In this document: piece by piece, positions 1-64,000 of the stretch
Position numbering within the stretch: the stretch's first letter is position 1
How the letters are laid out: each line of letters starts with the position of its first letter
NCBI GenBank assembly: GCA_038087875.1
Contig: JAXLNO010001914.1
Coordinates: 62,001-126,000 of the forward strand
Direction of reading: 5' to 3'
DNA length: 64,000 nt
DNA from: Malacoraja senta
Lineage: Eukaryota
Position numbers and translations under genes: made by a program
The notes under the pieces: generated by a model
The model's input: only the letters and a program-made list of their open reading frames with translations
What the model was told of the DNA's origin: nothing
Database searches by the model: none

Positions 1-371
1 AGCGTTTCCTTAAGTCAGTTCTTTCTGCAATTTTATGTCTCGAGATCAAAGTTTTCAATCCAACCCTTAAACATTTTGTCCAGCAAAACTAATGTAACCA
101 TTTATATTGATGATCGGTATTTTGTTATAATTTATGGAAAACTAAACAAGCCATTTACTTGTTTAATAGTCTGAAATTCAAAATAAAGACAATATCTTCA
201 CTGTCTTCCTAATTATCTAAATTTTTTAATACTTTTTCAATACATTTAAACTAAAGAGTAGCTCCTTGGTTACTTAAACATTTATGCTTGCTTGCTAACA
301 ATATTAAATACTGACAAATTTGGTCAACAACATCTTTATTGTCTTTAGCTGGACCATTTGAAAAGGTAATA

Positions 372-920
372 AATGTTGGAAACAGTCAGCAAGTTGGGCA
401 GCAACTGGGGATCAGGAAACAATTAATGTTTCAGCTCTCGGAGGATTCATCAGAACTGGAAAGTGAAAAAAACATGTTTGTTCGAATAGAAAATTAGGTA
501 TGGGGATGAACATGAATCTGAAAAGGAAATATCTGTGAATAGAGTGAGAACTAATCAATTAGTGGGGAAGGCAGTCAAAGTAGTATTTAGGAGCACTTGT
601 TTCTGTGTAATGTGCAAGGTTGTTTTTTTTGCATGCAGTTCAGTAAAAATCTTGCTCTGCAGTGGACTTAAGAGTGTAAGAACTGTAGATTGCATTGAAG
701 CAATACACAAGAGTTGTCACGTTTCCAGCGCCTGTTGGACCCTTCGAGTTCAGAGTTGTTAAAAATGTTAGAGTCTTATCTTGGCCATAAAGACGGTGCT
801 GTTTACAAAGTGTTGAGCCTTGTTGTTACAGTGCAGGAGGCTTCCAACAGAAAGGTCAAATTGGACATGGTATAGTAAATTAAACCGACAGGAAGCCCTG
901 GATCACTCCTATCGACACCT
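372..920 (-). mobile_element. Old Penelope-like element fragment (endonuclease C-terminus plus terminal repeat)
   Basis: Minus strand of ~770-900 resembles the DLSVxGLLHC..AQ..QH region of the better preserved copy at 3190-3240. Positions 372-460 are a degenerate terminal repeat with CTGATGA...GAAAC on the minus strand. Confidence 0.5.
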
Positions 921-1157
921 TTCCTTAAAGAGCAAGGTTAACAGGGACTAGAGCAGGCCATTAATTTCAATAGTAAGCTTAAACATAGACAATCCTCTAA
1001 AAAAGCTACATGGATTCTACCCATTCTACAATTTTATTGGTGCCAGGAAATGTTTACAGTTTTCAATAAACCCAATTAAACAAAAAAGATTCAAACAAAG
1101 GCATTTTTTCTATTTTAGGAGGAAACGCTGTGCTGGTCTATGCAGATTTGGATATAA

Positions 1158-1670
1158 GGATGCATCACAGCCTGGTTTGCGAACATCTCCATTCAGGACT
1201 GCAATAAATTGCAGAGAGTTGCGAACGTAGCCCGGACCGTCATGCAATCCAACCTCCCTTTCACTGACTCCATCTACACTTCACGCTGCCTTGGGATGGT
1301 GACCAGCATCATCAAGGATCAGTCTCATCCCAGTCACTCCTTCTTTTCCACTCTCCCATTCGGCAAGAGGTACAGAAATTTGAAAACACATACCTTTCGA
1401 TTCCGCGACAGTTTCTTCCCAGCTGTTATCAAGCAACTGGGAAGAAATGGTCCTCTCATCAGCTCGAGTGCAGTCCTGACCCACCCTACCTCATTGGAGA
1501 CCTTTGATTTATCTTTAATCAGACTTTCCCTTGCATTAAATGTTGTACCCTTTATCCGTGCACTGTGGACGGCTTGATTGTAATGATGTATAGTCATTTA
1601 ATTTACTGGGTAGAACGCAAACAAAAGCTTTTCACTATACACATGACAATAATAAACTAGACTAAACTAG
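1158..1670 (+). mobile_element. Rex1/Babar-type LINE, 3' fragment
   Basis: ORF 1209-1577 reads QRVANVA..LPFTDSIYTSRC..IIKDQSHPSH..LPFGKRYRNL..RFRDSFFPAVI, typical of the Rex1/Babar ORF C-terminus. It ends in a CACATGACAATAATAAACTAGACTAAAC tail. Confidence 0.75.
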
Positions 1671-2062
1671 ATGAGAAATAAAATAAAAATCACTATTTTT
1701 AACATGCATCATCAACACTGAGAATATATATATATTTAATTCCGGCTGTCCTTTGTAGAAAAGTGTTGGCTAAAATGCATCATTGTCGAATAAAGCTTCC
1801 AATGAATGATCCTTCCAATCATGAAAGAAAAACTTAAACGTATTGCAGTATTCCCAAGATAATACTGGAGAAGAATGAGGAAAGTAGTATTATCCTGATG
1901 TCGCCAGTTTGTCAGTTAAATAACTGCTGTCAGAATGTAACAATTGTACAGCAATATTCATGTCTTGAGACTAGGTAGGTACATTTTGCATTTATATTAC
2001 CAAAGAAGACATTAGAAATGCATTTTTAGAAGGAAATATGAAAATGAACACTATCAAAGAGG

Positions 2063-2192
2063 GGTAGACAAAAATGCTGGAGAAACTCAGCGGGTGAGGC
2101 AGCATCTATGGAGCGAAGGAATTAGGTGACGTTTCCGGTCGAGACCCTTCTTCAGACAGACTTTTACAGCATCTGCAGTTCTTTCTTAAACA
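2063..2192. mobile_element. Short Penelope terminal-repeat insertion (inverted segment plus tail) with hammerhead-like motif
   Basis: 13-bp TSD ACTATCAAAGAGG at 2050-2062 and 2193-2205. Minus-strand GTCTGAAGAAGGGTCTCGACCGGAAACGTCACC at 2125-2157. Confidence 0.85.
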
Positions 2193-2556
2193 ACTATCAA
2201 AGAGGATAAACTCACATCAATCTAAGATTGTTCCACTCCAATTCGCTATTATGATTGATATTAGCAGAAGTCGCTTTGTAATTGTAATATAATCATAGCC
2301 CAAGAAGTTCGATGTTTCCACTGAATATTTCTGTTCCGGGAAGTTTGTGTCTCACACATGAAACTGAAACTGCTGAATTGTTTCCAAACATAGTTCTGTG
2401 TGTTTGCAGCATTTTTGTTTTGTTTTCTCACGTTTAATAGAGCCTAAAAAACTGGAAACAATCATCATTATCTACTACAAACAGTAATAATAAAGTGAAA
2501 CAAAATTAGTCGCTAGGTATACCATTATATAATGTACGTATATGTCACTGCAAAAT

Positions 2557-2594
2557 CTTCGGTTTAAACCAGCATCTGCAGTTCCTTCCGACAC
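2557..2594 (+). mobile_element. Solo Penelope terminal-repeat tail
   Basis: CTTCGGTTTAAACCAGCATCTGCAGTTCCTTCCGACAC matches the tails of other copies (e.g. reverse complements at 18451 and 62112). Confidence 0.7.
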
Positions 2595-2654
2595 ATTATG
2601 TCTACTGGTTTCTATCCAGTTATATTTTTCATGATTAAGCTGGAACATTGTTCT

Positions 2655-3503
2655 CCTCGATATCCCGCAGCTCCACTCATGCTCCCCCTCCCTCCATTCG
2701 TAACAAGGACAGAGTCCCCCTTATCTTCGCATCAGCCTTCGCATACAGCACATAATCCTTCGACATTTTCGCCACCTCCAACAGGATTCCAACACCAGCC
2801 GCATCTTCCCATATCCTCCCCTTTCTGCTTTCCGCAGAGACTGTTCCCTCTGCAACTCCCTGGTCAACTCGTCCCTTCCCACCCAAACCACCCCTTCCCC
2901 AGGTACTTTGCCCAGCAACCCCAGGAGATGCAACACCTGTCCCTTTACCACCCCCCTTGACTCCATCCGAGGACCCCAACAGTCATTTTAGGAGAGGCAG
3001 AGGTTCACTTACACCTCCTCCAACCTCATCTACTGTATCCGTTGTTCCAGGTGTTGACTCCTGTATATCGGCGAGACCAAGCGCAGGCTCGGCAATCGGT
3101 TCGCTGAACACCTCCGCTCAGTCTGCCTAAACCTACCTAATCTCCCAGTTGCTCAGCACTTTAACTCCCCCTCCCATTCCCAATCTGACCTTTCTGTTCT
3201 GGGCCTCCTCCATTGTCAGAGTGAGGCGCAGCACCTCATATTTCGCTTGGGTAACTTACAGCCCAGCGGTATGAACATGCACTTGTCTAACTTCAAGTAG
3301 CCCTTGCTTTCCCTCTCTCTCCATCCCCTCCCCCTTCCCCTTCCCAGTTTTCCCACCAATATTACTGTCTCTGACTACATTTTATCTCTGTACCACTCAC
3401 TCCCGACATCAGTCTGAAGAAGGGTCTCGACCCGAAACGTCACCCATTCCTTCTCTCGAGACCATGCCTGTCCCGCTGAGTTACTCCAGCATTTTGTGTC
3501 TAC
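2655..3503 (+). mobile_element. 5'-truncated Penelope-like retroelement (Neptune-like) with GIY-YIG endonuclease remnant
   Basis: ~3000-3300 translates as RFTYTSSNLIYCIRCSRC*LLYIGETKRRLGNRFAEHL..PVAQHFN..HLIFRLG.LQPSGMN. A Cys-rich linker (PRRCNTCPF) lies at ~2920-2945. The copy ends in the terminal repeat, with an imperfect TSD ACATTGTTCT/ACATTATTCT. Confidence 0.9.
3411..3444 (+). ncRNA. Minimal type I hammerhead ribozyme motif (Penelope-associated)
   Basis: CTGAAGA (3414-3420), extra A, GGGTC-TC-GACCC stem II, GAAA, then CGTC with palindromic ACGT and a GUC cleavage triplet (3439-3441). Confidence 0.75.
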
Positions 3504-4364
3504 ATTATTCTAGTATTGTTCTAGTATGTAATTAGTCAGGTACTTATATGAAGCATAAGAAAGGCATAGAGATTAACAATGGACATAATATTTGTCTAGA
3601 GTGATAGCTGGCTGGCTCTCCTTTCTGCGTGTCCTCAGGGCAGAATATAAACAGCAGGAAATTAGTGGGTTGCATTCTCTTGTTATATACATTAACATTG
3701 TTCAGTGTCATTCATGGGTACATTAGACAAAGTGCAATTCCAGGTGCATAATCTCTGGAGAAAGATGTATGGTCTAAAAACCAGCATCTAGTTGCTTCCC
3801 CAGTTTCCTAATAAACCCTCACCTTTCTAAGCTGATGGAGATTCTTCCACCATGCCGTCCAATTCTGGCTGATCATCCAAATCAATAATTCTTGGCTGAG
3901 CAGGAATTTTAGGTTCAAGATTCATTCTTTCATAATTACCTCAGGCTAATTCACCTCTTTTAGTACTGCATCCTAAACATGACATACTATGAGGCATTTG
4001 GCAAAATCACAGCATCAAAAATGTAGGTTGGTAAGCAATTAGCCACTGTTAATTCCTTCTTGCGCATGAGTAGAATCAGGGGGTAAATGGCTTGAGGAGT
4101 TTATGGGAACGTGGGAACATGCGATTAAGGGAAATAGATGTTTGATGGTCTGTGTAGACTTCAAGGGATAGAGCAAGTTTATGTGTTGTATAATTCTGTT
4201 ATTAAACTACATCTTTTCCTCTTTGGTCAGATAACCATTTGTGAACGACCGGAAATTAAAGAGTTATGGGGATCAAGCAGAAAATGGTTTTGAGACCAAC
4301 AACCATGTACTCACTACAGAGGAGCATGCTAACTCCTCAGGATTAGCCTTACAGGAACAACTTC

Positions 4365-5012
4365 ATAGAAATCTGGACAGTTGGTTTCTTGGAAGGAAGC
4401 AGAGGGTGATGGTGGAAGGTTGCTTCTCGGACTGGTCTGTGACTAGTGATGTGCTTCACGGTTCGGTGCTGGGCCCGTCATTGTTTGTCATCTGTATCAA
4501 TGATTTGGATGAGAACATACATGGCAGGAATAGCAAATTTGCTGATGATACAAAACTAGGTGGTTTTGCAGATAGTGAACATAGTTGTGAAAAATTGCAG
4601 CAGGATCTTGATCGATTGTCCAGGTGGACTGTGGAATGGTTGATGGAATTTAATACGGAGAAATGTGAGGTGTTGCATTTTGGGAAGTCTAACATGGGCA
4701 AGACCAACACAGCGAATGGTAGAGCTCTGGGGTATATAGAGTATTGTGTTCAGTTCTGGATACCGTGTTATCGGAAAGATGTTGTCAAATTAGAGACGGT
4801 ACGGAAAAGATTTACAAAGACTAGAGGTCTGAGCTAAAGGGGGAGGTTGAGTAGCCTGGGACTCTATTCCTTGGAGCGCAGAAGGATGAAGGGTGATCTT
4901 ATAGAGGTGTATAAAATCATGAGAGGAATAGATCGGGTGGATGCACAGACTCCCTTGCTCAGAGGAGGTGAATTGTGGACCAGAGCACATAGGTTTAAGG
5001 TGAAGGGGAAAA
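4365..5012 (+). mobile_element. CR1 LINE ORF2 (reverse transcriptase) fragment with internal deletions
   Basis: ORF 4241-4837 contains RKQRVMVEGCFSDW..GSVLGPSLF.I.INDLD..SKFADDTKLG..LQQDLDRL..W.MEFNTEKCEVLHFG. ORF 4847- contains LGLYSLERRRMKGDLIEVYKIMRG. Confidence 0.92.
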
Positions 5013-8000
5013 TATTGGACTCAAGGGCCTGTGTCCACGGTGTATCACTCTATGGCTCGAATTCCTGCTCTTATTTCTTGCCCGTCACCAAATTCTACAA
5101 TATCAAATGGACATGGATGAGATAATAATTTCCATTCCATTATTATAGGCTTTGCAGACTTTGTGGCCTGACCTCAACAACACACGTTGCACTCCTTCCC
5201 CAAGTTACAATGCCTAAAACATTTGTGCTAAGTGCCAGTTTTGCACATATCTTCCCATGACAACACAATGCAGTTCTAGAATGTCATCACCTAATGTTGC
5301 TCCTTCCATTCAGGTCAGGAGAGTTGCCATTATATTTTTATGTATATTTTTGGAGTGTTCATTATGTGGTCTGAGAAAGCTCTCATATACCACTTAGAGG
5401 TCGCATTAGCCTTTAAAAGCCTCTGTGTTTTTTTTTAAACAGGCCAACCACAAAATCTGGTTTTCAACAAAACATCTGCATTTTTCTAACTGCGGACTGT
5501 TATTTCAAATGCATAAAATGAACAAGCTATAAACAGCTTTCCAACAATTAAATGAATAGCTGGAAAATCATAACAAACATCCAGCTAAATTTTCTACCCG
5601 GTTCTTGAAGATTAATCACCTTCCCAGAAGAGAAAGGTACTATTCTCCAGACAATCATATCCTGCATTAATTCTGAATAAGTATGTCTTTTTATTCCCCA
5701 TAGGCTCCAGAGCCCTATCCTACCTCTGTCTCCTCCAAAAAGGGCACTCCTCTGGGAAGTGAGTCCCTGCAACATCGTTGCAGCTGACATAACAGCACTG
5801 CTCTTCCCAGGATTTGCTTCTGCTACTTCTGCCCTTGCTGCCTCCTTCAAGCCATCACTTGACTGGGGCCATTGCAGCAGGTAATGCCAGGTTTTAGTGT
5901 TCAGGCAAAATTTGGCATTAGTAGCACGGTGTCTTCTGCACCTGGCAGACCAATAAAATCTGTTTTTATCTTTTGGATCTCAAGGAGATAAACTTGTCTT
6001 CCCTAGAGGACTTCTGGTTTAACATAACCTAAAATGCAAGTGCAACGTGTGCCACAATTAGTTAATAGTTGAATCACTACATTCTATCGAAATTACCTGT
6101 GCAAGAATAACATAATCCCTATTGATATTTTTTTACTAGAGTAAGACAAACACATCAGATTAAGGGCACAGATTTTCTGTTGGAATATGAATTCTGGAAA
6201 ATGTTACCTAAATAATGATTTTTCAAGTTTTTGGTGGAATTGGGGTTTTTCATTTCCAAGAAAAACTGCAACAACACATCTTGGGGCCCTTTGTCCCTTG
6301 TAGTCTTGTAAACCTTGTAGTCCCTTGTAAGTTGATTTTAGGGTCTTTGACTTTTTAAGACCTTTGACTTATTTCAGATGGGCATTGTGGATGATTATAA
6401 TTCACTAAATATGGCATTAGAATCTTCTGATTCCAATTGTGCACAATTTACAATAACACAATATTTAGAATTCTAAAACCCTTTTCCAAAGTGTTCAAAA
6501 TGAATGGCCAAAAATGAACTTATTTCCCCCGAAATCATCTTAACAAGTTTAGTTGTTTCAATCTGCAAGCTATTGAGTTATGCTTACTTACTTCACCAAA
6601 CTTATTTATTAATGCATATTTTGAACAATCATAAGGGTCACTAAGCAACAAACTAGTTTGCAGTGTTTTCTTTTGGTAGCTTCAACTGAGTATGTTTAAG
6701 AAGTAAACTTTGGTTTTTTACTGCAAATACAGACTTGCCAGCAGAATTATCTCTAAACTGTTAATTAATCTGCTTAAGCAAACTGTAATCATGTTAGGCT
6801 TATTACTTGGACAGACTAACTAAAGTGAACAGTGACTATATCCTGATTACAGAACAAATCACTTTGTTGTTAAAATCCTTCACATCTATATCAGCGACAT
6901 ATGCTCATCTGAAAGCTCCCAGGATTGAGTTTAAAAGCATAGCAACATTTGTTTAGTTAAAAACTGCCCAAAAGCCAAATAACCATGGGAACATTTAACA
7001 GTAATAGAGCTCAAAGTTGTAACTGCTTTGTTCAAAGGAGCAGAGCCAGTTTCAACTGCAGGTTATCATGATCGTTTGGGACTCATTTGAAACAAAATAA
7101 CTGAAGACCACAACCCCTGCTATATTTCAAAGTCTGTCTTTATGTAGCACACACAAGGATTCTCAACACTGGACCAAGTTTTCTTGTGTTAGAATAACTG
7201 GACATTTCACAACATTATCATTTTTCTTCACATTTATTATGTTTTTGTTTAACTTTTGCACAAATTATTATAACCTTGTAGGCTGCCAACAATAACTGTA
7301 CCTTCATCACCACACTATGAGAGCAGGATGGGTTGGCCAAAGAAGTTATTCATGGTGACCATCAATTGAGCTCCATACTTGTTTTGACATATGACTAAAA
7401 TGAAACTGGACAAGATCAGTTGTATGTTTGATTATAAAGTTGACATTACATTGCAAAGGACTAAGTAAATGTGTACTGATCAAGATGTAGGATCTTTCGA
7501 TTAGTTGGATAGGGAATGGTTGCTGAGCAGAGTAATGTAAATGGATTGCCCAGTTGCACATTCACTTTTTAGTAAATAAAACAGATTTTCCAACTCACAC
7601 AAATTGTAAATTCAATTATATTTGATTAAATGGTTAATTTGAAAGTAGAAGAGCCAGAGCAGCCAAATATGTGAAACTGGGAGAGATTACACCCATTTTA
7701 CCTTGGTTGGTGGTGTTGTATTATTTGAGACAAATGCACACACTTAGTTTCTACCTCATGCCCTTTATCAGAACCTATTTTTATGACAGAATATTTAATA
7801 AGGATAAGATTAACTCCCTGAAACACTACTGCCTCTGTTTGAAAAATTGCAGTTATACGGAGGGCAGTGAACCAAGGAAGCCTGCACTCAAAGTTAATTT
7901 TGGTAGGCATCAAAATTTTAAAATGACATAATCATATTAAAGAAATGCAGGATAACCTGCTTTGACGATGCTTTCATAAGTCTGTGTTGGTTGCAGGAAG

Positions 8001-11000
8001 TTTTAAAGTTAAGAGGATGTATAACAACTTTATACTTTGAGTCTGATACTGAGTAACACTAAATCCTTTGATGGATGAGTAGAAACAACAGTTACAATTA
8101 ATGGTAGATGGTTTAATGGCATAATTAGTTGAATTTAGATCTAATTTTTAACTGTCTTTGCTCAAAAAAGTATATATTTTTAATTCCTAATCCTTTTCTT
8201 GGATGAATCTGCTCCCACACAAACAGTCTGGGTCATACCCAAGGACACAATCTATTTTAATAAATCAAAATGTGATACTATTAGATTGACCCTGTATTCT
8301 TCAATCCATTTTAGCTGACAATAAAATTAATCTAATAATTATACCACTAATGTGATGTTTAACCAATTACTCCTGAGGTTTCTTGTTGTATATTAAAGCT
8401 GCTACGTAACTAATTTTACACATTCTTCCATCATGGTCTAATTTATTGATTTATTTAATAAAGCTCTATACAAAAGCATCCTATCACAGAGTGGGTTAAA
8501 AATAAAAGCATTCTTGCTTCACAGCAAGAGAATAAAACTTTTTAACTTGAAAGAAGCAAACCACAAATAATGTTTGCTGCTCTATCATAACAAACAGCTG
8601 GTATACTTATGACCTTCCTTGCAAAAAAATATTTACATAGTTCTCTGTTAATTTTAACAAATTAGTATTATCACAAGGAATAATACCTTGAAAGTACATT
8701 GGTTAAAATCATAACACTGATAGTAATGAAAATAGTTAAATTAAAATTATACCACAATGATGCAAATAAAGTTTCTATTTTGAGCTTTTCTCATTTTGTT
8801 AGGTCTTCGGCACAAATCTTTACAATAATGCATCATATTCCTAGGTCTTATAATTGGTAATCTGCAAAAAACCTAACAAATATTTTATTGATGTTAAATA
8901 ATGCTAGATTTACAGCATAACTACACTGTCAGAACCATCCCACAGAACATCCTTACAGAGGAAATGCAGGTCCCATGGTGAATCCCATGGCTGACAAAAG
9001 CAACACATGTTCACGCAAAAACATAATGGAGAAGAATTAGATTAAAGGCCTGCTTGCTGTGGTTGCATCCAAAAGAAACGGTGAAAACACAGTTCATGCA
9101 TGTTGGCTTTTCAGTTGATAAGCCAAGTAACAGACCCAATATTCATAAATTGTGACGCACATTCTCCACTCTGGGTGGCTTTGACCACACTTGGTTTGCA
9201 AGCAGCTGATTCCTGAGCAGTTTGCCAAGTCAGTGACATCATTCAGAGACGAGACTAGTTCAGTCTTTCTCCACAGTCACTAAATGGTAGAGATGCAACG
9301 CTAATATCTGGTATTGTGTGAGAGCTGGGTGCAGAGCGACTTCTAACATTAATTGTGTGAACCAGTGCCTTCAAAAGTGACCTAAACAGCCAACTTGAGA
9401 GAGTAAAATCTGTTGGGTCTACCATGCGCTGGCATACATTCGATTAGGTGAATGGCCTCCTTCTGTGCCTTAATAATTCTTTGAAAGTATATTTGAACTT
9501 TTGGGTCATGACAACTTGGTGCTATGATGTAGTGACAAGTTGATGGAAATTCTTGAAGGAGAAATATATTTATTCCTGTATAAGAAACTTGTAACCTGTT
9601 AAATAATTAACAGAAATGCTATAGATTTTCAACCCGGATTCCAGAATTATACAACTGTGACATCAGCTCCTCCACTATATGTATTATGGATCAGTATCAA
9701 TTTGTTTCTTTTCCACCCTTTCTTTTCCCAAGCTCAGCTTTCATCATTAAGGCTCAACCAGACAAATCTCATGTAACCTACTGTATGATCATCTGTAATG
9801 ATCATTATTCGTCTTGTTGCCATCAAATTCTGCTGATAGGTGGTCCAAGAAAAAAATCCTGTTTGATAATTAAAAGAGAAAGGTCTCTTATCCAATTAGC
9901 AAGGCATAGACAAATTTAATAAAGTTAGGCACATCTTTCAATGTTAACAATGGAAAAGTGATGTTGTCATGACCAAAAACTTCAAATGTTCTTTCAAAGA
10001 ATTGTTGCTGCACAGAACAAAGCCATTCAATTAATTAAGTCTACACCAGCTCATGGTAGATATTGCAAACTACTCTCTCAAGTGCCTCTTTTGAAGGCAC
10101 TCTTTCACACATATAATTCCAGATCCTAATAATGCTCAAAACAAATTATATTATCACATTTTCTTATAGTTTAAGGTAAAATGTTAAATCTGTGTCCCGT
10201 GGTATTTTATCCACTCTGAGCAACAGGGACAGGTTGCATCATCAGAAGAGCTTTTAAAGACTTGAATATAAATCAGTCAATAGTTTTTCCACTGTCTTCG
10301 AAGAACAACAATGAACTTGCTTCCTTCCAAACATTTAAGAGTGCAGTTTGTAGCACTGATGAATGTCTGACATAATTTGCTTCAATTAACAGATATTTAG
10401 TTTCAGGTAGCAGCAAACATGATCAAGGTTCTATTCATATAGAATCATCTCCTACAGGAAGCAAATTGCCCATTGCTGGACCATGTGGCTGCTGGACCAA
10501 ATAGCTACATTCACAAAACGAGTGGATGATAAACTAAATTGCAAAAGATGGGGAGGAAGTGACCTGAACAAGTTAGAAAAGCACAGGGTCAACCTTATTT
10601 TCTTCCTTCCAATTTTGAATAGACCAAATGAGCCTTCATACGAGCTGCAAACTTTCCAAAGATATATTGGTAGATTATTCAACAAGGACGGTAATACAAT
10701 GATCACCTGGTTTAGATGCCCATGAGGTCTTTAGTTGCAATCATGAATGCTCTGTCCCCTGCGCCATCTCGAACAGTCTAACCTCACAAAAACTCTCTCA
10801 AGAGGATCAGCAAAAGGAAAATGCCATTTATTTGTCTGTTAATTAATTTTTAGGGGTCCATTCACATTAAGCTTAAATCAAATAGGATTAGACATACAAA
10901 AGAAACACAACAACATCACACTACTCCATGTATAATTGAACACATATGCTTGAATAATCCTGATAAATCAGCTTGAGTGACATTATCTTCAAATCATGGC

Positions 11001-12280
11001 AAGCCTTGAGTTTCAGCATTTAATATTATCCCATAGTTTTTCACAGACATGATATGGTCATTGCAGGTACCATGCCTTCGTGTAAATTAGAGCTCTTCTT
11101 CTTTCAGATTTCCCTCCCCCTCCATCTGACTGTTCTTTTGGGTCATTTTGAAGCCCTTTCATCTACTGAGTTTAAGCCATTCCCAGGGTAGCTACTGGGT
11201 TGCATATAATTTGTCTGATTAAATTTAAAGAAGGGCTATTTTTACAGAGCACTGTTTCATCGTTCCCCCCTCCCCCTCCTTGGACTTCATGCTGAGGCCT
11301 TTAATGAGGCTTCAAACATCACTTTACCTCAGCTTTGGCCAGCCTTGTTAAGACAGTCTTCATTTGTCAGAAAAAAATCTTTATTGGGGTCATGGAATTC
11401 ATGCGCTTTGATTAAAGTTAATCAAGAAAAAGAACCTGCACCCAAACCATGTACAATTGACCTTCAGTAAAATCTATCATTAGAACCCTCCTGCAGAATC
11501 GCATAGTTAAACACAGTCATAAATAATATCAGGTTTCCTTACAGAGAATCACAATTTACTGCATTTATAAGCAGTCACCTTCAGCTACACCCCTTTATTT
11601 TAGCTGCCTTTTTAATTTTAGATTGGCACACAACCTGTTAAAGTCAGGTCCACCAGAAACTATGATTCCATTCCTGCCTTTGATGGAATCTAAGGCAACT
11701 ATGCCATCGAGAATGTCTCCTCTTTGAACAAAGTTTAAATTCAAATGTTGTTTGTAATAGTTCAACATTTCTCATCCTCAAGTGTTTCTTCGTTTTCCTG
11801 AAAGGGCAGGCTCTAATTTTTAGAACATGAAAATTTGTTCTATACTCCCCGTCCAGCAAAATAGTTTTCTCAATCCACTCAATCAGTTTCTCTTAATATC
11901 TAGATATTTTCAATCAAATCATGCCTAATCATTCTAAGTTTCTACATTTGTATTATAAATCTTGCTTTGTATGCAAAATACATGTAAATCTAGCACCACA
12001 GTAAGCCCACATTATAACGGAACATAGAGGGGTGGGGGGAAATGTTGTTCGTTACTACCGATTGTCCACTATAACCGAGTAAGGTATTATCTTTGTATAG
12101 ACTAAGTGGGACCCATTGGGTGCCTGTGACACGGGAGGTCTGGTCCCCCAACGCAACCCGTTCCCCAGTGCAATATTCCACCACTCACCCGTTCTCCCAA
12201 TGCAACCCATCCCCCCCCCCCCCAATGCAATATTGCACCACTCACGCATAGTACCCAACTGCGCAGGCACGGCTCACTTC

Positions 12281-12780
12281 CCCTCATCCCCCAACACCCC
12301 CTCCACCTCCTCTTCACCTTCTTTCCTCTCTCCTCCTCCCCTCCCCTCCCTCACCTCTCTCTCCCTCCCTCTCCTTTCCCCTACCCTCCCTCTCCTTTCC
12401 CCTACCCTCAGTTACTCCTTCCCACCCTCCCTTCATAACTTCTCTCCCATCCCTACCCCCCTCCCATCCCTCTATCCCCCACTCACCTCCCCTATCCCCT
12501 CCACTATCCCTCCTGACCTCCCCCACTGCCCTCCTCTCCCTCTATTCCCCGCTCCCTACCTCCCCCAGTCCCACCTCCTCTCCCTCTATTCCACCTCCTC
12601 CCCCACTCTCCTCACCTCCCCCACTTTCCCCCTCTCCCTCCCTACCCCTTCCTTTCCCTCAATCCCCCCACCCTCCCTCCTCACCCAAGGATCCTTCCCT
12701 CTCCTTGTCCCCTCCCCCAATCCCTCCATCACCTCTCCTTTCCCCTCCCCTCAGTCACTCCCTCCCTCCCTCCATCCATA
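12281..12780 (+). repeat. ~500 bp polypyrimidine (C/T) low-complexity tract
   Basis: Almost entirely C/T runs such as CCCTCC and CTCTCC. This explains the spurious Pro/Ser/Leu ORF 12116-12781. Confidence 0.95.
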
Positions 12781-12980
12781 AAAAGCAGCATCTCCGCACA
12801 AACTGCTCGGCCACCCTGCAACCCGACTCACCCTCCCTCCCTCTGCCCATTCCAGCTCAGCCGCCGCTCGGACCGTCCCCGTCCAGCCCGCCCGCTGCTG
12901 CCGCTCGGCCCGTCCCTGCCCTGCCCACCCGCCTACCTGCTCGCTGCCACTGCCGGGCCATGGGGTAGGAGGGGGGGGGG

Positions 12981-13061
12981 ATGGAGTCAGTGTTCGTCAC
13001 GGTGGGCACCACGAGTTTCGATGAGCTGGTGGAGAAAATCTCCTCCGAGAAGACAGTTAGG
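12981..13061 (+). CDS. ALG13: ALG13 (UDP-GlcNAc transferase subunit) coding exon 1, probably a transposon-captured copy
   Basis: MESVFVTVGTTSFDELVEKISSEKTVR matches the ALG13 N-terminal motif VFVTVGTTSFD. It has 27 codons, then AGG|GTGAAT as a phase-0 donor, matching the vertebrate exon-1 length as I recall it. Kozak context is GGGATGG. No exon 2 was recognised downstream. Confidence 0.88.
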
Positions 13062-13602
13062 GTGAATTACCACAACGGTGGCGGCAGAGGAGACCCCGGG
13101 GGACGGTTAGACGGGACCGCCATTGCCGCAGAGGGCGGGCGGGAGAGCGGGGTGAGTGATGAGGGAGAGAGACGGGACCAGGGCCTCCACTGAATCCCAC
13201 CCCCCCCCCCCGCTGCCGGTGGTGGGGAAGACGAAAGACAAGTTACTGTGAAGAGGGGAGAGAGGAGTTTGTGAGTGAGGTGGGACGGGCCGCCACTGGT
13301 GGGGCAGGAAGGGGTGTCGCCATCCCGGCTGTGGCTTTGACTGACAGGAGAAGATACCAATCTGCATGGCGCTGACTGAAGGAATCTGTGCACGCGCAGT
13401 TTTTTTGATGTTTAAACCTCAAAAACTTTTACAATATACCACCGATCGGAACAAAACTTGTTGCACTCGCAGCACAGGAGAACGATGAGTAACCTGCCGA
13501 ACAATCGTAGCGCTATCACATACCGTTTTTGCGCAAATAGAAAAACCGTGCAAACCGAAAGAGCACAAGATTTGAGTTTTAGTTATGTATAGAAAAGTGG
13601 CT

Positions 13603-13732
13603 GAAACAAACAACTGCAGTTGCTGATTAATACACAAAAGGGCACAAAGTTCTGGAGTAACTCAGCAGATCAGGCAGCATCTCTGGGGAACATGGACAGG
13701 TGATGTTTCAGATCGAGACCCGTCTTCAGACT
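13603..13732 (-). mobile_element. Penelope terminal-repeat copy with decayed hammerhead motif
   Basis: CTGGAGTAACTCAGCAGATCAGGCAGCATCTCTGG..GGTGATGTTTCAGATCGAGACCCGTCTTCAGAC, with the tail at 13603-13640. Confidence 0.8.
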
Positions 13733-14914
13733 CTCAATTGGAACTGGGCCTAGAATCTAGGTGAGTTGATGGCCCCAGTCTGCTGGTGGTCAGGGGAGAG
13801 GCGTGGATCATCGGAACCAATGGAGTGGAGTGAGCCGGAGGTGGCGTGGGCAGCCATCGGTAAGTCCATCCGCTATAACCAAAATCCGTTATAAAGGGGA
13901 CTGTTAAAATTAGGGTTTTCAAATTATTTGTAGTATTAATGTTTTAAAACACTCTCCCTTCCACTTCCCTTAACATGGAAGGGCAGGAAGAGCCATCCTC
14001 CCTTCGTCTGCCAGCTATCATTTCCGCACCCTATTACAGCCATTCTTGGTAGAAGGATAGCATGTGGAATTTAAAACACACCATGCGGTTTAAAATAAGA
14101 AATAATTGGCAGGAACTCAACAGGCTGGTGCATTGGATCTGGAAGCCCATCTTAATGTGAAATCAACACCGTCTATTGCTAAATTGTCCAATTTGCATTT
14201 CTTCTGTTTTGTACTTTCTGCATTCAACGTTCTCTTTACATTAATGCTGTGAAGGTATCTGGTTTGAAACTGAGGTATTTGGATTATAATAAAACACCAA
14301 AAAAGTAACATGACTTTATGCTTTCAAGGATGTGGGCATTGCTGACAAGCAGCATTTAATATCCATCCTTGGTTGTTATTTGATAGGGATTTAACACCGA
14401 CTCAAATGAATGACAATGTATTTCAATGTATATACACCATTAAAATGGTTGCCAATCTTTGAAAGATTTTGCTAAAAATATATTATTAAAATATTAATAT
14501 TGATCAATTTAAAATCTCAAGTGAGATTCATGGAAATAATAATATCTGATTATTGCAGTTATTTCTAAAAACACCTAGTTACTGCCAGATGACAATTAAC
14601 AACATAAATATATCAAACAGACTAATTAATTGCATAATGTTCATTGATAAAATTACAGTAAAAGCATAATTCAGATTCCCCTGAAAACTTGCATGCAGCC
14701 ACATTGCCTATTTTAGATTTAATTACAGTTATGTCAAACCTTAAACGTTCTTATTTGGGTATTGATAGCTCAAGACAATGTTTCAACGTCCTTCCAGCAA
14801 CTTAGAAAATACACGAGGATAGCCTGCTCAGAGCTTTAGGACTAAATCAATTCTGTATTCAACAGGCTTTGCAAGAGAGTGGTCCATGAGAAATTAAATA
14901 GCAATGATGGAATG

Positions 14915-15056
14915 GAGGTTACCACGGGTATCAGGAGTTATGGGGAGAAGGCAGGAGAATGGGGTTAGGAGGGAGATAGATTAGCCATGATTGAATGGCG
15001 GAGTACACTTGATGGGCTGAATAGCCTAATTCTGGCCCTATCACATATGACTTGAT
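14915..15056 (+). mobile_element. CR1 LINE 3' end
   Basis: GGTATCAGGAGTTATGGGGAGAAGGCAGGAGAATGGGG..AGCCATGATTGAATGGCGGAGTACACTTGATGGGCTGAATAGCCTAATTCTG matches the typical CR1 3' UTR. Confidence 0.8.
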
Positions 15057-18000
15057 CATCCGATATTAAAGAGAACTTTAATGTATAACAAAGCTTGAGA
15101 ATAGAAGACCCCAAAAGTAATTATTTTTCATCTTCATATGAGGAAAACTGCATCATTTATTTGCAACTGTAAAGTACACTTGTTCATGAAAAGAAACTCA
15201 AAAGGGTTGAATTTCCACTGTGGGAGCACTTGCCCAGAAGCGAGTGCACAGAGGGCAAGAAAGGAGCACTTGTCTTCTCCACCCCAAGTTATACTTCATT
15301 CAAATTTCCTCCATGGATATCTATACCTGTAAAGGGTACAGTGTTGTGTTAAACACTGGTTGTCAAATCAAGAAACAACCCAAGACTAAACTATATACTT
15401 TTTTATATAACTAGACTGCTCCAACGTATCACATGTTCTCTTCTGGATCATTCTGTGCCCTTGCCTCCTAATCCAGAACACTGGTTCTGGCGTCCCTGGA
15501 ATCACTGAGCCAAGGTAAAAGAAGGAAACAAATCAGTAAAGAAAAACATATCTTCAATTTTATTAAAATCCAAGCTGCAGAATGTGTGTGTTCAGTTTTG
15601 CTTGGAGAACACCAAAGAAAATAGCTTGCTTACAGATTTTGTTTTTGATTAGTAAAGATATACATTATGAAAAATGACCAAATAATTCAGTGCAGTAGTT
15701 AGAGCACAAGATTTTGATGCACTGTTCAGTGCTAGAATATTTTGCTAATACCAACAGGCTAGAAAATGTAAATTTTTGAAAGGATTAGACAGTGAATTGA
15801 TTTAAGACATGAATTATGATACCAGTTCTACACCAGAGGTCTGAGTGTAAATCCAGCCTGGGAATGAGGGATGAACATCCACTGTTCCTGACAGCTTTAT
15901 AGCTATAGTGTTAATGAATTGTTAGCTGCCACAAAACTACTGCAATTTAGAAATATTTGCATTGAGAGTTCTAGAGTGACAAGAGAGAGAAAATAATCAG
16001 CCTCCGATAGATAAACCAAACCAAGCAATTCACCCTCCCTTTTCTTAGAGCTAAGGTCAGTAGGTCATTTCTACTAATTAATCCTTCACACCGTAGATCT
16101 ATAATTAAAGCAACTTGCAATGTTTGGGAATATCACTGGGCAAACTTACCAAAATCTTGTGACAAAAGGCACATTTCATTCTGAACACTAACAACTGGCA
16201 ACTGTTATGAATAGCTAATTATTTCCAGTGTGCATCTGGGGTCAAGCAATAATGAAATTAATACTTGCCTATTCGGTTCAACAACAGTTGATTGCGCAGT
16301 CCTATTTAAAATTACAGTACATTTCTTGAGACTTTGGTCATGCTGCACCATCTGATTTTCTGGGCTATTGGATGTTCCTTCTTTTAATACCTTAATACAC
16401 TTTTAATACATTTTCCAGTGAACCTAGTGAATTTGAGAAGTGCAGGAAACATACAATCATTCCGAACACCAGTTCCAGCATACGGTCCATAGGTCAGACC
16501 CCAATCATGGCTAAAGATGCACACCAGCTACCAGTCCAGCCCCAGCCCCTGCCATCCTCGGGACTGCTAGCTCTGCCTACATACCCCATCAGCAATCTCG
16601 TCCCCTGATCTCATTCTGCACTAATGAGAGAACAAAGTTCCAAACCATCAAGAGTTCCAAACAACTGGATCCCACATCGTTGGGAGTTTAATCGAACACT
16701 GTCTGGCCTAAAAGTTTCAGTCCTGGGACCATTGTTGCTAATTTCAATTGTACTGCAGTTCCCACTGAAATCATAAACATGCTGCTTGAAAACGAGGCCA
16801 GATTGTTGGGAGAGGTGAGACGGTCACGTTGCTGGGATAGAAAATAGCTGGATAGAGGAAGAAGGGTCTGAGGGAGGGAAATAGTGCTTAGGGTGGGGAT
16901 GATTTGGAGGGAGCCGCAGATTACAAAAAAAATCAGGGTTGTCCATGAGTTAGGATGCAGGTAGGTGAGAAAAAAAAAATTGCACACTTGAAGGTATGGG
17001 CCAATTGGATGGCTAGTGAATGGCAGGGGTTTGTAATGGAGATAGTAAGAAACTGGATGCAAGGAGAATATAGCCTCGGGGTGATTGTGTCCTTGGAGGA
17101 TTGGGAATTCTGATATAAGTAGGGCCTAGGAAGACTGCAATATCCGAGGAATCTCAAAACATCGGGACATCAAAGCTTAGCGTTATATACAGCCTGGGCC
17201 TTATGAAGTCAGGAGTGAAATCAATTAGTGGGGGTGGGGCTAAAATGCCTGAAGGATCAAAGAAAATATTATTAGCAGTCCTGGAACAAGCAGTGTTTGG
17301 CATCTGAATTATTCTGTCATTCTTTCAGTTACTTCAGCAATTTATTTGGTCAGTAAGATTGTCAAGATCCCTTAAAAAGTAGTGAATTAAAAAATGCGTA
17401 CATTTGTGTTAAACATTTTAGTCAACTGCATAATGACCACTGCTGACTGACATGATCCTTCCTTCAAAGGCCAGCATTCTGCTCTTAATTGTTCATAATT
17501 AAATTAACAATACTGCCAATCTACAAAAAAATGATACACTCTGCAATTTTAGCATTCCAGGAGGGGGTTAATTCAAAGCAGCTTCCAACATTTCAGGGTT
17601 GCCACTGAGGAGGATTGGACACCAAATTGTAGCTTCCCTGCCACAGCAGAAAATAAATTATACACTTCAGGCATTTGAATAGAACTGAGTGAACAGAGGA
17701 GATGAAGGCCAGCTCACAGAAGTATTGGCTATGTCAAGTTTGCTGGGAAGGTTCCAGGACCCTACATCTGCTTGGCAACAACTCAGAAAGAGATAGAGTT
17801 ACGCCTTCGCTGGTACAGAGCTTTCCCAGGCTACAATATATGAAAAACAGCTTTCTGTGCATTAGGGAAGAGCTCAGCAGCACTGCATCATACATATTAA
17901 TCTCTCCACTCTAAAAGGGGGTTTACAGTCACATGGTCCAGCAAGTTTACAAGCACATTCCACTGCTGTGTCATGTATGTGCTCAAACCACATGAACGGT

Positions 18001-18194
18001 CTCTATTTTATAATATAGACACTTTACCCTCTCAGACTTAAATACTAAAAACCTTTGCAGAAATTTGCTTAAGAACAAATTGAAAAATATTACTAATGCT
18101 GACAGTCATAATGTGACCTGTTTAGCAATGTGAAAACATTGCTATCCCCCATGGCACATTATTACTTCAAAAAAGTTATGAAAAATGCATGAGT

Positions 18195-18690
18195 ATGATA
18201 GCATAAGTGGTTACTTTACTAATAATCCAAGGACTTGAACTAATGATTCAGAGAACGAGTTCAAATGTCACCATAGCAACTGATGAAATAAATTCAATTA
18301 ATTTAATAAATCTAGAATAATAAGTTAGCAACAGTAATGTGGACTACTAGATTGTTACGAACAACACCTCAAGGTTACTACTATATCCCGGAAAAGAAAA
18401 CCTACTGTTTTTATCTAGTCTGGCACATAAGTAATTCCAATCTAATAATGTGTAGGAAAGAACTACAGATGCTGGTTTAAATCAAAGATGGACACAAATG
18501 CTGGAGTAACTCAGCGGAACAGGCAGCATCTCTGGAGAGAAGAAATGGGTGACGATTCGGGTCTCGACCCAAAAGGTCACCAATTCCCTCTCTCAAGAGA
18601 TGCTGCCTGTCTCACAGAATTACTCCGGCATTTTGTGTCCAAACTAATAATATTGTGGCATACCCTTAAATGCCCACTCAAATGCACATA
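18195..18690 (+). mobile_element. Old tRNA-derived SINE interrupted by a Penelope-derived insertion
   Basis: Degenerate B-box-like GAGTTCAAATGTCACC followed by AAATTCAATTAATTTAATAAATCTAG. The SINE sequence resumes after 18651. Confidence 0.5.
18450..18640. mobile_element. Fold-back Penelope terminal-repeat insertion
   Basis: Two inverted arms meet at GGGTCTCGACCC (~18559-18570). Near-perfect TSD CCAATCTAATAAT (18437-18449) / CCAAACTAATAAT (18639-18651). Confidence 0.85.
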
Positions 18691-18946
18691 CCATAACATT
18701 ATGAAAAACCATAATAAAATAATCAACCTACGCATAGGATTTGAACATGACAAAGACACACTAAACCAAATTAACTTTAGTGATTCCTGATCACTCACAG
18801 TTGGGAGCTAATTCCAGAATTGGGACTGTCCTATGGACATCTCAAACATTAGGCACCAACCCTGGGTGTGAACTATCCCACATGTAGGACAGATCCAAAG
18901 TTACAAGGATGGGCCTCAAATTGGTCAACATTGACTGCAGACCTTT

Positions 18947-19563
18947 GGGGCGGCATGGTGGCGCAGCTGTCTAGTTGCTGCCTTAAGCCCCGTCACACTT
19001 TCCCGAGTTACTCACAAATTCTCCCGCGTTTTCCCCTTGATTTAAACTCGGAGAATGTCCGTAGCGAGTCTGTAGGAGTCCGTAGCGAGTCCGTAGGCTG
19101 TAGATATTTCGTAGCGGCTCGTAATGCCAGCCGTAGGTACTCGGGGCATCAGGTAAGTCGGGACGTTTTTTCAGCATGTTGAAAAATGTCTACGAGTAAA
19201 ATAAATAGCCCCGAGTACCTATGGCTGGCATCTCCGAGTTTGAATCAAGGGGAAAACTCGGGAGAATTCGTAACTCGGGAAAGTGGGACAGGGGCGCCAG
19301 AGACTCGGGTTCCATCCTGACTACAGGCACTGTCTGTACAGAGTTTATATGTTCTCCTCGTGACATGCGCATTTTTTTTCCGGGTACTCTAGTTTTCCCC
19401 CACACTCCAAAGGTATGGATTTATAGGCTAATTGGCCTGGTAAAATTGTAAATTGTCCTTAATGTGTGTGGGATAGTGTTAGTGTGCGGGGATCGCTGCT
19501 CGGCGTAGTCTCGGTGGGCGGAAGGGCCTGTTTCCGCGATGTATCTCTCAACTAAAACTAAAC
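18947..19563 (+). mobile_element. V-SINE (HE1-like) interrupted by a MITE
   Basis: tRNA-like head GGGGCGGCATGGTGGCGCAG..GGGTTCCATCC, V-domain-like GGGTACTCTAGTTTTCCCCCACACTCCAAAG, and a CR1-type tail GAAGGGCCTGTTTCCGCGATGTATCTCTCAACTAAAACTAAAC. Confidence 0.85.
18986..19295. mobile_element. PIF/Harbinger-like MITE
   Basis: Long imperfect TIRs GCCCC(T)GTC(A/C)CACTTTCCCGAGTTAC. Inserted after TTA in the SINE head; the right TSD is lost. Confidence 0.75.
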
Positions 19564-19929
19564 ATCGTGAAGGCATCAGATCAAACTCAGGCATGTAAAC
19601 TCTCTAATGATGACTAGGTGATGGATCAGGACTCTTCCATGTTAAAACTGATGTAGAAAAAACACCAAAGACTTCCTTCATGCTTCCTCCACACAATAGC
19701 TACACCAAAAGAGTCTACCGATTGCTGCAGTTCACTGCTACCAAAGTGGATGTGTAGCACAAGGTTAAAGAATCATAACAAGAGAAAAGCCAACTTAACC
19801 CTGTCTTTGCCAATCTACCTTCCACTGATACATGTCTCTGATAACATTGATACCTTATGGAGGAAAAGCCCCCATAACAGAAGAAACCCTCAATTGTACT
19901 GTGCAGTATTTTCATGTTGAGTGAGGAAG

Positions 19930-20450
19930 ATTCAAATGTTACAGTGCTGGAGCAAGAATTCTTCAAAGGCAAAGTTCTTGGCCAAGCAACCATAAACCGC
20001 TTCACCACAAAATCTCTCTCCAATAGAAGCTTGGAAGTACTCATTTTGCTAATCATTACAGTGTTTGGATCTATTGTGATTCCTCAGATAATGAAACATC
20101 CATACCCACTTGATACAAGAGCAGAACAATAATCAGAAGTGAGCTGATAAAGATAAATACACTCATTCAAACAAGTACCAGGTAAAGATAATCATAAAAA
20201 CAAGAGCCCAATCAACACCCTTTAACACTCAATAGCATTACTGCTGTTGAATCCCCTGCTATCAACATCCTAGGACCTCATTATAAACCAAATGTTTTAC
20301 TGGGGTAGCCAAGTGGATAATGTCACCATTAGTGTGAATTTGATGCTGAATATTCTGCTGCAACTGGCTCATCTTCTGTTTCACCAAAGCTTTTCCACCA
20401 TGAACAAGCTTCATGACAAACATTTTATGTTACTTGCCTGGGAAGGTGGA
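19930..20450 (+). mobile_element. Highly decayed CR1/L2-type LINE RT fragment
   Basis: TTCTTCAAAGGCAAAGTTCTTGGCCAAGCAACC..GCTTCACC resembles a decayed VPQGSVLGP..F.NDL coding sequence, followed by a decayed FADD-like region. Confidence 0.5.
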
Positions 20451-20879
20451 GGATTACAGTTCCCCCCCAAAACCTGGAAATGTGCACCATCAAGACAAAG
20501 CAGGCATTTGATGGACACTCTCTCCACTACCGTAAGCACCATTCTCTCTGCCCCTGGTGAATTAAGGCTGCAGTATTTGCCAGTTGCAGGATGCAATTCA
20601 AAGAGGTTATTTAATAGTACCTTCCCTCTGCATTTCTCGCTTGAATTTTTTTTGCTTTTTACCTCCCATGTTAATTGTTTTCATTCGGGAACCGCATGTG
20701 TAACTTTGGTTGTTTATGCCAGAATGAAGTCTAGTGAAGGATAGAATGGAGTATATTGCAAGCTATCCAGAAAGAGGGCCTGCATAAAAGCATCCAGTTC
20801 TGACGATGCTTGATTACAATGAGCAGTAAGGGATCATTTATATTTTAATGAACTACTTCAGTTCTGTTGGTGCATGTTA

Positions 20880-22500
20880 CAGTGCCCTCCATAATGTTTA
20901 GGACAAAGACCCATCATTTATTTATTTGCCTCTGCACTCCACAATTTTGAGATTTGTAATAGAAAAAAATCACATGCGGTTAAAGTGCACATTGTCAGAT
21001 TTTAATAAAGGCCATTTTTAAACATTTTGGTTTCACCATGTAGAAATTACAGCTGTGTTTATACATAGTCCCCCCATTTCAGGGCACCATAATGTTTGGG
21101 ACACATGACTTCACAGGCGTTTGTAATTGCTCAGGTGTGTTTAATGCAGGTATAAGAGAGCTCTAAGCACCTAGTCTTCCTCCACTTTCCATCACCTTTG
21201 GAAACTTTTATTGCTTTTTCTCAACATGACGACCAAATTTGTGCCAATGAAAGTCCAATAAGCCATTATGAGTGAGAAACAAGAATAAAACTGTTAGAGA
21301 CATCAGCCAAACCTTAGGCTTACCAAAATCAACTGTTTGAAACATCATTAAGAAGAAAGAGAGCACTGGTGAGCTTACTAATCGCAAAGGGACTGGCAGG
21401 CCAAGGAAGACCTCCACAGCTGATGACAGAAGAATTCTCTCTATAATAAAGAAATATCCCCAAACACCTGTCCGACAGATCAGAAACACTCTTCAGCAGT
21501 CATGTGTGGATTTGTCAATGACCACTGTCCTCAGACGACTTCATGAACAGAAATACAGAGGCTACACTGCAAGATGCAAACCACTGGTTAGCAGCAAAAA
21601 TAGGATGGCCGGGTTACAGTTTGCCAAGAAGTACTTAAAAGAGCAACCACAGTTCTGGAAAAAGGTCTTTTGGACAGATGAGACGAAGATTAACTTATAT
21701 TACAGTGATGGCAAGAGCAAAGTATGGAGAAGAGAAGGAACTGCCCAAGATCTAAAGCATACCACCTCATCTGTGAAACAAGGTGGTGGCTATGTTATGG
21801 CCTGGGCATGTATGGTTGCTGAAAGTACTGGCTCACTTATCTTCATTGGTGATACAACTGCTGATGGTAGTAGCACAATGAATTCTGAAGTGCATAGACA
21901 CATTCTACCTGCTCAAGTTCAAACAAATGCCTCAAAACACATTCTACAGCAAGACAATGATCCCAAACATACTTGTAAAGCAACAAAGGAGTTTTTCAAA
22001 GCTAAAAATGGTCAATTCTCGAGTGGCCAAGTCAATCACCCGATTTGAACCCAATTGCGCATGCCTTTTATATGCTGAAGAGAAAATTGAAGGGGACTAG
22101 CCCCCAAAACAAGCATATGCAAAAGATGTCTGCAATACAGGCCTGGCAGAGCATCACCAGAGAAGACACTCAGCAACTGGTGATGTCCATGAATTGCAGA
22201 CTTCAAGCAGTCATTGCATGCAAAGGATATGCAACAAAATACTAAACATGATTACTTTCATTCACATGACATTGCTGTGTCCTAAACAATATGGTGTCCT
22301 GAAATGGGGGGACTATGTATAAACACTGCTGTAATTTCTACACGGTGAAACCGAAATGAAAATAGAATGGCCTTTATTAAAATCTGACAATGTGCACTTT
22401 AACCACATGTGATTTTTTATATTACAAATCTCAAATTGTGGTGTACAGAGGCAAATAAATAAATGATGGGTCTTTGTCCCAAAAATTATGGAGGGCACTA
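20880..22500 (+). mobile_element. Full-length Tc1-like DNA transposon, IR/DR type
   Basis: TA|CAGTGCCCTCC...GGAGGGCACTA|TA. TIRs are ~225 bp, each with outer and inner direct repeats (CCATAATGTTTRGGAC at ~20889 and ~21087). Confidence 0.96.
21226..22245 (+). pseudogene. Disabled Tc1 transposase
   Basis: Paired-like N-terminus with GRPRKT, plus WTDET and QQDNDPKH motifs. NPIAH replaces NPIEH (catalytic E to A). It has premature stops and frameshifts (ORF pieces 21506-22048 and 22045-22245). Confidence 0.93.
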
Positions 22501-25249
22501 TATTTTGTCCCTAATGCCACCGGAGCTGAGCTGGATGATTTACCACAGTTCGAGGATCATCCGAGAAGTGTTTAGCCTTACTTAATATCTTATAGCTATC
22601 TACGAAATTAATGTTAACCTAACATGGGAACCTTAGCTCAAATTATTAACCACGATAAAGCTTTATTTTGAGAAAAGGGATCAAATAGAAAAAAAAATTA
22701 CATTATTTTAAATTAATTCCAATGGGGTATTGAACTGTTTTAACCACAGTTAAAACCACATTCAAACAGTAAATTCACTGTAGTCATTGTTTAAATAGCT
22801 GGCAGCGTGTTGCAATTACATAATTATGCCCATGCTGCACCTCATACATGGCTTAATGTTTCCTTTTCACACCAAGATATAACATTTCTAGTTTACTAGT
22901 AAAAAAAGGGGGGGGGGGGGGGTGGTGGAAGAGATTGTTCAAACAGTTCAAAACACCCAGACCCTTTAAAATAAATTGAGAATGCATGTAGGACTGCATT
23001 CACAAACTAACTGAGTAACCATGGACAGTTTCAGGCCCAGATAGTAAGTAATAAACCACCAGTTCTCATTGGTTTTCAGCTAACTCAGACTACATTAAGA
23101 GCTGCTCCATTACCTGTCTTTGGCACAAGTGAAGTCTGAAACCAGATCCAGCTGGAGTAATCCGTGACCAGGCAGGATTTTAAATGAATATACGTATTGG
23201 TTTATTATTATCACGTGCACGGATACAGGGATTTTTTTATGTTGGAGGAACTTTTAATGATAAGCATTGAGATTCTTTGTTTAAAGAAACTATTTATCTC
23301 TTTCGTAAACTCATGAAATGACAACATCCATTTTAACAACCATCACCTAATCTTCACATGCAAAATGGTTACTCCTGTAGTCATTGACAACATAAAACCT
23401 TCTAATAAAGTTTCTCAACTATCGATGATACTTTTCAAATAGCAGAAAGTTTTCATCGGAAGATGGAAATGAAAAATGTTGGACAGTTTCAGCAACAAAG
23501 GTTTGAAATTGAAACAAAATTGCCTTCATTCCAGCAGTAAATGCCACATAAGAGCTCGATTTATTAAACTGCGACAGAATGCCATTCACATGAGGCTTTA
23601 AATGACACTTCTTGATGATCCTAAAACAGAACTATGGAAGCAGACAAAGGAAGATAATGCAGCCTTAAATTCCTTAAAATGCACTCCGTTAAATTCCAAA
23701 TCAACAATTATTAGTGGGCAACAAAATGATTTTAAACGGCTTCTTGCTGCTTAGATATTTTGAATTGGTTAGAAGCCAATCAAAATAATGACTCTACTAT
23801 TCTCCGTTAGCCAATGTAAAATGATAATCCACCATAATATAGGTAATTGCAAGATCTCAAATTCTTTAATCACAACAGCTTATATCAGTTAACAACACAC
23901 TATGGACTGTGTTGGCTATCGGTACTCCTAACTATATTTCAGAATATTTTCTAATTAACCGAGCAAATCTTCAAACTTTTTTTTTGAAGGCAAGCAATCC
24001 ATTTTTCTAAGTGCTTATAACTTAAGTTTTTATCTACTAAAGTGATTATTAAATTGGATGGAGCATGCATGAGATGAATTTTGCGGTAAATCACTAATAC
24101 AGAGCCAAGGCAGGCACAAACCTGCTTCATTTGTTTGAATGTAGTCACTGACCTTGAATCAGCATGTGATTTATTTAACACTCTATCTCAATGTCGTCAA
24201 TTAAAATCTCTCACAATTTAATTAGATTTAATGTTATATTTTTGACAACTATTTCAGTCTCTTTCAATTCTGTTTAAACTTTCTGATCATTAGTGGCATT
24301 TATATATAGTTTAAAGGCCTTTGACAGCTGCAAGCGTCAAAAGGCCACTGGTGCTGACAGTAGTCGAGGCACTCACAGCCCGTCCCGTTTCGTTGAATCC
24401 AGGGATGGAAGCTCAGTTCAGTCAACCCCTCATATGTGGATCGCGTTAGTGTCGACGAATAGGAACCCAGAGGCGGCAAATTTGGGCAGGGCCAAATGCA
24501 CGACAATCCAGCTCATTACATATAAGAAAAACAAAGGCTTAAGTTGTTATTATAGTCGGGTATATCAACTTTCAAGGTTAATCTTTTTTACATCAATATG
24601 TCAATACAGCACAATGGCTTTGTTTCTTCACTGCTATTTAAAATGGTTTCCATTAGCATACTCTGCAATATTGTTAAAAATACACATGAACTTTCAGAGA
24701 TTTCTTCTATCCCCCAGACTGGGAATTGACAATATTCACCATAGTTTCAGAATAGAGTATGATTATCTGTACTAAAATATTATATTTATAGTACCACAGT
24801 GAATTGAGGGAGCATTTTTGGGAAGAATAAAAGTCGTACTTAAATGGATTGGGTTTCTGCTGAATAAGTGTTATACTAGTTTGAAACGGGTTTGGTTTAA
24901 AATAGTATTAAACAAAACCAAGAACTGTCCACCCCATTCTCCTTGTGTATCTGTCAGTTTGCAAAAAATACATACTTTTGAGAACCAGACCAGCAACAGC
25001 AACAAAGCAATTACGTTATGTGATGTTTCCCAAAAATATTTTATAAACAGGGTAGGCATGCTAGAATCTACTATGCAAAACACAGGTCAGAAAAACTGTT
25101 TAGAAATATCATATCACCAATCCCATTTTAATGGAATATTTTTCAGATGTTTCCCCCAGAAAGTGGCCCTTTGCTCAAGAAATCAAAAGTGTTGTCATGA
25201 TTCTTCTTAGTAATGATAATTGAATTGAGAACATTATGTTGCAAGGGGC

Positions 25250-25410
25250 AATATAGTAATATGTTATAATGTTTTAATGTTTTATGTTTTATTCTTAATT
25301 GTTTATTGTATGTCATGTTGTTACTTACGAGCGGCGCACCAAGGCAAATTCCTTGTATGTGTACATACTTGGCCAATAAACGTATTAATTAATTAATTCA
25401 TTCATTCATT
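25250..25410 (+). mobile_element. LINE 3' tail (Rex1/Babar-like)
   Basis: GCACCAAGGCAAATTCCTTGTATGTGTACATACTTGGCCAATAAA followed by an (ATTC)n-like tail. Confidence 0.6.
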
Positions 25411-26553
25411 TCAGGATTCACATATAAAAGGAAAAGGGGTGTGAGGAATTTCATTTGACTATAAATAGTCATAAAACTTTCTTTGGGCTTGATTACTCCA
25501 TTCAAAATCAGACATATTTTATTTTTAAATGATTTCCAATTTTGCACCAAAGTAATACTTCATTAACTCAAAGTGACTATGAAATTCACCTGCATCCCCT
25601 TAATAACTGCCATTTTCTTCCACAAAGGCTATGCTTTTGTAAAATAAAACCTATTGATACCTGGGAGAATTGTTATTTTCTGGTTCGTGCTGAACAAGGG
25701 CCATGGATTTTGAAAAAAGTTAAGTCAATTCCAGCTTACTTTCACCAAGTATGGTGTATCCATCTGCAGTTGCTTGCATGACAACAGTAATCCCTTGGCA
25801 AATTAATTTTATTTATTCAGAATCATTAAAATATCTTAGAATTGCAGCATACACTTCTATGCATCACTCAAATGAAAGCTTTCCAGCTCTGGCACAGTGT
25901 GAACATGTTTATGTGGCTACAATGCTGAATAGGTCATAATTATGTACAATTAATCTGTTAATAATTGATATGCTTTGTGGTAATTAAAGATTTATTAATC
26001 ATTTTTAAATCATGCTAGATTCCACTTCTGGCAAAGAAGATGAAATCTGTTCATACCCTTTGGGCAGCCCAGTAGCTTTGAGAGTTCAAATCTAGCTTTT
26101 TAACCAGATGGCCACAGGTTGGACTCCCTAGGCCATTGATTTGTACTTATCACAGGACCAGCAGTGACTTAGGTTCATGAGATTGAAAATTCCTCTGGGT
26201 CTCCACCTTTTGCAAACTGTATAAGGACTAGATTAAATATTTATGCTCTTCTAATGGCTCAGCTGGCTTCGGCAGTTGAGTAGTACAAGCAGGAAGGTCC
26301 TGGGCTCATTACCTGCTTAATGCTGAGTTAGCCTATCTCAGCCACGATAGTTACAGATTGATTTCTATATATCTGATGGAGGAATCAGAAATTAGATGCA
26401 GTTCCACTCCCAAAAGAAGTGCAGCATGGGTGTGGATGGTCAGATTTGCCTACCGTACATTCAATCTAAAGATGATATGCCAACACTCATTCTAGAGTTT
26501 CGCTTGGGCAAGACATTAGAAAGAAGATGTACTCATGAGAAGAATCCATGTCT

Positions 26554-26765
26554 AGGAAAGAACTGCAGATGCTGGTTTAAATTGAAGGTAGACACACAAA
26601 TGCTGGAGTAACTCAGCAGGACAGGCAGCATCTCTGGAGAGAAGGAATGGGTGATGTTTCGGGACGAGACCCTTCTTCAGATTTCTGAAGTCTGAAGAAG
26701 GGTCTCAACCCAAAACATCACCCATTCCTTCTCTCCAGAGATGCTGCCTGTTTTGTGTCTACCTT
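26554..26765. mobile_element. Head-to-head Penelope terminal-repeat pair with two decayed hammerhead motifs
   Basis: Perfect 16-bp TSD AGAAGAATCCATGTCT at 26538-26553 and 26766-26781. The minus-strand copy has the tail; the plus-strand copy ends at GTCTACC. Confidence 0.9.
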
Positions 26766-27569
26766 AGAAGAATCCATGTCTTCATGTTTAGGAAAAACAT
26801 AGTGGCCTGTAAAATTGAACTTTGCCAGTTTTATTGATGTTAGTGCAAGATCAGTTGTCCTCCTGTAGAAATGGGGCAAATGGTCTGTAGACAGAGAATC
26901 AATGCACAACTTAACATGAACTGAGATTAAATTTAAATATTAAAAAATGGATTTAAAAAAATGCAGAAACAAAAATGGGAAATCACTTCACTTATTACAT
27001 GCATTTGGACAAATTCACAACCAGGAACAAACATTGCAAAGTGTGAATATGTTCTCCATCACACATGATGGAATTGATTTTAAAAATAACAAAAAGCCAT
27101 AGTTAAGCAGCCCAAGTAATCTTTTGAGCCTTAATATTCTAAACAGTACCACGTTTATTCCCCTTGGGGCAGAAATTTGGGGCAGCAAAGAAAGAGCAAG
27201 AACAGCATTCTAACTTTTCTTCAAAATCAGCATGGACGGGACTTTTGTGAAAGATTGTTGCTCAATTATAATGAGTATCAGGCCTTGCATTCAAAAAGGA
27301 TTGCAGGGAATTATTTTCTGATTTATCATTTCTTTTTCTCTATTTCAGCAAACAATTGTGTTTTATAAAGTACATTATCTTGCCAACCTCATGTTAATTG
27401 CACTTATTCCTTGAATGACCTCAAAGCAAGTAAACTAAACAAACACAAACTATGGCCAATTTAAAAAATGGTAAATAACAAGATTGGGCAAATGTAGTCA
27501 TATAAAAATACACCTTCTACCTCAAAGATTTGGAGGTTAATGTATGCCAGATTGATAAGAAGAAAGGAA

Positions 27570-27760
27570 AGATCCGCATTTTACAGTCTCTTTTATAATC
27601 TCGGGACTTCTCAGTTTTACGGACAGTTAAATATTTGTTTAGCTGTAGTGATTGTTGCAATGTGTAAAAATGAAAATCACCCACTCTGATTTGTACAAGA
27701 ATTTTTACATGAAATAAGAACTAAGCCATTTTTTATATATTTCCTCGGGAGTAATATACC
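27570..27760 (-). mobile_element. Decayed Deu-domain SINE (SacSINE1-like)
   Basis: GCATTTTACAGTCTCTTTTATAATCTCGGGACTTCTC..TGTAGTGATTGTTGCAATGTG resembles the reverse complement of the Deu-SINE 3' region, from recall. Confidence 0.4.
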
Positions 27761-30700
27761 CAGAACTAACAGAGTTTAAAAAACAGATTAGCTCATTCAA
27801 GACACAATGATTACTAACATGTTAACTGGAAACAAAGTTAAAACATATAGGTGAGGCACCATAGAGGGGCAGAGCTGAGCAAAAAGGAAATCACAAATTG
27901 TTCCAGTCCCAATCCACAACAAATTTTAAAATAGTACTCAATCACTATAGTATTTTTTTTTCTTTTCTATTAGATCAGTAGATCCTGCTATCCTCAATGG
28001 ATTGATACTTTTCAATTGTAATCCATTTCAAGGGGTGTTATCACCCTGTGAGCAAACTTCAGTGCAATCCAAGCTGAAGGGACAGCTCCCTTAAACAGTG
28101 TTGCTGGTCAACATGGTTAGTTCATGCTACATTACAAGATCAGCAACAGCACTAGGCTTTGCAATGAGATCTCCCTTCCAAAATTTTTTATTACATTTCA
28201 AAAATCTCAAGGAGCAGGCACCATGATGTCAATGCACACACCTCCATTTATAAATCTGCTAACATGTCTTGGAAGACGCATTAGTAAGTATCAATGGGTT
28301 CTTTGAAGACAAACAGCGGTTGGCTAGGTTCCCAGATCCACTGAAAGGGATGAGAGCTTTGGCGTAGTTGCTGGCCAAAACAGGATGAAAAGGGTTAAGA
28401 AACAATTCATCAGTCTCGATAATGAAATATAAACATACTATTCGGCACAGCTTGTTTATGAATAACAAGTACGTGCAAAACTGGATCCGTTCACTTCCAT
28501 TTAAAATAGGCCTTGCAGAAACGTAGGCTTACGATTTACAAGCATAGACTGGCTGCGCATTTGCAAAAAAAACGGGCAAAACAGGAACAGTTAATCCAAT
28601 ACCATGATCAATCAAAGTAATTTATAATATATTTCGGTCAAAAGATTTTGCTTTTATTAAATTCAATGGAATTATTCCGCAATGCACTCTTCACTGGGAA
28701 TTATTGTTTTACTGCTAAACAAAATGGAAACATTTAGCCTATTTTAGCACAGTTGTCACACACTTTTACAACCTAACAAAAAAAAGCCTCGGTGCTTTTA
28801 AAATGTCAGATATTGTATGAGATTCAACTGTGAAATTAAATAAATAGAAACAACAAAAATGTACTTTTTCAAAGGGTTTCTCTGAAATGCGAGTCCCATA
28901 AGCCGCTGCCCATGTTGATGGCAGAACTGTGTATTTATCTGGAAATGTGATTCTCCTTGAGGTTAATTTTTCCGTTTTGTGGGCATGGTTTTCATTTCAT
29001 ATTCAAAACTATAAATCAGGCTTGATTGTGGATATCAAAACACAATGTTCTGTTTAAAATTTGAATATGCACACTACCGTGCAGTTCATGCTCTTTATTC
29101 GCCGAAAACATTGGTGTGTCAATAAAGGAAATAAAGCTGCTTTTCCCAAAACATGGCGAACAATGCTTATTTTAAATTTTAAAACACCAAATAAGTCTCT
29201 GATTTTTAATGAAGCAGAAGTTTGTAACATCAAATATCACATTGGCAGCCAGACTGTGACAGTACCGCAGGGTCTTCCGACAGCTGAGTGTTATCTGTCC
29301 TTCCACGCACACCCTCTTCATCTCTCTTTCTTCCTGGCCCACATTCACGCTATCCAGATGGACCATCAGTTTCAAACCCATGCCAACATCATCAAGAACA
29401 GCTTGCACGATGTTTGGGGAAAACAAAGATGATGGATTAAGTATCAGATGTGATGTAGGGGTGGCTGGTGGGGAGGGGGTGGGGTGGGTATGGGTGTGCG
29501 TGTGACTATGACTTTGAGCTTAACTACAACTTTGAAACATGGCTTTTGAAGCCTGTTTTACTGGAAAAATAAGTGCTTAAATTGGAGCAGGAAAGCTGAA
29601 ATGGAGGCCCAGTAATTTATTTGATTGAAGCCTTTAGTCCAACCCAATTTCTAATAAAGTTCAGTCAAACCTATTATAATGGATGCAGCTAAAACACTCG
29701 CAAAAAATAATAAAACTACCTCGGAGCAACATGGTCGCATGCCACTATGGATGCTGCACAGATTAATTAATAAATCAAATTTGCTACATAATCTTGGATT
29801 ATTAACAGAAACGTAACAGGAATTTTAAATTTTATTTTACAATTGCTTTTTCCTTTATTCCCACTCATTTTAAGTTTAATTTTGTTACATATCTAACAGG
29901 TCTGACAACTCACAGCCGTGGCATGCTTTGACAGTTTATAAAACACTCAGAAATCTCTGAATATTTTACTGGCCATCGCATTCTAAAGGTTTTTCACATC
30001 AAGGATCAAATATATTTGTCCAGCATACTTTCTTTCCGTGATAAACGAAGCTGAATATTATGAGTCAAAGTCAACATGAATTCTGTTGTAAACTAAATGA
30101 CTGAGAACTGGAGGAATGGCTATTTGCTGTCAGGGTTTAATTCTAATCTTATTGTGGGGGGAAAGGATTACAGGAATTAACAACAGTGAGAAACTGCCTG
30201 GAATGTTAACTTTATTCAGAGAATATGAAGAGTTCTGGTTAACATACTAACTTCTTCCTGATATTTTGCAACCTCTGAATTAAATTTTAGATATTCAGGA
30301 AAGAGTCATTGAACAATTGCAATTTGGGGAAATTAAAATGTTCCTGAATTAAAATGTTTTACCACTTCTTCCCCCAATCCAGAAAATTGTTGCAATGTTT
30401 TACATGGGCCACTGCAGACTGAAAGGCAAAGAAAAATCTTTGCCCGAGAGGTCTATATGCACTGTACACATCAATTGTTTATGCAAGATTTCTGACATGG
30501 CTCAGTGTTAAATCTTTGAAACTTTTTTTTACTTTCTCCTCAGTTATAAATGTGCAATAGAAGAACGCCTGTAGTCAAAACTGTAACATATACGTTTATT
30601 TCTATTTAACTACACTCAAAACACATTTGCTATTTATCTGAATTACAACATATTCCAGACATTTCATATACGAGGCTGACACACAATAGCAACGAATCTT

Positions 30701-33700
30701 ATTACAAAATGTGTGTTATGTCTTGAACTCGAAACACACTAATGATGGATGATTTATAACAGCATCCCTGATAAAAATCTTAATTTGATGAAATGCAATG
30801 TATGAGTCTCACATTTGAAAAATAATCTACTGCCTTGCATAGCACGTTCATTCCAGGGTTACACTCGCACAGCTGGATTATGTCTGAGATCTGCTCTTTC
30901 TTCTACAAAAGCCACAGAATACAGTACAGGGAATCTGTATGGAATAAATATGCAATATTTATGCAAATAATGCAATAATATGCAAAATATGGAATAAATA
31001 TGCAATACTCTCGTGCTAGAGAGTATCTTTTAAAGAACTTAACTTCAAATAAAAGACCTGCAATCAAACTGAAAAGTAACTGAACCCAGAACATATTGAA
31101 AAGAAAGCAGGAGCAAACAAAATAGGGAGATAATGCAATGCAAACAAATTACCAAAGATAAATGAGGTGACGCTGTACTAGTTGACTTTTATTTAATTGA
31201 GAATTTCATGAAAAAAAATCCCTCAATATTTTTCCATGAAATAATACCCTGTGTTCTATGGATTGAAAACCTAAAAACATCATAAATGCCCGCAGCATTA
31301 TCCAAGTTTTTTTCTTTTGGATATAAAGAGCTAACAATGTGGTTCAATGCATTCACACGCAGCTTGATGCAATGAGTGAACAATTAAACAGCACACATCA
31401 ATTCAAATAAAGAAACTATTCAGATTTTTTTGTTACTGCTTTTAAAATAAATACAAGTAAGCAATTACACCAAGCTATCTTAGCTGCAAGTCAACAAACA
31501 AGGAATCATTGTTAATAAACAAAAACATATTTAGATAAGGAGATTAATATAGAAATATACAAATAAAACCGAGCCTATTTAAGATAAGTGACTGTGAAAA
31601 GTTATGTTCCTCTAATCTATGTAACACCATGGGATAAAGAAAACAAATTACTTTACCTAGTGCCTGTTATTAATAAATATTCTTACATCAAATAAAATAA
31701 CTAAAAGTGCAAAAAAGAAATTAAATGCAGTCGGTTGAACAATTTAGGTATTATGCAAAAAACAGTTAACATCATACATCTGCATTAATGGAAATTGTGG
31801 CCCACAAACCAGCTTTTTCCAGTACATGGCTTGGAGAAAAAAAGAATCCAAATGTGTCACATTTACTCATAAAATTAATACTTAAATTCAGTTTAAATTG
31901 TCCTTTGGAGCCCCATCAAACACCTGCGTTTTATTAAATGTGCTGCGGAATTATTCGATTTGTTCTTTTGTTCTGAAACTAAAAAGTAAAGGCCACTTTG
32001 ATGTAAAATATACTTTTTACGATTGACCATTGTCAATTTCAATGTTTTCTTAACAAAATCAGTCATTGTTAACTACTCAATATTGAAATTAGCTAATATA
32101 ATACTTGATGTGTATGATTGTCTATTATGTAACGGTTTTAATTGAAGAAACTATTAATGCCCTCCTAAAAAGTACCCAGTTTAACTTTTAAATAAAAGGC
32201 TTTTTACATATTTGTAATTTAAGATACATTTCCTCAGCCTATCTTTTTAAATTTCCAGAAAGTAATCCGAATCTTCGATAAATCTGAGCATGGTTTGAAC
32301 AGCAGATACCTACTGATTAGTTAGGGGGAAAAAATCAGATTAGTTTTCCCAGAAAGTGAACAATGCTTTCAATGAAAAAAACAAATTGCTTCAATGAAAC
32401 AAATTAATAACATTAATTTGTAGTCACAACTACCTCAGGCATATATTTGAATGATCACAAATTGCGGTGAAAATTGGAATATCAATTTCCCCTCATGACA
32501 AATACGAGTTCTTTTTGATTTCGGCAATTATGGGTGCTATGGAAAAGCTTGAGAAACAAATAATGTGTAAGCCTGTAATTAGCAAATAATGGTGAATTCT
32601 GTGGAAATGACCCATAAACTCAAAGGTTTGGTCAGTCTATAATACTTCCACTTCAAATCAAATGGATTATGTCCAATGTTGTGACACACAAGTAACATAA
32701 AAGATTCTGTTGACTAAAACCACATCCCTCTGAGGCCATTTTTTGAAAATCTGTAATAAAAACAACCATTTTTTTAGGCAAAAATATTACATTTAATAAA
32801 GAAATAAACTACAATTTACCTGCATTTTTTTTAAACCAACAAAGGAGTTTAGCCTAGTGATTCCAGGACATAATATTGTATGAAAATGAGCATGCTTAAA
32901 TAAATGTGTGTAAATGCACGCAGCTGAAGAACAATAAAATGTTGTTTTATATTTTCTTTACTACATCATAATTCAAATCCTAAATTGATCTTACTATACC
33001 ATTACAGAAAGATTTAAAATAGTTAATTCCTCTCCTAAATAAATATGAATGGCTTTGTCGAGAAAACGCAAGACGAACTCTTTCCTCCGTGGACACACAG
33101 CAAATGTAAAGGGTTAAATAAATACAGTTGCAACGCTTTAAAGTGAAGAGTATCAGGACTTTAGAATTATTTAGATATGAAACTGAAAGTTAGATGGGTG
33201 AGGGAAGAGGCAAGGAGCAAATTATTTCAAACACCTTGTTAATGATGCAATTTTATTGTTTCCATCATGATTTTCATTTAATCTTCCTATTTGCAAAATG
33301 TTTCCTCCATTTATTCAATTTCACACTGATGAATCTCCCAAAGTGATTTTAAATTCATTTTGCACCCTGCAAGGATTACTTTCTATTCCTTCCATATTTA
33401 CAGGACAAATTATTTCTGGTTCAAATGTTTTTATTCTATCTCATTAAATAGAGTCCTGACCTAGGTTATATTCCTTTGTGCTCTGAGCCACAAACACTCA
33501 CCACATACCCAACCTACCAATCTACGCATACTTTTACCATAAAGTTGCTGTTCAAGAACTAAACACAAGTGTACTATCTTGATATGTTTTGTTCACAATT
33601 AATTTTGTGCTGCATTTGTGACTGAGATATAATAAATAGCAACAAGAAATAAGAAAAAAATGCTGAATATGCATTTTCCCACAATAGTTTCTCAATAGTT

Positions 33701-36700
33701 GAAGATTTTATTTTGTTAAATAAACACTAAAATAAAAGTGTACAAGGAATTTGAAGATGTGCAGCTAGTTGTTAATAAAACATTATTAAAAAAATATTTG
33801 TTATTAAATCTATCTTAAAATTTCAAAATTAACTTTACATAGACACAATAACTTTGACAGTAAACAGCTTTTTTTTGTCCTTTACAAAGTTTAGTACCAA
33901 TTAAGTATGTCTAAAAGTCTATATGAATACTTAACAGAAGCCAAATTTACTATCCACAATGTAGGAAATCTAACCTCTTTATAAGTTAATTGTGCATTTG
34001 CTTAACAAAAAAGTAAAAAATATAATCGCTCTCCGTCCTTCGTCAGTATTCATTAAATTAAAATGCAAATTTAATGATATGCCCAGGACTGCGCTATGCA
34101 TTTTGGCAAACAAAGACAGGGGAACAAGGCTCACAGTTTTTTATTATCACTGCTGAATAACGGCAACTTTTCAAAAAAATCTCTTTAGCCGTATTTAGAC
34201 TGACTTCAGCGTACTTCATTGGATTCCAACATAACGACCATAATTTTGTGAGTTTTATTCAGTAGATTTACACCTGCTGCTAGCGCAGATCAAAAACTAG
34301 ACTGAAAATAGTATAGGCCGATGCTACCATCCTGGTGAAAAGGCATAGAGAAACTGGCATGATTTCTCTTGTAAATGTCAAATCAAAGACAAAATAGAGT
34401 TGGGGCAGAAAATCAAAATATTATTTTTGATTTCCAAAGTTGACATGAGAATCTATTGCATTTCTACAGAGAATTCATTATTAATTTTCCGACGACAGAT
34501 TTTTTGAAAAAGTATGGCATTCATTTTCCACTGTATAAAAATTTGAATCTCACACCACTTCCTCATGTCATGGTAGTATGTCCCTTTATTAGAAACATTT
34601 TAGTTGCAGTTTACTTTGTATCAGAAACTCAGCCATACTGAGTGCATCAAAAACTCTAAAGGATTTTTTTTTTAATTTTAGTTAAAAATCATAGGTTAGG
34701 GAATCCACAAATGTGCCAGGCTTGGTAATTCGAATTGCTACATTTAGAATCTGCCTCCATGTTGAACATTTGTAAGATTCGATACTAAAATGTCAAAAGC
34801 ATTAGTATAGAACAATGTCACAAAATTTGTGACAGTTTCCATTAAGGCCTCTGTAAACATCAATAAAAATACCTACCTTCGTTTCGGAGCCCTTGCAGTC
34901 ACCATTTAAGCGATACATTTATGTAATCCAATATAGATTAAAATGCTATTCCAAAATAATTAAACATTTACTGGAACATAATCAGCAGTATTTAGAATAA
35001 TAGTGGTCACAAAATCCCTCAGAAAGAGAAGGGACAGAATTGCTATGAATAGTTCTCTCCTTTTTTTGGATACCAAAAAATCTACTAATTTGCAAAATTC
35101 AAAATTAGCTTATCTTAGAAACCATTTAAAATATTAAATCCAACACTTTCCTTAAATATTTGAATTTAGTGCTGGTCACTCCACCTTCATGGTTCTAACA
35201 ATCAATAAAATACAGACCGTTCCTTTTAACTTTGCTAAAAGTCCACCAACCCATTTAAAAGAATACCAGTAGGCAATAGAATATGGAGGGATTTCCCTAC
35301 AATTAAAGCAAAATAAATCTCATAAAGTTCAGATTATTTAAAATCTAACACTGGTTTAAGAAAAATTCTTTAAAACATAGGGAAAGAATCTATAGCATAT
35401 AGTTAACTAATCCAACTTCTAAGTCAACTAGCGCCCAAACCACAAAATGATAGCTTTGCATCTCAGAATTAGTCTTTATTGAAACAGTTTTAGAGTAATT
35501 CTTTTCCCAGGTTGAGATTTTGCTGGAGACCTTGCCGAAGCGAGTCACCACAATATTGGGGAAAACAAATAATCTAAGTTTGCTTCCGACTTTCATTTAC
35601 AAAGTACTGCAGAACCTACAATTTCAGAAATATACAAACATTTTAACTAGCTGACTGTCAGGCTATTTCCAGATCTCATTATTGAGCAGTTTTGTTTTGG
35701 TGGTAATATTAGTAAGTTATTATACTGTTAAAATAATTGATTTTAGTAAAATATTCAAAGCCCAGTGGTTGAAATGAGTTGATGTTATATTTTATTAATC
35801 CATGCTGTACACAACATGTGAACACACGATAAGCAATAATATGTTTGCCCAATACAGTGGTGTGCTACTATTTAATATTACTGGCTCCGATTTCTTTTAC
35901 TGGGGCTCTTTCTGTGACACTGAAGGGCATAAAGCAGTTTTGAAAAAGCCATATCATGAGCAATAGAACAAGAAACACAATAAGAAGGTTAACAGGGATC
36001 AGCCATCATCCGATTAGTTGTTCGTTTCCTCATCAACTACTCCCAAAGCGAACTCCTCGTTGAGTGCAGATTTATATACAATATAAAAGATTGCTTTTTA
36101 AATTTAAAATGTACATCCATAAACCTTCTTTGTGTCTAGGGCACGAACACTGATATATTCTTGTACAAAGAGGAATAACAGCCATGATCTCCTGCACTAC
36201 GAAGTCAACCTGACTTCAATGCCTCCTAGCCTGTGAATCCTTTATCCAGTCCATTGTTTACAGTCAAAATGGGATTCTTTCATGCGAGCTTTACAAAATT
36301 GAATTATAATTTGATGAAATGTTTCACCTGTACCTTTTCTCTAAATTTCACTGCCTGAAGTGTTTTGATCTAACAGTTAAGAATGCCTTCAAGACATGAC
36401 GTCATAATATTAATGAGATTGTGTCTGGAAAGCATAATTAATTATAGGTCATGGGTACCTAATTAGATCTAATGGATTTACGGTACTTAACTGCCCCTTG
36501 GAATGATTTATGTATGAAAGTGCTGATATTTTATACAAGGCCATTATAAATAGTTCTACAATATCTTTCTCATGTGTAAAAAAACACATGCTCCATTTTG
36601 GGGGATCTATTTTCTTAATGTATCAGTTCATAAACTGAGTGTAAATTAGACAGTTAAAAATTGTTCATCCTACACCTCTGAACCATGGCAACTTGACGCA

Positions 36701-38229
36701 GGGAAGGGGAAAGGATTGGAGTGGGCACAGGAGAGGTGGAGTTGCTGCTAAACTAAGAGAGAAAGCCATGACATCCCATCTTGGAGTACCTTTGTCATTT
36801 TGACTGCAAGGAAAAATATCAAAGAAAATAGGGTATCTAAAACAAATCAATTAACGAACATAAGATTATTTGCAATATTCTTAAAGTAATGGCATTGAAA
36901 ATGAAAAGCAAAATGCAAAGTTCACACAGACTTGGTATGTGCTATGTCGAAGCCAGTCCATCTTTTATTTAAAACTCAACTGTATGACTTTAAAAATTAA
37001 GTAATTCCCATCTGCCATTAAAGTATACAATACAGTTGTAATTGTTTGCAGCAGCATGGATTAATCACGATTTACATAGTATCCTGTGGCCACATTTACA
37101 AAAGCATTTTTCTGAGATTTTCAGAGCATTTTACTTTCAATTTATAGTATTGATATTTGCATTCAAATTATGCTAAAGATTGTAACCAGCTGTCCATAAG
37201 AAGATCTCCTCATCTTATTACTAAGCAGTTTCATTTGGTGGAAATATTTCTATTCTGTTACAATGTTACGAGAAATGGCTTTAGTAAAACATTTAAAGCC
37301 TATTGTTAGTTGAAATGCCTCATCTCGTTCCTTTCTCAACTCCACCATTTATTGGCGTGCATCCGTTCACTGACGCTAAAGCATAAACGTAATTCATTGG
37401 TTATTGACCAACTCAAAATAGGTAAGGTTAAACTGACCAGTTAAAATCTAAAATAATAACAGAATAATTCTTCATTGCACTGCAAAAGAATAAGACCAGT
37501 TTTCCAAAAACTTTGTTGGCAATGACATTAAGAGAATGCTGGCATGTGTCCAAACATATATGTACAATCAGTGAGAGGAGTGGTTGGACAGTAATTGTGC
37601 CTTTATTGTCAAAGTTATTCCAACTAAAACACGAGCGGCAACTTCCAATGAAAAGAAACAACAAATTAAAGATAATTATGTCTTTCCTTCATTAAAAAAC
37701 AAAACAAAAATTACAGGCAATAACCCAAGGCTATTATCAAAGTGGAGTGAATAATTAATGTTTACATTTTCTTTTCCCTCAGTTTATATAAGAATCCTTT
37801 TTTTTTGCAAATATATATTAAAAAATCTGTGAACCAGTCTTGCAGGTACCTTAGCCATTAACATCCTGCAAATCTTTATTCTCAAGCAACTCATGTCAAT
37901 TTTCCTGAGAAGACTCCAATGTGTTTGCTGGGAGTCTTTTGTTCTGCAGACTTTAAATAAAAGTAATTGAAACTGCCAAGTGTATGGTAATCTCAAATCC
38001 AATTTGTACAGACATTTTAATGTTTTAAGTGCCTTCGGTTTGACGGACAGAATTCCATACCTTAAATTTTCTATTCTAATTTCAATATTATAGGGCAACA
38101 TTAAAAAAAAAACTTATATTTGGAAACTGCAATAGTTTTTGCAATTCATCATACAATACATAAATTCAAAAATTATCCATCGAAGTATTGAAATCAATAG
38201 AATGGACAATGATCAGCAAGATGTGGTAA

Positions 38230-38475
38230 AGGGCCTGTCCCACTTGGGCGTCATTTGCGCATCATTTACGCGACATCATTTATGCGTCACGACGCATGAC
38301 GCACGCGTCGTGACACGCACGCGATGCGCGCATGGTGTGCATTACGCGCGCATGGTGCGTGGTGACGTAGGCAATTACACGCGATCGCTCGCGGAGGCCC
38401 AGGATTTTGGGATGTACAAAATCTTCGCGCGCCATCTGCGTGACGCGCAAATGACGCCCAAGTGGGACAGGCCCT
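38230..38475. mobile_element. PIF/Harbinger-like MITE, young and CpG-rich
   Basis: Perfect 31-bp TIR AGGGCCTGTCCCACTTGGGCGTCATTTGCGC. TAA TSD at 38227-38229 and 38476-38478. Confidence 0.92.
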
Positions 38476-38569
38476 TAAGTCTTTCCATTCATGTGAAGAC
38501 TGGTCACAAGTCGTGAGATATTTGTCACCTCACACCGGAGACGCATTAATTATGGAATCAGTGCACCAG

Positions 38570-38810
38570 TGAAGCCTCTCGTAAGTTAAACTGAGACTCT
38601 GACTATCTTTTCTAGTGAACAGAAAACATCCTGTGGTTTTAATAAAAGATAAATGTTTTTTTTAATAAATGTATCCTAGTCAATACTCTTTTCTCCATAT
38701 CAACATCAAATACAATTCAAATAATTTATATTTACTGTTTGCGGGACCCTGCTAAGCACAAAATGTTCACTGTACTTGCAAACATAACTATCGTCCAAAA
38801 AACTACCGTT
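38570..38810 (+). mobile_element. Decayed Deu-domain SINE
   Basis: ACTGTTTGCGGGACCCTGCTAAGCACAAAATG resembles the Deu domain, from recall. Confidence 0.4.
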
Positions 38811-38823
38811 CAAAACTATCGTT

Positions 38824-38995
38824 CAAAGTGTTGGAGTCTCTCAATGGGTCAGGCAGCATTTCTGGAGGATGTGGATAAACAAGGAACCTGGAAGAAAACA
38901 TTATCTATCCATGTCCTCCAGTGATACCACCTGACCCACTGAGTTACTCCAGCACTTTGTGTTTTATCGTGTAAATCAACATCTGCAGTTCCGTT
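38824..38995. mobile_element. Older fold-back Penelope terminal-repeat insertion, hammerhead core lost
   Basis: Inverted arms CAAAGTGTTGGAG..GGGTCAGGCAGCAT and CTGACCCACTGAGTTACTCCAGCACTTTG, plus the tail CATCTGCAGTTCC. Confidence 0.75.
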
Positions 38996-39119
38996 TGGAC
39001 TCCAAAAGTGATGGAAAGGGGCCCTTCAGCACATCAGGTTCATGCCAACTATCCAATATTGTGTTATTTTTAATTCTCCATATATTCCCATCAGCTCCCC
39101 CTAGATCGTACCCCTCACC

Positions 39120-39309
39120 TGCAATTTATAGTGACCAATTAACCAACTAACTTGCACATTTTTGGAATAAGGGGGGAAACTAGAGCAACTGAGGGAAACC
39201 CACGTGATCACAGGGAGAATGTGCAAGCTCCACACCAAGAGGACCCGAGGTCAGCATCGAACCCGGGTCTCTGCCACTGTGAAGCATTGGTTTTATCCAC
39301 CATGTTACC
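39120..39309 (-). mobile_element. V-SINE fragment
   Basis: Reverse complement contains GGGTTCGATGC (B-box-like), GTGTGGAGCTTGCACATTCTCCCTGTGATCACGTGGGTTTCC and a V-domain remnant. Confidence 0.8.
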
Positions 39310-39361
39310 AATTGAGTGAGGATGACAAATTTTCTTTCCTAAAGTACATAAGTTAATCAGA

Positions 39362-39496
39362 GGTAGATAAAAATGCTGGAGAAACTCAGCGGGTGAGGCA
39401 GCATCTATGGAGCGTAGGAATAGGTGACGTTTCGGGTCGAGACCCTTCTTCAGACTTTCGATTTTTCCAGCATCTGCAGTTCCTTCTTAAACATTC
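39362..39496. mobile_element. Short Penelope terminal-repeat insertion (inverted segment plus tail)
   Basis: 11-bp TSD AGTTAATCAGA at 39351-39361 and 39497-39507. Same architecture as 2063-2192. Confidence 0.88.
39423..39455 (-). ncRNA. Minimal hammerhead ribozyme motif, intact
   Basis: Reverse complement reads GTCTGAAGAAGGGTCTCGACCCGAAACGTCACC. Confidence 0.75.
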
Positions 39497-42400
39497 AGTT
39501 AATCAGACAGGTTTGTTACAATGATTCAATCCAGAAGATTCTTGGTTACAGTTACTCAAACCAGTTTTGTCTTGCAATTTGAGATTTATATAAGAATCCG
39601 TATTTGTGTTTACTCGCTACCATGGCAGGATTTGAATATGTCTTTGGATCAACAATTCAGAATCTTAGCTGCTACCTTAAGAATTAGGTCCTGCAGCCCA
39701 TAATTATCTGTATTAAATTATATCTCTTACACCTAAAGGACGAGCTTATCTGACCATTTCTCTTTAGCAATACATTTAGGGCTGCTCCCGCTGACAGTGG
39801 CAAACATTTTGTTTGGCTTTACATGCTGACACCATTATCAAATCTCTAATAATGACACTGCAATTAGCCTTCTCAGCTTATGTATTGTCTGCCCATCTGA
39901 AGCCAGCCGGTTCCTTCAATGTTCTGCAGTTCAAAACGGAAGAGATCAACAGACTTCCAGAAGTGTTTTAACTGCTGGCCTGAGTGAGGAAGCTTTTGTG
40001 ATTTTCTCAAGTGAATAAAGTGGAAAAATAACAGGAGTCCAGAAGAGGTCCATACAGTTCCTTTATGTAAAAGCTTTCTTTAAAATATATATATTTCTGA
40101 TGTCAGGAAATCCAGGAGTGCTCCAAAGAAAATGTATACGCAGGAATTTATCCCTGGTCGATAACGCTAAAGTAGCTTTGTATTATGCCTTCAAAATTCA
40201 GATCTATCGACTTCCATGGAATTTAATTCCATTGAACTCTTAATGCTCTAACAAATTTCCAGCCATAGTCTCTCTTCATCCAGTTAACTCTTTTTGTGAC
40301 TGTGAGGCCCATCCAAAAATCCTACCACTAACATATTTGGCTGTGGCAGCAGTTCCATGGCCAACTCAGTAGCTCTCTGCCATCAAGAGAGCTTTACTGC
40401 CCACTGTTTGGCTGTCATTAGTTTCAAGCTCAAAGCAACAGAAGACATACGGATAAGATATAGATTAAATATTCTGCACCTATTAATGACACTCAAACCA
40501 TGTCAGCCTAATTCCAGGTTAAAACTGAAATTCTGGTATTCCCACATGACTATTCTATACTTTTTACAAGAATCAGATATCATTGACAAGTATTTATTGT
40601 GCATTTGTAATTGCCCTTGAGAAGACAATAATAGCAAACCAACTTCATAATCCTTTGCAGCCCTTCTGGTGAAGGTTCCAGCAATATTTTTCCAATTCAG
40701 GATGGTTTTAACCTATGGAGGAAATTGTAAGCTGTGGTGTTACCTCATGCACTTAATGGAAGATGTTGCAGTTTGGATGTTGTTGTCAAAATAGTCAAGA
40801 CATGCATTTTATAGATGATTCATACACTGCAAACACTGTACACCAACAGAAAAGGAAATGAAATGTTTAGAAAGCTGATCATGTTCCACATTTTAGACCC
40901 AACTAGTTATTTGGGTGGTATTGGAGCTTCACTCATCCAGGCAAATGGAGAGTTTACCATCATGTGTCTACTGGATGTTGATGGAGAGACTCGCTGATTG
41001 TACCAGTAATTCTAGCGGAAATTAAAGGTATTCGGGATTATTAAATCAGAGAATAACCAAGATAACCATTTGAAATATGCTCTAGAGGCTAAATAATGAC
41101 CTACTGGTTATATTCTCCCAAGTTAGCCATTAGGAATCTAATTTGACACTTGCCACACCTCCCTTACTGTTCATATTGTCTCAGATTTGGAAATTTTTCA
41201 CAATAATCTTGAAACATCAAGTGTGAATTCTAAGATATACACTTCCAAACAGGTATACTGTAATAGTTATCAGGGTATATTTACTGTGAATGTTTCTCAA
41301 AAAGGCTTTTATTCAATTTTACAAATAATTGCCTTTGATCTCTGTATTGTCCTGTGCTACGTTGAACCAGATTTAACAGCATAAGAGATATAGTCTGATC
41401 TGGTGACAGTGTAGTCATGTGATTCCATGTCTTTAACAATTGCTAATGTAGCTGTCAATCTTTCCTCCTTCTTAAAAACTGTTTGCACACATGAAGCAAG
41501 CACACAGATGGCTAAGTACGATAGACCCAAGAAAACGTATAGGACTGGGTGGCCTCGAGGATGTTAGAGCAATGGCATGCCTCCTACAATTGATTTTGAT
41601 TTCATAAACTATTTTTCCAGTCCCTCGTGCAATACTAACTAGTTTCTAGACAAACTGTTCCAGGCAACAGTAACAGCATTTCTATAAAGCTTGACTTTTG
41701 ACCCAGATCCAGCACTGGTAATTGTACAAAATGCAGAAACATTTCTGAGCACACATTTGTCGTGAACACAGTCTGCAACAATTAATGCTCGACTATTGAG
41801 AATGGTAATAATCTGGCTTTAACATCAAACGTTTCATTAATTAGATGACTATATATTAAATGTGGCTTAATTTTATGTGGAGACAAAAAAGTGCCTAGTT
41901 TGAAGTGAATTATTGAAGTTTCAAGAGCATTTTGAAGAAATGCGCAAAGGATTGAAATTCTTGAGCAAGTCCACGTCGTATAGAGCATCACATATTATGC
42001 AAATGAAATGTTAATTTGGGGAACTGTGAATTAAATATGCTTGTGTAAACTGGTCTACTGGTAGTGAGCTGTGGGAATCTGGACAACTGTGTTTTAAAAA
42101 AAGGCAGCTGTACTAACTCCCACTGAAAGCATGGCAGAGATCGCTTTCATGTCTTTACAATTTGTGTTTATGAGGTGATAACATTTTTACAAATGCCATC
42201 ATTTTTGCTTTTTTATATTGCAAGTGACAGACCGACATTTTACAACAGGCTTACAGAAAACAAGAATTGAGCGTTCTGTCTGTAATGGACATTAACTGTT
42301 GAATAGAGATTCATATGCAAATGAAGAAACTTTCACTCAATGCTGCGTATCAAGACTGACCAGCGATGAATGCAAAACTAAACGAGGACAAGGAATTTTT

Positions 42401-44789
42401 TTAAAGACCGATTTTGGGGTTAAGCCAAATTCAAGTATCTGCAAGATTGCTGGATTCTTAATTAACCTGCTCTTTTCATCAAGTTTCCCGAAAACAAAAT
42501 TTTAAACCAATGTACCACAAGCATAGAGACAACTATTAAAAATCTATTATATTTTACCATGACTGGAAGCCACCTATTTTTTTTAAATATCTCACATGCT
42601 GAATATTTTAATTACTTAATCTATCTACTGGGACCTACAAGGAAGTTTGGTAAGTGCCGGTTTACAGGAATGTTGCCACTCCATTAAAAGAAGACACCAC
42701 AAGCCTTCGAACTTGAGCCAGAAAATGTTCTTGGTATATCATATACACCAGGAAAAATGAACTTCCAGCATATAAAACATACTTAGTCATACTTCCACTG
42801 GTTTCATAAACAGGTCATCAAATCCAAGGAATCATATCTCAAGATTTTGAAATTGTAGTAGCAGAGGCTGAAATTCATCTTTTTATCTAATTTAATATGT
42901 GCACAAAATCCCATAGCCCACTATATCCACATCACAACAGCTGTGAAACATGCTGAGGGTTCACCTAGCTCTCGAGAAATTATTTGGGCTATGCCCAAGT
43001 TCAGAATCTACATCATTAAGGCATTACCAGGCACTGTTCTGGGCTCAGTGAAACATCCTGGTAACATAATTGATCACAGAGGAATCAATAGTCACAATGC
43101 ATTTCCCATCAATCAATTAAAATATGTGTCCCTCCTCAATTTTCACATTCACTCTACCTCTGGTTTCAATACTTACAGCAGATGGGCTTACAGTGAGCTC
43201 ACACTAGTTCCATCAGGTACCTCTGCTATGTTTTGTTGGTTTGGTATCTACTTAAATGATGTTCTCAATATTTTTGAAATGTTATTGTGAATCTTAGGCA
43301 ACAGGCTGAAGAACATTTGGGGACAGAAAGAGCCCACAAAGCACGTGACCAGTTAAGCTGTTTTAGCAGGTTTAGCTGGAGGCATGGGGAGCACAGCAAT
43401 GTTCTTTGTTGGGCACGACATTCTTAATACTCAACATAGTAAGCATTTAAGGCATGATTTATTATTTCATCCAAAAAACAGTTCCTCAGACACTGCATTA
43501 TTTAACCTGGAAGCTTAACATTGCCTTTTGGGTGACAGAAATAAAACAATTCTATCACGAGCATTCCTCTTTTTGAAGTGATCAAAGTCAAGAAGTTAAA
43601 TAACTGGTTAGTTATAAACCACACCTTGTTTTCAGTACAAAAAGTTTAATATTATCCATTGGCAGAACAGAATTTGGCTTCTCCTTCCTCCATTGTGCAA
43701 CTTGTTGTTGCTACATGAGACAAGGATAAACAAGTTATATTCAACAAAGGAAAAGAAACAACAATAGTCAAAAAACCCACAGAGCTGATTATTTTAACAA
43801 ACTATCAATTGTTGGCATCAGCATCCATGAATGACATGGCAATGCTAGGTATCCATAATCCCCAAGCTATAGTTAGTCAGTGATCCTTTGAGCTGTCATC
43901 AATCAGTCTCTATCACCCTTCTTTGGGGAGCACCATATTGTTTTCTGCAGTATCAACAGATTTATTATTCCTGTCCTGTCCTTTCAGCTGAAACTGATTG
44001 CATTCTCCTTCCAGTGTGGCACATTTCTTCTGCATGGAACCACACTGCCTCATTTTCCACCCTTGGTCCAATTTGTACTTGGTGTACCTCCTGCAGTGTA
44101 ACATAGTGCATCTACAACTGGACCAGTCAACCTGACCACACAAGCAGTTAAAATACCCCAAAAGAGAAAGTGTTTCAGTCAATTTATCTGCATGCCTGCT
44201 GTATTAATAAAACACTGTGAAAATAGTGTTAAAAGAGTGAAACACACAACTGCAAAATACTGCTAAACTCAACAAACCAAGCAGCATCTGTAGAGAAACG
44301 AAGGAAGATATACTGTTTCAGGGCTACGGTCCTTTCTCTGGTCTGCTGAGAAGTTCAGCTTTCTGCTATCTACAGTATGTTCCTTAAAGGTAAGAAAAGA
44401 GTTACAAGATTCAACATTTTAAAACTTCTGATAATGAGATCTAGATTATAATTTTTTATATTATATTTTTTAGCTATGATAGTCTCTGGTTTTGCAGAAC
44501 TCCAATGGTAAAACACTTGAAATGCATAAAGGCAGTTTTATTCTACTTGCCCACAAGTCACAGAGGTGTATCAAAATGTATCAACTAATTTTGGAAAGCT
44601 GGTTGACATTATTAATTAACAAAAAGAAACCAGCTAATTATACAGTTTCTACAAAATGAGGAAAACCTGCTAATGAGTTAAATTATTCGGTTTATGCTTG
44701 TACACACATTATCATGGAAACCTTTTCAGCTTCACAATCCAACAGGTATCAGGAACACCAGAATAATGCAAGCTTTCAAGACTGTCACA

Positions 44790-44995
44790 GTCGTAGAGCC
44801 ATAGAGTCATACAGTCCGCAAACAGGTACTCGGGCCCAACTCGTTCATGCTGAGAAAGATGCCTCATCTAAGAAAGTCCCATTTGCATGTGTTTGCCCCA
44901 AATCCCTCTAGACCTTTCCGATCCATGTACCTACCTGCCTCTGCTACTTCCTTTGCCTACACATTCCTCTATGCACCATCCATTGCGTGAAAAAG
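44790..44995 (-). mobile_element. CR1 3' end fragment
   Basis: CATAGAGTCATACAGTCCGCAAACAGG..GGCCCAACTCGTTCATGC..CACCATCCATTGCGTGAAAAAG is the reverse complement of a CR1 3' region. Confidence 0.65.
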
Positions 44996-45953
44996 GGTGC
45001 GTGAAATATATTGTGATAAATTGCGAGAATGAATTGGAATATTTTGTGCACCTTCTCCCATACCTGTTTAATGCCCATTTAAAATTTCTTGACATAGAAA
45101 TCATGGTCTTTGTGTTAATTAGATCAGAGTGCAAGTTTTTTGTGAAGACTTTTTTTTTGCATTCTCGATGTGGATTCTATCTAATATTATTCCATATTAA
45201 CATATTTTCAGTGTGCAATTGCCTCCATTAAATTTTGTAATTCCATTGTTCAATGTAAAATCATTATAATGAAACAACTCCTACATGTGATGTGATCATT
45301 CAAGTGCTTAGTATCAAACTTTGACGGTTATTTTAATTCAATTATTTTTATCAATTAATAATAGAAGAGAAATTGAAATAAATATTTTGAACTTTTATCA
45401 TTAACATCACCCAGTCATTTCCAGAATGTTGTATTTAATGCTCTTTTATTTTGGAGTTTCCAGCTTGACTATTGTTGGCAATCTTTTCAGCATTAGTAGC
45501 CGACAGCATTGAATGACACTAGCAATACCGCAGACTTTTGTATCCAGGGTGTTTATCCGCCTCACTGCAGTGGAATACGAGAAGAAAGTTATATATATGT
45601 GGTGTGATGGGCTAGCCAGTTTTTAACTCACATTCCTGTGCAGACAATTTTAAAACTACCGGCTGCAACTTTTATCTTCAGTACACTGTATAAAAGAAGC
45701 AAAAGGAGCTTGAGCAATTTTCATGATTGGGCCTAATTTGAATCTTTGCAGCAAGCTGCCAGCACCATCTGACAGCTTGTTCATTGGGGAGGGGGTGGGA
45801 AAGGAGCAGAGTTGGAAGTCGACTGTTAAGTAGTTGGTGGACAATAGGGAAAGATTGGCACAGAAGAATTGGCAGAAAGAGAAATATTTATGCTCCTCTT
45901 GACTCCTCAAATAAAATCTGTGGTTGCTTTTCAGAGCTACCTATGGTTCATAG

Positions 45954-45982
45954 TTCCAGCATCTGCAGTTCTTTCTTAAACA
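45954..45982 (+). mobile_element. Solo Penelope terminal-repeat tail
   Basis: TTCCAGCATCTGCAGTTCTTTCTTAAACA is essentially identical to 2165-2192 and 39465-39493. Confidence 0.75.
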
Positions 45983-46390
45983 TTTATGTACGACTGACAG
46001 GGCTTCTCAAAAGGTTGCTTGCACTGGATCTCTTTAAGTAGAACGTGGTCAAACAGACTGCAGATAAGCTGCAGCTTATTTCAGGCAGACACGTTGTTTG
46101 TTTGTTTCCTGGCTCACTTGAAAAATAACAGCAAGCAGATGTCAACAGGGCCAGGTAAAAAATAATATTCACATAGCAGTAAACATAAAGAGAGCACAGC
46201 TCACCATTGACAGCACCATTTTCACCTTTCCACCCAGTCCCCTTTCCATCCTGGCACGCGGTTGAGAAAAACTTCACTAAGATGGTGAGACCAGATGCTA
46301 CTGAGATGCTACTCACAGAAACAGCCTCTCTTTCTTCTATTTTATGTTTCTGCATTTTAAATTACAAACTCAGGACATCAATGCAATAAG

Positions 46391-47300
46391 CATGGGCGGA
46401 AATCCCGGGGGGGGGACGAGAGGGGGCATGTCCCCCCCCTCCCCCCCCCCGTGTTTTGAGAGGTGGGGGACAATCCCTCCCCCCATGTTTTGTGATACAG
46501 ATTTTAAAATTCGGTGGAAAAAAATCTCCGCTTTCCGTGAGACAGTGGGGGTGTCACTGTTAAGCGCTTGTTATGTCTCTATTAACACCGTATTAAACGA
46601 TGTGTCACCAATTGTGTCTTGACCTTCAAGTATTACTGAAGGTATTCACGGAGAATTTCTTAAAGCTGTCTGATGTGGGTACAATTACCATTCGAACTAA
46701 TTGGATGTATTGGTGGATGGGAAAGATTTAAACAGGTATCGGAATAAAACGGGACAGGTCATTAAGTGCTCCTGTCAAATGGGTTTCCTGGCTGGCTTGC
46801 AGGCAAGTCCCTCATTCAGGTTACTTACGTTATTTAGTATTTTTTCCCCATCTCTCTCTCTCTCTCCCCCAGAAGGTTGGTTCTTCAGTTTGCCTTTATT
46901 TGCTTCAGTTTTATTTGTTTAAGTGTTATTTATCACATTGTAGCTTTTGAAAGATTCAAGCGTGTATCAGACGCTTTCTAGAGGCTGAATCGGGGCCTTT
47001 CATCGCCCGGCGCGGCTTAAATTCAAACTGTTGCACCGAGGCGATCGAGGCTCCCAATGTTGAAGCCACCGCTGGCCGATTTTAAGCCGCGCCAGGCGAT
47101 GAAAAGCCCCGCAAACGGGCCGATTCAAGCCCCACGAGGACGAAGCTGCTGTTGCTGGAGTCGATCACCAACCAGGTCAGCTCCCGATGTTACCATCCAC
47201 AAGCCCCACAGCCAAAGCCTCCACAGCCTCGTGTGTGTGTGTGTGTGTGTGTGGCCACCAATGAATTGTGTCCCCCCCATGTTTTGATAGCGATTTCCGC
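46391..47300. mobile_element. Non-autonomous TIR DNA transposon (hAT-like, tentative)
   Basis: Left end CATGGGCGGAAATC and truncated right end GATTTCCGC. Subterminal TCCCCCC..ATGTTTTG motifs are repeated, ATAAG occurs on both flanks, and there is an internal palindrome and (TG)n. Confidence 0.65.
47231..47252 (+). repeat. (GT)11 microsatellite
   Basis: GTGTGTGTGTGTGTGTGTGTGT. Confidence 0.95.
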
Positions 47301-47484
47301 ATAAGCTACATGTATGAAAATGCTCAAACATCCTCACAGTGAGAAACCAGAGACTAAACTGAATTTGCAGAGTAAACAAGAGCTCGAAAAGGCCATAAAA
47401 AAAACTATGTAAAAGCACTCTACCAGTCCTTCCAGGTGAGAGAGAGGTTCACATACACTTTTTTCATCCTCCACTATTGCCTCT

Positions 47485-47856
47485 GTAAATTGCCCCTAGT
47501 AAACTGCCTCTGACCTCGGGTGGACTAGGAGGAGGACTGGACATTTTAGTGCCTTCCCTCACAGTGGAGAGTGTAGATTCTGCTGTGGGGGGATGTTCAT
47601 CTTGAATCTCTTACAGTGTGTTGTGTCATTTTTTTTCCTTCTCTTTTTATTATTTATATGGATAATTTTCTCTGTAAAGCACTTTGGCTTCTTTGATTGA
47701 AATTGATTGAAAAGTGCTATATAAATAAATTTACTTTACTTTACTTTACTAGTGCGTAGGATGGGTTAGCATAGAACTAGCATACGTGTGATCGATGCTC
47801 GGGTGGACTCGGTGGGTCGCAGGACTTGTTTCCATGCTGTATTTCTAAACTAAACC
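47485..47856 (+). mobile_element. V-SINE 3' part interrupted by an element with an L2-type tail (~47501-47750)
   Basis: TAAATTGCCCCTAGT ... AGTGCGTAGGATGG..GACTCGGTGGG..TGTTTCCATGCTGTATTTCTAAACTAAAC. The insert ends TGTAAAGCACTTTG..AAAGTGCTATATAAATAAA(TTTAC)n. Confidence 0.65.
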
Positions 47857-47904
47857 AAATTGCCAGAGTAAAACCAACCCAGCGTTAAGGACATTAGGCA
47901 TTAC

Positions 47905-48180
47905 ATTTCACTCTCTTCCTTCTTTATCTGATACCCTTTTGTCTCCTTTGTCACTATCTCTACCCATCTGTCAATTCACGCCTCCACCCCCGACCTGTAT
48001 CCATTGGTCACTTCCCTCACCCACCTCTCTTTTCCAGCAATCTTCCAACTACTCTATCAATTTAAAGAAGTCCCAAGCCAAAACGTCATCAGCCCATTCC
48101 CTCCACAGATGATGCCTGACCCGTTGAGTTCTTCCAGCACTTTGTTTTTTGTTCAAGATTCAAGCATCTGCAGTTTCTCA
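47905..48180 (+). mobile_element. Decayed Penelope 3' UTR and terminal repeat
   Basis: CT-rich UTR, then AAAACGTC..CACAGATGATGCCTGACCCGTTGAGTTCTTCCAGCACTTTG..AGCATCTGCAGTT. Confidence 0.7.
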
Positions 48181-49049
48181 TCTCCTCATAAAAATATTCT
48201 TCAGGTTTTCACTAACTGTCCTGCTTCTTGGTTCCTCTTATTCATCCAAATATCCCTACTGAATTGTGAGACCCAGCTTTAATTATTATTAATAATGATA
48301 ATGCTTATTTACTGTAATATTGTTAATTGTGAGGGGTTTAAGCAAACAAGCCAAAATCTATAATCTTGCTGTACACTGTTGACAACAAAATTAAAAGAAA
48401 ACAATTTTCCCATCAACTTGAGGTTGTGGTGTTAATGCTGAATCAAGGAACTATTTACTCCATCTGTCCTGGTTCAATAAGTAACTATGCAATTTGGATT
48501 TTAAATAGTGAGAAACCGAGAACAAAAAAATAATATTAACTGTTTACTACAGCTCTATGTGACAGATGAACACAGTTAACACCAGGAGTGTTACGATAGC
48601 TCAGAGGGGTAGAAATTTTCTTTTATGCATACATCTACACTCATCATCTGCGTTGTAAACGATTTTTCCATCTCATACACACCTTATCCACAGCAAGCTT
48701 CCAGAATTCAGCTTGAGAACAATTAATAGGGTTGACCTTGTTAGTTGTACAATTGTTTCAAGCTGGCGATCCTATCTCAGTAATACTCCTTTCTTCTACA
48801 GCTCTAAGAAGGAAATTAATTTTTAGAACTCTGGCTTCTAGCTCATCGCCATATTTGATCACCACATGTCTCCCTGTTTGGCTTAATATTCATTTTTGAT
48901 TGTTAACACAAGGTGAAGCATCTTGAGATATTTTTGCAATAGCAGACTAATGGTAATTGTTGCAACCACTGTAAGTTATCAAATGACCCATTGAATGATT
49001 GAAAACCATAAATATTTCAATATCAAAAACTAAACTTCATCTGATTGTT

Positions 49050-49590
49050 TATAGAGCCATACAGCACAGAAATAGGCCTTACCTCCCAACTCATCCATGC
49101 CGACCAAGATGCCCATCTGTGCTAGTCCCATCTTCCATATTTGACTATATCTACATAAATCTTTCCAAAATATATACTACCCAAATGTTTTTTAAATGTT
49201 GTTATTGTACTTGCCTCATCTACATCCTCTGGTAGCTTGGTCCATATATAAACCACCCTCTATTATTTTTTTCACCTCTCACTTTAAACCAATGCCCTCT
49301 AGTTCTTAACTCCCCAATCATGGGAAAAAGACTATGTGTATACATCCTTTCTATGTCCATCATGATTTTATACACCTCTATAAGATCACATCTCAGTCTC
49401 CTATACTCCAAGGAACAAAGTTCCAGTCTGCTCAACCTCTCCCTATAACTCGTCCCTCAGGTCCTGGCAACATCCTTGTAAATCTTTGCTCCACTCATTC
49501 CAGCTGAACAGCAACCTTCCTTTAGCATGGTGACCGAAACTAAACACAATACTCAAAGGGCGGCCTCGTGAATGTTGTGTACAACTGCAA
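49050..49590 (-). mobile_element. CR1 LINE 3' fragment
   Basis: ORF 49220-49435 reads LELCSLEYRRLRCDLIEVYKIM..LFP..ELRTRGHWFKVRG, followed by a CR1 3' UTR. Confidence 0.88.
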
Positions 49591-49632
49591 AATAAATGTT
49601 AGCGCTATCGTGTACTGTTTTGGCGTAGTTCC

Positions 49633-49835
49633 NNNNNNNNNNNNNNNNNNNNNNNNNNNNNNNNNNNNNNNNNNNNNNNNNNNNNNNNNNNNNNNNNNNN
49701 NNNNNNNNNNNNNNNNNNNNNNNNNNNNNNNNNNNNNNNNNNNNNNNNNNNNNNNNNNNNNNNNNNNNNNNNNNNNNNNNNNNNNNNNNNNNNNNNNNNN
49801 NNNNNNNNNNNNNNNNNNNNNNNNNNNNNNNNNNN
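49633..49835. other. Assembly gap (203 N)
   Basis: Run of N. Confidence 1.
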
Positions 49836-50751
49836 ATTCCTCTGGATGGCAAAAGGAAATCTGTTCACATAGAACTTTTAAAAGTACTCTTTATAGATTT
49901 TAATTTTCTTAATTTTTAAAAATATAATGACATCTTCTTGACATCTTCTTCAGAGTAAAACAAATCAAATGCTGTAAGAAAATAATCATGTAATAACCAC
50001 TGAGACTCTGCTCCAGCATATAGAAGAAAAGGATACATTATCATTCCCAATGTCATGTGTAATGGAAATCTAACAATAAATCAGTAGAACTGCAGATCAT
50101 AATTTGTAGAATGTGCAGTTTGTGGATTTGTGCTGGAGACTATTTGAATTTATCAAATATAATTAACAGTCCTAACAGGAAAAGGCAACGTGGTTTCATG
50201 CAGGGATGATATGGTGTCACAATTATTTACATGTAAATGCAAGATACTAAGAATTTCAAGCATTGTCCTCATCTTAGTCATAACACTGGCTGATATTGCA
50301 CATATCCTTCCCCAAGGAACATGGAAGGAAACAATGGCATGGATGGTGTGCGAATCCAGCAGGATCATTATATTTAGAATGTATTTTCCTCGTTAAGCTC
50401 ATCATGAAATATTCAAGTTTCAAGGGTGAAGTGAAAGTTAGTTACATTGCTTCATGCATTTGCTTTTACTCACTCAGAAATATTAGTATTAGAATATTGT
50501 GTTGCAACTTGCAAAAGATTAGAGCATCAGCAGAAATAACCAGAATGAATGGATAAATTATCTTCAAAGTCGACCTAACAGTGAAGACACATCATTGTTG
50601 AAGACAGAATAATTCCTTTAATACCGGCCTTTTACCTTGTGTTAGATCATTGGAAACCTTTATGAGTTAGCAATGCAGTGATGCTGTGCCTTTACTTAGA
50701 TCATATGGTCATTCCACTGAAAAATATGCTGCTGATATCCACTGTGGCAAT

Positions 50752-50840
50752 AGGGTCTTGACCTGAAACGTCACCCATTCCTTGTCTCCAGAGATGCTGC
50801 CTACCCCGCTGAGTTACTCCAGTATTTTGTGTCTACCTTC
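50752..50840 (+). mobile_element. Penelope terminal-repeat fragment with 3' half of hammerhead motif
   Basis: AGGGTCTTGACCTGAAACGTCACCC..GAGTTACTCCAGTATTTTGTGTCTACC. Confidence 0.8.
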
Positions 50841-50954
50841 TATTACAATAGCTGGTGTACAGGTAATATTGGATTTGGGTTTCTTTGTAAACATCCTGGA
50901 AAATACAGAGGCACATAAAGAACTAAATATTATAATTGTAAAGTTATTGTTTCC

Positions 50955-51860
50955 ATAGCATGACAAGGATGGGGCCATTCAGTCCCTCAAATCTGCTCCA
51001 CCATTCATCAAGATCATTGTTTATATGTTATTTCATCACTGTTTTCCTGCACTAATCTCATCTTCATTACTTTTAAGATCACAAAAAATTATCAATCTGT
51101 CTTGATTATACTCTTGCAAAGCAAAGGCTCACTACCCTCTCAATTAGGATATTTTGTATAATAACCTCTTGTGTGACACTTTATTGGAAAACTTCTTAAA
51201 GTCAAGATACTTCATATTCATAATTTTGCAGATTACAACCTTAAAAATATGTATAATTTTGTCAAACACAATTTTCCTTTCATAAGAACATAATAGGACT
51301 TGCACAATCCTATTATTGTCAGAGGCCAGTACTACTTCCTTGGGAAAAGCCTCAAGTATTTTCCTTCTATTGTTATCAGCCTTAGGAAAGGTGACAACCA
51401 ATATTCACCGTCTTTAAAGCCTCTTCCTTCAAAAAAAATGCTATGCTTGTCGTCAGGTTCTTAGGACTTTTTTAAAAATCTTTCAATCTCATAAATACTC
51501 TTTGTTTCATAAGGAATAGTTTCTTTCAGCTTCGCATTACATTGAATCTGTTGTCTTCCATCACTTCTGGAAGGTCTTCTAATAGATGCAAAATACATTT
51601 GTTTAATTTCTCTGCCATTATTTTTTTTTCCAGAGTATGCTTTCTTACATCTCTGTCTGTAGGGGAGACACATTCACCTCATAATCTTCTCCAATTTACA
51701 TGTTTATAGCCTGAATGGTTGGAGTTTGTTTCTCATTTTGCTACTTCTTCTACTTTCTTTTCCTTACTAATTTCATGGTCCTATTTTGATTACTCTTCCC
51801 CCAATGCCCCTTAACTAGCTGTGATGAATTAATCCCATCTGAATGCATAGAGATTAAGAA
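50955..51860 (-). mobile_element. Old, decayed CR1 fragments
   Basis: GGCCATTCAGTCCCTCAAATCTGCTCCACCATTCATCAAGATCAT is the reverse complement of a CR1 3' UTR. Weak ORF2-like sequence follows. Confidence 0.5.
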
Positions 51861-51879
51861 AGAGGATGTATCCAGTTGA

Positions 51880-52530
51880 TTACGTTAACGTTAACATACA
51901 CGTTGCTCTCAATTTCACTTGGACCCTCTCTGACATTTCTCTCCCCTTTCTTGATGTTTCTATCTCCATCACAGGAGACAGACTATCGACTGACGTCTAC
52001 TACAAACTTATCGACTCCCACAGTTATCTGAACTATACTTTCTCCCACCCTGCCTCCTGCAAAGGATGCAGGCAGCCTGAGGAGGCAGCCTCATTGCAGT
52101 CATCAAAGTAGCAGAGAAAATGTTAGGGTAAGGTTCTAGTGTACATTTGGAACAAGAACTGTTCAATGTAACCAATAAAAAGGTAGGCATAGCTGGGTCC
52201 CATGCGAGTGCCCATGGCTACACTTTTTAACTTGGAGAAAGTGAGAGCAATCAAAAGAGAATTTGTGGGGTGTGAGGACAAGCTGTGCCAGGTGGAGGAG
52301 AACGTCAGTAGAGGGAAATTGTTAAACTCTGTTCTCTGAGCCCCCTCAGCTGTATCAACCTATTACCTGCCAGCCTTTGTCCTGCCCCTCAACTCTTCCA
52401 GCTTACTCTGCTCCCACCCCCCCCCTCCCCACCGCACAACCAGTCTGAAGAAGGGTCCCGACCCGAAACGTCACCTATCCATGTTCTCCACAGATGCTGC
52501 CTGACCCACTGAGTTACTCCAGCACTGTTT
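51880..52530. mobile_element. Rearranged Penelope element: two RT pieces in opposite orientations plus terminal repeat
   Basis: Plus strand gives ALNFTWTLSDISLPFLDVSISITGDRLSTDVYYK..DSHSYL.Y.FSHP. Minus strand 52070-52340 gives AMGTRMGPSYA and YFDD. The plus-strand terminal repeat spans 52340-52530. Confidence 0.88.
52442..52475 (+). ncRNA. Minimal hammerhead ribozyme motif, intact
   Basis: CTGAAGA (52445-52451), A, GGGTC-CC-GACCC, GAAA, CGTC, ACC. Confidence 0.75.
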
Positions 52531-55500
52531 TTAAAAAGTGTATTTTTTTTTAAACTTCTTCTCCTGTTCTATATTGCCTATCTCTATAATTGATTGGCTT
52601 GACCTCTGAAGTTTTGTAATCATGTATATGTGATTGCTAGGAGATGGTACATATCTAAAAGTGGATAAATCCAAGGAAACCCTTTGTGCCATTTTTTCCA
52701 GCATTGCCACATACCATGCCGATGACTTTACCCCGAATCACCATATCTTCCCCCAGAAGGGAAAGGGTGTACAGATGGGTTCATCATCCTTATTTTACCA
52801 ACTCCTGCCTGACGTTTTAGAAAATTCACCAGTAGAGTTCAAACACTCTGCATGGTGAGGAAATGAGGGTCTCTAAATACGAGACTGCAGTGCAGCAAAC
52901 AGAAGTATTGTGAAGTGTTTTTGAATAATTCCCTTAAGGCGAAGCAAGGGACGTGTATTGCAAGGGGAACCTGCGATAATGCAGGTGTAAAGAGTAAAGT
53001 TGTTATTGGAGGCCAGATTCTTATCATGAGGTTGCTGAAAATTCCTGCCACTGCAGCCATCTCTTGGGATCCAAGTTCAAGTCATTAACCTTTCTACTGG
53101 CCTCTTCCTTCTGGCATTAATGGTGTGCCTGGAAGTTATTCCGCTCTTGTGGAGACAAGACAGGTTCACTTGAAATAGGTTTTAAATCCAAACTATCTTG
53201 TAATAGCAATAATTTTACTATATCACCCAGCTTTCAATATTTGGCAGCCCAGATCACAACTGTGAGAAAATAAAGGTCAGTGTTTCAGGTTGATCACCTT
53301 TCATCAGAACTGCTTCCTGCTCGAATGAACATCCATTGCCATAGGCAGGCCGTTTCTCACCATATCTTTGTCAAAATCAATCTTGAGTGGTCTAATGGGC
53401 AGTTCCAAGAGTTGCCAACACTCACCCACTGATATTATTTTCTGCTCTCATGTGGAAATGTGGTCTTCATTTATATTTATATGGTCTTCATGTATATTTG
53501 TACCTTTGAACAGGAATGGGATGGAGAAGGTCGCCACATAGTGAACTCCAATGAGGTGAACAGCACCATAAAATCAACAAAAGTTATTCTGAAAAAACCC
53601 CACTTACAATAACCTGTGCGGAAAAATAGATTTAATAATGATGAGATATTTCATGCATAGGGCATAAAATGGTTTAAGCATCAAAGAATTACTAAATTAT
53701 GCGGTATAAAGAGTAAAAGGTATCGGAATTGCCACTATTTTTGTTTTGAAGCCTAGGGCAAGAGTACTGCATGACGATAGCTGTATCAAAATGAATTGGT
53801 AGCAGTACAGTGAAGCTTGTATCTGGTCACATAGACCTGCTCTGAGTCAGCTGCATTGTAGATTCTTCTCATTCCATCAGTCTAATGGATAGCAATTGAA
53901 TTTAATTAGTAAAGCAGCTCAGAGTAACAGCACGCTGCGCAGAGTGAAATGAGAAGCTATCTGCTGAAGACTTGCAAAGAATGTCATTTTAACTGCCATT
54001 CTGAATAGTGATGGAAACCAAATGCTCTCCTCACAATTTTCAACAATAAATTATTACTGTAAAATGTAGAAGGGGGTCCCCCTTCTCACTTTCTCTTTAA
54101 AATGTGCAAGGAAAAACACACAAGCCCTCCTGTAGTTTTGTTGCTAACAAGAGACTCAATTTTGCCTGGCTGGTCACAGCAAGCAGGCAAGTTCCAATGA
54201 TTGATTATTGTGGTATCTCTGTATCTTTGACTTTGAACCATGACCTCTTTGTGTACAAAGAGGGTTGGGACCTACCATTTGCCATCTGGAAAGAGGGACT
54301 GTGCACAGGGAAAAAAGTCTAGTATTAATCATCCAATTAAGACCACAAAAAAAACAGACATATAAGTTTTATGACATTTAATAATTTTCAAAATTAATTA
54401 CATTCTTATACAGACCACTATCCGCAACTAGCAGCGCTCATTTATACATTTCCTCGCAATCCCTGCAATAAAAAGTAGGCTCAAGTTCGTCTTTGCTCGA
54501 CTAATCTGCAAGCACTTTAATTAGCCTGAAGAAAAGTGATTGTTCACTTAGAACCAAAAGAAGGACGGACTGAATTCTCACCTATTGTGGGATGCGGTGC
54601 ATTTTACTAGACAAATTCACCAATTAGTCCAGTCACATACAGTAGTATTCTCTCAGTTTCTAGAGACCCAGCAATGCAAAGCCACCTCTTTGAAAATCCA
54701 GTGCAATTATGCTGAGGGCTTGAATTTCTAACTAGGTTTTCATTGGTGGGGGTGAGAAAGAGAGAGGAGGGGGGGGGGGGTTGTAGACAACTGGGAAAAC
54801 CCATCTCCAGGGGCATTTTGACTCCCCATTGAGGACATTTTTTTTTTGCAGATAAAAAGAATGTTGTATTGATCTGATTACACTGCATTACCCACAATAG
54901 AACAGCATATTGATGCTGAGAAAACACTTGCATGATACACTACATCTGTTGTGACCTTAGTAAGGATAATTTAGGTAGCACCCCTCTGCTCAATCTACCT
55001 TAAATCTTTTCCTTATGTGCCAAAACATCTTTCTGTATAAACAGTGCAGATTTTTAAGTCTTTGAAATTATTTATTCTAATTGTCATGGTACAATTTTCT
55101 GCTCAATAACTCCCTTTTAGAAAAATAGAAGCCAACGTCTCGAGAATGAATATCACTTCAACTCAATTTATTACCTGGCTTGCAATATCTGGAAGAGATA
55201 CTTAACAGCGTTATCCTAATTGTAGTGGGAGTCGAGAACGAACAGCATAATTTCACGTCAGGTTCACACAGTATAATACACAATCTTTTCTTACACAAAA
55301 TGTAATGAACTCCTTTAAATCACAACTACCAGGAAGTATGAACAGAATAATAATAGTTAATGTATTCTACAGCACTGTGAAATAATCATAACAGAAACAC
55401 TGTCTCTTTTGACTAGTATATTTGCTCCAAAGTGTAACTGACTCTTCATTTTTTCCCATTCAACTCTATCTGTTTCATCTGTTTTATTTTTGTGATTTCC

Positions 55501-58063
55501 CTGATTGTCCCAGTGTTCTTGGGAAGTTACTTCAATTACTGCTGAGGATGGGTGAGGGAAAAACCTTATTAAGACTAAACTTATTAACTCTTCCAGGATT
55601 TTCCTTTTTTTCTTTATTTCTGAAAGCATTTCCCTTCATTGAGCAGAATTGATATTATGTTTTCAGATTCTTTCCCGACTGTCTGGTAAACATAAATTGA
55701 TGTACTGGCAAGTAAAGTAGGCCTACCTTCACCTCACATTAGTCATTAAGACACTGATGCACCATCCGTTCTACTGAACCCTTCAGTTCTGGATCCATAA
55801 CTCTTTCTGGCACTTGGCTCAACTAACGAATAACTGTGTTTAGGCTCTGGTCAGCAATACTCAGTTCCAATTTCAAGCCAGAGCAAATGAGTTGGGTGGT
55901 TTCAGAACAGCAGGAGGAGAAAATATGCACACATATAAATGCAATTTTGGTTCATTCACAAACTAGAATGGGATACTACATTGGCTGAAAAGGCTACAGT
56001 TGAAGAATCTGAGGAAAAAGAGGAAGCAAGAGCAAGCTTTAGATGTGAAGCCCTATTATTTTAAAAAAACAATGTAAAGTTTACAAGAAATTCCCTCCAG
56101 TGTGTATGGGCCAGTCAGTCAGGAATTTAATGTGATTAGAAAGAAGGAAATTTTTGGAAGGTATCCTAAGCATCTTTCTGTAACTTAGATTCATGCATCT
56201 CCTGGAACACCCTCAATTAATACTAGTTACTTACACCACTGGTGACTAAAGCATTTCTCCAAAAGAAATGTTATGTGCAGAGCAGTGGGAATCTGAACAG
56301 ATACATACTTGAAATATAAATTGAAGGGTTTTGTATAACTTGAAAATGTCTACATATGGTTCCTGTTTTTTTATCAGTCTCCCAATATGTGATTGTTTTA
56401 AATGTACCTGAAGCCTTCTCATCATGTATAATGTGCACAGAACACTTAACTTCCTTTGTAAATGTTTAGCTCTTACAAAGGTGCCAGCATATTGTCAACC
56501 ATAAAGTATTGTCTGATAAAGGACCAGAAGGTAAATGCATTTTATATATTGATGAAAAGATGGTGATGTGGGCCCTGATAAACAAACAGCTTATTTTATT
56601 TATTTTTTAAGTACTGTGGATCATAGAGTATAAACAGTACTTTTTAATTCTACTCACATATAACTTTAATCCCATGTCCTCTTGGTTCTCTGTTTCACTC
56701 TGTCCATATATTGAATGGTAAAATAATAGAATTAAGCCTCCCCCACATTGGAAATAACTGGTAAAAAAGTTGCAAATTATTACAAGGGTGGTTAGTATTC
56801 TATGGTACCTTTAGCTTAAATGGAGAATACATTAAAGATAATTGATTACTATTCCAAATAAATAAATGTATAGCACCTAAATCTGATTATTAAGATGATC
56901 AAGTCTGAAACTTAGTTCAATGAAATAGGAAATAAGAGATGTGCTTTTCTGCAGGACTGTGTAAACAGTACGGGACTGTGCTATTACATAATCCACATAA
57001 AATAAAGTAGGTGCTGCATTAGTATCATCTCTACTTTTCTCCCTTTCTCTAACACATAAACACATGTAAAAACAATAATGTGAAAATTATTATTATAATC
57101 CTCATTAGGAAACTATTATCGTTGTCTTGGATTTTAATGAATAAATATTAACTAATGAATCTCCAGCGTTCTTTTATAAAAATAAATCAACACGACTGCC
57201 ATCTTTTGCAATATTTTCCTTAATTTGGCCCAACGAGTATGGAAACTCTCCCAGGGGAACAAATTTCTTACGTCCGACCAATGAACCTAGCTCTCTTTTT
57301 TGTATTCAGCAGCCATAAGGCACTTTATTTTACCACTTTTTCTACCATCTGTACCAACTTTCCCCACAGACTGCTGCAGCTGTCCAGTGTAATGTGTTCA
57401 GTTCCTTTTATTTTCTGTCCAAATAGCTCGTCAACAATTCTGAAATATTTATAACTATTGTGTCCCTTTTGTTCTGGGCAGCTTAAGAAGGGACTGATCC
57501 TGTTCTCTTTTTACATTGAAATATCCCCATACATATTATATTACCACAATATGTCAATAAAGGGGTAACAGAAAATTGTTTTCAAATATCTTGAAAAAAA
57601 TATGCAAAAATATAATTAATTATTAAACTCAAAAGCAAAATGGAAATGCACAAGAATGAAACTGCACAACAGAAGGCCACCATATGTCCTATTTGCTTCA
57701 AAACATACAGGCATGAGATATGATGGCATGTCAACAATTTCACTCATCATTGTGAACTGGAAGTTTTATTCTAAATCCAGCCAACATTTCCTATTTGAAA
57801 TTATATTTGACATCTATCCATCAGCTGCTCTTCTAGTATCTGTAAACATATTTTAAAAACAATCAGGTGCTATGCAAATGCTGCCTAGCGAACATGATTT
57901 GAAAATAAGTTGTTGCATCCCCTCAGAAATAGAAACCCACAGATACATTGCAAGGTTATCTGCAACCAGAATATGACTAATCACAGAACAAAGACATTAA
58001 CATAGCATTAACCAAGGCTTCACTTTTTTTTTACTCTCTCAACCAAACCAAAGAGGGTATTCT

Positions 58064-58208
58064 GGGTCTGAAGAAGGGTCCAGACCTGAAATGTCAACTA
58101 TCCATGTTGTCCAGGGATGCTGCCTAACCTGCTGAGTTACTCCAGCATGTTACTCCAGCATGTTGTGTCTTTCCTTGGTAAATCAACATCTACGGTTCCT
58201 TGTTTCTA
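58064..58208 (+). mobile_element. 145-bp Penelope terminal-repeat insertion starting at the hammerhead motif
   Basis: Perfect 15-bp TSD CAAAGAGGGTATTCT at 58049-58063 and 58209-58223. Begins GGGTCTGAAGAAGGGTCCAGACCTGAAATGTC. Confidence 0.88.
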
Positions 58209-61200
58209 CAAAGAGGGTATTCTACTGACTTTAGAAGAATCAAATTTTGAGTGGAATTCAATATGCAATTAACATGTGGTAAACCTAATCAATATGTTTT
58301 GCACATGCAACCAATGACAAATGTCTAATGGTTAGGATCCACTCCTGAGGATTAAACAGGCTATTACTTCAACTCAGAAGTAGAGATCCCAGCTTTTGGA
58401 TGAAATATTTAACCTGTCCGTTCTTACACGTGGATCCCAAGGCTTCATTCAATAATGATTATTAAGACAAAGCTTTATTGAAGCCCTTACATACCATGCA
58501 AAGCCATTTCACCTAGAGTACAGTTTTCCTAAATCTGTTGCTGAAAGAACTAATCACATTTATAATAATAAACCGTTCAATGGCATGAAAGTAAACAGTT
58601 CCAAGTTAACAGTTCAAAAATTTGAAATGTAATAATTACAAAATCCAGTTTACAATATTTCCAATACAAATAATACTGTTTTGTAATTTTGTACTCCAAA
58701 ATGGAAGGCTGTGAATATTTTGTAAAACGAGGGAGGTTGAGCGTTACTCAGAAAGAAACAGGATTTTGGAGGCATGGCCTCGTTTGAAGAATCTTTTGGG
58801 ATATTCCCCTTCTCTACTGCACTAATGGGCATCTTAATTTATGTTAGTGCTACCTGCTCTTTCACATTTCCCTTTCCAATCACACTTGTAAATTCAATAC
58901 CTGAGAATCTTGAGTTGCCAGTCCTATAGAACTGTCAAACAAGTATCCATTATAGCAAGAATATCATATTCCAATGTATAAATCAACGCCCTCCATTCAT
59001 TTGCTTTACTTGTCAGATTTTCTTGCATTAAAATAGATGCAATTCAGCCTTGCATTCCTTCCATGTGCCTTATCAAGTGAATGTATGTTCTGACTTCTGG
59101 ACTGAGTTTGTTTCCTTCTATATTTAGCCGTTCCTCACTCTCTAATGTGGTGCTATTCCGTGTCCTATTCTTCTGCCAAAAGAACCAGCAAATTCAACCC
59201 CACCCCATCCCACAAAGATGCTGTAGCTGTTCTGGTTGGGTGCAATCCATCGAGTTTGTGCAGGTTTCACCATCTCCAGAAACAGTCCCAGTGATCAGAA
59301 GTCTTTGTGTTATCTGGGTCTAGAGACAAATACCAGAAGAGGAAGTTTTGAGAGGGAAATAAACGCCGACAACTGTAGACTAATGGCCATGACTTGCCAT
59401 CGGGTCTCTGTTAGGTAAGTCACACAATGGGTGGAACAGGCTTTCGGGAGGAGTGAGTAGATTCTGGGACTGAAGGGTAGGGTTTGAATCTCCTTCAAAG
59501 GCAATTAATCTAAAGTGGTGTTTTGGAGATTACAGATGGGTTCAATCGTCCATAATTGGTTATGTGTGTATGTGTTAGAGGCTGGTGGAGAAAGTGGATG
59601 AGGGTAAGAGTGTATGAATTATCAAAGGCAAGTGAGGGACATTTCAGTGCGGTCCCAATTTAGCTCTATGTTTGGAAGATACAAATGTCCTGGAAAGTGC
59701 AGCAATGAGGACAACTTAATCTTTGTTAACCCACAATGCCCTATAAGTAGTTGGGCATTGCAAATGGAATTGTATCATGTGCAATAGAAACGGAAATCGC
59801 ATCAGTTGTGAAGGGTGCATCACAACTGGAAGTCTCCTGCTGGATTCGTGAAGTGGTGCATTTCAACTCGGAATTGGTTGCATTTGATTTTCAGATACAG
59901 AGAGTGAAAGAAAAATAAATCATTTAAATATTTTGGCCTATGTATGGAAATTTGCCTCATGCTAAATAAGCACTGTTGTCATGCCCATTTACTACTCTCC
60001 CCTCTCAACATTTGGTTTCATTGAAGTTGATAAAGTCAGAGTTTAAGTTCATGCATTTGGTACAGTTAACATCATAATTATTCAAAACTGAAACCATGAA
60101 TTAATTAATAAATACAAGTACCTATTGTATGTAAATATTCTGTAAATAATACTATTTTAATATAATATGAGTATATGGTACTAGCTGTAATGGGGAGCGT
60201 AGGTTTTGAAAGATCATAGGACCAATGGACGGGGGGGGGGGGGGGGGGAGAAGGGTAGGTTATTTACAGAAAATGGGAGGGGAAAGTGAAAAAGTATCAG
60301 ACTTTATCCAGATATAACTGAGACATGGTTCTTCTGAGGAGCCAAGTTAGTGAGCACAGGTTCGTTGAAAATGTTGAAAATGAATTAAAACATGCAGATT
60401 AGGGTACCAATCGAAGAGATTTGAAATAATGTTGAAGCATGTAAGATGGAAAGCTTACTGGAAGTGGAATTGTAATATTTGTGTAATAATAACAAAGGCA
60501 CAAGGGACTGAAAAGAGGCAGAATAAGATGTTACTAAAGTAGAAAGTGTTGGTGATAGCAGAGACATGTTAATAGAACGTCAGATTCAAATAGAATATCA
60601 AGATTGCAAGCAAGCAGCCAAGAAGAGAGACAGATTCAGTGACCTGGCAATAGAAATTGTGCCAGGGACAAAAGGCATTGACTTCAGTTTTCACATTCAG
60701 ACATTTCTGCTCCTGCCCTGAATGTCTAAAAAGCAATCTCACAATTCTGAGACTGCACGGGGGTTGAGTTGGCATTGGGGGAAAGCCAGGTCCAGAAATT
60801 GCTACCAACATGTAATTAAAGCAAAAACTATTAACATTATAAACGGTGATTCCAAACTAATTTCACTTGAGGTGAAAATTATTTTAAACAAATACATTTT
60901 TGTACAATTACAAATTTTACACTTACCAACTATCTTCTCTCTATAATTCATGGGATGACTTGATGATCATCTATTTACATCTAGCTATTGTTTTTCCAAC
61001 TATTTCAAGTCTTCGTTCTTTTTTTATTCTACTTTCCATCTTTTGCCACACATTTGTTATTCATGTTTAATTGTTAATGTATTCTGTTGCATCCCAATAT
61101 TTCTTACATAATGAAATAATATTCATGTCATTTTTTTATCACCAGCATTTAGACCTACACATGCTAGCTCCTCTCCATCGTGTCTTAGTGCTTTCATATA

Positions 61201-62111
61201 ACTATTTCAATTTTGAAGGGAATCACCTGTTGATAGCCATGCATGTCTCTTCAATCATCTGTATCAAATTCAGGAATATTGACATTATTTATTTCAATCC
61301 ATATCATCAATAAACTAATATGCTTGAAGCATCCTATTTTCTCAAAGTTTTTCCATGCTATCTGTGTTTCCTCTTTCACAATCAAAAACAAATATCTCAG
61401 TTCCAGACTTTCAATCCACAATTATTAATGTGGGGTAAGTTCAGGCAAGGGGAAGTAGAGAAATTTAAAGAGAAAGAACAATGTGCAAGTAGCAAATGAA
61501 TAAACCGATTCTCTCAAGAAATGACAATGCATTCAAACATAAGAATATACCTCCAGTTGGAGTCAAAACAGGGAATCAAGTTATACAGAAAGCTCTTTAT
61601 TTGAATTCATGCAGCATTCACATTAAGATAGGTGAATAAGTGTTACAAACGAAATAAATCTATAAAATCTAATAGCCCATCTCAGAAACTTGGTTATAAA
61701 TTGAACAAGGTTAGGAAATAAATATCTCTAGACACTTAACATTTAGAAAATATAAATAAAATGGAAAAGGAGGAGTGGTAGCACTAATATTAAAGAATAA
61801 GATAGAAGCAACAGAGCAAAAGGATCTTAGCTCAGTAATATTAGTTTAGATGGAGCTAAGAAACAGCAATGGATAGAAAATATTGGTGGAAGTTGTGTGT
61901 AGGCTTCAAAACATAGATGGTTAGTGATAATGGACATAGTATTAATCTAGACTTTAAAAGTCTATGTAGTAAGGGTTAAAACATTATCAAGGTGGATTTA
62001 ACATACAAACCAAATCAGCAGTCAAGGTGTGGAGGACATAATCAAATGGCATAGAAAATGGTACTCTTATAATATTGAGAAATAATATGTTGAGGAACTA
62101 ATGAAGGAAGT

Positions 62112-63115
62112 ATGTCGGAAGGAACTGCAGATGCTGGTTTACACCAAAGATGGACACAAAATGCTGGTCGAGACCCTGCTTCAGACTGAGCGCCAGGGAG
62201 AAAGAGTAAAGGGCCTGTCCCACTGCAGGGACTTAATTTGCGAGTTTAGAAGAGTTTAGTTTCAAAAAGTGTCATGGTCTTGTTGTATCGCCGAAGTAGA
62301 ACACCGCCTTCGACCTCCTTCGACTATGTAGAGAACCTCCTATGAATATGTAGAAGACCTCCTTCGACTATGTAGAAGACCTCCTTCGATCTCCTTCGAC
62401 CTCCTTCGACTATGTTGAAGACTAGCTTCGGGAAAATTGGACACTGAATAGTGGACAGTGAAGACGACCACCTTTGACTATACTAACATTATCTACGACT
62501 ACCTTCGACTACCTTTGATTCCCTTCGACTACCTTCGATTCCCTTCGACTACCTTCGATTACCTTTGATTGCATTTGATTACCTACGAATAACATGCTGA
62601 CCTACTACGACCTACTTCGACTAAACCTACGAGTAAAAAAAATATAGATTTTTTCCATGCCGACCAATTTTTACTCACGGACAATGTTCAGCATGCTAAA
62701 AAATACTCCTCAACCAAACTGAGGCCTCGAGTATGCGGGAACTTCTCTCAAGCATGAAGGAGAGTTACATAGACCTCCGAGGACCACGTGTCGACCACGT
62801 TTCAAGTTTGAGTTGAGCGCAAACTCTTCTAAACTCGCAAATTAGGTCTCCGCAGTGGGATAGGCCCTTTATGGAGATAAGGAAGTATAAGAGATCAAAA
62901 GAGATGCAGATCAAGGAGAATGTAGTTAGCTAGGTGAAGGTGACAACAAAGCAAACAGAGATACAATTTAATCAAAGGGACAGTCAGACTGATCGGAGAA
63001 CTGGGAAGGGGAGGGGGGGAGATGGAGAAAGAAGGAAAGCAAGCGTTACAAAGTTAGAGAAGTCAATATTCATACCGCTGGTGTGTAAGCTGCCCAAGCG
63101 AAATATGAGGTGCTG
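62112..63115 (-). mobile_element. Penelope 3' fragment (endonuclease C-terminus, UTR, terminal repeat), split by a MITE
   Basis: Minus strand 63047-63115 reads QHLIFRLGSLHTSGMNIDFSNF. The terminal repeat and tail at 62112-62186 carry an internal deletion. Confidence 0.85.
62210..62868. mobile_element. PIF/Harbinger-like non-autonomous element with internal tandem repeats
   Basis: ~48-bp TIR AGGGCCT(G/A)TCCCACTGC..AATTTGCGAGTTTAGAAGAGTTT. Flanks are TAA and TTA (TWA target). Confidence 0.88.
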
Positions 63116-63301
63116 AAAGTGGCCATGTTGGATTTAATATTTTAATGAGAAAGGATTATTGATGATCTGGTGGATAAGGATCCTTTAGCGAACATCGATA
63201 ATAATGTTTAAAAATGTTATCAAAGACTGAAAGTGATACAGATCAAATTGAAAGCAGTGTCTTATATGCAGTGTCTTAAAACACAACAGAAAGATAGGAG
63301 G

Positions 63302-63359
63302 TAGACAAAAATGCTGGAGAAACTCAGCGGGTGAGGCAGCATCTATGGAGCGAAGGAAT
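63302..63359 (-). mobile_element. 58-bp Penelope terminal-repeat insertion
   Basis: 14-bp TSD AGAAAGATAGGAGG at 63288-63301 and 63360-63373. Sequence matches 2065-2122. Confidence 0.88.
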
Positions 63360-63824
63360 AGAAAGATAGGAGGCATCATTTGGCTATGATAGATTAGGAA
63401 ACTATTAAAATATATGATATTAAAGAAGTAATATCAAACATTTAAACAATGAATGCACAGTTTACAGACATTCATTTAAATCCCTTTAAATAAAAAATGG
63501 ACAATCGGGAAAAGAGGTGCAGCTGTGGCTATCAAGAGAAGTTAAAGGCGGTAATTGATGAAAGGAAAATGCTTTTAAAATTGCCAACGGTAAGCAGTAT
63601 TTTTCAGGATTGAGAAAATTTCAGAATTCAGCAAAGGGCCAGAGCTTTTATGAAAGGAAATGTGAAATACAAAATTAGCAAGAAACATAAAAAACAAACT
63701 GCAAAAGTTTCTGAGAATATATGCAAAGAAAAATAGATTGGCTAACGTAGGTCCCTGACAAAAAGGAAATATTATACTGTGAAATAAGGAGATGGCGGAG
63801 AAATGCAATTGTATGTTCAGCCTG

Positions 63825-63950
63825 TCATATAGTACAGAAAGCAGGCTCTTCGGCCCAGCGGGCACATGCCAAACAAGATGCCCCATCTACTCTAGTCCCC
63901 CCTCCACTGTCAGAGTGAGGACACGCACAATTTGGAGGAACAGCACCTCA
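63825..63950. mobile_element. CR1/SINE tail (minus) abutting a Penelope endonuclease fragment (plus)
   Basis: ACAGAAAGCAGGCTCTTCGGCCC.. followed by CTCCACTGTCAGAGTGAGG..GAGGAACAGCACCTC (LHCQSE..LEEQHL). Confidence 0.6.
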
Positions 63951-64000
63951 CCTGGGGCGCCGTCGAGTATGGCTGCCCTGCCAGCAGCTGTTAGTTTTTT

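What the first reader, a model, noticed from the sequence alone, without database searches (positions are those of the whole stretch)
12097..13593. Helitron that has captured ALG13 exon 1: apparent rolling-circle exon shuffling in a cartilaginous fish
Seen: an intact 27-codon ALG13 first exon with strong Kozak context, GT donor and GC/CpG-rich flanks lies between a Helitron 5' end (TCTATACATAACTAAAAC, minus strand, 13593) and a hairpin-plus-CTAT 3' end (12124-12097). I found no exon-2 signature (LGY..L.LQ.GRG..VISHA) in the next 51 kb. Known: Helitrons capture host gene fragments, including promoters and first exons, in maize and vesper bats. Inference: this is a mobilised first-exon/splice-donor cassette, distinct from the real ALG13 locus. 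I am not aware of this being described in chondrichthyans, but I cannot search.
Basis: partly seen in the sequence, partly recalled or inferred. Interest (0 to 1): 0.85.

Follow-up and report, generated by a model that had tools for sequence, protein, structure and literature searches.

The report
Orphan ALG13 first exon in mobile-looking insert
A stray but intact copy of the first exon of the sugar-transferase gene ALG13, with its start codon and splice signal, sits in a 1.5-kb inserted block far from any other ALG13 exon; it is probably transposon cargo of a known kind, but this copy does not show the classic Helitron end marks.

Summary
The exon is real. 12981-13061 (+) encodes 27 residues, 20-21 of them identical to shark and ray ALG13 N-termini, and the GT donor sits at the conserved exon 1/intron 1 boundary. 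It is an orphan: tblastn finds no exon 2-4 anywhere in the window. Real chondrichthyan ALG13 genes span only 8-27 kb and have an OTU-domain gene about 7 kb downstream.

The Helitron part is not established from this copy:
- The 3' hairpin is no more stable than shuffled sequence.
- The 3' end reads CTAT or TTAG, not CTRR.
- No boundary choice gives A|TC...CTRR|T.
- An exact 8-bp direct repeat (TGTATAGA, P about 0.01) covers both claimed ends.
- No second copy of the block or its ends lies in the window, and no outside copy could be fetched.

Best reading (0.55): a young, CpG-retaining DNA copy of the ALG13 5' end carried by a non-autonomous, probably rolling-circle element. It resembles HelibatN3/NUBPL in bats and would be a portable promoter/first-exon/donor cassette.

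The scan noted the same thing before at four other places in this genome, and one follow-up called it a family with hundreds of copies. I could not check that. It is a new member of a known kind, of moderate interest.

The parts
12094..12101 (.). Left copy of the exact 8-bp direct repeat TGTATAGA.
12102..12280 (-). GC-rich end module. It holds the imperfect 17-nt palindrome 12108-12124 (GGGACCC ATT GGGTGCC) and two 26-nt repeats, 12163-12188 and 12220-12245. GC jumps from 0.41 to 0.60 at about 12100.
12281..12780 (+). 500-bp polypyrimidine (CT-rich) low-complexity tract with one CpG.
12781..12980 (+). GC 0.72, CpG-rich 5' flank or 5'UTR-like stretch. A TATA-like CATAAAAAG sits just upstream at 12777-12785. 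A 36-nt tandem duplication covers 12860-12932, and a two-codon in-frame uORF (ATG GGG TAG) covers 12960-12968.
12981..13061 (+). ALG13 first coding exon: 27 codons, ending in phase 0.
13062..13359 (+). GT donor (GTGAAT) followed by about 300 bp of GC/CpG-rich intron-like sequence. The same frame runs on to a stop at 13191.
13360..13585 (-). No significant second copy in the window.
13586..13593 (.). Right copy of the direct repeat TGTATAGA. It may instead belong to the 5' end of the neighbouring mini-element.
13601..13740 (+). Separate Penelope-like (hammerhead-type) mini-repeat abutting the block, with at least 12 other copies in the window. Not part of the cassette.

Best explanation
The block at about 12102-13593 is a young DNA-level copy of the 5' end of ALG13. 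It holds a GC/CpG-rich promoter-proximal and 5'UTR stretch, the first coding exon with its start codon, a phase-0 splice donor and about 0.3 kb of intron 1. This cargo lies between two non-genic modules and sits away from the real gene. The vehicle is most likely a non-autonomous mobile element that captured the fragment at the DNA level, probably of the rolling-circle (Helitron-like) kind. Where such a copy lands in sense orientation in an intron, it could act as a portable promoter/first-exon/donor cassette.

Shown here: the exon's identity, the conserved donor position, the orphan status, the CpG retention, the sharp compositional edges and the junction repeat.

Inferred: mobility, multi-copy status, the Helitron vehicle and any transcription or splicing.
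For: - Exon identity.
- Orphan status: tblastn with shark and platypus ALG13 finds only exon 1, and every other hit has E >= 1.
- The four-exon CDS spans 7.9 kb in Chiloscyllium, 18.5 kb in Mobula and 27.2 kb in Heterodontus. Each of the loci that shows its downstream flank (Chiloscyllium, Mobula, S. torazame) has another gene 6.5-7.6 kb downstream, OTU-domain in Mobula. tblastx of the Chiloscyllium locus against the window shares only exon 1 and repeats.
- The cargo includes 5' flank and intron, so it is a DNA-level copy, not a retrocopy.
- The block keeps its CpGs (o/e 0.5-1.36 against 0.37), which fits a recent arrival.
- A hairpin-plus-terminus site of this quality occurs only about 0.16 times per kb per strand in the window, and here it falls at the GC step at 12100.
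- Leads only, not checked: four other ALG13-exon notes, plus notes of shared-termini Helitrons, head-to-tail stacks and a Rep/helicase ORF in this genome.
Against: - The canonical Helitron signature is not met in this copy. The terminus is CTAT or TTAG, not CTRR. The flanking bases are T...A or T...T, and no shift of the boundaries gives A|TC...CTRR|T.
- The hairpin is no better than shuffled sequence.
- An exact 8-bp direct repeat, extendable imperfectly to about 16 nt, covers both junctions (P 0.012). Canonical Helitrons make no target-site duplication (PMC4067079).
- The claimed 5' end may belong to the adjacent mini-element.
- No second copy of the block or of either end is in the window.
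- No outside copy was retrievable.
- A 203-N run at 49633-49835 leaves a small loophole for a hidden exon 2.
Confidence: 0.55

Rival explanations
1. The block is a dispersed copy of the ALG13 5' end, but it was inserted by a process that duplicates the target. Candidates are a non-Helitron transposon or a templated or repair-mediated insertion. On this reading TGTATAGA, perhaps extending to about 16 nt, is a target-site duplication, and the Helitron-like end motifs are chance.
For: - An exact 8-mer sits at both junctions, P 0.012 for random 30-nt pairs. It extends imperfectly as TGTATAGA(CT/A)AAGTGG.
- The hairpin is at chance level, CTRR is absent and the A/T site is absent.
- Structure-only Helitron calls have high false-positive rates (PMC11417382).
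- The right repeat copy resembles the 5' end of the neighbouring mini-element copies, as if that element had been the target.
Against: - There are no terminal inverted repeats, LTRs or poly(A) at the ends of 12102-13585, so no known TSD-making class fits.
- Unchecked notes from other windows report shared termini with varied cargo.
Confidence: 0.3
2. This is the native ALG13 exon 1 with its own CpG-island promoter. Intron 1 would then be longer than 51 kb, or exon 2 would lie in the N run. The flanking end-like motifs would be unrelated repeats.
For: - The exon is intact with a strong start context, a conserved donor and CpG-rich flanks, as at a real promoter.
- One N run lies downstream.
- The species' own ALG13 protein was not found in the databases, so it could not be compared.
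Against: - No exon 2-4 and no OTU-gene start lie in the 51 kb downstream. Three other chondrichthyan genes fit in 8-27 kb.
- The CpG-rich domain ends abruptly at the two junction repeats.
- Unchecked notes report the same exon at four other loci.
Confidence: 0.07
3. The ORF resembles ALG13 only by chance.
For: The Pfam hit is below the curated cut-off. Searches of the PDB and of the 1.84-billion-protein library with the short query found no ALG13.
Against: The first 16-17 residues are identical to shark and platypus ALG13, with the same start and the same exon end, tblastn E 2e-9. The exon is also 75% identical at DNA level to the Chiloscyllium exon.
Confidence: 0.01

Closest known systems
HelibatN3 carrying NUBPL promoter, 5'UTR, exon 1 and partial intron 1 in vesper bats (Pritham and Feschotte 2007; Thomas et al. 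2014, PMC4224331)
   Same: The cargo has the same anatomy: 5' flank, 5'UTR, first coding exon, splice donor and the start of intron 1. It sits in a short non-coding element away from the parent gene. Bat Helitrons also favour gene 5' ends.
   Different: The bat elements have vetted TC...hairpin...CTAG ends, A/T insertion sites, empty sites and counted copies. None of these could be shown here, and CTRR and the A/T site fail in this copy. The host is a cartilaginous fish and the gene is ALG13.
Canonical Helitron (HLE1) non-autonomous elements
   Same: The block starts with 5' TC, and a 17-nt palindrome lies 11 nt from the proposed 3' end. It has no coding capacity and carries captured host DNA.
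   Different: The 3' end is CTAT/TTAG, the flanks are not A and T, an 8-bp junction direct repeat is present, and the hairpin is weak.
Helentron/Helitron2 (HLE2) and their non-autonomous HINE/DINE-1 derivatives (PMC4067079, PMC11417382)
   Same: With the boundaries set at T|TC...TTAG|T the insertion lies between T and T. A short palindrome sits near the 3' end, and a large internal simple-repeat tract is present, as in some HINEs.
   Different: There are no 12-17-nt terminal or subterminal inverted repeats between the two ends.
Native ALG13 locus of chondrichthyans (Chiloscyllium punctatum BEZZ01000007.1, locus L001)
   Same: Exon 1 has the same length, start and donor position, and the exon is 75% identical at DNA level.
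   Different: The real gene has exons 2-4 within 7.9 kb and another gene 7 kb downstream. The window has neither, and the flanks show no detectable similarity.

Membership tests
ALG13 (Glyco_tran_28_C, PF04101) exon 1 | N-terminal M-x-x-VFVTVGTTSFD motif at the start of the domain | tested here: met
   PF04101 profile positions 2-23, E 0.023. Identity is 20-21/27 to shark and ray ALG13. tblastn E 2e-9.
ALG13 (Glyco_tran_28_C, PF04101) exon 1 | Exon ends after codon 27 with a GT donor at the conserved boundary | tested here: met
   Aligned with Chiloscyllium exon 1 (L001 10001-10081), the donors fall in the same column.
Native ALG13 gene locus | Exons 2-4 follow exon 1, and an OTU-domain gene lies downstream | tested here: not met
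   No other exon in the window. tblastx with L001 shares no gene start. Genes elsewhere span 8-27 kb.
Canonical Helitron (HLE1) | 5' end starts with TC | tested here: met
   Minus strand at 13593 reads TCTATAC. The feature is trivial on its own, and this end may belong to the neighbouring mini-element.
Canonical Helitron (HLE1) | 3' end is CTRR | tested here: not met
   The end reads CTAT at 12097, or TTAG at 12102.
Canonical Helitron (HLE1) | 16-20-nt palindrome about 11 bp from the 3' end | tested here: inconclusive
   A 17-nt palindrome with one mismatch lies 11 nt from 12097. Its dG is -2.6 kcal/mol, z -0.17, and 81/200 shuffles fold as well. Such sites occur 0.16 times per kb per strand.
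Canonical Helitron (HLE1) | Inserted between A and T, with no target-site duplication | tested here: not met
   The flanks are T (5') and A or T (3'). An exact 8-bp direct repeat lies at both junctions, P 0.012.
Canonical Helitron (HLE1) | Many copies share both termini, and empty sites exist | not testable with these tools
   No second copy in the window. The genome cannot be searched, and outside searches were blank.
Canonical Helitron (HLE1) | An autonomous Rep/helicase partner has the same ends | not tested
   Only an unchecked note of a Rep/helicase ORF elsewhere in the genome.
Helentron/Helitron2 (HLE2) | 12-17-nt terminal or subterminal inverted repeats | tested here: not met
   No inverted pair between 12102-12300 and 13550-13593 (and reading).
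Helentron/Helitron2 (HLE2) | Insertion between T and T | tested here: inconclusive
   This holds only if the ends are set at T|TC...TTAG|T.

The most novel reading that the evidence does not exclude
The junction repeat may be neither chance nor a target duplication. It may be terminal redundancy from a rolling-circle concatemer or head-to-tail stack, with junction ...CCCACTTAG|TCTATACA... and a unit of 1492 nt. That would mark a non-canonical Helitron lineage in cartilaginous fish, with T|T target, a TTAG end and no inverted repeats. This lineage would spread an intact promoter/ATG/27-codon/phase-0-donor cassette, and some copies would start chimeric transcripts of host genes.
Probability: 0.12. 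Interest if true: 0.65.

Novelty: new member of a known kind. Interest (0 to 1): 0.4.

Why it matters
If the family is real, cartilaginous fish would join maize and vesper bats as lineages in which a DNA transposon spreads ready-made promoter/first-exon/splice-donor units through the genome. That is a direct route to alternative first exons and exon shuffling.

No paper in the searched library holds both 'Helitron' and 'ALG13'. The nine papers that hold both 'Helitron' and 'elasmobranch' are, by title and abstract, not about gene capture.

For this single copy the practical value is different. It is an intact, CpG-retaining exemplar, and its odd junction repeat would help to define how the family really ends and inserts.

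Tried and rejected
- **Short-query protein searches.** PDB sequence search with the 27-aa exon gave only a chance DHFR hit. Homologue search with the 70-aa read-through ORF gave nothing, because of the length filter. The search of 1.84 billion representatives gave only a low-complexity hit.
- **Padded-profile workaround.** I aligned the ORF with a piece of that low-complexity hit, so that exon 1 stood opposite gaps and the profile was long enough for 165-aa proteins (A1). This recovered Heterodontus and platypus ALG13. It is a technical trick and its E-values are weak. The identity was then confirmed independently by tblastn.
- **Exact-protein look-ups.** The two ORFs of the block are not on record.
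- **DNA pattern scans.** Two metagenome scans and one prokaryote-genome scan with the exon, using CpG-tolerant patterns, found nothing.
- **DNA of real loci.** The Heterodontus, Mobula and S. torazame files were too large to fetch.
- **Homology of the flanks.** Left against right flank, left flank against the 13300-13600 module, and the 3' module against 13730-14000 all scored at shuffle level. Left flank against the mini-element copies was also at shuffle level.
- **A 'second copy' beside the N run.** The match 13444-13533 against 49532-49625 looked significant. Most of it belongs to an abundant unrelated repeat also present in Chiloscyllium. Only about 26 nt remain, which is not significant.
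- **Other.** Rfam found nothing in the window. The scan's own sequence look-up was blank.

Full report
**What is there.** On the + strand an ATG at 12981 opens 27 codons, MESVFVTVGTTSFDELVEKISSEKTVR. They end in AGG|GTGAAT at 13061/13062. The start context has G at -3 and G at +4. A two-codon in-frame uORF lies at 12960-12968. The surrounding 12781-13359 is 65-72% G+C with CpG o/e 0.6-0.9, against 0.37 for the window. One N run lies at 49633-49835. I did not try to fill it.

**Is it ALG13 exon 1?** Pfam gives only Glyco_tran_28_C (PF04101), profile positions 2-23, E 0.023, below the curated cut-off. In the ESM Atlas feature search, 85 of the 100 nearest clusters carry that family. Searches with the short peptide alone failed.

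A profile padded so that 165-aa proteins passed the length filter (A1) recovered ALG13 of Heterodontus francisci and of platypus. Their N-termini are identical to the window's peptide for the first 16-17 residues. tblastn of these proteins against the window hits 12981-13064 at E 2e-9. Among 120 listed ALG13 proteins the closest N-termini are:
- Mobula hypostoma, 21/27
- Heterodontus, 20/27
- Chiloscyllium, 19/27

In all of them the next residues (ILQ.LG...) belong to exon 2. In the Chiloscyllium punctatum locus (L001) exon 1 is 10001-10081. The window's exon aligns to it at 75% DNA identity, with the donor in the same column. The observation of an intact ALG13 first exon is confirmed.

**Is it the native gene?** Neither a motif scan of all six frames nor tblastn at E up to 100 finds exon 2, 3 or 4 anywhere in the 64 kb. 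The real four-exon coding gene spans:
- 7.9 kb in Chiloscyllium
- 18.5 kb in Mobula
- 27.2 kb in Heterodontus
- more than 20 kb in S. torazame

Another gene, OTU-domain in Mobula, starts 6.5-7.6 kb downstream in the three loci that show it (Chiloscyllium, Mobula, S. torazame). tblastx of the Chiloscyllium locus against the window shares only exon 1 and interspersed repeats. The exon is therefore most likely an orphan copy. The remaining loophole is an intron longer than 51 kb, or an exon hidden in the N run. I put that at about 0.07.

**The claimed Helitron ends.** Both strings are present and unique in the window. Against the published definition the copy scores as follows. The definition is 5' TC, 3' CTRR, a 16-20-nt palindrome about 11 bp from the 3' end, and insertion between A and T without duplication (PMC4067079; PMC11417382).
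- TC is met, but is trivial.
- CTRR is not met: the end reads CTAT, or TTAG if it is placed at 12102.
- The palindrome 12108-12124 has the right size and distance. It has one mismatch, folds at -2.6 kcal/mol, and is matched by 81 of 200 shuffles.
- The flanking bases are T and A.

A site of this quality (7-bp stem with at most one mismatch, then 4-14 nt, then CTRR or CTAT) occurs 21 times on the two strands of the window, about 0.16 per kb per strand. Its position exactly at the GC step at 12100 is therefore mild evidence, no more. HLE2/Helentron features fare no better, because no terminal or subterminal inverted repeats exist.

**An unreported feature.** TGTATAGA occurs at 12094-12101 and again at 13586-13593. 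Two random 30-nt pieces of this window share an exact 8-mer with P 0.012. The repeat continues imperfectly, as TGTATAGA-CT-AAGTGG against TGTATAGA-A-AAGTGG. No joint shift of the boundaries within the repeat gives A|TC...CTRR|T. The only TC start gives T|TC...TTAG|T. There are three readings:
- It is a target-site duplication, and the element is then not a canonical Helitron.
- It is terminal redundancy from a rolling-circle concatemer or a head-to-tail stack.
- The right copy belongs to the abutting Penelope-like mini-element. Two of that element's longer copies begin ATGT[CG]TAGGAAAG just before AACTGCAG.

Wider homology between the flanks and the end modules is at shuffle level. Only other copies of the family can decide between these readings.

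**Other copies.** The window holds none. A candidate beside the N run turned out to be mostly an unrelated abundant repeat. Protein, exact-protein and DNA-pattern look-ups outside the window were blank.

The scan's own notes report the same ALG13 exon in Helitron-like elements at four other places in this genome. One follow-up speaks of hundreds of copies. Other notes report shared-termini families with varied cargo, head-to-tail stacks and a Rep/helicase ORF. I treat these as leads. They moved my prior away from 'native locus', but I could not test them.

**Age and state.** The whole block keeps its CpGs. The 13360-13593 module has o/e 1.36, while the adjoining mini-element has 0.27. This fits either a recent insertion or protection from methylation.

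[quoted passage not shown] Here the exon ends in phase 0, so splicing to any phase-0 acceptor would keep the frame. Whether this copy is transcribed is unknown.

**Verdict.**
- Real ALG13 exon 1: about 0.99.
- Orphan, non-native copy: about 0.9.
- Carried by a transposon, probably of rolling-circle type: 0.55.
- Inserted by some other, duplication-making process: 0.3.
- Native exon: 0.07.

It is a new member of a known kind and was already noted elsewhere in this genome by the scan. Interest is moderate.

Noticed in passing
window 38228-38478: A MITE-like element of about 250 bp with perfect 32-nt terminal inverted repeats (AAGGGCCTGTCCCACTTGGGCGTCATTTGCGC...). Its interior is packed with CpG (o/e about 1.4), the most CpG-dense spot of the window.
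   Followed up: partly
window 13601-13740 and at least 12 other sites (e.g. 2071-2157, 3411-3498, 18457-18538, 26557-26681, 38896-38997, 52442-52526): A short Penelope-like (hammerhead-type) mini-repeat is scattered through the window on both strands. One copy abuts the ALG13 block within a few bases.
   Followed up: partly
window 49000-49597 and 4739-5012 (-); L001 15664-16720 and 19580-20160: An abundant interspersed repeat is shared between this genome and Chiloscyllium punctatum, where copies lie in ALG13 introns.
   Followed up: partly
window 49598-49632, just before the N run 49633-49835: 35 nt resembling 13505-13540 of the CpG-rich module (21/26 identical, with differences mostly transitions). 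This could be a truncated second copy running into the masked stretch. It is not significant alone, and the N run was left untouched.
   Followed up: partly
window 12860-12932: A 36-nt tandem duplication (83% identical) in the GC-rich stretch just upstream of the ALG13 start codon, and a two-codon in-frame uORF at 12960-12968.
   Followed up: no
window 4241-4837 (+) and 21506-22048 (+): A reverse-transcriptase ORF fragment (PF00078, E 6e-9) and a Tc1/Tc3-type transposase fragment (PF01498, E 5e-10).
   Followed up: partly
L001 (Chiloscyllium) and the Mobula, Heterodontus and S. torazame look-ups: In cartilaginous fish the glycosyltransferase part of ALG13 is annotated as a separate 164-204-aa, four-exon gene. 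An OTU-domain gene starts about 7 kb downstream, rather than forming one long fused gene as in the mammalian long isoform.
   Followed up: no
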